A DNA stretch of 32,000 nucleotides from Ktedonobacterales bacterium (GTDB lineage Bacteria > Chloroflexota > Ktedonobacteria > Ktedonobacterales > JADMIN01). Both the position numbers and the translations under genes were made by a program. Numbering within the stretch: the stretch's first letter is position 1; the number at the start of each line of letters is the position of its first letter. The notes under the pieces were generated by a model. That model saw nothing but the letters and a program-made list of their open reading frames with translations. It did no database searches and was not told the DNA's origin. Positions 1 through 32,000 of the stretch are shown one piece after another. The stretch is taken from assembly GCA_030167145.1 (NCBI GenBank), contig CP126532.1, positions 4,500,001 through 4,532,000 of the forward strand. Direction: 5' to 3'.

Positions 1-769
1 TGATCGCTCCCGCCACTTCAACGACGCTGGCGAAATCTACATCACCAGTGATGCTGCCGTCGTCACGGACGTTGATGCCGACGTCAATGACTACAGCGCC
101 AGGTTTGACCATCGCGCCGGTGATGAGGCCGGCTTTACCCGCGGCGACGACCAGCACATCGGCCTGAAGAGTCCACGCGGCAAGGTCGCGCGTGTAGATG
201 TGGCACGTCGTGACGGTGGCATCGCGGTGGAGCAGCAGAAATGAGAGCGGCTTGCCAACAACATTGCTGGCGCCCACGACGACAGCACGGCGGCTGACCA
301 GTGGAATCTGGCAGCGGTCGAGGATTTCGAGCACCGCGGCGCATGTAGATGGGACGAAACTGGGCAGCTTGAGGAAGAGGTTGCCCGCGCTTCGCAGGCT
401 GATGCCATCCACATCTTTGCGTGGATCAATCGTCTGAGCGATGGTGGCGGGTGAGAGATGCGGTGGCAATGGAAGCTGGGTGAGGATGCCCTGCACACTG
501 TCGTCGGCGTTGAGCGCTTCGAGGCAGCTTCGCAGACCATCGTCGTCTACATCGGCGGGAAGGGCGAGGGCCGTGGCCACAACACCGATCTTCTGGGCAG
601 CGCGTTGCAGCGACTGCGTGTAGACCGCTGAGGCGGGGTCATCGCCTGCGCGCACAATCGCCAGACCGGCAGGGTGGCCGTGGCGCTGCTCGTGGTCCTG
701 GGCAAGCAGGGCGAGATCATGACGTACATCGCGTGCGATGCGCTTTCCGTCGAGGATGGTGGCCGTCAT
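1..769 (-). CDS. folD: Bifunctional methylenetetrahydrofolate dehydrogenase / methenyltetrahydrofolate cyclohydrolase FolD (3' end runs off the left edge)
   Basis: My own reverse-strand translation from the ATG at 769-767 reads MTATILDGKRIARDVRHDLALLAQDHEQRHGHPAGLAIVRAGDDPASAVYTQSL...VVVGASNVVGKPLSFLLLHRDATVTTCH. These are FolD hallmarks (DPAS.VY, G.SN.VGKP, ATVT.CH). The ORF track omits it because no stop codon lies inside the window. Confidence 0.9.
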   Translation of the reverse strand, partial: MTATILDGKRIARDVRHDLALLAQDHEQRHGHPAGLAIVRAGDDPASAVYTQSLQRAAQKIGVVATALALPADVDDDGLRSCLEALNADDSVQGILTQLPLPPHLSPATIAQTIDPRKDVDGISLRSAGNLFLKLPSFVPSTCAAVLEILDRCQIPLVSRRAVVVGASNVVGKPLSFLLLHRDATVTTCHIYTRDLAAWTLQADVLVVAAGKAGLITGAMVKPGAVVIDVGINVRDDGSITGDVDFASVVEVAGAI

Positions 770-816
770 ACGTCACGCCTTTCTGTTCGGCGGCTGGGCA
801 CGGATGAGATCGTGCA

Positions 817-1446
817 TCAAACACCCATACGGATGTGGACGGCGGCCATGGTGCGTTCACGGAGCGCCTCGGCGCGTTCTTCGAGCGCAGCCATCTTCGC
901 GCGTGCCGTGCTGGCCGCGTCCGCGTCGCGCAGCAGCACGATATTGGCCAGCACGTTCAAGCCAGCCGCACGGACGGCGGCCTCACCGAGCAATGCGGCG
1001 CAACCGGCATCGCTAGCGACAGTTGGATTACCCGCCGCTGCCAGCTCACTGGCGGCTTCCAGCACGTCGCAGGCACGCTCCATCACACGTAGTGGCGGGC
1101 GCATCGCGCCTTGCAATGCGCCCTGAATCGCGTCCTCGCGGTCAGTTTGCTCATCGCTGGTGGCTTTGGGGAGCTTATAGGCGGCGGAGACAGCCGCAAA
1201 CGCGCGAGCATCTTCCTCAATCAGCGCGAGCAGGTCAGCGCGTGCGCTGACAAGCGCATCTACGGCGGCACGCATGCTGTCTTCAACGGCCTGGAACTTC
1301 GGGCGACCTACGGTAAATCGCCCGACCATCTCGGCGCACGCGGCAGCAAGTGCGCCAGCGAGTGCGCAGGCGGCGCCACCGCCGGGAGCGGGCGCGGCAG
1401 AGCCAAGGGCATCGAGGAAATTCGTGATCGAGTCTTCGGCTGGCAT
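817..1446 (-). CDS. FTCD_C-type cyclodeaminase/cyclohydrolase family protein (FchA-like methenyl-THF cyclohydrolase)
   Basis: 209-aa ORF. The N-terminal FLDALGSAAPAPGGGAACALAGALAAA motif is typical of the formiminotransferase-cyclodeaminase C-terminal family. It ends 47 nt upstream of folD on the same strand, giving a one-carbon metabolism pair. Confidence 0.85.
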   Translation of the reverse strand: MPAEDSITNFLDALGSAAPAPGGGAACALAGALAAACAEMVGRFTVGRPKFQAVEDSMRAAVDALVSARADLLALIEEDARAFAAVSAAYKLPKATSDEQTDREDAIQGALQGAMRPPLRVMERACDVLEAASELAAAGNPTVASDAGCAALLGEAAVRAAGLNVLANIVLLRDADAASTARAKMAALEERAEALRERTMAAVHIRMGV

Positions 1447-1598
1447 GAACTGGTATGTCCTTCATGGCGAATTGAGCGTGAGATGTTCCCAAACCGACGC
1501 TATTGTATCACCTGGCTTTGTGCGCCCATAGGTCACAAAAGCTGGCGAGAATACATGAGTTTGTGGTTATGTATTCCCTTATGGGGGCGAACAAGGCA

Positions 1599-2318
1599 AT
1601 GCGCGAGGCCGTTACATCTCAGGCGGCACAACACGATACGGCGCTTACGGCGAAGGTAGCGCGCATCTACGCGCTGCTGGTGGATACATATGGTGTGCCG
1701 CCGTGGGAGCCGAGTGGTGACGCACTGGGTGAACTGGTGGCGACCATTCTCTCGCAGCATACGTCCGATGTGAATTCGGAGCGAGCCTACGCGCAATTGC
1801 GTACACGATTCGCCACGTGGGAGGCGGTTCGCGATGCGCCAGTCGCTGAGGTGGAAGATGCTATTCGGTCGGGAGGGCTGGCGCAGCAAAAGGCTGAACG
1901 CATTCAGCGGATACTGCGGCTGCTCTCCGAGCAGATGGGTGACGCCCCGTTGACGTTGGATGTGCTGAATGCGCTGCCGCTGGAAGATGCGCTGGCCTAT
2001 CTGGAGGCGTTGCCTGGGGTTGGGCCAAAGACTGCGGCATGTGTTTTGCTTTTCTCTCTTGGGCGGCCCGCGTTCCCAGTAGATACGCATGTGTGGCGTG
2101 TGTCACAGCGGCTCGGACTGATCGGGCCTAAGATAGGAGCGAATGCCGCGCACACCCTGCTGTTGGGTCTGATCCCGCCGGAGTGGCGGCATACGATGCA
2201 CGTGGATCTGATCCGCCATGGGAGACAAATATGCCATGCGCGGAATCCCGAATGTCCGCGGTGTCCACTACGGGCGGAATGCCAGTATTATTGGGCGCTG
2301 GTGGCCACCGAGCGGTAG
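1599..2318 (+). CDS. nth: Endonuclease III family DNA glycosylase (HhH-GPD with 4Fe-4S cluster)
   Basis: HhH-GPD core LPGVGPKTAACVLLF...FPVDTHVWRV, with the catalytic Lys and Asp positions present. C-terminal cluster CHARNPECPRCPLRAEC matches C-x6-C-x2-C-x5-C. The longest ORF starts at 1503, and in-frame ATGs lie at 1569, 1581 and 1599. I chose 1599 because AAGG sits 5 nt upstream, but the start is uncertain. Confidence 0.85.
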   Translation: MREAVTSQAAQHDTALTAKVARIYALLVDTYGVPPWEPSGDALGELVATILSQHTSDVNSERAYAQLRTRFATWEAVRDAPVAEVEDAIRSGGLAQQKAERIQRILRLLSEQMGDAPLTLDVLNALPLEDALAYLEALPGVGPKTAACVLLFSLGRPAFPVDTHVWRVSQRLGLIGPKIGANAAHTLLLGLIPPEWRHTMHVDLIRHGRQICHARNPECPRCPLRAECQYYWALVATER

Positions 2319-2434
2319 GCGCTAGGCAGGCGGGGCCAGTTACATGGCGTGCGCGTCGCCGTTATGCTGAGGGAAGGCGCAAACGGCGGAAAGCTACTCG
2401 TTTGCTAGTGAATTTCAGGAATTGGAGGTGTGTA

Positions 2435-2815
2435 GTGGGTCCAGTTACTCTTCCCCGAATGCCAGTGGCACATGGGGAAGAACAGCGCGAACACGCTCCA
2501 CACACGGAGGTCGCGGGGACGCGCGAACGCATGATGACGTATGCCTTTGTGCTGGGGCTGGCGCTGCTGGCAGCCTTGTCGAATCCACAGGTACGACACT
2601 GGTTGGGCGAGGCGCTGACGACATTGTGCGTCGTGGGTGGCTTTATCGCAGCGCCGTTCCTGACACTGTCGGCGTGGATTGGGTTGGCGTTGCCTGAGTC
2701 GATGCCGCTTCACCGGGCGTCCACGGCGCTCTTTGTCGTGGCATTGGTGTGGATGGCGCTGGCGCTAATCGGCGCGCTTTTCCACGGCCAGCGCAGCACG
2801 ACGGCAGACGAATAG
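2435..2815 (+). CDS. Small integral membrane protein, unknown function
   Basis: GGAGG at 2424-2428 is followed by an in-frame GTG at 2435 within track ORF 2183..2815. Three hydrophobic helices are visible (AFVLGLALLAAL, LCVVGGFIAAPFLTLSAWIGLAL, ALFVVALVWMALALIGALF). The 5' part of the track ORF overlaps nth in another frame and is probably not translated. Confidence 0.55.
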   Translation: MGPVTLPRMPVAHGEEQREHAPHTEVAGTRERMMTYAFVLGLALLAALSNPQVRHWLGEALTTLCVVGGFIAAPFLTLSAWIGLALPESMPLHRASTALFVVALVWMALALIGALFHGQRSTTADE

Positions 2816-2905
2816 AAGTGCACAACATAGAGGATCCAATAGACAGGGAAGATATGGGAGAATTCACTACGGTAGGATTCGGATGACCTCATCTATGTGA
2901 AACTG

Positions 2906-2927
2906 TATCGGATAACGCTATCCGATA
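2906..2927. promoter_or_regulatory. Perfect inverted repeat TATCGGATA-ACGC-TATCCGATA (operator-like) in the AT-rich gap upstream of the Uma2 gene
   Basis: The 9-bp arms at 2906-2914 and 2919-2927 are exact reverse complements. The repeat is followed by a tandem TCTTTGACAT TCTTTGACAT at about 2967-2986. Confidence 0.3.
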
Positions 2928-3008
2928 TTCGAAAGAACAAGTGAATATGCCTGGTGCTTACCGCGTCTTTGACATTCTTTGACATATCAATCACTTCTCC
3001 TTTGGATG

Positions 3009-3018
3009 GTGATATACT
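3009..3018 (+). promoter_or_regulatory. Candidate extended -10 promoter element (GTGATATACT) for the Uma2 gene
   Basis: TG-n-TATACT lies 35 nt upstream of the ATG at 3053. No good -35 is present, which is acceptable for an extended -10 promoter. Confidence 0.3.
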
Positions 3019-3052
3019 TCAGTTCAAGATACAGTGAGAGCGAGGTAGAACC

Positions 3053-3658
3053 ATGGCACACAATACACTAGCCCCCTGGGCCGAAGCCGTTGCTGGAGTG
3101 CCGTACCCTCTCACCATTGATGATCTACTGACACGGCCTGATGATGGATGGACGTATGAATTGGTGGAGGGGAGGCTGGTCAAGATGCCCCCAAGCGGAT
3201 TTGGCGCATCAAGCATGGGTGTCACACTTTCAGCCGCTCTCTATCTGTACACACGAACGCATAATCTGGGGCGTGTCTCAGGAGCAGATGGCGAGTATGT
3301 TTTGAGCGGCCCCGGAGAGCCGGTGACAGCATTCGCGCCAGATATCGCGTTTGTACGCGCTGAGCGATTGCCTCTTCGCGAGTCGCCAGAATGGGATCGG
3401 CCCTGGCAACTCGCGCCAGACTTAGCCGTGGAAATTGCGTCCCCTAATCAATTCCGACCGGAGATGGCCGAGAAAGCGCAGCGCTATCTCGTTGCGGGGG
3501 TGCGCCTCGTTTGGGTAATATGGCCCAAACAGCGCCAAGTAGATGTGTGGCATTTGGATACACAACAGGCTATGACAACGCTAGGCATCGGCCAGAGTCT
3601 TGATGGACTTGATGTTGTACCTGGCTTTTCTTATGCAATCGCTGATCTATTCACTTAA
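3053..3658 (+). CDS. Uma2 family (DUF820) putative restriction-endonuclease-like protein
   Basis: 201 aa with the typical Uma2 layout: YELVEGRLVKMPP near the N-terminus, then PDIAFV and APDLAVEIASP acidic/lysine-type nuclease-fold segments. It is preceded by a visibly lower-GC intergenic region. Confidence 0.85.
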   Translation: MAHNTLAPWAEAVAGVPYPLTIDDLLTRPDDGWTYELVEGRLVKMPPSGFGASSMGVTLSAALYLYTRTHNLGRVSGADGEYVLSGPGEPVTAFAPDIAFVRAERLPLRESPEWDRPWQLAPDLAVEIASPNQFRPEMAEKAQRYLVAGVRLVWVIWPKQRQVDVWHLDTQQAMTTLGIGQSLDGLDVVPGFSYAIADLFT

Positions 3659-4538
3659 TCAGCGGGAAAAGATCGGGATGGAGCAGGCTGGCGAGCATCT
3701 CCAAGCTATCTACCAGACGCGGGCCGGGACGGCTGAAGTAGGCAGAGCCATTGACGATGTGGACGCGACCAGCACGGACGCAGGGCAGTTCCGCGTAGCC
3801 AGGGAGGGCGGCAAGCAGTGGCAGGTCTTGTCGGGTGCGCTCTTCGGAGAAGCCGCAGCATGAGATGACCATGACCTCAGGCGCGAACGCAGCGATCTGC
3901 TCCCATTCAATGCGGACCGAAGGTTGGCGCTCACGGCCAAGCGGGTCAATACCGCCCGCAAGCCGCACAAGCTCTGGATTCCAGTGACCGCCACAGAAGA
4001 GGGGGTCAATCCACTCCAAGAACGCGACGCGGGGCTGGGTTGTCGCGTGAGCAACGGTTTCGCGCACACGCTCGATGCGCGCGTGAAGCGTCGCGACGAG
4101 TTGGCGCCCACCATCGGGGTGTCCAGCGGCATCGGCGACACGCTGGATGTCGGCCAGCACTTCGCTCAGAGTCATTGGCTCTAGATTGAGAACACCTGGC
4201 TGGTGAGGCAGGGAACCCACGGCATCGAGGACTTCATCATAGGCGACGGCGCAGACTTCGCAGAGCTTCTGGGTGATGATGAGATCCGGCGCGAGCGTGG
4301 CAAGGAGTGCGCGGTCAATCGCGTAGAGGCTATGGGCATCGGCGGAGAGCTGCGAGCGCACGGCGGCGTCAATCTCGCCACTGGTGAGGTCGGGTCGCAA
4401 CAGTGACCTGGTGATAAACGGCTTCTCCGTCACATACGCCGGATAGTCGCATTCGTGGGTGACGGCCACGAGATCACTGGCGAGGCCCAGCGCGCACACG
4501 ATCTCAGTGGCGCTGGGCAATAACGAGATGATCTTCAT
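3651..4538 (-). CDS. Cobalamin/siderophore-type periplasmic-binding-protein fold protein (BtuF-like), no signal peptide
   Basis: 295 aa starting MKIISLLPSATEIVCALGL..LVAVTHECDYP, which is characteristic of PBP type 8 (PF01497) cobalamin-binding proteins. The N-terminus has no signal peptide or lipobox. Its start lies 4 nt after the HEPN gene stop. Confidence 0.8.
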   Translation of the reverse strand: MKIISLLPSATEIVCALGLASDLVAVTHECDYPAYVTEKPFITRSLLRPDLTSGEIDAAVRSQLSADAHSLYAIDRALLATLAPDLIITQKLCEVCAVAYDEVLDAVGSLPHQPGVLNLEPMTLSEVLADIQRVADAAGHPDGGRQLVATLHARIERVRETVAHATTQPRVAFLEWIDPLFCGGHWNPELVRLAGGIDPLGRERQPSVRIEWEQIAAFAPEVMVISCCGFSEERTRQDLPLLAALPGYAELPCVRAGRVHIVNGSAYFSRPGPRLVDSLEMLASLLHPDLFPLIK

Positions 4539-4542
4539 GTGC

Positions 4543-4926
4543 TCATCCCAAGACGATGGGCCGCGCCCACCGCATCACCCGGCGGGCGCGCACCAGCAGA
4601 TCAGATGCGGCATCGCCAACGTCTATGTCGGCTTCATCTACGGAGCGCGCTGCCAGGAATGCCGACGGGTGATAAGGCGTTAGAACGGCAAGGTCGTCGA
4701 GAATCTCGGCTGGCGCGCCAACCAGTGCGCCAAGTGTACGGAGATCGTGATCGTAGGTCGCGCGGGCGTCGTGGCGCAACACATAGACGGATTGCAGCAC
4801 TTTTTCGGCAACCTGATTGCACAGATCGGCGCAGTTGTAGAGATTGCCAGCCGCCTGCGCCAGCCCTGCGCTGGCGAGATCCTGCGCCGCTTCGGCGTAG
4901 ATGCCCAGCGCTTCATCCAGACTCAT
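4543..4926 (-). CDS. HEPN domain protein
   Basis: 127 aa with HEPN-like helices (A..DL..A......LYNCADLCNQVAEKVLQSV) and an R-x4-H motif (RATYDH) followed by DL..L. No nucleotidyltransferase (MNT) partner is adjacent. Confidence 0.8.
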   Translation of the reverse strand: MSLDEALGIYAEAAQDLASAGLAQAAGNLYNCADLCNQVAEKVLQSVYVLRHDARATYDHDLRTLGALVGAPAEILDDLAVLTPYHPSAFLAARSVDEADIDVGDAASDLLVRARRVMRWARPIVLG

Positions 4927-4942
4927 AGCACCTCACTCGCTG

Positions 4943-4972
4943 CCCCCACTCTCACGGAGGTGAGAGTGGGGG
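4943..4972 (-). terminator. Perfect 13-bp stem / 4-nt loop hairpin just after glyQS
   Basis: CCCCCACTCTCAC-GGAG-GTGAGAGTGGGGG lies 12 nt downstream of the glyQS stop. No U-run follows, so it may be a terminator, a processing site or a stabiliser. Confidence 0.45.
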
Positions 4973-4983
4973 CTGTACTTTGT

Positions 4984-6327
4984 CTAGCTCTCCAGGTCCG
5001 CCGCGAGAAGCCCGCGCAACTCGGCAATAGGCACACGACGTTGCTGCATGCTGTCGCGCTCGCGGATCGTCACCTGCTTGTCTTCCAGGCTATCGAAGTC
5101 TACCGTCACACAGTACGGTGTGCCGATCTCGTCCTGGCGACGATACCGCTTGCCGATGTTGCCGCCGGTGTCGTCGTATTGCGTCAGTCCGAGCGGGCGC
5201 ACCACATCATGCACCTGATGCGTCAGCGCGACCAACTCGTCCTTCTTCGAGAGCGGCATGACGGCGACTTTGACCGGCGCAAGCTTTTTGCTGAGCCGTA
5301 GCACGACACGTTTCTCGCCCTTGACCTCTTCTTCGTCATAGGCGTCGCAGAGAAAGGCGAGGGTCGAACGGTCAGCGCCGACGGAGGTCTCGATGATGTA
5401 CGGGACATAGTGTCGCTGCTGTGCATCATCATAGTAGCTGAGATCTTTGCCGCTATACTCTATGTGGCGGCGCAGATCGAAGTCGGTGCGGTCGTGAATG
5501 CCCTCGATCTCACGCCAGCCAAAGGGGAACTGGAAGTAGACATCCACGGCGGCGCGGGCATAATGGGCCAATTCTTCGGGACCATGCGGATGGAACTGGA
5601 GGCTCTCCGGGCGCATGCCGAAGTCGCTGTACCACTTCATGCGCTGGTCGCGCCAGTAGTTGAACCATTGCTCTTCCTGTTCGGGCGGAATGAAGAACTG
5701 CATCTCCATTTGCTCGAACTCGCGCATGCGATAGGTGAAGTTGCCTGGGCTGATTTCATTACGGAACGCCTTACCGATCTGAGCGATGCCGAAGGGGAGC
5801 TTCTTGCGCATGCTGGTCTGGACGTTTTCGTAATTGACGTAGATGCCCTGGGCTGTTTCAGGCCGCAGATAGACCAGACCAGCTTCTTCTTCGACTGGCC
5901 CCATGTAGGTCTTGAACATGAGATTGAACTGGCGAGGTGCGGTCAGCGTGCCACGCATGCCACACGCTGGGCACACATTCGGGTCGCCGCTCATTTCTTC
6001 GACATGATCGGCGCGGAAGCGGCCCTTGCAGTTGGTGCAGTCCACCAGCGGATCGGTGAAGACGGCTTCATGCCCTGAAGCCTGCCAGACACGACGTGCC
6101 ATCAGAATAGAAGCGTCAAGCCCAACGACATCATCGCGCAGGCGTGTCATGCTGTCCCACCAGGCGCGCTTGACATTGTTTTTGAGTTCGACACCGAGAG
6201 GGCCGTAATCGAAGACGGCATTGAGACCGCCATAGATTTCACTGCTAGGGAACATGAATCCCCGGCGTTTGCTGAGTGAGACGATCTCTTGCATGCGGTC
6301 TGTTTCGCCGCTGTTTCGCTTATTCAT
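4984..6327 (-). CDS. glyQS: Glycine--tRNA ligase (homodimeric class II GlyQS type)
   Basis: 447 aa. IVSLSKRRGFMFPSSEIYGGLNAVFDYGPLGVELKNNVKRAWW and FRNEISPGNFTYRMREFEQMEMQFF are classic GlyQS motifs. GGAGG lies 7 nt upstream of the ATG at 6327. Confidence 0.95.
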   Translation of the reverse strand: MNKRNSGETDRMQEIVSLSKRRGFMFPSSEIYGGLNAVFDYGPLGVELKNNVKRAWWDSMTRLRDDVVGLDASILMARRVWQASGHEAVFTDPLVDCTNCKGRFRADHVEEMSGDPNVCPACGMRGTLTAPRQFNLMFKTYMGPVEEEAGLVYLRPETAQGIYVNYENVQTSMRKKLPFGIAQIGKAFRNEISPGNFTYRMREFEQMEMQFFIPPEQEEQWFNYWRDQRMKWYSDFGMRPESLQFHPHGPEELAHYARAAVDVYFQFPFGWREIEGIHDRTDFDLRRHIEYSGKDLSYYDDAQQRHYVPYIIETSVGADRSTLAFLCDAYDEEEVKGEKRVVLRLSKKLAPVKVAVMPLSKKDELVALTHQVHDVVRPLGLTQYDDTGGNIGKRYRRQDEIGTPYCVTVDFDSLEDKQVTIRERDSMQQRRVPIAELRGLLAADLES

Positions 6328-6372
6328 GAAATGCCCTCCGCGTCAATAACAGGGTATGGCGACGCGCATGCC

Positions 6373-6407
6373 AAAGAAAGGGAGGCCGGGGAACTGCCCC
6401 TGCCTCC
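6373..6407 (-). terminator. Terminator-like hairpin inside the glyQS 5' leader (possible attenuator)
   Basis: The reverse strand reads GGAGGCAGGGGCAGTTCCCCGGCCTCC followed by CTTTCTTT, about 45 nt upstream of the glyQS ATG and downstream of the candidate promoter at 6444-6473. Confidence 0.35.
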
Positions 6408-6443
6408 ATTGGCCTGGCGTCACCGCGCGCCGTATTCATGGGC

Positions 6444-6473
6444 ATGATATGCCGTGAGCGCCGGATGTGTCAA
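6444..6473 (-). promoter_or_regulatory. Candidate sigma-70 promoter for glyQS
   Basis: The reverse strand reads TTGACA (6473-6468), an 18-nt spacer, then TATCAT (6449-6444). Confidence 0.4.
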
Positions 6474-6521
6474 TTTTGGGCGGACTGGGAACCAGGGCGC
6501 TTCAATTTCGGCTACCGTGGC

Positions 6522-6558
6522 GCAAAAAGGCGGACGGGAGTGATCCGGTCCGCCTTTT
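6522..6558 (-). terminator. Rho-independent terminator of the E1 dehydrogenase gene (A-run/T-run on both sides, potentially bidirectional)
   Basis: The GGCGGAC (6529-6535) / GTCCGCC (6548-6554) stem has a 12-nt loop. It is flanked by AAAAA (6524-6528) and TTTT (6555-6558). On the reverse strand the hairpin is followed by TTTTT. Confidence 0.7.
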
Positions 6559-6610
6559 CCTCACCTCTGCTCACCCCTCGCCTCGTAGGAGAGGGCCGGG
6601 GAAGAGGTCT

Positions 6611-8707
6611 TTACTCCTGCGCAAACTGCTCCAGCGCCTTCACCACATCGTCAGCCGTGGGATAGAACGCCGTCTCCTCTGGGCCATTGTATGGCGCTGC
6701 GGGCGCGGCAATGGCCGAGATATAGACCGGTGCATTGTCGAGCTTCCAGAAGAAGTTCTGCGCGATCCATGAATGGATGTGCCGCCCGAAGCTCGTCAGG
6801 TCCGCCTCTTCGGTCACCACAATAGCGCGGTTCGTCTCCAGCACGGACTGGCGAATCGTCTCTGCGTCAAACGGCATCAGCGTCCGCAGGTCAATTACAT
6901 CCACCGCGCCGCCGCCAGCCTCCACGAAGCGCGCCGCCGCGATAGCCGATTCAAGCAGCATCATACCCCAGCTTACAATCGTCGCCATCGGCGCGCCGGA
7001 GCCAATGCGGATCTTGCGGGCCTTGCTGATCGGCTCGGTGTAATAGCCATCGGGCACATTCCACAGGTCGGCCAGCGCCGCAATCGGCGCGCCATCTTTG
7101 TGGACGCGCGGCGCATCGGCGCGATACAGGCGGCCACGTTCCAGAAACACCACCGGCGACTGCGACCGCGATGCCTGAATCAGCAGACCCTTCGCATCGT
7201 ATGGCGTCGCTGGACAAATGGTAATCAGGCCGGGCACAGTGGTAAACCACGGATCGCCCGCGCTCGAATGTCCGAACGCACCGCCGCCAGAGCCACTATC
7301 CGAGATCGGCCCGCCGCCACCGGAACCTGCCTTCATCCGCAGCAGCATCGGGCAGTTCCAGTCGCCGTAGGACTGATAGTAGATGCGCGCCGCCAGGCGA
7401 ATCGTCTGCGTCGCGGACTGGTGGTAGTCCACGAACTGTATCTCGCCACAGCGGGCGCGGTCATCGGCCATACTGCATCCTGCCGCGATGCCCGCGATGA
7501 GCTGTTCATTTAACGCGCTGCTGATCGCCGTGCCCGGATAATCCTTCACCAGCTTCGCCGTCGCGTTGAACACGCCACCTGTCGCGCTGCCCACATCCTG
7601 CCCGAAGACGAAGAAACCGGGGTCGCGTTTGACGATCTCGACCAGCGCATCGTTGATCGCCTCGATCATCAGCGTCGGCTTCTTCGCGCCGCTTACCGGC
7701 TCTGGCGCATACGGCGGAATCGCGATCACCTTCTCCGTCACGCGGTCAGCAGGAACCACCGGCTCGGCCAGCACCTGCTCCTCGGCGGCGTCAATCTCGG
7801 CCTTCACCTCATCACGGATGCGCTCGACATCGGCCTCGTTGATGAGACCGCGCTCGATCAGCATCTGGCTCATACGTTTGACCGGATCTTTGGTGCGGGT
7901 GGTCTCTTCGATCTCTTCGCGTGTCCGGTAGCGGCGAATGTCGGTGCTGCTCGAATGCGCGTCCAGCAGGCCCGTATGCACGTGCATGAACGCGGGTCCC
8001 TCGCCATTGCGCAGCCGCTGCACGAGGCCGCGCGTGGTCTCATATACCTCGAACGGGTTGACGCCGTCCACATCTACGGCGATGGCATCCATCGCGCGCA
8101 CCTGCGCGGTGAGGTCGCCAGCCCACTGCGCCTGTTGCTCGGTCATGATTGCCCAGTGGTTATTCCACACCGTTATCAGCACTGGCAGCTTATGCACGGT
8201 CGCCTGCCGCAGCAGCACGTTGAAGTCGTTAGTCGCCGCGCCGCCGTCGCCGGTGGAGAATGCGACCACCCGGCGGCTGCCGTCGCGCTTGAATGCCCAA
8301 CCCACGCCGCCCGCGAATGGCGCAAGCCCCGACACCTCGCTGAAGGTGGGCATGATATGATGCTCGCGGCTGCTGTAGTGCGACGGCATGTTGCGCCCGC
8401 TGCACATCGGGTCGGTCACGCGCGAGTACGCGGCGCGCAGCACGCCCTTGATGTCGCCTGTCCGCTGGAGCCAGCCCGCCAGGTCGCGGTAGTAAAACGA
8501 GAGCCAGTCGTCATCCTCCATAGCAGCCACCATTGCGGCCATGGATTCATGCCCGGCGCAGCCAATGTAGAAGGGGAACTTGCCCTGTGTCTTGCGCGCC
8601 TTGAGGACATCGTTCATAGTTCGGGCGAGCACCATCGTGCGGTAGAGCGAGAGGGGATCCATGGTGCGGGCGCCAGTGCCCGCCGCCGCGGCGACATTCG
8701 TTGTCAT
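6611..8707 (-). CDS. Fused E1 alpha/beta thiamine-diphosphate-dependent 2-oxoacid dehydrogenase component
   Basis: The N-terminal half is E1-alpha-like (YIGCAGHE, TPP motif FSTGDGGAATNDFNVLL). The C-terminal half is E1-beta/transketolase-like (TLMIEAINDALVE..., FGQDVG, IDLRTLMPFD). I chose the start at 8707 (MTTNVAAA) because GGAGG sits 9 nt upstream, although the track ORF extends to 8812. Confidence 0.85.
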   Translation of the reverse strand: MTTNVAAAAGTGARTMDPLSLYRTMVLARTMNDVLKARKTQGKFPFYIGCAGHESMAAMVAAMEDDDWLSFYYRDLAGWLQRTGDIKGVLRAAYSRVTDPMCSGRNMPSHYSSREHHIMPTFSEVSGLAPFAGGVGWAFKRDGSRRVVAFSTGDGGAATNDFNVLLRQATVHKLPVLITVWNNHWAIMTEQQAQWAGDLTAQVRAMDAIAVDVDGVNPFEVYETTRGLVQRLRNGEGPAFMHVHTGLLDAHSSSTDIRRYRTREEIEETTRTKDPVKRMSQMLIERGLINEADVERIRDEVKAEIDAAEEQVLAEPVVPADRVTEKVIAIPPYAPEPVSGAKKPTLMIEAINDALVEIVKRDPGFFVFGQDVGSATGGVFNATAKLVKDYPGTAISSALNEQLIAGIAAGCSMADDRARCGEIQFVDYHQSATQTIRLAARIYYQSYGDWNCPMLLRMKAGSGGGGPISDSGSGGGAFGHSSAGDPWFTTVPGLITICPATPYDAKGLLIQASRSQSPVVFLERGRLYRADAPRVHKDGAPIAALADLWNVPDGYYTEPISKARKIRIGSGAPMATIVSWGMMLLESAIAAARFVEAGGGAVDVIDLRTLMPFDAETIRQSVLETNRAIVVTEEADLTSFGRHIHSWIAQNFFWKLDNAPVYISAIAAPAAPYNGPEETAFYPTADDVVKALEQFAQE

Positions 8708-8907
8708 CTGGGCAAACCTCCACGGTATGTTCTGTGCCGGCTGTTGCAATGTGCTGCGGATATGCAGGCCAGTGTGGCTATTGTCATGTACCATCGCAAC
8801 CAGTACATCCAAACCATTATAGTGGTATGCCCATCCTTAGCGCAACCAACCACCGCAGAGTTGGCCATGCTTGGGGCGGGAACAGATGAGCAAAATCGGA
8901 GCCTTTG

Positions 8908-9918
8908 ATGCATCTGGCGGCACTTGAGCAGATGTGGGATCTACCAGGCCCATGGCGCTTCAGCGAACTGGCGCAGGGAACGAACAATCTCGTGCGACGG
9001 GTAGATTCCCCTAGTGGACAGTATATTTTGCGCGTCTACAGCAACCACACCGACCCCGGCAGGCTGCGCTTCGAGCATACCATCCTCATATCCCTGCGCG
9101 CCGCCAGTCTGCCCTTCGCCGTGCCCGCGCCGCTGCCCACCCACACCGGCGAACTCTACGCGCGCATCAGATCTGAGGAGGGCGAGGCGCTGGCGACGCT
9201 CACGCCGCTCATCCCTGGCCAGTATCCAAAACGTGACAATCTTGAACAGGCAACGGCTGCGGGCGAGGCGCTGGCCTTGCTCGACATCGCGCTCGCCCAG
9301 ATGGCGCTGCCCGATCCCGACGCAAGCGTGAGCTGGCGCTCCTATGGCGATCTGGCGCACTGCCACCCCCTCGTGCCCGATCCGCCAGCGGCGATTCGTG
9401 AGCTACCTCTAGCCGATGACGCGCGTCAACGACTGTTGAAAAGCTACGACGGGCTGATGGCGTGTATCCCCAACGTGTACGCGAAGCTGCCACAACAGCT
9501 TGCCCACGAAGACTACGGGCCAGACAACATCTTGATGGAGGGGCCGCGTGTGACCGGTGTGCTGGACTTCGAGTTCTGCGCGCGTGACCTGCGGGTGATG
9601 GATCTCACCGTTGCGCTGAGTTGGTGGCCAGTCGCACAGTTCGGCACAGGCGAAGAATGGCCGATCATCCGCGCGTTCATACAGGGCTATGCGCGCCATC
9701 TCACGCTGAGCGAAGACGAGATCGAAGCCATTCCCATGCTGTATCAGTTGCGAGCCTATACATCGCTGATCCACCGCCTGGGGCGCTATCGCCAGGGGCT
9801 AAGTCCGCTCGCGGCAGTCACGGACCGCGCCGAGGCAGCGCTCGAACGTGAGGACTGGCTGCGGGGAAACGGCGAGCAGTTCATGCGTACAGTGCGCGAA
9901 GCTATGCTGCATTGCTAA
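8908..9918 (+). CDS. APH/ChoK-family phosphotransferase (homoserine kinase type II-like)
   Basis: Kinase catalytic loop HEDYGPDNILM and metal-binding VLDFEF. GGAG lies 6 nt upstream of the ATG at 8908. The track start at 8905 is a TTG one codon earlier. Confidence 0.8.
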   Translation: MHLAALEQMWDLPGPWRFSELAQGTNNLVRRVDSPSGQYILRVYSNHTDPGRLRFEHTILISLRAASLPFAVPAPLPTHTGELYARIRSEEGEALATLTPLIPGQYPKRDNLEQATAAGEALALLDIALAQMALPDPDASVSWRSYGDLAHCHPLVPDPPAAIRELPLADDARQRLLKSYDGLMACIPNVYAKLPQQLAHEDYGPDNILMEGPRVTGVLDFEFCARDLRVMDLTVALSWWPVAQFGTGEEWPIIRAFIQGYARHLTLSEDEIEAIPMLYQLRAYTSLIHRLGRYRQGLSPLAAVTDRAEAALEREDWLRGNGEQFMRTVREAMLHC

Positions 9919-9929
9919 CCATCATCTTC

Positions 9930-11336
9930 TCAGGGTTTCGCTGTGAGCGGCAGCCAGACGAAAAAGCGGGTTCCATCTGAGGTTGACTCGAATGATACAT
10001 CACCGTGATGCCGGTCAACGACGATCCTCCTGACAATATCCAGCCCAAGCCCAGACCCCTTGCCCACCTCTTTCGTCGTAAAGAATGGATCGAAGATGCG
10101 GGAGGCCAGATCGGGGGGAATCCCAGGTCCCTGGTCGGCAATCTCAACCAGCACAGTTTGCCCGTCGCTCCGTGTCCGAATGCGAACCTGGCCGTGCCCG
10201 TCCATAGCGTCTATCGCATTGTCAATCAAGTTTGTCCAAACCTGATTTAACTCGCTTCCGTTAGCAAAGACGCGCGGCAGATTGTCCTCGTAGTCGCGAA
10301 TGACCTCAACTCCCTCCCGGAGTTTGTAGCCGAGGATTACCAGGGTCTTTTCGATACCTTCATGAATATCAACCTCCTGTTCGGGCGAACGATCCATGTA
10401 CGAATAGTCCTTGACCACGGAGACCAGCCGAGAGATCCGAGCAGTGGCGTCTTCGATTTGGTCCAGGAGATCCGTAACGAGTAGGGTGTCGGCCACCCAG
10501 TTGAAAGCACCGCTGCGATTGTTATCGCCTAGCGCATGTGCCGCTGTTTCCAACCAGGGAAGATCAAGGCCAGCGGCAACGAACGTAGGTGCGAGATCCC
10601 ATGGGTTCGCAACATTATGCTCTTCCAGCCAACTCGCGATCTCCTCCTCTTGCCGCCCCGTCTCTATCGCGCTGAGCCGTGGTACGGCAGCGGAGTGGGC
10701 CACTGCCTCTGACTGGATCTGTAATACTGCCCGGACCTGCTCTGGCGTGAGTTCGCCTGTCGCGAGCCAGTCAACGAGTGCCAGCAGCCGACCCACTGCC
10801 GCCCGCATGTCAGCGGTGGCGCTCCTGGCGGCGGCAGCGGGATTGTTCAACTCGTGAGTCAACCCGGCAGCAAGTGTTCCCAATGAGATCAGGTGACCTC
10901 GTTCGCGCACCGTAACCTCGATGAACTCAAGAGTTTGAACGTAGCCATCGAGCAGATGCTTCGCCATAGGCAGCCATTCGTCCAGCAGGTGGCCAAAATC
11001 ACTTGAGGCGAGTTGGAAGAAACGACTTGGCCGCAGCGTCTCTCCGGTAGCGCGATACCCACTGCTTTCGCCTGAGGCGGCAAATGCACGGATACCACCA
11101 GCATAGGTGCCGGGACGTGATAGCGTTGCGACGACGATCCGCTGGCCACCCACATGACGTGTGAGTTCCAGTTCTCCATCGAGCAACACCCAGAGGAAAT
11201 CCGCTGGCTGGCCCTCGCGGAAGACGGTCTCCCCCGCTGGGAATGCGATTTCGGTGCCCAACTCCGCAAGGGCGTGGAGTTGCTCGTCAGAGAGCTTCTC
11301 GAAGAGGAAGGTGGACCGCAGATCGTCAATAAGCAT
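9930..11336 (-). CDS. Sensor histidine kinase with N-terminal cyclic-nucleotide-binding-like (CAP_ED) domain, no TM segments
   Basis: The start MLIDDLRSTFLFEKLSDEQLHALA...FREGQPADFLWVLLDGELEL shows the CAP_ED fold. H-box LAAGLTHELNNP, N-box NLIDNAIDAM, G1 DQGPGI, G2 GKGSGLGLDIV. The ATG at 11336-11334 overlaps the upstream stop (TAATG). Confidence 0.9.
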   Translation of the reverse strand: MLIDDLRSTFLFEKLSDEQLHALAELGTEIAFPAGETVFREGQPADFLWVLLDGELELTRHVGGQRIVVATLSRPGTYAGGIRAFAASGESSGYRATGETLRPSRFFQLASSDFGHLLDEWLPMAKHLLDGYVQTLEFIEVTVRERGHLISLGTLAAGLTHELNNPAAAARSATADMRAAVGRLLALVDWLATGELTPEQVRAVLQIQSEAVAHSAAVPRLSAIETGRQEEEIASWLEEHNVANPWDLAPTFVAAGLDLPWLETAAHALGDNNRSGAFNWVADTLLVTDLLDQIEDATARISRLVSVVKDYSYMDRSPEQEVDIHEGIEKTLVILGYKLREGVEVIRDYEDNLPRVFANGSELNQVWTNLIDNAIDAMDGHGQVRIRTRSDGQTVLVEIADQGPGIPPDLASRIFDPFFTTKEVGKGSGLGLDIVRRIVVDRHHGDVSFESTSDGTRFFVWLPLTAKP

Positions 11337-13000
11337 TACATCTTGTCCAGATACTGATGCACCAGTTGCACGGCCATGGCTCCTTCGCCTACTGCCGAAG
11401 CAACCCGTTTCATCGAGGAACTGCGAGCGTCTCCAGCGACGAAGACTCCCGCTAGACTCGTCTCCAGTAGATACGGTTCGCGCGTGGCCGTCCAACGCGG
11501 GTGAGCGCCAGGGCGCAGAAGCTCAGCGCCAGACAGGATGAAGCCCTGCGCATCGCGCGCTACGGCTTCACCGATCCACTCGGTGTGCGGGTACGCGCCG
11601 ATCAACACAAAGAGGAAGTTTGTTGGCACAACCTCATCACGTCCTGCGCTACGGTCGGCAATCGTGATGGTCTCCAGATGGGTGCTCCCGCCAACTGCCA
11701 CCACTTCGCTCTGCACGCGCACGTGGATGGTCGGAATAGACCTGATCTGTTCGATCAAGTAATGCGACATGCTCTTTTCAAGCCGGTCGGCTCGCACTAC
11801 CAGGGTGACGCTCCGTGCGAAGCGCGAGAAGTACACGGCTGCCTGACCGGCGGAGTTGGCTCCTCCGATGATGTAGACATCTTGATCGCGCGTGCGCTGC
11901 GCCTCCGCCACGCTGGCGCCGTAATATACGCCCTGCCCGACAAACTCCTCGAATCCTGGAGCTTCAAGGCGACGGTACGAAACGCCTGTGGCAATCAGAA
12001 CGGTATGGCTGCTCAATTCAGCGCCGCTGCTCAGTCGCACGATCCTAGCCGGCCCGCGCGCCTCCAAGGCACAAGCCTCCTGCACGGTTATCATCTCAGC
12101 CCCGAAGCGGCGGGCTTGCGTAAGCGCTCTCCTGGCCAGCTCGGAGCCACTCACCCCAGCGGGGAATCCCAGATAGTTCTCGATGCGGGAGCTCTGTCCT
12201 GCTTGCCCCCCAGGCGCCTGCCGCTCAAGCAGGATCGTTCGCAGTCCCTCGGAGGCGCCATAGACCGCAGCGGCAAGACCTGCAGGCCCCGCTCCGATGA
12301 TGGTCAGGTCGTAGAAGGGAAGCTCAGCGCGCGTCAAGAGGCCGATATTCGCCGCGAGATCTGCATTCGTTGGGGCTTCTAATACCGCACCCGACGTCGT
12401 TACGACGACTGGCAGCCGTTCGGGACTAGCAGACACACCAGAGGCGGTGAGCATCTCCTGCGCTTTCGCGTCGCTCTCCACGTCCAGCCAGAGAAACGGC
12501 ACGTGGTTGCCGGCCAGCAGATCCTTCACTTCGTGCGAGCGGGCCGACCAGCGGTGACCAATCACCCGCACCCCCTCGAACGGTGGCTCGTAATGGGCAA
12601 GCCAATCGTCGAGGAGGTCATCGAGCACCGGATAGAGCTTCTCCTCTGGCGGATCCCAGGGCTTGAGGAGATAGTAGTCGAGGCCGACCGTGTTGATGGC
12701 ACGAATAGCCACATCTATATCAGCGTAGGCCGTCAGGAGGACGCGCTTGGCATCGGGGAAAAACTCGATTGCCTGTTCAAGCAGGGCGACACCTGTCATT
12801 CCGGGCATACGATGATCGGCTAGAAGCAGAGCTGCCTCATCTCCGCTCAACTTTAGCTCACGCAGGGTTTCGAGCGCAGCGAGACCAGAATCGGCGCGCA
12901 GCACGCGGAAACGGTCGGCGTACTGTCGGCGCAGGGTACGTGTGATAGCCTGAGAAACCGCTGCATCGTCATCAACGGTCAGCAGAATCGGCTTGTTCAT
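11336..13000 (-). CDS. Fused response-regulator receiver / thioredoxin-fold linker / thioredoxin-reductase-like flavoprotein (no CxxC)
   Basis: REC domain: LLTVDDDAA, phospho-acceptor LLLADHRMPGMTG, LLTAY, LLKPW. Flavoprotein domain: FAD motif IIGAGPAGLAAAVYG and second Rossmann motif YIIGGANSAGQAAVYF. GASVAE sits where TrxR carries CATCDG. I chose the start at 13000 (MNKPILL). The upstream part of the track ORF is low-complexity. Confidence 0.9.
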   Translation of the reverse strand: MNKPILLTVDDDAAVSQAITRTLRRQYADRFRVLRADSGLAALETLRELKLSGDEAALLLADHRMPGMTGVALLEQAIEFFPDAKRVLLTAYADIDVAIRAINTVGLDYYLLKPWDPPEEKLYPVLDDLLDDWLAHYEPPFEGVRVIGHRWSARSHEVKDLLAGNHVPFLWLDVESDAKAQEMLTASGVSASPERLPVVVTTSGAVLEAPTNADLAANIGLLTRAELPFYDLTIIGAGPAGLAAAVYGASEGLRTILLERQAPGGQAGQSSRIENYLGFPAGVSGSELARRALTQARRFGAEMITVQEACALEARGPARIVRLSSGAELSSHTVLIATGVSYRRLEAPGFEEFVGQGVYYGASVAEAQRTRDQDVYIIGGANSAGQAAVYFSRFARSVTLVVRADRLEKSMSHYLIEQIRSIPTIHVRVQSEVVAVGGSTHLETITIADRSAGRDEVVPTNFLFVLIGAYPHTEWIGEAVARDAQGFILSGAELLRPGAHPRWTATREPYLLETSLAGVFVAGDARSSSMKRVASAVGEGAMAVQLVHQYLDKM

Positions 13001-13217
13001 GATGAGTGCCTGGCGTCTAAGGAGGCGCAGACTAGAGGCTCTTGGCCCTGCAACGGGTCTGGGCCTCGAAAATGCCGCAGGAAAGGCTATGCCGAGTATA
13101 TCACGGTAGGGCACGGATTGGCCCAGTGTTGACGCAAGCGAGGGCAGCGCCAAGGATAAGCTGGCTGCATGCGTACAGCGAGTGGATTGTGCGCGAGGCC
13201 AGGAGGAAATGCCTACA

Positions 13218-13628
13218 CTACTCCACATTGCCATAGATGCCGCCGAGGCCCACCCGGAAACCACAGCGCTCGTAAAAGGCGGCGTGCTCTGGCAGGAAAT
13301 CTACGTGGATGATCGTGATGCCAGCAGCCAGACAATGCTCGACTGCCCGCGCCACAAGCTGTCGCCCGATACCCTGGCGCTGCCAGTCTGGGTGAACGAT
13401 CACATCCAGCAACACGGCATGGCGCACGCCATCGCTGAGCACGGCGCACCACGCGACGAGCGCGCCATCGGGGGCGCATCCTCCCACCGTGGCCCAGTAA
13501 CCCATGAGCGCGGCGGGATAATCCGCATCTTGCCGGCCCCAGCCTACTGCCTGGCGCAGATCACCGATCTGCTCCGGCATGACAACCGGATTGAAGTTGA
13601 AGGTAACGAGAGTGGACGATGGTTGCAT
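13218..13628 (-). CDS. GNAT family N-acetyltransferase
   Basis: 136 aa. The acetyl-CoA motif A reads VHPDWQRQGIGRQLVARAVEHC, followed by FYERCGF. Confidence 0.85.
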   Translation of the reverse strand: MQPSSTLVTFNFNPVVMPEQIGDLRQAVGWGRQDADYPAALMGYWATVGGCAPDGALVAWCAVLSDGVRHAVLLDVIVHPDWQRQGIGRQLVARAVEHCLAAGITIIHVDFLPEHAAFYERCGFRVGLGGIYGNVE

Positions 13629-13744
13629 GTGGCGATCCTCATATCAATATTGGCCTAGTTCCAACCTAGAATACAGCACAAATGAGCAAAATATGCAGCA
13701 GGCGAGAGATACCCTTGACGTGCCACCCCAGAGCATGATATGCT

Positions 13745-13946
13745 CTTCACCAATGAAAGGAGGTGGTGTGCAGTGAGTGAACGTCAATGCTGCGCAGGCA
13801 GCACGAATGCTCTCCACACCGATTCCATGGGAGAGTACCGCTTCTAGTTTTGCGGTGAAATTTGTGCCTCACAGGTATGGCGTGGAGTCTGCCTGCGCGG
13901 GACGGACCGGGGAACGTGCTTCATGCTCGTCTCCGGTTCTTTTTTT
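13745..13946 (+). ncRNA. Candidate structured leader or small RNA (promoter to intrinsic terminator) upstream of birA
   Basis: TTGACG at 13715-13720 and TG-n-TATGCT at 13736-13744 form a plausible promoter. About 200 nt follow with several local stems: GCTGC-GCAG-GCAGC, CTCTCC...GGAGAG, ACCGC...GCGGT. The element ends in the terminator at 13906-13946. No convincing ORF is present. Confidence 0.3.
13906..13946 (+). terminator. Intrinsic terminator-like hairpin plus T7 run
   Basis: ACCGGGGA (13906-13913) pairs with TCTCCGGT (13930-13937), giving 8 bp with one G-U pair. It is followed by TCTTTTTTT, 90 nt before the birA ATG. Confidence 0.55.
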
Positions 13947-14036
13947 CTCATCTGTGGCGCGCATGCATGCTGAACAGAGCTTCCGCTGGGCGCTCATCCT
14001 GGCATAGCCTCACGAGCCATCTAGGAGGCCGCACAT

Positions 14037-14840
14037 ATGAGTCAACATTCTGGCTCCAATGACAACGGCGCTGGCCGCGTGCTCGACACCGAAGCCGTGC
14101 GCGCCGGAGTCCGCGAGCTGCGCCTTGGCTCCCCGCTCCTCTACTTCCCCAGCATCAACTCCACCAACACCTATGCCGCCAGCCTCGCTCGCGGCGGCGC
14201 CACCGAGGGCACGCTGCTCGTCTCAGACGACCAGACCGCCGGACGCGGGCGTATCGGGCGCATATGGAAGTCGCTTCCTGGACAGCAACTGAGTTTCTCA
14301 CTTGTCCTGCGCCCCGCCTTTCCGCCGCACTTCCTCGTCATGGCCAGTGCCCTGGCCGTCGCCGAAGCCATCACTGCCATCACCAGCCTGGAGACCGGCA
14401 TCAAGTGGCCGAACGATGTACAGGTTGACGGCTATAAAATCTGCGGCATCCTCATCGAAACCAGCCCTGGATACGCCATACTTGGCATCGGCATCAACGT
14501 CAATGGCTCCCTGCGCGACGACCCAGAGTTGGCCGCCCGCGCAATCACCCTGGCCGATGCCGCCGGACACGACATTTCCCGCGAGGACCTGCTCATCGCC
14601 ATCCTATGCCGCCTCGACACGCTTTACAGCTCTCTCACCAGCGGCGGCGACCCCGCCTGGCAAGGGCTGCGAAGCGATTGGCGTGCGCGGCTCGTTACCC
14701 TTGGTCGCCGCATCACACTGCTCCAGGGCGAACACACCGTCACGGGCCACGCAGAGGATGTAGACGCCAACGGCGCGCTGCTGCTCCGCCTCGATGGTGG
14801 CGTGCTCCAGACCGTCACCTGGGGCGACGTGCAATCCTGA
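14037..14840 (+). CDS. birA: Biotin--[acetyl-CoA-carboxylase] ligase (group I, no N-terminal HTH)
   Basis: 267 aa with the signature QTAGRGRIGRIWKS and KWPNDV...KICGILIE. GGAGG lies 8 nt upstream of the ATG. Confidence 0.9.
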   Translation: MSQHSGSNDNGAGRVLDTEAVRAGVRELRLGSPLLYFPSINSTNTYAASLARGGATEGTLLVSDDQTAGRGRIGRIWKSLPGQQLSFSLVLRPAFPPHFLVMASALAVAEAITAITSLETGIKWPNDVQVDGYKICGILIETSPGYAILGIGINVNGSLRDDPELAARAITLADAAGHDISREDLLIAILCRLDTLYSSLTSGGDPAWQGLRSDWRARLVTLGRRITLLQGEHTVTGHAEDVDANGALLLRLDGGVLQTVTWGDVQS

Positions 14841-15007
14841 CACATGCTGGCGGTGCGCATTGCGGTCGCGCTTGACGCCGTCCTGTACACTAGCCTTGTG
14901 CATGGGTCCGCTTGTTACCGCGCTCACCAGTGGATGTGCGGCACGCTCCACACGCCAATGCAGAGAACATCAATCCAATAGCTCACCAATGGGGAAGGGC
15001 AGTCAGT

Positions 15008-15445
15008 ATGAGCGACGACCAGCAAGTACAACAGGCGGCAGAGCAGCGCCGCCGCCTCGGACTCCCGGCCAATCTCGATCCGCGTCACCTCGACCCACGC
15101 AAGGCGCTCGACCCGGCAGCACTAGAGCGCGTGCTGAAAGCCCAGGCAGCGGCGCGCGCCCAGGCAACAGCAGCCACCACCGTGCTCATCGGCACGGTCA
15201 TTACCCTGATTAGCTCGGCGTTCGCCTTCGTCGCCGCCCTCGCCTGGAACGACGCCATTACCAAGGGGCTGGACCGCTTTGTCGCGACGTTCTTTCCCAA
15301 ACTGGCTGGCGCAGGCGCGAGGTTGGCGCTGATCCACGCCGTCGTGGTCACCGTCATCGCCGTCGTCGCCGTCGTCATCCTCAATCGCATCGCAAGTCGC
15401 TGGGTCAAGAAGTCGGCTATCGCTGGCCAGAACGAGCTGCTTTAG
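15008..15445 (+). CDS. Small membrane protein, unknown function
   Basis: ATG at 15008 follows GGGGAAGGG. The N-terminus is charged, followed by two hydrophobic helices (VLIGTVITLISSAFAFVAALAW, LIHAVVVTVIAVVAVVIL). The track ORF begins earlier, at 14912. Confidence 0.6.
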   Translation: MSDDQQVQQAAEQRRRLGLPANLDPRHLDPRKALDPAALERVLKAQAAARAQATAATTVLIGTVITLISSAFAFVAALAWNDAITKGLDRFVATFFPKLAGAGARLALIHAVVVTVIAVVAVVILNRIASRWVKKSAIAGQNELL

Positions 15446-15614
15446 CAACTGAGCGTAACCTCCAACCAATCGGGCGCGTATCTCTTTTGAGGTGCGCGCC
15501 TGTCGCGTCTTGTTGCCATGCGCGCGACCCCAACAGCATAATGTGTACATGAGCGACGAGGCACGACATTTCTGTACTGCCGCTTCGCTGCTCAGCGTCA
15601 GGAGGTAAGGCCCA

Positions 15615-16691
15615 ATGTCCACGACAGCGCGCGACCCAGCGCTGGATGCCGCTGGATGGGATGCCGACGACTATTACGCCGTCCTGGGCCTGCCACACGA
15701 CGCCACGCGCGATGAGATTCGCTCGGCATTCCGCCGCCTCGCCATGCGCTGGCACCCCGACCACTTCGTCGCCACCACTGAAGACGAGCACGAACATGCC
15801 AGCCAGCGTATGCGCGCTCTGCTGCGCGCGCATCAGGTGCTAAGCGACCCCCTGCGCCGCCGCGAGTATGACCGCGCCCGCGCTACCGGCCAGCCCTATG
15901 TTGAGGGACATGTGTACGAGGTCCGCACCACGCCGCAAGCCCCTGCGTATCATCGCTACACGCCATCTTCCAGCGAACCATACGAATCGCCCGTCCATCC
16001 TCATGCGGCCCAGACTCCCGAGCCGCTGCGCTATGGCCACGGCAACACCAACCCTGTCGGCATCCTCTTTGGCATTCTCACCTCCATCCTCGCCATTGCC
16101 GTCCTGGGGCGCATCGTCAGTGAAGGCGTCAGCTCGCTGTTCGGCGCCTTCCTCGCCTTTCTGGTGCTGCTCGGCCTCGTTGGGCTGGCCGCGCTGTTCT
16201 TCAGCGAAGATTCGCCGATTACCCGCGCCGCTCGCAACTTCGTGGAAGCCGAGCCAGCGAATCTCCACGACCACGCGCCCGCCCATCCCCACCAACGTCC
16301 TGGCTACTACCACATTCCACATACCGACACCGAGCCGACCGAATTCGAGCGGCTGGTAGATCAGGCGCTGGCGTCGCTCCCGATAGAGTTCCAGAGCTAC
16401 CTGGAGAACGTGGTGGTGCATGTCAAAGACGAGCCATCCGAAGACGAGCTACGCCGGATGAAGCTGCGCCCATGCAGCCTGCTGCTCGGCCTCTACGAAG
16501 GCGTTCCACTGATCCACCAGAGTGTCTATGGCGCCGGACCTGAAGTTGTCACCATCTTCCAGCGGTCCATAGAGGAGTACTGTGGCGGCGACCCGGAGCG
16601 CATTCGTCGGCAGGTGCGCGCTACGGTGCTCCACGAGCTGGCGCATCACTTCGGCATTGACCACGAGGATATGCCCGACTGGATCAAGTGA
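15615..16691 (+). CDS. J-domain / transmembrane / Zincin_1 (DUF1025-type HExxHH metallopeptidase-like) fusion protein
   Basis: N-terminal J domain: DYYAVLGLPHDATRDEIRSAFRRLAMRWHPDH, with HPD present. Two hydrophobic helices: VGILFGILTSILAIAVLG and FGAFLAFLVLLGLVGLAALFF. The C-terminus reads FERLVDQALASLP...LLGLYEGVPL...VLHELAHHFGIDHEDM, typical of the small Zincin_1 family. GGAGG lies 9 nt upstream. Confidence 0.85.
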   Translation: MSTTARDPALDAAGWDADDYYAVLGLPHDATRDEIRSAFRRLAMRWHPDHFVATTEDEHEHASQRMRALLRAHQVLSDPLRRREYDRARATGQPYVEGHVYEVRTTPQAPAYHRYTPSSSEPYESPVHPHAAQTPEPLRYGHGNTNPVGILFGILTSILAIAVLGRIVSEGVSSLFGAFLAFLVLLGLVGLAALFFSEDSPITRAARNFVEAEPANLHDHAPAHPHQRPGYYHIPHTDTEPTEFERLVDQALASLPIEFQSYLENVVVHVKDEPSEDELRRMKLRPCSLLLGLYEGVPLIHQSVYGAGPEVVTIFQRSIEEYCGGDPERIRRQVRATVLHELAHHFGIDHEDMPDWIK

Positions 16692-16705
16692 GAAAGTCCG
16701 CTGCT

Positions 16706-17434
16706 ATGCCCTCCAATACGTACTCTTCGCTGTGGTTTCAGCTTTTCATGCCGTTGCAGACGGAAGATTCGACGCGGCAAGATATCGCCTTTCTCGCGCT
16801 GCAACTTCCGCAACCGCGCTATCAGCGCATCCTGGACCTGTGCTGTGGTTATGGTCGGCACGCTCTGCGGCTCGCTGAGCTGGGCTATCAGGTAATCGGC
16901 GTGGATCGCGATGCGGACGCTATTGCCGAGGCGAAGCGACAAGCCGTAGAGGCGGGCCAGGATGTTGGCTACGTGGTTGGCGACATGCGCGACCTGGATG
17001 CCCTACCGGGGACATTCGACGCGATTATCAATATGTGGCAGAGTTTCAGCTATTTCGATGACGCGACCAATGTCGAACTACTGCGTCAGATCGCCCGCAA
17101 GCTGACGCCTGGCGGGCGCTTCATCGTGGATATGTACAACCGTGACTACTTCGAGCGACACCAGGGCGACACCCAACAGGTCATCAATGGCGTGATCGTC
17201 GAATCACGCGGCTATATCGAAGGCAACCGCTGGCACTCGCTGCTGACCTATCGCGATGAGCATGGAGAGCGCGGCGAAGACCACATGGAGTGGCAGATCT
17301 TCACGCTGGACGAATTCGCCGCGCTGGCTGGCGTATGCGGTTTCGCGCCGCTGCTGGCCTGTGCATGGTCAGATGAGCAGCAGACGCCTTCGCCTGATGT
17401 CGCGCGGATGCAGATCGTATTGGAAAAGTGCTAG
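16706..17434 (+). CDS. Class I SAM-dependent methyltransferase
   Basis: Motif I ILDLCCGYGRHALRLAELGYQVIGVDRD, post-I VGDMRDL, and motif II/III FDAIINMWQSF...LTPGGRFIV. An alternative GTG start at 16688 overlaps the upstream stop. Confidence 0.85.
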   Translation: MPSNTYSSLWFQLFMPLQTEDSTRQDIAFLALQLPQPRYQRILDLCCGYGRHALRLAELGYQVIGVDRDADAIAEAKRQAVEAGQDVGYVVGDMRDLDALPGTFDAIINMWQSFSYFDDATNVELLRQIARKLTPGGRFIVDMYNRDYFERHQGDTQQVINGVIVESRGYIEGNRWHSLLTYRDEHGERGEDHMEWQIFTLDEFAALAGVCGFAPLLACAWSDEQQTPSPDVARMQIVLEKC

Positions 17435-17449
17435 CGTTGGGCGTGCAGG

Positions 17450-18190
17450 TCAAACACTGCGCACCGAGCAGAGTGAACTGCCCGTCGTTTGACTTGCCAG
17501 TGGGCAGCGCATTGGGTCATCGTTCACGGCATAGACGGCAGTTCCATTACGGACAAGCACGCCATCTTTTCCCGCATCCGAGCCAGAGGCAACCCAGCCT
17601 CCGAAACTGACGCGCCCTCCCTCCAGGTGGACCGGCACATGCTGTACATCGGTGACTTCGAGAAACAGGTGATCGAAGGTCGCCGGGATGGAGAAGCCGG
17701 TATGCCCCTCGCTGCCAATGGCGTCGTTGGCGTCCACGGGCTGGCCCTGGTAGACGGCGACGCTCGCCAAATGCCAATAGGTGACCAGATATTGCGCGCC
17801 ACTCGCCAGCCGCACGCGCTCGATCACATAGTTAGCGTCACCTGCGCAGCCGGGGTCGGCGCATGAGGCTGCGTTGGGCGAATACTGGGCAAAGACGATG
17901 ACACCCGTGTCCACCGCACGCACCGTGCGGTCTGTGCCTGGCGCGACGAAATCCAGGCCGTCTCGCAGATCGCCTCGGCTAGTATAGTTGTGCGGACCAG
18001 TCTGATATGTCCACGTCGTGTCGCGCGCCCAGGGCAACTGGGCGAAGACGATGATGGGTGGGGGTGGATCGAGATAGGCACTTTTCACTGTCCATCCGGC
18101 GGGCAGCAGCGATGTCAATATCAGCGCGAGCGCCACTGCTACCCGATTCCGGCTGAGGAATCCACCCATCCACCGCAGCCACCCGCGCAC
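17450..18190 (-). CDS. Membrane-anchored LytM/M23-like domain protein with substituted metal ligands (probably non-catalytic)
   Basis: The N-terminal anchor is RNRVAVALALILTSLL. M23-like segments are RDGLDFVAPGTDRTVRAVDTGVIVFA (canonical HxGxD has H where this has R) and GSEGHTGFS...DHLFLEV (canonical HLHFEV). I chose the GTG at 18190, which has GGAGGGGG upstream, while the track start is 18211. Confidence 0.6.
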   Translation of the reverse strand: MRGWLRWMGGFLSRNRVAVALALILTSLLPAGWTVKSAYLDPPPPIIVFAQLPWARDTTWTYQTGPHNYTSRGDLRDGLDFVAPGTDRTVRAVDTGVIVFAQYSPNAASCADPGCAGDANYVIERVRLASGAQYLVTYWHLASVAVYQGQPVDANDAIGSEGHTGFSIPATFDHLFLEVTDVQHVPVHLEGGRVSFGGWVASGSDAGKDGVLVRNGTAVYAVNDDPMRCPLASQTTGSSLCSVRSV

Positions 18191-18268
18191 TCGTTCCCCC
18201 TCCTGCTGCACCTCACCTGCACCTCACCTGCATGTCGCCATTATCAACCGCCTTCATAATACGACATG

Positions 18269-19132
18269 TCAGGCTGGTTCTCCCAGAAAGGACACGATCT
18301 CGCGCTCCAGCGCATCGGAGAGCACAATGGTGTAGTGGTTGGTATCGGGGATCTCGACTACCTGGCAATCAGCCATCTCGTGGCGCAGACGCTCTGCTTC
18401 GTCGGCGGCCAGCACGAAGCCGCGATCAGGCGCGAGTGTGCCCAGCGCCGCGCGCACGATCAGCGTGGGTTGCTTCACGAACGCGGGCAGCAACTCCGTT
18501 CGCAGCGCGCCAAGGGAAAACGACTCCTCTTCGATGACGTGCTTGGGTACGCGGGATGTGACCGTGCCGTCGGGGTGGACTTCGGCGTCGTAGCGGAAAT
18601 ACTCCTCCCAGAGCGTGTTCCACTGGAAGACCGGAAGCTGGCTCATCAGACCGAGATACGCATCGAGCGAGGGGAAGACTACACCCAGGCGGTTCACCGA
18701 GGCGGCGATGGCCTGCTGCGTGTCTTCGGGTATCTTGCCGCCCGCGTCAATCATCACTAGCTTGCGGACGCGCTGCGGATAGAGCGCAGCAGTGTAGACG
18801 CCAATCATCGCGCCGAGCGAGTGCCCGACAATATGCGCCTGCTGTGCGCCAAGCGCGTCGCAGAGGGTCAGCAGGTCGTGCGCGTGGAAGGGTATGGCGT
18901 AGCCATGCGGCGGCTTCGCGCTCAGCCCGCGCCCGCGCAGGTCAGGGGCCACAGCGTACCATCCCTGCTCGGCGAGCGCTGGGCCAAAGAGGGCGAACTC
19001 GCGGCAACTGGCTGTGAGACCGTGAACGAGCAGCACCACACGCTCTGGATTGCGTTCACCCCAGGTGACGTAATGCAGCGTCATGCCGCCGATACCGAGC
19101 GTATTCTCTTTGCCAGTGTCGTGCTGTCTCAT
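18269..19132 (-). CDS. Alpha/beta hydrolase fold protein
   Basis: VVLLVHGLTAS (oxyanion HG), nucleophile elbow GHSLGA, and a C-terminal ...DTNHY histidine. The start is uncertain, with in-frame candidates at 19132, 19159 and 19225. Confidence 0.85.
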   Translation of the reverse strand: MRQHDTGKENTLGIGGMTLHYVTWGERNPERVVLLVHGLTASCREFALFGPALAEQGWYAVAPDLRGRGLSAKPPHGYAIPFHAHDLLTLCDALGAQQAHIVGHSLGAMIGVYTAALYPQRVRKLVMIDAGGKIPEDTQQAIAASVNRLGVVFPSLDAYLGLMSQLPVFQWNTLWEEYFRYDAEVHPDGTVTSRVPKHVIEEESFSLGALRTELLPAFVKQPTLIVRAALGTLAPDRGFVLAADEAERLRHEMADCQVVEIPDTNHYTIVLSDALEREIVSFLGEPA

Positions 19133-19299
19133 ATAGCCTGCGCTCCTCCTATCCATCATACACCTGACGCGCTCGTCAGGTATGGGACAAGTATAGCGAA
19201 TATCGGCCATCCACGCAAATGCCAACGCGAATCTTCTGCACTAGATGGGCGCTTTTTTGAGACATTCGATGACGATGTTCACATCTGCGCCCATCGCCC

Positions 19300-20316
19300 T
19301 CATCCTTCCGCGCGCTCCGCATAGAATGCCGCGATGGCGCGGGCGTAGCTGGCGATGCTGGCGCACAGTTCCGGTGGCTCCAAGACCTCGACCTCCGCGC
19401 CCATCCCCAGGAGGTTGGTGCGTGCGCCCTCCATCGTCTGGAACATCAGCGGCAGGGTCGTCCAGCCTTCGCCGTCGGGCGGACCGGCCTGGGCGATCAC
19501 ATCATAGATGCTCTCGCCAAAGTAGTGGTGCAGGTTGGGCAGCAGGTCCGGAGCGACGCGCACCAGCACGGGATATTGCCCCCAGCTTGAGACGAATCGG
19601 CTGGCAGACGCGGCCCAGAAGCTCGCCAGGTCGAAGTCACCGGCGCGCTCGAAGCGCGCATCAGCCATCTCTGCCGCACGGATGCGCGAGACCCGGTAGA
19701 CACGCGGCTCATTCCCGTCCGCGCCATTGTCGCTGCCAGCGTCGCCACTGCGCTCGGTCCGCGCTACCAGATACCAGATGCTCGCCTTTGCTACCAGCCC
19801 CAGCGGCTGCATCACGCGCTCCACCACTTCGCCATCACCGCGCCGGTAGGTCACGCGCACACAGCGGTCCTGCCAGAGGGCCTCTTGCAGCAGCCCCAGG
19901 AATGGCGTTTCCTCATCGGTATTGCCCCAGCCCGCTGCGTCCACGTGGATACGGCGGCGCGCGCGTTCGGCATCGGCGCGCAGCCGCGCGGGCAGCGCCG
20001 CCAGCAGCTTTAGCAGCGCGCCTTCCAATGCGCTGCCCATGCCCAGGTCCGCCAGCGGACGTGCTGCGCCGGAGAGGAAGAGCGTCCGTACCTCTAGTTC
20101 GCTCAGGCCGGTTAGGGTGGTGCGGTAGCCTTCGAGCAGGCCACAGCCGCCCGGCCCGCGCTCGGCGTAGACCGGCACGCCCGCTATCCCCAGTGCGCTC
20201 AGGTCGCGGTAGACGGTGCGCTCGGAGACTTCCAGGCGTTCGGCGAGTTCTCTGGCCGTGGTGCGCCCGCGCGCCTGCAAGATCAGCAGCAGAGAGAGCA
20301 GCCGGTCGGCGCGCAT
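19300..20316 (-). CDS. HTH + WYL domain transcriptional regulator (YafY/PafBC-like)
   Basis: N-terminal RLLSLLLILQARGRTTARELAERLEVSERTVYRDLSAL, which is HTH_11/DeoR-like. Central WYL domain VRVTYRRGDGEVVERVMQPLGLVAKASIWYLVA. A C-terminal extension domain follows. GGGAGG lies 8 nt upstream of the ATG. Confidence 0.9.
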   Translation of the reverse strand: MRADRLLSLLLILQARGRTTARELAERLEVSERTVYRDLSALGIAGVPVYAERGPGGCGLLEGYRTTLTGLSELEVRTLFLSGAARPLADLGMGSALEGALLKLLAALPARLRADAERARRRIHVDAAGWGNTDEETPFLGLLQEALWQDRCVRVTYRRGDGEVVERVMQPLGLVAKASIWYLVARTERSGDAGSDNGADGNEPRVYRVSRIRAAEMADARFERAGDFDLASFWAASASRFVSSWGQYPVLVRVAPDLLPNLHHYFGESIYDVIAQAGPPDGEGWTTLPLMFQTMEGARTNLLGMGAEVEVLEPPELCASIASYARAIAAFYAERAEG

Positions 20317-20360
20317 GTAGATTCCTCCCGCTCAGCAGCCATGTCATCCACCGCCACTTT

Positions 20361-20398
20361 ATCATAGATTGTAGACAAATAATGTCAGGAAATGACGT
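20361..20398 (-). promoter_or_regulatory. Candidate promoter of the WYL regulator with overlapping imperfect palindrome
   Basis: The reverse strand reads CTGACA (20388-20383), a 16-nt spacer, then TATGAT (20366-20361). ATGTCA-GGAAA-TGACGT (20382-20398) overlaps the -35. Confidence 0.35.
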
Positions 20399-20430
20399 GA
20401 GCGAAAGTCCGCAGGTGGCCTCAATTACTG

Positions 20431-21960
20431 CTATTCGCCTGTCTCACCCCGCCCGATGAAGTACCACGGCTTGACGGGGGCGTCGGTCAGGTCAGCCATG
20501 ATGTGCTTGATCTGGGTGTAGTCTTCAAGCGCATAGGCGGACATGTCTTTGCCGAAGCCGCTCTGTTTGTAGCCACCATGCGGCATCTCTGAGGCGATGG
20601 CGACATGCTCGTTGATCCAGACAGTGCCGGATTGGATCTGCGCGGCGACGCGATTGGCGCGGAAGACATCGCGGGTCCAGACGGAAGCCGCCAGACCATA
20701 GTCGCAGTCGTTGGCCAGCCGCACCGCGTCAGCTTCGTCGTCAAAGGGCAGCAGGCAGAGCACCGGGCCGAAAATCTCTTGCTGGACGACTTCATCTTGC
20801 TGGCTGGCGGGGATGAGCACCGTCGGCTGATAGTAATAGCCATCTCGCAGTGGCGCGTCGGTGGGACGCGCGCCGCCGGTGAGCACGTCAGCGCCGGTGG
20901 CTTGCGCCCGTGCGATGAAGCCTTCGACACGTTCGCGCTGCTGAGCGGAGATCATCGGCCCCATCTCGGTCGCGGGGTCATCCGGCAGGCCGACGCGCAC
21001 GCTCGAAACCACATCGAGCAGTCGTTTCTGGAAGTCGGCGAAGGCGTCACGCTGGCAGTAGATGCGGGTAGCAGCGGTGCAATCCTGGCCGGAGTTGATG
21101 TAGCCGCCCATGACGGCGCCATGTGCGGCGGCGTCGAGGTTGGCGTCGGCGAAGACGACGAATGGCGCTTTGCCGCCTAATTCCAGGTGCAAGCGTTTGA
21201 CGGTGCCAGCGGCCAATTGCATGATGGATTTGCCGGTGGCGGTGTCGCCGGTGAGCGAGATCATGCGGACAGCGGGGTGGGTGCAGAGGACGTTGCCGAT
21301 CTCCTCGCCACGCCCGGTGACGACAGTCAGCACACCCGGCGGCAGGCCCGCACGCTCGGCGAGATCGGCAAGCGCCAGTGCGGTGAGCGGCGTGATCGAG
21401 GCGGGCTTGAGGACGACGGTATTGCCGGTGGCCAGGGCAGGCATGATCTTCCAGATGGCCATGTTGAGCGGGTAGTTCCACGGCGCGATGGAGGCGACCA
21501 CGCCGACCGGCTCGCGGCGGATGGTGCTCTGGTAGCCAGGCAGATATTCGGCCTGACCCAGCGTGTGAATCACGCGGCAGGCGCCCGCGAAGTAGCGCGC
21601 GTTGTCAATCGAGAAGGCGACATCGAAGTCGCGCGCCATGGTGATTGGCTTGCCGGTGTTGGCGCTCTCCATCTGCGCCAGCGGTTCGGCTTCCGCAGCC
21701 ATGAGTTCGCAGAAGCGCATGAGTGTGTCGCTGCGCTGGCCGGGGGTCAGTCCGCTCCAGCGGCCATCGGCGAAGGTGTCGCGGGCGGCCAGAATTGCTG
21801 CTTCGACATCGCCCGCATCAGCCTGGGCCACTTCAGCGATCTGCTGACCCGTGGCGGGATTGAGCACGGCCATCCGTCTGCCGCCTCGCGCCTCGCGCCA
21901 TGCGCCATTGATATAGAGTTGGTGCGCGGTCTGTTGCGCCAGCATATCGGCTACGGCCAT
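20431..21960 (-). CDS. NAD(P)-dependent aldehyde dehydrogenase (aminobutyraldehyde/betaine-aldehyde DH-like)
   Basis: 509 aa with catalytic ELGGKAP and GQDCTAATR motifs. GAGGAG lies 6 nt upstream of the ATG. Confidence 0.9.
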   Translation of the reverse strand: MAVADMLAQQTAHQLYINGAWREARGGRRMAVLNPATGQQIAEVAQADAGDVEAAILAARDTFADGRWSGLTPGQRSDTLMRFCELMAAEAEPLAQMESANTGKPITMARDFDVAFSIDNARYFAGACRVIHTLGQAEYLPGYQSTIRREPVGVVASIAPWNYPLNMAIWKIMPALATGNTVVLKPASITPLTALALADLAERAGLPPGVLTVVTGRGEEIGNVLCTHPAVRMISLTGDTATGKSIMQLAAGTVKRLHLELGGKAPFVVFADANLDAAAHGAVMGGYINSGQDCTAATRIYCQRDAFADFQKRLLDVVSSVRVGLPDDPATEMGPMISAQQRERVEGFIARAQATGADVLTGGARPTDAPLRDGYYYQPTVLIPASQQDEVVQQEIFGPVLCLLPFDDEADAVRLANDCDYGLAASVWTRDVFRANRVAAQIQSGTVWINEHVAIASEMPHGGYKQSGFGKDMSAYALEDYTQIKHIMADLTDAPVKPWYFIGRGETGE

Positions 21961-22070
21961 CGTTCGCTCCTCATGTACTCATCGCCACGGCGGGCGGTTG
22001 AAACCGCGCCTTTGTGGCGTGCCGCCGCGAAACCCGCCGTCGCGGGTTCGGAACAGAATCAAGGTCAAGA

Positions 22071-22108
22071 CAGCCCTCTGCTCGCGAAGAATCGAGAGCA
22101 GAGGGCTG
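22071..22108 (-). terminator. 13-bp perfect hairpin between mmsA and the aldehyde dehydrogenase gene
   Basis: CAGCCCTCTGCTC (22071-22083) pairs with GAGCAGAGGGCTG (22096-22108) around a 12-nt loop. It starts 14 nt after the mmsA stop. Only a weak T-rich tail follows on the reverse strand. Confidence 0.4.
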
Positions 22109-22121
22109 GACGTGGCAGCGA

Positions 22122-23585
22122 CTACCAGCGCGAGGTGACGACCTTGCGCTCGGTGTAGAAATGGATGCTGTCTTCGCCGGTGGCGTGCAGATCGCCGTAG
22201 AACGACTGTTTCCAGCCGGCGAAGGGGAACCAGGCCACTGGCGCGGGAACGCCGACGTTGACGCCGACCATGCCCGCTTCGATGCGCATCTGGAACTGGC
22301 GTGCAGCAGCGCCGCTGCTGGTGCAGATCACCGCCGCATTGCCGAACCGCGAGCCGTTGGCGGTGGTGATCGCTTCGTCCAGCGTCTCGGCTTCGAGGAT
22401 GCTCAGCACAGGCCCGAAGATCTCTTCACGGGCGATGGTCATCTCTGGCGTGACGCCGGTGAAGATGCTGGGGCGCAGGAAGAAGCCATTGCCCGGCTGT
22501 TCAGGCTTGCCGTCGCGGCCATCCAGGGCCAGGGTTGCGCCTTCACGCACGCCAATCTCGATGTAGTTCTCGACGCGGGCGCTGTGGTCGGCGCGGATGA
22601 CCGGCCCCATGTCGGTCGCGGAATCCAGCCCGGAGCCGACACGCATCGCCCGTGCGCGCTCGATCAGCTTCGGCACCAGTGTTTGCGCCGCCGTACCCAC
22701 GGTTACTATCGTGCTACCGGCGAGGCAGCGTTCGCCCGCATTGCCGAAGGCTGAGGAGAGCACCAGATCCGCCGCACGGTCCTGGTCGGCGTCGGGCATG
22801 ACAATAACGAAGTTCTTCGCGCCCGCCAATGCCTGCACGCGCTTGCCATGGGCGGCGGCGGTCTTATAGACGTACTCGGCGACGGGCTGGGAGCCAACGA
22901 ATGAAATCGCTCGTACGCCTGGATCGGTCAGCAGTCCATTCACGGCGTCTTTCGCGCCATGGACGACATTTAGGACGCCTTTGGGCAGCCCGGCCTCAGT
23001 CCAGAGATCGGCCAGCATGTTGGCGCTGAGCGGGGTGCGCTCGGACGGCTTGTGGACGAAGGTATTGCCACAGACGATGGCGACGGGGGCCATCCAGAGC
23101 GGAATCATCGCCGGAAAGTTGAACGGCGAGATGCCGCCGACGACACCGATTGGGAAGCGCAGCATAGTGGTGTCTACGCCGCGACTGACATCTTGAAGCG
23201 AGCGCCCCTGAATGAGTGATGGCGCGCCACAGGCGAACTCGACGACTTCGATGCCGCGCCGCACCTCGCCCCAGGCTTCATTGTGCGTCTTCCCGTTCTC
23301 ACGGACGACGGCGCGGGTGAGGTCTTCATGATGGGCGTCGAGCAGAATTTTCAAGCGGAAGAGCACCTGCGCCCGGTCGGTGACGGGCACATCGCGCCAG
23401 GTGCGGTAGGCTTCCTCGGCGCTGGCGACGGCCTTACGCACATCTTCGGCGGTGGAGAGCGGCACGAGGGCCATGTCTTCACCGGTGGCGGGGTCGGGCA
23501 CAGGGAGCGTTTCAGCGGCTGCGGCTTCGACCCACTCGCCGTTGATGTAGTTTTTCAGGATGGTGGTATTGGTGGCAACGCCCAT
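22122..23585 (-). CDS. mmsA: CoA-acylating methylmalonate-semialdehyde / malonate-semialdehyde dehydrogenase
   Basis: 487 aa. ILKNYINGEWV, FPIGVVGGISPFNFPAMIPLWM, GAKNFVIVMPDAD (the usual ALDH catalytic Glu is absent, as in MMSDH) and GERCLAGS. Confidence 0.9.
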   Translation of the reverse strand: MGVATNTTILKNYINGEWVEAAAAETLPVPDPATGEDMALVPLSTAEDVRKAVASAEEAYRTWRDVPVTDRAQVLFRLKILLDAHHEDLTRAVVRENGKTHNEAWGEVRRGIEVVEFACGAPSLIQGRSLQDVSRGVDTTMLRFPIGVVGGISPFNFPAMIPLWMAPVAIVCGNTFVHKPSERTPLSANMLADLWTEAGLPKGVLNVVHGAKDAVNGLLTDPGVRAISFVGSQPVAEYVYKTAAAHGKRVQALAGAKNFVIVMPDADQDRAADLVLSSAFGNAGERCLAGSTIVTVGTAAQTLVPKLIERARAMRVGSGLDSATDMGPVIRADHSARVENYIEIGVREGATLALDGRDGKPEQPGNGFFLRPSIFTGVTPEMTIAREEIFGPVLSILEAETLDEAITTANGSRFGNAAVICTSSGAAARQFQMRIEAGMVGVNVGVPAPVAWFPFAGWKQSFYGDLHATGEDSIHFYTERKVVTSRW

Positions 23586-23619
23586 GCGTTTCTCCTTCTC
23601 TGTGATGGGCCAGGTGGCT

Positions 23620-24921
23620 CTATGCCTGGCCCGCTGGCACCGCAGTAAGTTCGCGGATGCCCGCCGCGAGCGTATCCAGCGCGGTATTCAGGTCGTCATC
23701 TGCGATCATCAGCGGCGGTTGGATGCGCGCGACATTGCCTTCGGTGCCGCCGACGCCGATCAGCACGCCATGCTCGCGGCAGTAGCGGCGCAGGTCCTTG
23801 GCCAGCGCGGCATCGGGCGTCTTGGCGGCGCGGTCGCGCACCAGCTCAACGCCGATCATCAGACCCAGGCCGCGCACATCGCCGATGGCGGGAAGTTCGG
23901 CTTGGAGCGCGCGCAGCCGTTGCTGCGCAGCGGCGCCTTTGCGTGCGGCTTGCCCCGGCAGGTCGTCGCGGAGCATGACTTCGACGTTGGCGAGTCCGGC
24001 GGCGCAGGCGACGGGATTGCCGCCGAAGGTGCTGAGGTGTTCGCCAGGGCGCAGCGAGTCAGCGATCTCTTCGCGGGCAATAGTGGCGGCGAGCGGGAAG
24101 CCGTCGCCGATGCCTTTGGCCATAACCAGAATGTCTGGCTCAACGCCAAAATGCTCGATGGCGAAGAGTTTGCCGGTGCGGCCAAAGCCGCTCTGCACCT
24201 CATCGGCGATGAGCAGGATGTTGTAGCGGTCGAGGATCTCTTTGACGCGGCGCAGATAGCTGGGCGGTGGGACGATCATGCCGCCTTCGCCCATCACTGG
24301 CTCGATGATGAAGGCCGCGACATCGCCGCTGGTGTGGAAGCGGATGGTGTCCTCGATGGCCTGAGCGGCGCGCTCCGCAACTACTTCGGGGTCATCGCCG
24401 AAGAGCGAGCGATAGGTGAACGGTGCAGGGGAGAAGGCGACGCCGCTACTGTAGGGACCGCCGTGGGTCTTACGACCCATATTGCCAGTGATGCTGAGCG
24501 TACCGAGTGAGCGCCCGTGGAAGCTGCGTTCCAGGGCGATGATCTCGCGCTTGCCGGTGAAGGCTTTGGCGAGTCGCAACGCCGCTTCGATGCCTTCAGC
24601 GCCGCTGTTGGAGAAGAAGGTCTTTTGCAGGCGATCCGGTGTGATTTCGGCGAGGCGTTCGGCCAGGTCGGCCACTGGCTCGACGTAGTAGGTGTATGAG
24701 CTACAGTGGATCAGCTTGTCAATCTGCCGCTTGGCGGCCTCACGAACTTCCGGGTTGCCGTGGCCCGCGTTGACGACGGCGATTCCGGAATAGCAGTCAA
24801 TGTAGCGTTTGCCAGATTCATCGTAGACATAGGCGCCGTCGGCGTGCGTAACCACGAGTGGTTCGAAGCCAGCGATGCTGCTTGTGGTGACGTAGCGTGC
24901 GTACTTTTCACGTGTATCCAT
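23620..24921 (-). CDS. Class III (omega) pyridoxal-phosphate aminotransferase
   Basis: 433 aa. SGIAVVNAGHGNP, FSNSGAEGIEAALRLA, LLIADEVQSGFGRTG, and PLP-lysine context ILVMAKGIGDGFP. AAGGAGG lies 6 nt upstream of the ATG. Confidence 0.9.
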   Translation of the reverse strand: MDTREKYARYVTTSSIAGFEPLVVTHADGAYVYDESGKRYIDCYSGIAVVNAGHGNPEVREAAKRQIDKLIHCSSYTYYVEPVADLAERLAEITPDRLQKTFFSNSGAEGIEAALRLAKAFTGKREIIALERSFHGRSLGTLSITGNMGRKTHGGPYSSGVAFSPAPFTYRSLFGDDPEVVAERAAQAIEDTIRFHTSGDVAAFIIEPVMGEGGMIVPPPSYLRRVKEILDRYNILLIADEVQSGFGRTGKLFAIEHFGVEPDILVMAKGIGDGFPLAATIAREEIADSLRPGEHLSTFGGNPVACAAGLANVEVMLRDDLPGQAARKGAAAQQRLRALQAELPAIGDVRGLGLMIGVELVRDRAAKTPDAALAKDLRRYCREHGVLIGVGGTEGNVARIQPPLMIADDDLNTALDTLAAGIRELTAVPAGQA

Positions 24922-25044
24922 GGATACCTCCTTCTGTTGCCCGCCATTCTACGTGATTGTCATTTTGTGGCGAAAGTGTCGCCGCGTCAAATGTTTCGCG
25001 GCGTGAGTAGGCCAGACTGTCCTGATGGGTGGCAAGGGGTACCG

Positions 25045-25915
25045 GCTTTCGGCCATATGGGGGTGGCCGACTCGGCCATGAATGGCCGGAGCACGGGCGC
25101 GAAGGCATGAATGCCAGGGCATCCCGTAGCGAGGGGAGCGCAGAGTGGCCGAAATGGCCGATGTGCGCGTGGGTGGGGGCAAATGACAAGACATGATCGC
25201 AACTGACGGTAGATTTTTCGCCGTTTTCGCCGCAATTTCGGATATGTGTGGTGGCCGAAATGGCCGATAGTCGCACTCGCTGCTGAAGTATGGCGGTTGC
25301 CGAAGTTGCCGATTCTGCCGATTTGCATGGTGGTGTGAGGGGAAATGACGGGAAGTGGCTGATGATGTCCGGGAAATTTTCGCCGTTTTCGCCGCAATTT
25401 TGTATCGGCGGAGTTGCCGATGTGGCCGATGTGGCCGCAATGGCAGTTGCCGATTCTGCCGATATTTGCATGATGTGAATTGCTGGTGGCCGATGTGGCC
25501 GATATTTGCATGCGCGTATGGAGGGCGAATGGGCTGGTGCAGAAAGCTCTCGGCACGAATGCCGCCGGTACTTCCGTACAAGCGGATCGCGGAGTGGCCG
25601 ATATGGCCGATTTTTGCGGATGGGTGGGGACGAATGACGGGTATTGACTGGACGTTGGGAGAGATTTTTCGCCGTTTTCGCCGCAATTTCGCGTTGTGTG
25701 CGCTCTCGGCCATGAATGGCCGGAGCAGAGGCGATGAGGAATGAATGCCCAGAGGCGCGCCCGTAGGGCGGTGGCCGGTGTGGCCGATAATCGCAGTTGC
25801 CAGAGTTGCCAGAGTTGCCGATTCTGCCGATTTTTGCATTTTGTGGAGTGCCACTGGCCGATATGGCCGATAGTGTACGCACATGCGCGTGTCCTTCGCA
25901 GTGGCGGATGGGTCG
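25045..25915. repeat. Composite non-coding repeat block (9-nt motif runs, 18-, 23-, 24- and 30-nt exact repeats, three about 95-nt composite units)
   Basis: Direct reading. The 18-mer GTGGCCGAAATGGCCGAT occurs at 25145 and 25251. GTTGCCGATTCTGCCGAT occurs at 25305, 25446 and 25814. AGATTTTTCGCCGTTTTCGCCGCAATTTCG occurs at 25211 and 25662, with a core copy at 25377. CTCGGCCATGAATGGCCGGAGCA occurs at 25071 and 25705. See the findings for detail. Confidence 0.85.
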
Positions 25916-26080
25916 TATCTGGGTAGTGTAGCATGCGGAGCGGGTGGGAGTGGATGGTCACGTGGGGACAGATACGGTCGGGTGCGGACACGAGGAGATG
26001 GGGAGTTAAGGAGATGGGGATGAGGTGGGAGGCTGGTGAAAGAGGAGCAAATAGCGCAGTACAGACCCCGATTTCTGGCA

Positions 26081-26108
26081 TTGTGTCGCGTTCGCTTTCT
26101 GGTACAAT
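26081..26108 (+). promoter_or_regulatory. Candidate extended -10 promoter of the isoaspartyl peptidase gene
   Basis: TTGTGT (26081-26086), a 16-nt spacer, then TGG-TACAAT (26100-26108). The 5' UTR carries a CTCGCT-GCGAG-AGCGAG hairpin, and GGGAGG lies 9 nt before the ATG. Confidence 0.4.
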
Positions 26109-26168
26109 ACAAGTCTACAGCTCGCTGCGAGAGCGAGGGGCCAACCTCGACGCGGGAGGATACAGGCA

Positions 26169-27161
26169 ATGGGGCTTGCACTGATTGTTCATGGTGGCGC
26201 GGGGGCGATGGCGCGCGAGCGCTATGACGCGGCGCGCGAGGGCTGCCGTGAGGCAGCGGTGGCGGGCTGGCGCGTGCTGCGCGCGGGCGGGTCGGCGCTG
26301 GATGCGGTGGAGAAGGCGATCAGCGTGCTCGAAAACAATCCGGGATTCAATGCCGGGACGGGCGGCGTGCTGACGACGGATGGACGGGCGCAACTGGACG
26401 CGGGCATCATGGACGGCGAGACGCTGGATGCGGGCGCAATCGCGGGTGTGGAGCGCATCAAGAATCCGATTCAGGTTGCGCGCAGGGTACTCGCCAGCCC
26501 GCATGTGCTGCTGATCGGCGCGGGCGCGGAGAGCTTCGCCACGGATTCGGGCATTGCGCTATGTGATCCGAGCGAACTGGTGACCCCCGCGCAGTATGCG
26601 CGCTGGCAGCGCGGCTATGGCCTGGGCGATGATGTGAATGTGGGTGACCGGGTGGATGTGGGCGCGGGCCTGGGCGCGATTGACATGGAAGCGGAGCCAG
26701 GGACGCGGAATGGCGCGTATGCGGATGACGAGCCGGTTCATGCCGATGCGCACAAGCATGGCACGGTGGGGGCGGTGGCGGTGGATGCGCGCGGTGTGGT
26801 GGCGGCGGGGGCTTCGACGGGGGGAATCGCGGCCAAGCATCCAGGGCGGGTGGGCGATACGCCGATTGTGGGTGCGGGCTTCTATGCAGAAAATGGGCTG
26901 GGCGGCGTCTCCAGCACGGGACATGGCGAAGACTTCATCCGCCTGCTGCTGGCGCGGCGTGCGCTGGACTACATCGCGGCGGGCAGTTCGGCGCAGGCGG
27001 CGGCGACCAAAGCGATGCAACTGCTGAGCAGGCGGGTGGGTGGCAGCGGTGGGCTGATATTGCTGGATGGACAAGGCCGTGTCGGCTACGCCCGGAACTC
27101 GCCGACGATGGCGCACGCTTTCATCGTCGAGGGGATGGATGTGCCGTTCGCTGGGGTGTGA
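26169..27161 (+). CDS. Isoaspartyl peptidase / L-asparaginase (Ntn-hydrolase, asparaginase_2 family)
   Basis: 330 aa. LIVHGGAG, NPGFNAGTGGVLT, autoprocessing site HGTVGAVA, GRVGDTPIVGAG and TGHGEDFIR. Confidence 0.9.
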   Translation: MGLALIVHGGAGAMARERYDAAREGCREAAVAGWRVLRAGGSALDAVEKAISVLENNPGFNAGTGGVLTTDGRAQLDAGIMDGETLDAGAIAGVERIKNPIQVARRVLASPHVLLIGAGAESFATDSGIALCDPSELVTPAQYARWQRGYGLGDDVNVGDRVDVGAGLGAIDMEAEPGTRNGAYADDEPVHADAHKHGTVGAVAVDARGVVAAGASTGGIAAKHPGRVGDTPIVGAGFYAENGLGGVSSTGHGEDFIRLLLARRALDYIAAGSSAQAAATKAMQLLSRRVGGSGGLILLDGQGRVGYARNSPTMAHAFIVEGMDVPFAGV

Positions 27162-27301
27162 ACAGAAACCTAACCCCAACAACGATAAAGCGCCGCCCTA
27201 GCCCTGCGAAAGCCTGGCACACAGCCAGGCCAGCAAAGGATAGAGCGGCGCTTCGGACCCCTTGGTGCCCTCCGCCGATGTCCGAGCCGCCACGCGCCGT
27301 A

Positions 27302-30058
27302 TCAGCCGCCCGCGAGTTGTTCGCGCCGCGCGCTCAGCTTGGCCAGCGTATCTTCCGCCGCCGCCAGCGCCTCGCGCTCTTTCTGGACCACATCGGGCCG
27401 CGCACGTGCTACGAAGTTCGGATTGTCCAGCATCTTGCGCGAGCGTTCGATAACGCCGCGTGCCTGCTCCATCTCTGCCGCCAGTCGCGCTAGCTCTTTC
27501 TCCACGTCCAGCAGCCCCGCCAGCGGTAGGTAGATCTCCACCCCGCCCGCGACCAGCGCCATCGCCTGCTCTGGCTTGCTCGCCAGCGTCCGCTCGACCT
27601 TCGGCGGCTCGGTGCGCGCCAGTTGCTCGATCAGCGCGCTCTGCTTGCGCAGCGCCGCTGCCTTCGCCCCCGCGATGAGGATCACGCGCACGCGGCGGGA
27701 AGGCTCGACCTCCGCCTGTTTACGTGCGTCACGTATCCGCGTGATGATCTCTTGCAGCAGCGCGAACTCCTCTTCCGCCGCCGTCTCGCGCTGGCGATCT
27801 GCCGCCGTGCCAGGCTCCGGCCACGCCGCCAGCATCAACGCTTGCGCTGGCCGCTCGCCCTCCTCGGAACGGCTCGGACGTTGGCTCTCGCTCCGCTCGC
27901 CCTCCGGCGTATCGGCGTAGAGATGCTGCCACACTTCTTCGGTGACGAACGGCATGAACGGATGCAGCAGCCGCAGCGCGCGATCCAGCGTCGCCCGCAG
28001 GATGCCCGCCGTGCGCTCGCGCTGCGCCGCATCGCGCAACTGGCCCTTGGCGATCTCCAGATACCAGTCGCAGTACTCCGACCAGAAGAACTCGAAGATC
28101 TGGCGGCCGGCCTCGCCGAACTGGAACTCGCTCAGCAGCCGCGTCACCTCGACTGTCAGCCCCTGCGCCCGGCTCACGATCCAGCGGTCCGCCAGCGACT
28201 TCGGCTGCACCGCCTCCAACGCGGGAATCCCACCGCCTATACCCTCCGTCTGGCCGATGACGAAGCGCGCCGCGTTCCAAATCTTGTTGGCGAAGTTGCG
28301 ATTGCCAGCGATGCGATTCATCGAGAGCTTGGTATCATTCCCCGGCGTGCTGCTCGTCGCCAGCGTGAAGCGCAGCGCGTCGGTGCCGTACTGGTCCATC
28401 ACCTCCAGCGGGTCAATCACGTTGCCGAGCGACTTGCTCATCTTGCGGCCCTGCTCATCGCGGATCAGCCCGTGCAGATACACCGTCTCGAACGGCACGA
28501 CGCCGAGGAAGTGGATGCCCGACATCGCCATGCGCGCTACCCAGAAGAAGATGATGTCGTAGCCTGTCTCCATCACCGTTGTCGGATAGAAGCGGCGTAG
28601 ATCCGGCGTGTCATCCGGCCAGCCAAGCGTGCTGAACGGCCACAGCCACGAGCTAAACCACGTATCCAGCACGTCGGGATCCTGGTGGATCTCCGCGCTG
28701 CCGCAGTGCGCGCAGACAGCGGGATCCTCACGGGCGACGGTCATCTGGCCGCAGGTGTCGCAGTACCACGCCGGGATGCGATGCCCCCACCAGAGCTGGC
28801 GCGAGATGTTCCAGTCGCGGATGTTCTCCAGCCAGTCGGTGTAGGTCTTGCCGAAGCGTTCGGGCACGATGCGCATCTGGCCGTACTTCAGTGCGCCCAG
28901 CGCGGGCGTCGCTAGCGGCGTCATCTTCACGAACCACTGTGTGGAGATCAGCGGCTCGATGATCGTATGGCAGCGCGAGCAGTGCCCCAGCGGAATCTCG
29001 TAGTCTTCGGTCTTCGCCAACAGGCCCAGCCGCGCGAACTCCGCCACCACGCCCTCGCGCGCCTCGAAGCGGTCCTGCCCGGCGAACGTGCCCGCCTGAT
29101 CGGTCATCTTGCCATCGAAGCCGATTACCTGGATGCGCTCTAAGCCGTGCCGATTGCCGATCTCGAAGTCGGTCGGGTCATGCGCGGGGGTCATCTTCAC
29201 CGCGCCGGTACCGAAGTTCTTGTCCACGGCGGCATCGGCGACGATGGGAATGCGCCGCCCCATGATCGGCAGGATCACGTAGCGGCCCACGAAGTCGCGG
29301 TAACGGTCGTCATCGGGATTGACGGCGACGCCGGTATCACCCAGGATGGTTTCGGGGCGCGTCGTCGCGACGGTGATGTAGCGCGGCTCAGTCTCGCCCT
29401 CCGCCAGTTCCAGTGGGTAGCGCATGTAGTAGAGCTTGCCCGGCGTGTTGACCACCTCGACTTCCAGATCCGAGATGGAGCTCATACAGCGCGGACACCA
29501 GTTGATGATGCGCTCGCCGCGATACGCCAGCCCCTCTTCGTAGAGCCGCACGAACACCTCGCGCACCGCCCGCGCCAGCCCCTCGTCCAGCGTGAAGCGC
29601 TCGCGTTCCCAATCGGTGGAGACGCCCAGCCGCCGGTGCTGGTTCTGGATGCGGCTCTTATAGGCGCGTACCCACTGCCACACGCGCTCGACGAACGCCT
29701 CGCGTCCCATCTGCTGGCGGTCCAGTCCCTCCTTGGCGATCTCGCGCTCGACCACAGTCTGTGTGGCAATGCCCGCATGGTCCTCGCCGGGAACCCACAG
29801 CGTCTCGTCGCCGCGCATGCGGTGATAGCGGATCATGATGTCTTCGAGGGTTGCGGTGAGCGCGTGGCCCAAGTGCAGTGCGCCGGTCACGTTCGGCGGC
29901 GGCATGCTGATGACGAATCGCTTGCCAGTGCGGCTCTCTCGCGGCTTGAAGAAGCCAGAGCTTTCCCACCAGGCATAGAGCCGCCGCTCTGTCTCTTGGG
30001 GGTCATACGCCTTGGGAATCTGGTCGAGGCGGCGTTCGGTCGCCGGTTCAGTTGTCAT
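27302..30058 (-). CDS. valS: Valine--tRNA ligase
   Basis: Class I HIGH motif PPPNVTGALHLGHA and KMSKS motif RKMSKSLGNV, with a C-terminal coiled coil. I chose the start at 30058 (MTTEPATERRLDQIPKAYDP). The track ORF extends upstream into the T-box leader. Confidence 0.95.
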   Translation of the reverse strand: MTTEPATERRLDQIPKAYDPQETERRLYAWWESSGFFKPRESRTGKRFVISMPPPNVTGALHLGHALTATLEDIMIRYHRMRGDETLWVPGEDHAGIATQTVVEREIAKEGLDRQQMGREAFVERVWQWVRAYKSRIQNQHRRLGVSTDWERERFTLDEGLARAVREVFVRLYEEGLAYRGERIINWCPRCMSSISDLEVEVVNTPGKLYYMRYPLELAEGETEPRYITVATTRPETILGDTGVAVNPDDDRYRDFVGRYVILPIMGRRIPIVADAAVDKNFGTGAVKMTPAHDPTDFEIGNRHGLERIQVIGFDGKMTDQAGTFAGQDRFEAREGVVAEFARLGLLAKTEDYEIPLGHCSRCHTIIEPLISTQWFVKMTPLATPALGALKYGQMRIVPERFGKTYTDWLENIRDWNISRQLWWGHRIPAWYCDTCGQMTVAREDPAVCAHCGSAEIHQDPDVLDTWFSSWLWPFSTLGWPDDTPDLRRFYPTTVMETGYDIIFFWVARMAMSGIHFLGVVPFETVYLHGLIRDEQGRKMSKSLGNVIDPLEVMDQYGTDALRFTLATSSTPGNDTKLSMNRIAGNRNFANKIWNAARFVIGQTEGIGGGIPALEAVQPKSLADRWIVSRAQGLTVEVTRLLSEFQFGEAGRQIFEFFWSEYCDWYLEIAKGQLRDAAQRERTAGILRATLDRALRLLHPFMPFVTEEVWQHLYADTPEGERSESQRPSRSEEGERPAQALMLAAWPEPGTAADRQRETAAEEEFALLQEIITRIRDARKQAEVEPSRRVRVILIAGAKAAALRKQSALIEQLARTEPPKVERTLASKPEQAMALVAGGVEIYLPLAGLLDVEKELARLAAEMEQARGVIERSRKMLDNPNFVARARPDVVQKEREALAAAEDTLAKLSARREQLAGG

Positions 30059-30425
30059 GCTCTCATCACCTCTCACACCAATATCGTCATCAAGAGCACA
30101 CGCCGTGCGCCCATTCGACGCTACACGAAACACGAAAAAAGCCTTCCCCGCCAAGGACGAGGGAAGGCTCGTGGTGCCACCTTGATTCGTGGCGCGCGCA
30201 CATCCGCATGTGGACGGCGCGGCCACCTCTTGGGCGCGATAACGGGCGCTCCCCGCGCGGCGCTACATTCCCATCCACGGATGGGGGTTCACGTCGCGGG
30301 CGGCCAGGGCACTTCGGCTTCGCGGACCAAGGGGCGCTCGCAGCCAGTGGCGCTCCATCTCTTGCGGTCCGCCCTAACGCCTACTCCTCCTAGTCATTGC
30401 CAGTACGTCTAATAGACTCGTATCT
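30059..30425 (-). promoter_or_regulatory. T-box riboswitch leader of valS
   Basis: The reverse strand contains, in the canonical order, GCAATGA..GGAGGAGTA (GA/K-turn plus AGTA), an AGAGA bulge, distal loop GGCTGCGA, F-box CCGTTA, and T-box sequence AATCAAGGTGGCACCACGAG (30187-30166). The T-box overlaps the 5' arm of the terminator AGCCTTCCC...GGGAAGGCT-TTTTTT (30169-30135). A GAA-GUG (Val codon) lies in the region where the specifier loop is expected. Confidence 0.85.
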
Positions 30426-30428
30426 CCC

Positions 30429-30458
30429 AGTCTACCCTATGCTCGCGCGCTATGTCAA
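30429..30458 (-). promoter_or_regulatory. Candidate sigma-70 promoter of the valS T-box leader
   Basis: The reverse strand reads TTGACA (30458-30453), an 18-nt spacer, then TAGACT (30434-30429). Confidence 0.45.
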
Positions 30459-30730
30459 CCGAACGGCATATGCCCTTTCACTTTGATACAGTGCTTGGAC
30501 TGCCGCATCCGCGAGAAGAGGGCTGCGGCGCATGGGCCTGACACATTGGCAAGGACCAGTTCAAGAGCCGTTCACAGGTGACCTGCACTAACGTGCGGGC
30601 TACGCACGATGTGCCATGCGTGCGACGGCGTCTGCGTCGTATCATCGTCTCGTGCAAGCCATGCCGTCGCGACAGATCTCGTGGGGGCACCGCCCGCGAC
30701 GCATACGACACGCTCGCGAGGAGAAACGCA

Positions 30731-31330
30731 ATGAGTGACTACTCGATTGTGAAGTTCCTGCATGTCAGTGGGGCCATTGGCTACTTCGTCGCTCTTGGCA
30801 TCTTGCTCTTCGGGCTGGCGGCGCTCCGGCGCGCGCGGTCTGTCGAGCAGGTACGGATGCTCACCGAGCTTGTCGGGCGGGTGATACCTCTCTTCAACTT
30901 CAGCATCCTGCTCCTGCTGGCCGCCGGACTCTACATGACCTTCACTTTCTGGAGTCTTCAGACGGGCTGGATCGCTGTCGCCCTCGTGAGCCTGGTGGTC
31001 CTCGTGCCCGTCGCCGCGATGACCGTCCAATCTCGCATGCGTATCATCGCCCGGCTTGCGCACGAGGCGCCCGATGGGCCGCTGCCCCCAGAGGTCCTCG
31101 CGCGCACCCACGATCCGGTCTTACTGACCACACCGCAGACAGCGATGGCGCTGCTGCTGGGCATCGTCTTCCTGATGACCAACAAACCGTCGCTCCCTGT
31201 GGCGCTCCTCGTGATGGCGCTCGCGCTGCTCCTCGGGTTGGCTTCAAGCGTACTCGTGGTTCGTACAATGGGCGCCTTCAGCCAGGAGGTGGCCGCTGAC
31301 GCAGCCCGCACCAGTGAGCCAGCGGGGTAG
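30731..31330 (+). CDS. Integral membrane protein, DUF2269-like (4 predicted helices)
   Basis: ATG at 30731 has GAGGAG 7 nt upstream. Hydrophobic helices: FLHVSGAIGYFVALGILLFGL, FNFSILLLLAAGLYMTF, WIAVALVSLVVLVPVAA, ALLLGIVFL...ALLVMALALLLGL. The family name is a recollection and has not been verified. Confidence 0.65.
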   Translation: MSDYSIVKFLHVSGAIGYFVALGILLFGLAALRRARSVEQVRMLTELVGRVIPLFNFSILLLLAAGLYMTFTFWSLQTGWIAVALVSLVVLVPVAAMTVQSRMRIIARLAHEAPDGPLPPEVLARTHDPVLLTTPQTAMALLLGIVFLMTNKPSLPVALLVMALALLLGLASSVLVVRTMGAFSQEVAADAARTSEPAG

Positions 31331-31350
31331 CTGACCAACCTGGCACTTCG

Positions 31351-32000
31351 TCAACGCGGCTGCATGCGAATCGCGCCATCCAAGCGGATCACCTCGCCGT
31401 TGAGCATCTCGTTCTCGATGATGTGGCGGGCGAGCGCGGCGTATTCGTCCGGGCGGCCCAGCCGCGAGGGGAAGGGCACCTGCTGCGCGAGGGATTGGCG
31501 CGCGGGTTCGGGCAGACCGGCCATCATGGGGGTGTCGAAGATGCCCGGCGCGATGGTCATCACCCGGATGCCGTTACGGGCGAACTCACGCGCGACGGGC
31601 AGCGTCATCGCGGCGACGCCGCCCTTGGATGCGCTGTAGGCGGCCTGGCCGATCTGGCCGTCAAAGGCGGCGACCGAAGCGGTGTTGACGATGACACCGC
31701 GCTCGCCAGCGGCATTCGGCTCGTTCTCGGCCATCGCTGCGCCCGCCAGCCGGATGACGTTGAAGGTGCCAATCAGGTTGACCTGGATCACTTTGGCGAA
31801 GGCGTCGAGCGGATGCGGGCCGTTCTTGCCGACGACGCGCTCGGCGATGGCGATGCCCGCGCAGTTGATCGCGCAGTTCAGCGCGCCGAATGTATCACGG
31901 GCGGTGTTGATGGCCTGGCGCACGCTGTCCTCGCTGGTCACGTCGGTCTGAGCGAAGCGCACGTTGCCGCCAAGCTCACTTGCGAGCGCTTCGCCGGTGG
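31351..32000 (-). CDS. SDR family oxidoreductase, HSD10/3-hydroxyacyl-CoA dehydrogenase-like (5' end beyond the right edge)
   Basis: Catalytic [37 protein letters not shown]. The reading frame stays open from 31962 to the window end (..[20 protein letters not shown]), so the N-terminus is missing. Confidence 0.85.

Follow-up and report, generated by a model that had tools for sequence, protein, structure and literature searches.

The 1.25-kb gap between the class III aminotransferase gene and the Asparaginase_2 gene in the window (the whole 32,000-nucleotide stretch of DNA that was analysed) holds one copy of a repeat element found at five loci of the same genome, and we put at about an even chance, from sequence features, that this block is a copy of a MIRU-like promoter-plus-leader cassette that shares a transcript with the downstream operon and is translated whatever the frame. 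A translated leader is likelier than a local operator because there are at least five copies, which are one-directional, carry start signals, and avoid stop codons in three frames. The cassette would comprise a head with an extended -10 motif, followed by AAGGA(G) and ATG; a body of 0.6-0.9 kb with units of approximately 100 nt, extra 9-nt boxes, and hairpin modules; and an end at which the first stops of every frame would appear only near the start codon of the co-directional gene that comes next. Transcription would start from its own promoter and run jointly through the aminotransferase/aldehyde-dehydrogenase operon, and ribosomes would translate the cassette in whichever frame they occupy. 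Ribosome cover on the C-rich, unstructured leader would give protection from Rho-type polarity, and the ribosomes would be delivered to the downstream start codon (translational coupling). The array peptide itself would be functionless, and the 9-nt (3-codon) period together with the stop-free frames would allow units to be added, removed, or rearranged with read-through intact. By analogy with MIRUs, the units are probably mobile or copy-pasted, and the cassette may now co-regulate host amino-acid/amine catabolic genes or may simply be tolerated. If this reading is true, the MIRU/RPE idea (repeats surviving by being translated) reaches another phylum with a larger modular architecture, unrelated catabolic genes acquire a common promoter and leader, and a system becomes available in which polarity control and the translation of a leader in any frame can be tested.

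Repeat elements in the gap

The features of the gap and its borders are as follows (positions are those of the window).

23620-24921, minus strand: class III aminotransferase gene (Aminotran_3), co-directional with and downstream of the array
24946-24990, minus strand: two matches to a sigma-70-like promoter, in the stretch that separates array and aminotransferase gene
24949-25884, minus strand: 311-codon ORF over the array (NCBI hypothetical protein WIG61605.1 / OJF49_004353)
24988-25957, minus strand: zone of 970 nt without stops in any of the three minus-strand frames
25043-25880, minus strand: array body (9-nt GCCG-core boxes, three core units of approximately 100 nt, T modules, and hairpin modules)
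25071-25115, minus strand: hairpin module (CGGCCAT-GA-ATGGCCG, GGCAT-GA-ATGCC), with a second copy at 25705-25749
25145-25245, minus strand: core unit 1 (box doublet, GGGG-AAATGAC, 28 nt, T module; nhmmer, 86 bits; unit alignment)
25211-25240, minus strand: T module AGATTTTTCGCCGTTTTCGCCGCAATTTCG, with more copies at 25373-25402 and 25662-25691
25305-25406, minus strand: core unit 2 (nhmmer, 84 bits; unit alignment)
Approximately 25549: hairpin-module variant CGGCACGAATGCCG
25594-25695, minus strand: core unit 3 (nhmmer, 90 bits; unit alignment)
25882-25896, minus strand: AAGGA Shine-Dalgarno sequence (25892-25896), 7 nt, and ATG (25882-25884)
25925-25933, minus strand: head TGCTACACT, extended -10-like (TGnTAnnnT)
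25966-25990, minus strand: box GGACA-N5-GGTC-N6-GGACA (plus-strand letters), upstream of the head
26100-26108, plus strand: TGGTACAAT, extended -10 motif of the divergent asparaginase gene, outside the cassette
26169-27161, plus strand: Asparaginase_2 gene

On the 3' side of the aminotransferase gene lie two aldehyde dehydrogenase genes and then a WYL regulator gene. The motif letters are given for the G-rich plus strand, and the putative sense strand is the C-rich minus strand (37% C, 21% G); the plus strand of the array is G+T-rich with a GC skew of +0.2 to +0.3. A previous reading of the sequence alone (hereafter, the sequence-only reading) had described about 24 copies of a 9-nt motif in runs of 2 to 5. 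The motif is present, and its count was revised to 21 strict 9-mers (N-[T/C]-[G/T]-GCCGA-N) and approximately 5 near variants (GCCGG, GCCGC, GCCAG) on the plus strand, in runs of 2-4; on the minus strand there are only 5, every one within the hairpin modules. The gap has 11 occurrences of the doublet pattern KGCCGANNNKGCCGAT, with 0.5 expected in the entire window, and seven tandem arrays, all of period 9, were detected there with TRF. The longer repeats of that reading were all recovered: the 18-mer GTGGCCGAAATGGCCGAT twice (25145 and 25251); the 18-mer GTTGCCGATTCTGCCGAT three times (25305, 25446, and 25814), each time with a T-rich run after it that ends in TTGCAT; a 30-mer twice and its 24-nt core three times (chance expectation, 0); and the module then put at about 85 nt, CTCGGCCATGAATGGCCGGAGCA, twice (45 nt, 87% identity). 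The CTCGGCCATGAATGGCCGG module was confirmed in the gap, and the spacing of the repeats is irregular. The block had been placed at 25045-25915; the repeats do lie there, and comparison with other copies extended the conserved element to approximately 25043-25995, including the head region at 25925-25990.

The core unit (approximately 100 nt) reads on the G-rich strand as a box doublet, a T-rich TTGC stretch, GGGG-GAATGAC, 28 nt, and the T module, and the arrays consist of 1-3 such units, extra 9-mer runs, and hairpin modules, the last being at the gene-proximal end in most arrays. In a gapless alignment of 10 core units from two organisms, the mean column identity was 77%; the T-module core (approximately 19 nt; TTTTCGCCGTTTTCGCCGC) was invariant in all 10 units and the remainder of the unit was approximately 70% identical. 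The hairpin modules share a conserved GAATG centre, with arms that vary yet remain complementary. The two ends of the unit (GCCGAT box doublet and T module) are not inverted copies of each other. Because read-through alone leaves the invariance of the T-module core and of the 9-nt GCCGAT boxes unexplained, these elements point to a factor that recognises specific DNA or RNA sequence, or to a propagation mechanism.

As stated in the sequence-only reading, transposase, RT, cas, and integrase genes are absent from the neighbouring genes. No match was obtained by BLAST against plasmid and phage sequences, and Rfam gave 0 matches at the gathering threshold in the window (up to E = 5, two chance-level snoRNA matches). 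Nothing was found in the literature on the motif strings or on Ktedonobacteria repeats. The DnaA-box, Spo0A-box, sigma-54, parS, and CodY motifs were dropped by eye, the conserved part of the box being GCCGAT and not the cores of those motifs, and an origin of replication was rejected (no dnaA gene or DnaA boxes nearby).

Copies at other loci, their heads, and their neighbours

Other copies were located via ORFs annotated over arrays, which served as proxies for the DNA. A phmmer search with the WIG61605.1 ORF against 1.84 billion representatives returned three ORFs over other copies, and no relatives besides repeat copies were found among these representatives; a second-frame query returned four ORFs on the same 5.07-Mb contig (JGI 3300045419 Ga0494333_323; NCBI locus tags OJF49_). 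Behind all ORF matches the modules occur in the same order and orientation, and all copies are strand-polar. The copies, at five loci in the window's genome and one elsewhere, are as follows.

Window: array, followed by the Aminotran_3 gene
L218: OJF49_004802 (418/418 residues identical), array, between the 3' ends of convergent genes
L220: OJF49_000444, approximately 0.50 Mb, array between co-directional genes, followed by a Carboxyl_trans gene
L221: OJF49_003118, approximately 3.26 Mb, array between co-directional genes, followed by a urocanase gene
L222: OJF49_000840, approximately 0.94 Mb, single unit inside a gene
L219: forest-soil contig of another sample, array, followed by a Hydant_A_N gene

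The sequence-only reading had envisaged a locus-specific system, which does not hold: the genome has no fewer than four other loci with the repeat, and another metagenome has one. Since L218-L222 came from called ORFs, the copy count (a lower bound) is biased and one open frame is favoured; this ascertainment bias spares the three-frame openness and the window itself. A unit HMM gave no extra copies in approximately 78 kb of same-genome flanks. The comparison of orthologous gaps proposed before led to asparaginase relatives (74-79% identity), which have other neighbours and no array. Because few loci were found, and the flanks and the asparaginase relatives are without copies, the data point to a dispersed, low-copy repeat family of a narrow lineage, with a handful of copies rather than hundreds. 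In a metagenome scan with the 18-mer TTTTCGCCGTTTTCGCCG, the matches listed were unrelated and mostly coding, and none had GCCGAT doublets. A scan of genome contigs with the 20-mer TTCGCCGTTTTCGCCGCAAT, which is weak in that the last bases of the module vary between copies, gave 7 single chance matches in unrelated phyla, the source genome being absent among them. In viral contigs the T module had no match and the triple GCCGAT pattern had 83 matches, which we take to be putative coding 9-nt (Gly-X-Y-like) repeats.

The head sequence TGCTACACT was invariant in all four arrays of the Ktedonobacterales genome. On the G-rich strand the head reads AGTGTAGCA[T/C]GCG, followed by the GGACA/GGTC box, and is invariant in four loci; the box has the same layout in L221 and variants of it were read from the sequences of L218 and L220, and it may be a regulator-binding site. 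The TGnTAnnnT pattern was 7.6-fold enriched within 150 nt upstream of genes in this genome (for example, TGGTACAAT four times, the asparaginase gene included, TGATACACT, and TGCTACGAT), and because of this enrichment the head looks like an extended -10 promoter firing on the minus strand into the array. Approximately 26-31 nt downstream of the -10 motif lies AAGGA(G). The series of AAGGA(G), 7-10 nt, ATG, and a first box doublet read as RP[HY]RP was found in the window, L218, and L221 (AAGGAG-to-ATG spacing in the latter two, 9-10 nt), that is, in three of the four same-genome arrays, the Shine-Dalgarno sequence of L220 being weak. The sigma-70-like matches at 24946-24990 may constitute a second, gene-proximal promoter; since they lie between the array and the gene, the aminotransferase operon may not need the head promoter.

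A co-directional catabolic gene with its own strong Shine-Dalgarno sequence lies downstream of four of the five arrays, and in these four none of the three frames closes before the region from -80 to +23 of the gene start codon. At the urocanase gene of L221, one reading frame terminates in an ATGA overlap and a second continues in frame into the gene; at the Hydant_A_N gene of L219, one terminates in TGATG and a second shares the frame of the gene. L218 is the exception, with no co-directional downstream gene, and its ORF extends antisense into a YtxH-like gene. That all four downstream genes are for amino-acid/nitrogen-compound catabolism, together with the conserved upstream box, suggests host use of the cassette. 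In L222, one unit lies in frame within a 635-aa gene (P0131) with the C-rich strand as sense; the flanks of this gene have a GC3 of 0.74-0.94 with strong periodicity, the unit has GC1/2/3 of 0.62/0.74/0.62, and no clear target-site duplication was seen by eye at this one site.

Stop-codon depletion

Stop counts in all frames of the minus (C-rich) strand were compared with those of 2000 dinucleotide-preserving shuffles, with the following results.

Window: 0 stops (15.1 +/- 3.0 expected), 0 shuffles as low
L219: 0 stops (11.3 expected), 0 shuffles as low
L221: 4 stops (12.7 expected), 3 shuffles as low
L220: 4 stops (11.4 expected), 3 shuffles as low
L218: 4 stops (8.7 expected), 56 shuffles as low

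Summed over the five arrays, 12 stops were found on the C-rich strand versus 59 expected, and the stops of the G-rich strand were near expectation in the shuffle comparison; the stop density of the arrays is 3.1 per kb for the C-rich strand and 31 per kb for the G-rich one. The real genes of the window, though more GC-rich, have 17 off-frame sense and 20 antisense stops per kb. When three arrays were pooled, the most depleted of the 64 trinucleotides on the G-rich strand were TTA, TCA, and CTA (together 4 observed versus 35 expected from dinucleotide frequencies), which are the reverse complements of TAA, TGA, and TAG. This depletion of stops in three frames of one strand is a translation-level signature, and, if the reading as a translated leader is true, it reflects selection for translatability without selection for a protein. 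The ORF of WIG61605.1 ends approximately 28 nt upstream of the aminotransferase start codon.

Homologous units occupy differing frames within and between loci. Because the modules fall in different frames, no conserved protein repeat is encoded, in agreement with the sequence-only reading. The same reading had called the block non-coding; the promoter-like motif, Shine-Dalgarno sequence, and ATG on the minus strand and the three-frame stop depletion make that flat call doubtful.

Described analogues and alternative explanations

By analogy, the MIRU (mycobacterial interspersed repetitive unit) is the closest described analogue of the cassette. MIRUs insert at start codons with an ORF coupled to the downstream gene, and do little harm (PMC12548453). 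As with MIRUs (roughly 50-100 bp), the units here (approximately 100 nt) are interspersed and tandemly amplifiable, their orientation follows the adjacent gene, and the ORF ends at or overlaps the start codon (four of the five arrays, L218 excepted). Unlike MIRUs, the arrays carry a promoter-like head and SD-ATG of their own, are mosaics of 0.6-0.9 kb containing nested 9-nt sub-repeats plus hairpin modules, are nearly stop-free in three frames rather than in one, and head transcription units, whereas MIRUs lie between genes within operons. The likeness is a functional analogy drawn from the description of MIRUs, the host phylum (Chloroflexota) differs, and membership is not claimed. RPEs (Rickettsia palindromic elements) and other intragenic MITEs are small repeats that lie in frame inside genes and are translated in the host protein (PMC10969869). 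The L222 unit in its 635-aa gene resembles them, but the repeat unit has no palindromic structure or terminal inverted repeats, L222 is the single intragenic copy seen (most copies being long arrays upstream of genes), and no encoded peptide is conserved. Correia, ERIC, and PMPs (putative mobile promoters) place the same promoter-bearing sequence before unrelated genes (PMC3575422, PMC10969869), as the cassette does with its promoter motif; here, however, the shared part is approximately 0.7-1 kb with a ribosome-binding site, a start codon, and a long stop-free body, and has no inverted-repeat ends.

The sequence-only reading had found no known repeat class for the block, and indeed it fits none of REP/BIME, CRISPR, or Rfam families and probably no iteron type. 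REP/BIME elements are imperfect palindromes of 20-40 nt, typically in hundreds of copies and mostly at gene 3' ends. The arrays resemble them in combining a small set of short modules, GC-rich hairpins among them, into mosaics outside annotated features, but direct 9-nt repeats dominate, the arrays lie 5' of genes, few copies were seen, strand asymmetry is strong and stops are avoided, and no RAYT-type gene was seen. Unlike CRISPR arrays (regular repeats of 24-48 nt with unique spacers), the repeats are irregularly spaced and no cas gene is nearby. Tandem 9-bp boxes are shared with iterons and operator arrays; no rep gene is nearby, and the contexts differ between copies. Rho-acting leader ORFs (tnaC, speFL, and mgtL types) have roughly 10-35 codons and encode specific sensing peptides. 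As in these systems, a translated leader would here govern a downstream, often catabolic, gene by coupling or polarity, but the ORF has 230-310 codons, is built of repeats, and is frame-agnostic.

An interspersed repeat like MIRU or RPE that is purely selfish, without host function, is possible, and on balance rather unlikely. In that case the lack of stops, the SD-ATG, and the head that resembles a promoter would reflect only the persistence of the least-disturbing copies, and the link with catabolic genes would mark where insertions are tolerated. It is consistent with the occurrence of the same cassette before unrelated genes, the unit in frame inside a real gene (L222), the L218 array with no downstream gene, the asparaginase relatives with no array upstream, the lack of codon bias, and the insertion of MIRUs at start codons with coupled ORFs (PMC12548453). 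However, all four arrays with a downstream gene precede catabolic enzymes, an improbable outcome if insertions were tolerated at random; the promoter motif is preceded by a conserved box of regulatory appearance; the core of the T module does not vary between two organisms, against approximately 70% identity in the remainder of the unit; and no mobilising enzyme was seen among the neighbours and no clear target-site duplication in L222. An amplified non-autonomous mobile element, one of the three roles suggested in the sequence-only reading, comes closest to the present results.

More speculatively, the cassette might be a new cis-acting device, which we regard as unlikely. Its body would have to be translated, in any frame, before RNA polymerase reaches the downstream gene, and it would link catabolic operons (aminotransferase-aldehyde dehydrogenase, urocanase, acyl-CoA carboxyltransferase, and hydantoinase) to translational capacity or amino-acid supply by Rho-type polarity; at the GCCGAT boxes and the invariant T module, a further factor would bind or pause.

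A protein-binding array at the DNA level (an operator, a nucleoprotein assembly, or a decoy) on the 9-bp GCCGAT boxes and the T modules, controlling the divergent aminotransferase and asparaginase promoters, is improbable. MetJ and omega-type repressors bind tandem short boxes, and the runs of 2-4 boxes in a single orientation, the invariant T-module core, and the conserved GGACA/GGTC box near the head would be in keeping with such binding. Against the operator for divergent promoters that had been suggested before, other copies are flanked by co-directional or by convergent genes or, in L222, lie within an ORF, and the promoter motif of the asparaginase gene is outside the cassette, relatives of this gene being without the array. 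DNA binding also predicts neither the complements of stop codons as the three most depleted trinucleotides nor the conserved SD-ATG.

It is very improbable that OJF49_004353 is a genuine gene for a basic, His/Pro/Arg-rich, disordered repeat protein. The promoter-like motif, the Shine-Dalgarno sequence, the ATG, the 311-codon ORF, and the paralogous ORFs at other loci would fit a gene, but GC1/2/3 of the array ORFs is flat (approximately 0.59/0.55/0.59 versus 0.68/0.47/0.78 in real genes), with no codon-position periodicity; all three frames are open; homologous units in different frames conserve no peptide; no Pfam match was obtained for the array ORFs; and the homologues among the 1.84 billion representatives are repeat copies only. 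The conceptual products (14-17% K+R, 7-10% His, and 9-13% Pro) have the composition to be expected of every frame of the C/A-rich strand.

It is highly improbable that the block is a group of small structured RNAs or of cis-regulatory RNA units, whichever the strand, as had also been proposed: the hairpin modules with their compensating arms and a region that folds somewhat better than shuffles (z = -2.5 and -3.5) agree with it, but nothing beyond chance was found in Rfam up to E = 5, the consensus folds of the 10 units reached only -2.6 and -5.3 kcal/mol, covariation being practically absent from both strands, and terminator-like sites were not above chance.

Annotation pipelines label these arrays as hypothetical proteins, and short-read assemblies break within them (for example, contig L002).

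Promoter form and flanks of the window array

Judged from sequence, the Ktedonobacterales bacterium appears to use promoters with an extended -10 element, TGnTAC(A)nT. The sequence TGGTACAAT occurred four times, in each case 5' of unrelated genes (in the window, L001, L218 and L222 sequences), and TGnTAnnnT was 7.6-fold enriched 5' of genes relative to coding sequence. The elements assigned beside the array were as follows.

Window 26100-26108: extended -10 motif TGnTAC(A)nT; further cases in L001, L218 and L222
Window 25993-26060: purine-rich tract separating the cassette head from the asparaginase promoter
Window 24962-25000, minus strand: two alternative, mutually overlapping hairpins in the stretch from the array to the aminotransferase start

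The stems of the hairpins were CGCCGCG...CGCGGCG and GGCGA...TCGCC, and the pair, which overlapped sigma-70-like promoter matches, may be an attenuator-like element. The purine-rich tract contained the SD-like sequence AGGAGATGGGG twice, as well as GAGGTGGGAGG and AGAGGAG; a comparable tract was located at the matching relative position in L218, the array between convergent genes.

Surroundings of the L218 array and the L222 unit

L218 ~10640-10690, minus strand: intrinsic terminator of the YtxH-like gene
L222 6001-7908 and 8001-8078: 635-aa gene with the in-frame unit, and adjoining features

The terminator had the clean form GGACGAGTCC...GGACTCGTC followed by TTTTTG, and adjoined the L218 array at its distal end. 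As for L222, a gene for the nucleoid-associated protein NA37 was directly 5' of the 635-aa gene (4-nt overlap), genes for tRNA-Ala(CGC) and endonuclease VII followed it, and TIR/NB-ARC and HicB genes were nearby; these surroundings may be of a mobile or defence type.

Assembly breaks and viral matches

L002 is a short-read contig of the same strain, assembled from an independent run (SRR22113990). One of its ends, position 1, corresponded to window ~25806, exactly within the 9-mer run. Short-read assembly breaks at the cassette arrays, and for this reason the arrays are probably under-represented in MAGs.

The triple pattern KGCCGATNNKGCCGATNNKGCCGAT was matched by 83 viral contigs (L135-L214), several of which were giant-virus bins; some carried two to three matches next to each other. 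The matches probably reflect coding 9-nt (three-residue) repeats that have no relation to the Ktedonobacterales cassette family.

Other genes in the window

Window 19300-20316, minus strand: WYL/HTH (PafC-like) regulator gene, last in the aminotransferase-aldehyde dehydrogenase gene string
Window 27302-30226, minus strand: ValRS ORF (mechanical call)

The WYL/HTH protein is a candidate local regulator. The start codon of the ValRS gene is uncertain; the mechanical ORF gave 974 aa from a GTG start, versus 918 aa in the JGI gene call.

What the first reader, a model, noticed from the sequence alone, without database searches (positions are those of the whole stretch)
25145..25691. Three composite units: conserved flanks in a fixed 33-nt register around a divergent 27-nt core
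Aligning the three units by eye gives this layout:
- a pair of 9-mers
- TGCG or TGCA
- the G-run TGGGTGGGG (GTGAGGGG in unit 2)
- (A/G)AATGAC
- 27 nt of variable sequence
- TTTTCGCCGTTTTCGCCGCAATTT

AATGAC starts at 25182, 25344 and 25633. The T-tract core starts at 25215, 25377 and 25666. The offset is exactly 33 nt in all three units.

The 27 nt in between match at only about 12-13 of 27 positions pairwise:
- unit 1: AAGACATGATCGCAACTGACGGTAGAT
- unit 2: GGGAAGTGGCTGATGATGTCCGGGAAA
- unit 3: GGGTATTGACTGGACGTTGGGAGAGAT

Near-identical flanks, a length-conserved spacer and free spacer sequence are the signature of two functional sites held about three helical turns apart. They would also fit an RNA with conserved arms and a variable loop. 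Neutral decay of a duplicated segment would not produce this. I could not find a convincing sigma-70, sigma-54 or ECF promoter that is conserved across all three copies.
Basis: seen in the sequence. Interest (0 to 1): 0.7.

Follow-up and report, generated by a model that had tools for sequence, protein, structure and literature searches.

The report
Orphan 9-bp repeat mosaic, three modules
The three units are real, but they are modules of a larger, one-stranded mosaic of 9-base repeats lying between two ordinary metabolic genes of a soil Ktedonobacterales bacterium; it most resembles a multi-site protein-binding (iteron-like) array, and its binding partner and function remain unknown.

Summary
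The 24-mer TTTTCGCCGTTTTCGCCGCAATTT occurs three times exactly, at 25215, 25377 and 25666. Each copy lies 33 nt after an AATGAC, and the 27 nt between match at only 10-12 positions.

The units are not free-standing. They sit in a mosaic of about 850 bp (25046-25892) inside a 1.25 kb gap between divergent aminotransferase and asparaginase genes. The mosaic holds about 24 NNKGCCGAW 9-mers, all on the + strand. The 24-mer itself is two more 9-bp GCCG repeats and carries three T-tracts spaced 10-12 bp apart. Left-flank-only copies also exist.

- No support was found for an RNA, a promoter, a coding region or a CRISPR array.
- No homologue of the unit was found in any collection searched.
- Orthologous loci at 77-80% protein identity lack the mosaic. 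A close relative shows rapid indel turnover next to it.
- One 9-mer type (GTTGCCGAT, in tandem) is identical to putative origin iterons found here next to phage primase-helicase genes. No such gene lies in the window, and a second shared motif did not reach significance.

Best reading (confidence about 0.4): an iteron-like protein-assembly array remodelled by unequal recombination. Main rival: a selfish or neutral repeat mosaic.

The parts
24946..24990 (-). Promoter-like sites for the aminotransferase operon (TTGACG-17-CAAAAT and TCGCCA-16-TAGAAT). They lie outside the repeat mosaic.
   Evidence: The first ~115 nt upstream of the gene are about 94% identical in the close relative L130, although 4-fold sites are 20.6% diverged.
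25046..25115 (+). Left boundary module. It holds 9-mer cores in both orientations (TCGGCCAT / GTGGCCGAC), the palindrome CGGCCATGAATGGCCG (25073-25088) and the hairpin GGCATGAATGCC (25104-25115). This is copy 1 of a 45-nt repeat.
   Evidence: D7, D11, I14. The hairpin plus the adjacent 5 nt (GGCATTCATGCCTTCGC on the aminotransferase-coding strand) is kept intact in relative L130.
25145..25238 (+). Unit 1. 9-mer pair GTGGCCGAA ATGGCCGAT (25145-25162); TGCGCG plus G-run plus AAATGAC (25164-25187); variable 27 nt (25188-25214); invariant 24-mer (25215-25238).
25251..25268 (+). 9-mer pair GTGGCCGAA ATGGCCGAT, 12 nt after the unit 1 core.
25296..25400 (+). Unit 2. 9-mer triple GTTGCCGAA GTTGCCGAT TCTGCCGAT (25296-25322); TTGCATGG plus G-run plus AAATGAC (to 25349); variable 27 nt (25350-25376); invariant 24-mer (25377-25400).
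25413..25463 (+). Two 9-mer arrays. GTTGCCGAT GTGGCCGAT GTGGCCGCA (25413-25439) and GTTGCCGAT TCTGCCGAT (25446-25463).
25486..25531 (+). Partial unit with the left module only. GTGGCCGAT GTGGCCGAT ATTTGC ATGCGCGTATGGAGGGCGAATGG. There is no 24-mer after it.
   Evidence: nhmmer hit to profile positions 1-43 only. ATGCGCGTAWGGAG occurs only once in the window.
25594..25689 (+). Unit 3. 9-mer pair GTGGCCGAT ATGGCCGAT (25594-25611); TTTTGCGG plus G-run plus GAATGAC (to 25638); variable 27 nt (25639-25665); invariant 24-mer (25666-25689).
25705..25749 (+). Copy 2 of the palindrome/hairpin module (CGGCCATGAATGGCCG ... GGAATGAATGCC), 634 nt after copy 1.
   Evidence: D7, 87% identity.
25771..25871 (+). 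Further 9-mer arrays with no 24-mer. GTGGCCGGT GTGGCCGAT (25771-25788); GTTGCCAGA x2 GTTGCCGAT TCTGCCGAT (25796-25831); CTGGCCGAT ATGGCCGAT (25854-25871).
   Evidence: The sequence from 25806 onward is confirmed by the independent contig L115.
25873..25892 (.). Perfect 20-nt alternating purine-pyrimidine run, GTGTACGCACATGCGCGTGT, directly after the last 9-mer pair. It is the longest such run in the window.

Best explanation
The three units are the spacer modules of an iteron-like array that binds protein at many sites.

What is shown.
- A stretch of about 850 bp (25046-25892) between two divergently transcribed housekeeping genes is built almost wholly from 9-bp GCCG-containing repeats. There are about 24 copies of NNKGCCGAW, in runs of 2-4, all on the + strand.
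- A few inverted copies form palindromes at 25073 and 25707.
- Each unit reads: 9-mer run, then TGCR/G-run/RAATGAC box, then 27 variable nt, then the invariant 24-mer, then 12 nt, then the next 9-mer run.
- The 24-mer is two more 9-bp repeats (TTTTCGCCG x2, then CAATTT). It carries three A/T-tracts whose starts are 10-12 bp apart.

What is inferred.
- A sequence-specific DNA-binding protein, not identified and not encoded next to the array, occupies the tandem 9-mers cooperatively.
- The 24-mer is a second kind of site, an intrinsic bend, or both. It must keep a fixed distance from the AATGAC box and from the next 9-mer run. This would explain why lengths (27 nt and 12 nt) are kept while sequence is free.
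- The mosaic grows and shrinks by unequal recombination between 9-mer runs. That process duplicates and deletes the modules between arrays.

What the complex does is not established. It could regulate the flanking genes, titrate an initiator, or be an origin- or centromere-like remnant.
For: - The 24-mer is exact in three copies, against a shuffle expectation of 0.00.
- GKKGCCGAT gives 11 hits in the window against 2.0 +/- 1.4 expected. Nine of them lie in 25305-25822 and all nine are on the + strand. Searches give the full catalogue of 9-mers in register.
- TRF reports period 9 at seven places in the region, including inside each 24-mer.
- Conservation is very uneven: 24/24 and 6/6 identity next to 10-12/27. 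The neutral yardstick from the nearest relative is 20.6% divergence at 4-fold sites. The unit cores are therefore far older than the strain split, or have been replaced, yet the 24-mer has not changed.
- A/T-tracts of 4 nt or more in the mosaic lie mostly in the three 24-mers (9 of 13). Their starts are 25214/25224/25234, 25374/25386/25396 and 25665/25675/25685. By established knowledge of phased A-tracts, such phasing bends DNA.
- The same half-site occurs in direct runs and in palindromes. This is typical of protein sites.
- The region is not coding and not a known RNA. A six-frame translation found no relative among 5.8 billion proteins. Rfam gave nothing.
- Precedent found here: contiguous 9-bp tandem runs of the identical 9-mer GTTGCCGA(T/A), with inverted copies, fill the non-coding gap just after VapE-like primase-helicase genes in at least 8 groups of phage contigs. 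That is where SaPI Rep proteins have their iterons (PMC9371898).
Against: - No binding protein is identified. No initiator, partition or phage gene lies in the 32 kb window or in the 5 kb beyond it.
- The array is lineage-specific. Asparaginase loci at 78% identity and aminotransferase operons at 77% identity have neither the synteny nor the repeats.
- In the 97%-identical relative, the sequence next to the array turns over by indels faster than 4-fold sites diverge. This fits weakly constrained repeat DNA as well.
- Only the GCCGAW core is constant in the window, and positions 1-3 vary (GTG, ATG, GTT, TCT). The phage iterons keep GTTGCCG instead. The specificity may therefore differ, and the identity of one variant may be chance.
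- Higher-order 18-mers recur exactly. This can be explained by segmental duplication without selection on each 9-mer.
- With only three units there is no statistical power on the register.
Confidence: 0.4

Rival explanations
1. A selfish or neutral repeat mosaic. A lineage-specific intergenic repeat cluster, comparable to pneumococcal BOX, enterobacterial BIME or cyanobacterial STRR elements, arises by slippage and unequal recombination between 9-mer runs. The 24-mer stays identical through gene conversion or recent spread, not through a DNA-protein function at this locus.
For: - The mosaic is absent from orthologous loci.
- Indels turn over rapidly in the close relative.
- The architecture is modular, with exact higher-order 18-, 30- and 60-nt repeats and partial units.
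- Hairpin and palindrome modules are present.
- Two independent short-read assemblies end at the borders of the region: L130 ends near window 25117 and L115 starts at 25806.
- No associated gene is present.
Against: - No second cluster occurs in the 37 kb of this genome that could be read.
- A 20-mer from the core has no related hit among 241 million metagenome records. Plasmid and phage blastn searches found nothing.
- Conversion tracts would be expected to homogenise the neighbouring 27 nt as well, and they have not.
- All copies sit on one strand, whereas REP/BIME units alternate in orientation.
Confidence: 0.3
2. A specialisation of the best explanation. The array is an orphan set of phage- or satellite-type replication iterons. 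It would be either a remnant of an element that carried a VapE-like primase-helicase, or a chromosomal sink that binds such an initiator encoded elsewhere.
For: - GTTGCCGAT and GTTGCCGAA, in tandem at 9 bp, are identical to the repeats found immediately after VapE-like primase-helicase ORFs and before VRR-NUC plus SNF2 genes in contig groups L138, L169/L215/L282, L199, L207, L245 and L248. Similar arrays follow a helicase-like C-terminus in L178/L230 and lie in the non-coding region of L201. In L238 the same repeats lie between a primase and PolA.
- Sister phages carry other 9-mers at the same place, which is what initiator-specific iterons would look like.
- The paradigm is the SaPI Rep protein with iterons downstream of rep (PMC9371898).
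- Both the window and these phages have alternating purine-pyrimidine blocks after the runs.
- ATGCGCGTAWGGAG occurs once in the window, inside the mosaic, and is present in L284 (L285 carries it with a 1-nt insertion).
Against: - No primase-helicase or any phage gene is in the window. tblastn gives E>2.
- Only 7 of about 24 9-mers are of the GTT type.
- The commoner GTGGCCGAT/ATGGCCGAT pairs give only coding hits in viral contigs. The exact window 18-mer GTTGCCGATTCTGCCGAT gives only chance hits.
- A profile of the phage 'box' does not hit the window significantly, E 0.5-3.
- There is no AT-rich centre. The lowest-GC 30-mer of the gap is the aminotransferase promoter.
- The runs are not arranged in convergent halves.
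- The match could be a coincidence, given the many iteron families in 2.9 million viral contigs.
Confidence: 0.12
3. A specialisation of the best explanation. The array is an operator for the divergent aminotransferase/aldehyde-dehydrogenase operon and the asparaginase gene. It would be bound by the WYL regulator (19300-20316, - strand) or by another transcription factor.
For: - The mosaic lies between two divergent promoters of nitrogen-catabolic genes.
- An HTH_11-WYL-WCX gene lies at the distal end of the operon.
Against: - The repeats start more than 200 nt from the aminotransferase start codon and end about 275 nt before the asparaginase start codon. They do not overlap the promoter-like sites.
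- Orthologous operons have short upstream regions, no 9-mers and no WYL gene.
- About 24 sites over 800 bp is far more than a usual operator.
- To my knowledge, no known WYL regulator uses tandem repeats with 9-bp periodicity.
Confidence: 0.08
4. Each unit encodes a small structured RNA, or acts as a single-stranded hairpin, with conserved arms (G-run/AAATGAC pairing with the T-tract 24-mer) and a variable loop.
For: - RNAalifold draws a 17-pair flank-to-flank helix on the + strand, with 92% of cells paired.
- Unit 2 adopts it as its minimum-free-energy fold.
Against: - z-scores range from -0.84 to +1.22 for all units, at all three lengths tested and on both strands.
- Units 1 and 3 fold differently.
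- The flank-core duplex energy ranks only in the top 5-16% of 26-nt windows on the window's + strand.
- Covariation does not exceed the shuffles: 255 of 500 shuffles reach the observed score.
- There is no Rfam hit. No promoter or terminator is conserved with the units.
Confidence: 0.04

Closest known systems
Iterons of SaPI/PICI-type and P4-type origins, bound by the C-terminal winged-helix domain of a primase-helicase (Rep) (PMC9371898); plasmid iteron and incompatibility arrays
   Same: Both have many short direct repeats, contiguous or closely spaced, with a few inverted copies, in non-coding DNA. Copy number and arrangement evolve quickly while the core motif is kept.
   Different: - Known iterons lie immediately downstream of, or next to, their initiator gene and flank an AT-rich unwinding region with convergent halves.
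- Here there is no initiator gene within 32 kb and no AT-rich centre, and nearly all copies point one way.
- The flanking genes are housekeeping genes.
GTTGCCGA(T/A) arrays after VapE-like primase-helicase genes in IMG/VR phage contigs
   Same: - The 9-mer is identical, with the same 9-bp tandem spacing.
- The same A/T alternation occurs at position 9.
- An alternating purine-pyrimidine block lies nearby.
   Different: - The phage arrays keep GTTGCCG invariant and hold 5-15 copies in both orientations.
- The window keeps only KGCCGAW and is dominated by GTGGCCGAT and ATGGCCGAT.
- The window also has the 24-mer modules, which the phage regions lack.
Modular intergenic repeats: pneumococcal BOX (boxA-boxB(n)-boxC), E. 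coli BIME/REP, cyanobacterial STRR (from my own knowledge)
   Same: All are mosaics of short modules, with a variable number of internal modules and hairpin-forming parts. They are lineage-specific, fast-evolving and intergenic.
   Different: Those families are defined by tens to hundreds of dispersed copies per genome, and REPs alternate in orientation. Dispersal could not be tested here, and orientation is uniform.
Plasmid R1 parC and similar centromere arrays bound by ParR or omega-type proteins (from my own knowledge)
   Same: Both have two blocks of short contiguous direct repeats on either side of a unique core, and binding is thought to be cooperative.
   Different: There are no par genes nearby. 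The repeat length and sequence are unrelated, and the setting is chromosomal housekeeping DNA.

Membership tests
Iteron-type replication origin (SaPI/PICI, P4, plasmid) | Multiple short direct repeats of one motif in non-coding DNA | tested here: met
   About 24 NNKGCCGAW 9-mers lie in 25145-25871.
Iteron-type replication origin (SaPI/PICI, P4, plasmid) | Cognate initiator gene (Rep or primase-helicase) adjacent to the repeats | tested here: not met
   Pfam annotation of the window's main genes shows only housekeeping functions. tblastn with phage primase-helicases gives E>2.
Iteron-type replication origin (SaPI/PICI, P4, plasmid) | AT-rich unwinding region flanked by iterons in opposite orientation | tested here: not met
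   The lowest-GC 30-mer of the gap is the aminotransferase promoter. Inside the mosaic the lowest windows are the 50% GC 24-mers. All runs are on the + strand apart from two palindromes.
Iteron-type replication origin (SaPI/PICI, P4, plasmid) | Origin activity or initiator binding | not testable with these tools
   This needs EMSA, 2D gels or marker-frequency analysis.
REP/BIME/BOX-like dispersed intergenic repeats | Many dispersed copies across the genome | not testable with these tools
   Only 37 kb of the 5.07 Mb genome could be read, and it holds one cluster.
REP/BIME/BOX-like dispersed intergenic repeats | Modular composition with hairpin-forming units | tested here: met
   Palindrome/hairpin modules lie at 25071-25115 and 25705-25749. 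Modules recombine in different orders.
CRISPR array | Identical repeats at a regular period, unique spacers of near-constant length, cas genes or a leader nearby | tested here: not met
   Unit spacing is 162 and 289 nt. The sequence between the variable cores is itself variable. No cas genes are present. The three 27-nt cores have no match in viral contigs.
Structured non-coding RNA | Thermodynamic stability above background, covariation, or an Rfam match | tested here: not met
   z-scores range from -0.84 to +1.22. Covariation is no better than in shuffles. Rfam gives nothing.
Sigma-70 promoter cassette | -35 and -10 hexamers at 16-18 nt, conserved in all copies | tested here: not met
   The scan finds promoter-like sites only at 24946-24990. 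Reading by eye, the TTGCAT and TGAC candidates have no -10 element.
Conserved operator of the aminotransferase operon or asparaginase gene | Motif retained upstream of orthologous genes | tested here: not met
   Loci L125-L129 and L131-L134 have no 9-mer runs and no 24-mer.

The most novel reading that the evidence does not exclude
The mosaic is a chromosomal decoy. It would be an orphan array of iterons of several specificities (GTT-, GTG-, ATG- and TCT-GCCGAT) that soaks up the replication initiators of invading phages, satellites or plasmids. Those invaders would include the VapE-type primase-helicases that appear to use GTTGCCGAT. The mechanism would be plasmid-style iteron incompatibility used as host defence. 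The bent 24-mer modules would help to wrap the bound protein or pair ('handcuff') it between arrays.
Probability: 0.05. Interest if true: 0.85.

Novelty: new variant of a known kind. Interest (0 to 1): 0.45.

Why it matters
If the array binds a protein, it would be an iteron-like assembly site with no adjacent initiator gene, sitting among housekeeping genes of a poorly studied phylum (Chloroflexota, Ktedonobacterales). That would raise the question of what such orphan arrays do: titrate an initiator, act as an incompatibility-type defence, or organise local chromosome architecture.

Independently of the window, the survey turned up a widespread and apparently undescribed iteron family, GTTGCCGAT. 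Sister phages carry other 9-mers at the same place, so the motif appears to differ by lineage. It lies just after phage VapE-like primase-helicase genes, which gives a concrete and testable origin prediction for many uncultured phages.

If the mosaic is only repeat DNA, it is an ordinary lineage-specific curiosity.

Tried and rejected
1. Genome-collection scan with the 18-mer TTTTCGCCGTTTTCGCCG. None of them carries the 24-mer.
2. Metagenome scan with the 20-mer TTCGCCGTTTTCGCCGCAAT. All nine hits are unrelated sequence, mostly coding. The source contig is not in that collection.
3. Distant blastn of the whole gap against plasmids and phages. No hits.
4. Rfam search at gathering thresholds and at E<=1. 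No hits.
5. Six-frame concatenated translation of the mosaic against 5.8 billion proteins. No hits, so the region is not coding. This also failed as a way to find other copies.
6. Exact look-up of the two JGI-called ORFs inside the mosaic. Only the source contig was returned.
7. Orthologous loci, found through the asparaginase and the aminotransferase. Synteny and repeats are absent at 77-80% identity. The only close relative (L130) ends 195 nt upstream of the gene.
8. Viral-contig scans.
   - The 24-mer core gives no hit.
   - The three variable cores give no hit, so a spacer-like reading is rejected.
   - GTGGCCGAT-type pairs give only coding hits.
   - The exact 18-mer GTTGCCGATTCTGCCGAT gives only chance hits.
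9. A profile of the phage 'box' searched against the window. Not significant.
10. Sigma-54 reading of TGGCCG-N4-TTGC. The spacing is one base short of the TGGCAC-N5-TTGC consensus (by eye), so I rejected it.
11. A leader peptide starting at the ATG inside AATGAC. The ORFs are 7, 5 and 58 codons long, so this is not conserved and I rejected it.
12. A DnaA-box or oriC reading. No TTATCCACA-like boxes are visible and no dnaA context is present.
13. A literature search for the 9-mer strings returned only primer sequences.
Full report
CONTEXT

The window is positions 4,500,001-4,532,000 of a 5.07 Mb contig of a Ktedonobacterales (Chloroflexota) metagenome-assembled genome. Locus L114 is identical to the window from 16169 onward. 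A source names the asparaginase as coming from 'Ktedonobacterales bacterium'.

The finding lies in a 1.25 kb non-coding gap (24922-26168).
- On one side is a class-III aminotransferase gene (23620-24921, - strand). It heads an operon with two aldehyde dehydrogenases, and an HTH_11-WYL-WCX regulator lies at its distal end (19300-20316, - strand).
- On the other side is an isoaspartyl-peptidase/asparaginase gene (26169-27161, + strand), followed by valyl-tRNA synthetase.
- All annotated genes in the window are housekeeping genes. No phage, plasmid or transposon genes are present.

THE OBSERVATION

It is correct.
- TTTTCGCCGTTTTCGCCGCAATTT occurs three times exactly, at 25215, 25377 and 25666. 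It occurs nowhere else in the window even with 3 mismatches allowed. The shuffle expectation is 0.00.
- AATGAC begins 33 nt upstream of the 24-mer in each case.
- The 27-nt cores match at 10, 12 and 12 positions. Random 27-mer pairs from the same region match at 7.2 +/- 2.6.
- The left flank (9-mer pair, TGCR, G-run) is only 33-60% identical in ungapped register and has a 2-nt length difference.
- Units 1 and 2 also keep an equal 12-nt spacer of divergent sequence between the 24-mer and the next 9-mer pair.

WHAT THE UNITS ARE PART OF

The units are embedded in a mosaic of about 850 bp (25046-25892).
- Counting in register, about 24 copies of NNKGCCGAW lie between 25145 and 25871. The forms are GTGGCCGAW, ATGGCCGAT, GTTGCCGAW and TCTGCCGAT, with a few variants. 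They occur in contiguous runs of 2-4, and every one is on the + strand.
- The 24-mer is itself two further 9-bp repeats, TTTTCGCCG x2. TRF reports period 9 inside each core.
- Inverted copies of the 9-mer core form the palindrome CGGCCATGAATGGCCG at 25073 and 25707. Each belongs to a 45-nt module that also holds the hairpin GGCATGAATGCC.
- Larger blocks recur exactly or nearly so. GTTGCCGATTCTGCCGAT occurs three times. There is a 60-nt repeat at 85% identity and a 30-nt exact repeat.
- Left-flank-only partial units occur at 25486-25531, 25446-25469 and 25814-25838.
- The pattern is what unequal recombination between 9-mer runs would produce: modules between arrays are duplicated, lost and reshuffled.
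- A/T-tracts of 4 nt or more in the mosaic lie mostly in the three 24-mers (9 of 13). Each 24-mer has three tracts whose starts are 10-12 bp apart. By established knowledge of phased A-tracts, this should bend the DNA.

IS IT UNDER CONSTRAINT?

- The nearest relative (L130) has an aminotransferase 97% identical in protein and 20.6% diverged at 4-fold sites. Its first ~115 nt upstream of the gene are about 94% identical to the window. Beyond that the sequence is full of indels, yet the hairpin and its 5 adjacent bases (17 nt) are intact.
- That contig ends about 20 nt before the position where the first 9-mer run would be expected.
- The region therefore turns over quickly but contains conserved islands.
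- Within the window, the 27-nt cores are close to saturation while the adjacent 24-mer is unchanged in three copies. Uniform drift cannot give this result. Selection or a very local homogenising process is required.

WHAT IT IS NOT

- Not coding. A six-frame translation of the mosaic has no relative among 5.8 billion proteins.
- Not a known RNA.
- Probably not a structured RNA at all.
  - z-scores range from -0.84 to +1.22 on both strands and at three lengths.
  - RNAalifold pairs the two flanks. However, only unit 2 uses that helix as its best fold.
  - The flank-core duplex energy ranks only in the top 5-16% of + strand windows.
  - Covariation does not exceed the shuffles.
- Not a promoter cassette.
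- Not CRISPR-like. Spacing is irregular, no cas genes are present, and the cores have no match in viral contigs.
- Not a conserved operator. Asparaginase loci at 78% identity and aminotransferase operons at 77% identity have different neighbours, short upstream regions and no such repeats.
- The 24-mer core has no related hit in 241 million metagenome records or in viral contigs. The whole gap has no blastn hit in plasmids or phages.

A LEAD FROM PHAGES

A viral-contig scan for 9-mer pairs gave mostly coding chance hits. It also gave at least 8 distinct groups of contigs in which the identical 9-mer GTTGCCGA(T/A) forms contiguous 9-bp tandem runs, with inverted ATCGGCAAC copies, in a non-coding gap.
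- In six groups (L138, L169/L215/L282, L199, L207, L245, L248) the gap lies immediately after a VapE-like primase-helicase ORF (PF05272, phrog_256). The first repeat overlaps the last codons...RVAD. The gap ends before VRR-NUC and SNF2 genes. L178/L230 shows a similar array after a helicase-like C-terminus, and L201 in its non-coding region.
- In a 70% GC contig (L238) the same repeats lie between a different primase and DNA polymerase A.
- Sister phages ('Ca. Heliusvirales') carry other 9-mers at the same place.
- This position and layout match the published SaPI paradigm. There, the winged-helix C-terminus of Rep binds iterons located just downstream of rep (PMC9371898).
- Tandem GTTGCCGAT is therefore very probably a replication-initiator iteron in those phages. 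This is inferred from position only.

How far the lead reaches the window is uncertain.

For a link:
- The 9-mer and its tandem spacing are identical.
- Both have alternating purine-pyrimidine blocks beside the runs. The longest such run in the window, 20 nt, is at 25873-25892.
- ATGCGCGTAWGGAG occurs once in the window, at 25510, and is present in L284, with a 1-nt-longer variant in L285.

Against a link:
- No initiator gene lies nearby.
- Only 7 of about 24 repeats are of the GTT type.
- The window conserves KGCCGAW, not GTTGCCG.
- The commoner GTGGCCGAT pairs and the window's own 18-mer give only chance or coding hits in viral contigs.
- A profile of the phage box is not significant in the window, E 0.5-3.
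- The mosaic has no AT-rich centre.

I treat the link as a lead with a probability of about 0.1-0.15. It is not a classification.

VERDICT

The RNA alternative and the WYL suggestion have no support.

- The most likely reading (about 0.4) is an iteron-like array that binds protein at many sites. The three units are its bent spacer modules, and unequal recombination remodels it.
- A selfish or neutral repeat mosaic is the main rival (about 0.3). It cannot be excluded, because the rest of the genome could not be scanned.
- The single most decisive missing piece is a genome-wide count of these motifs in the source contig.
- Interest is moderate. The structure is real and unusual, with no homologue found, but nothing yet ties it to a function.

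Noticed in passing
IMG/VR loci L138, L169/L215/L282, L178/L230, L199, L201, L207, L245, L248, L238; also L284 and L285: A widespread family of putative phage origin iterons. Tandem 9-mers GTTGCCGA(T/A), with inverted copies, lie in the non-coding gap right after VapE-like primase-helicase genes, and the first repeat overlaps the last codons (...RVAD). Related 'Ca. Heliusvirales' phages carry different 9-mers (ATTGTTTCC, GGTTTCCSA) at the same position. I found no description of this in the literature searches I ran.
   Followed up: partly
window 24987-25958: The + strand has no TCA, TTA or CTA for 971 nt, so all three minus-strand reading frames are open. A first-order Markov model expects 13.6 +/- 3.6 such trinucleotides, and the next-longest gap in the window is 297 nt. 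This is probably a by-product of the limited repeat vocabulary and the G/T-rich strand bias. The translations have no homologues.
   Followed up: partly
window 25873-25892 and 25507-25520: A perfect 20-nt alternating purine-pyrimidine run (GTGTACGCACATGCGCGTGT) and a 14-nt one (TGCATGCGCGTATG). These are two of the five longest such runs in the 32 kb window, and both directly follow 9-mer pairs.
   Followed up: partly
window 25900-26050: A G-rich stretch with repeated GGAGATGGGGA and GGGTGGGAG motifs lies between the mosaic and the asparaginase promoter-like TGGTACAAT (26100-26108). It could form G-quadruplexes. This was not analysed.
   Followed up: no
window 25481-25488: An exact E. coli Chi octamer, GCTGGTGG, overlaps a 9-mer run. 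This is probably coincidence.
   Followed up: no
L130 1-195 compared with window 24922-25145: In a relative whose aminotransferase is 97% identical, the first ~115 nt upstream of the gene are more conserved (about 94%) than 4-fold sites (79%). Farther upstream the sequence is riddled with indels, but the hairpin plus its 5 adjacent bases (17 nt; GGCATTCATGCCTTCGC on the aminotransferase-coding strand) survive intact. The contig ends just before the position where the first 9-mer run is expected.
   Followed up: yes
L129 5538-5590: A Ktedonobacterales relative carries an in-frame 9-nt tandem repeat (CGGATGGAG x5) inserted in a flavin-monooxygenase-like gene. 9-nt tandem expansions also occur in coding DNA in this group.
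   Followed up: partly
window 19300-20316 (- strand), and L131-L134: The WYL regulator lies at the end of the aminotransferase operon in this genome only. Orthologous operons at 77% identity instead carry a 143-aa and a 645-aa gene with no Pfam match. An AccI-like restriction-modification pair lies upstream in three of the four loci (L131, L132, L134).
   Followed up: no
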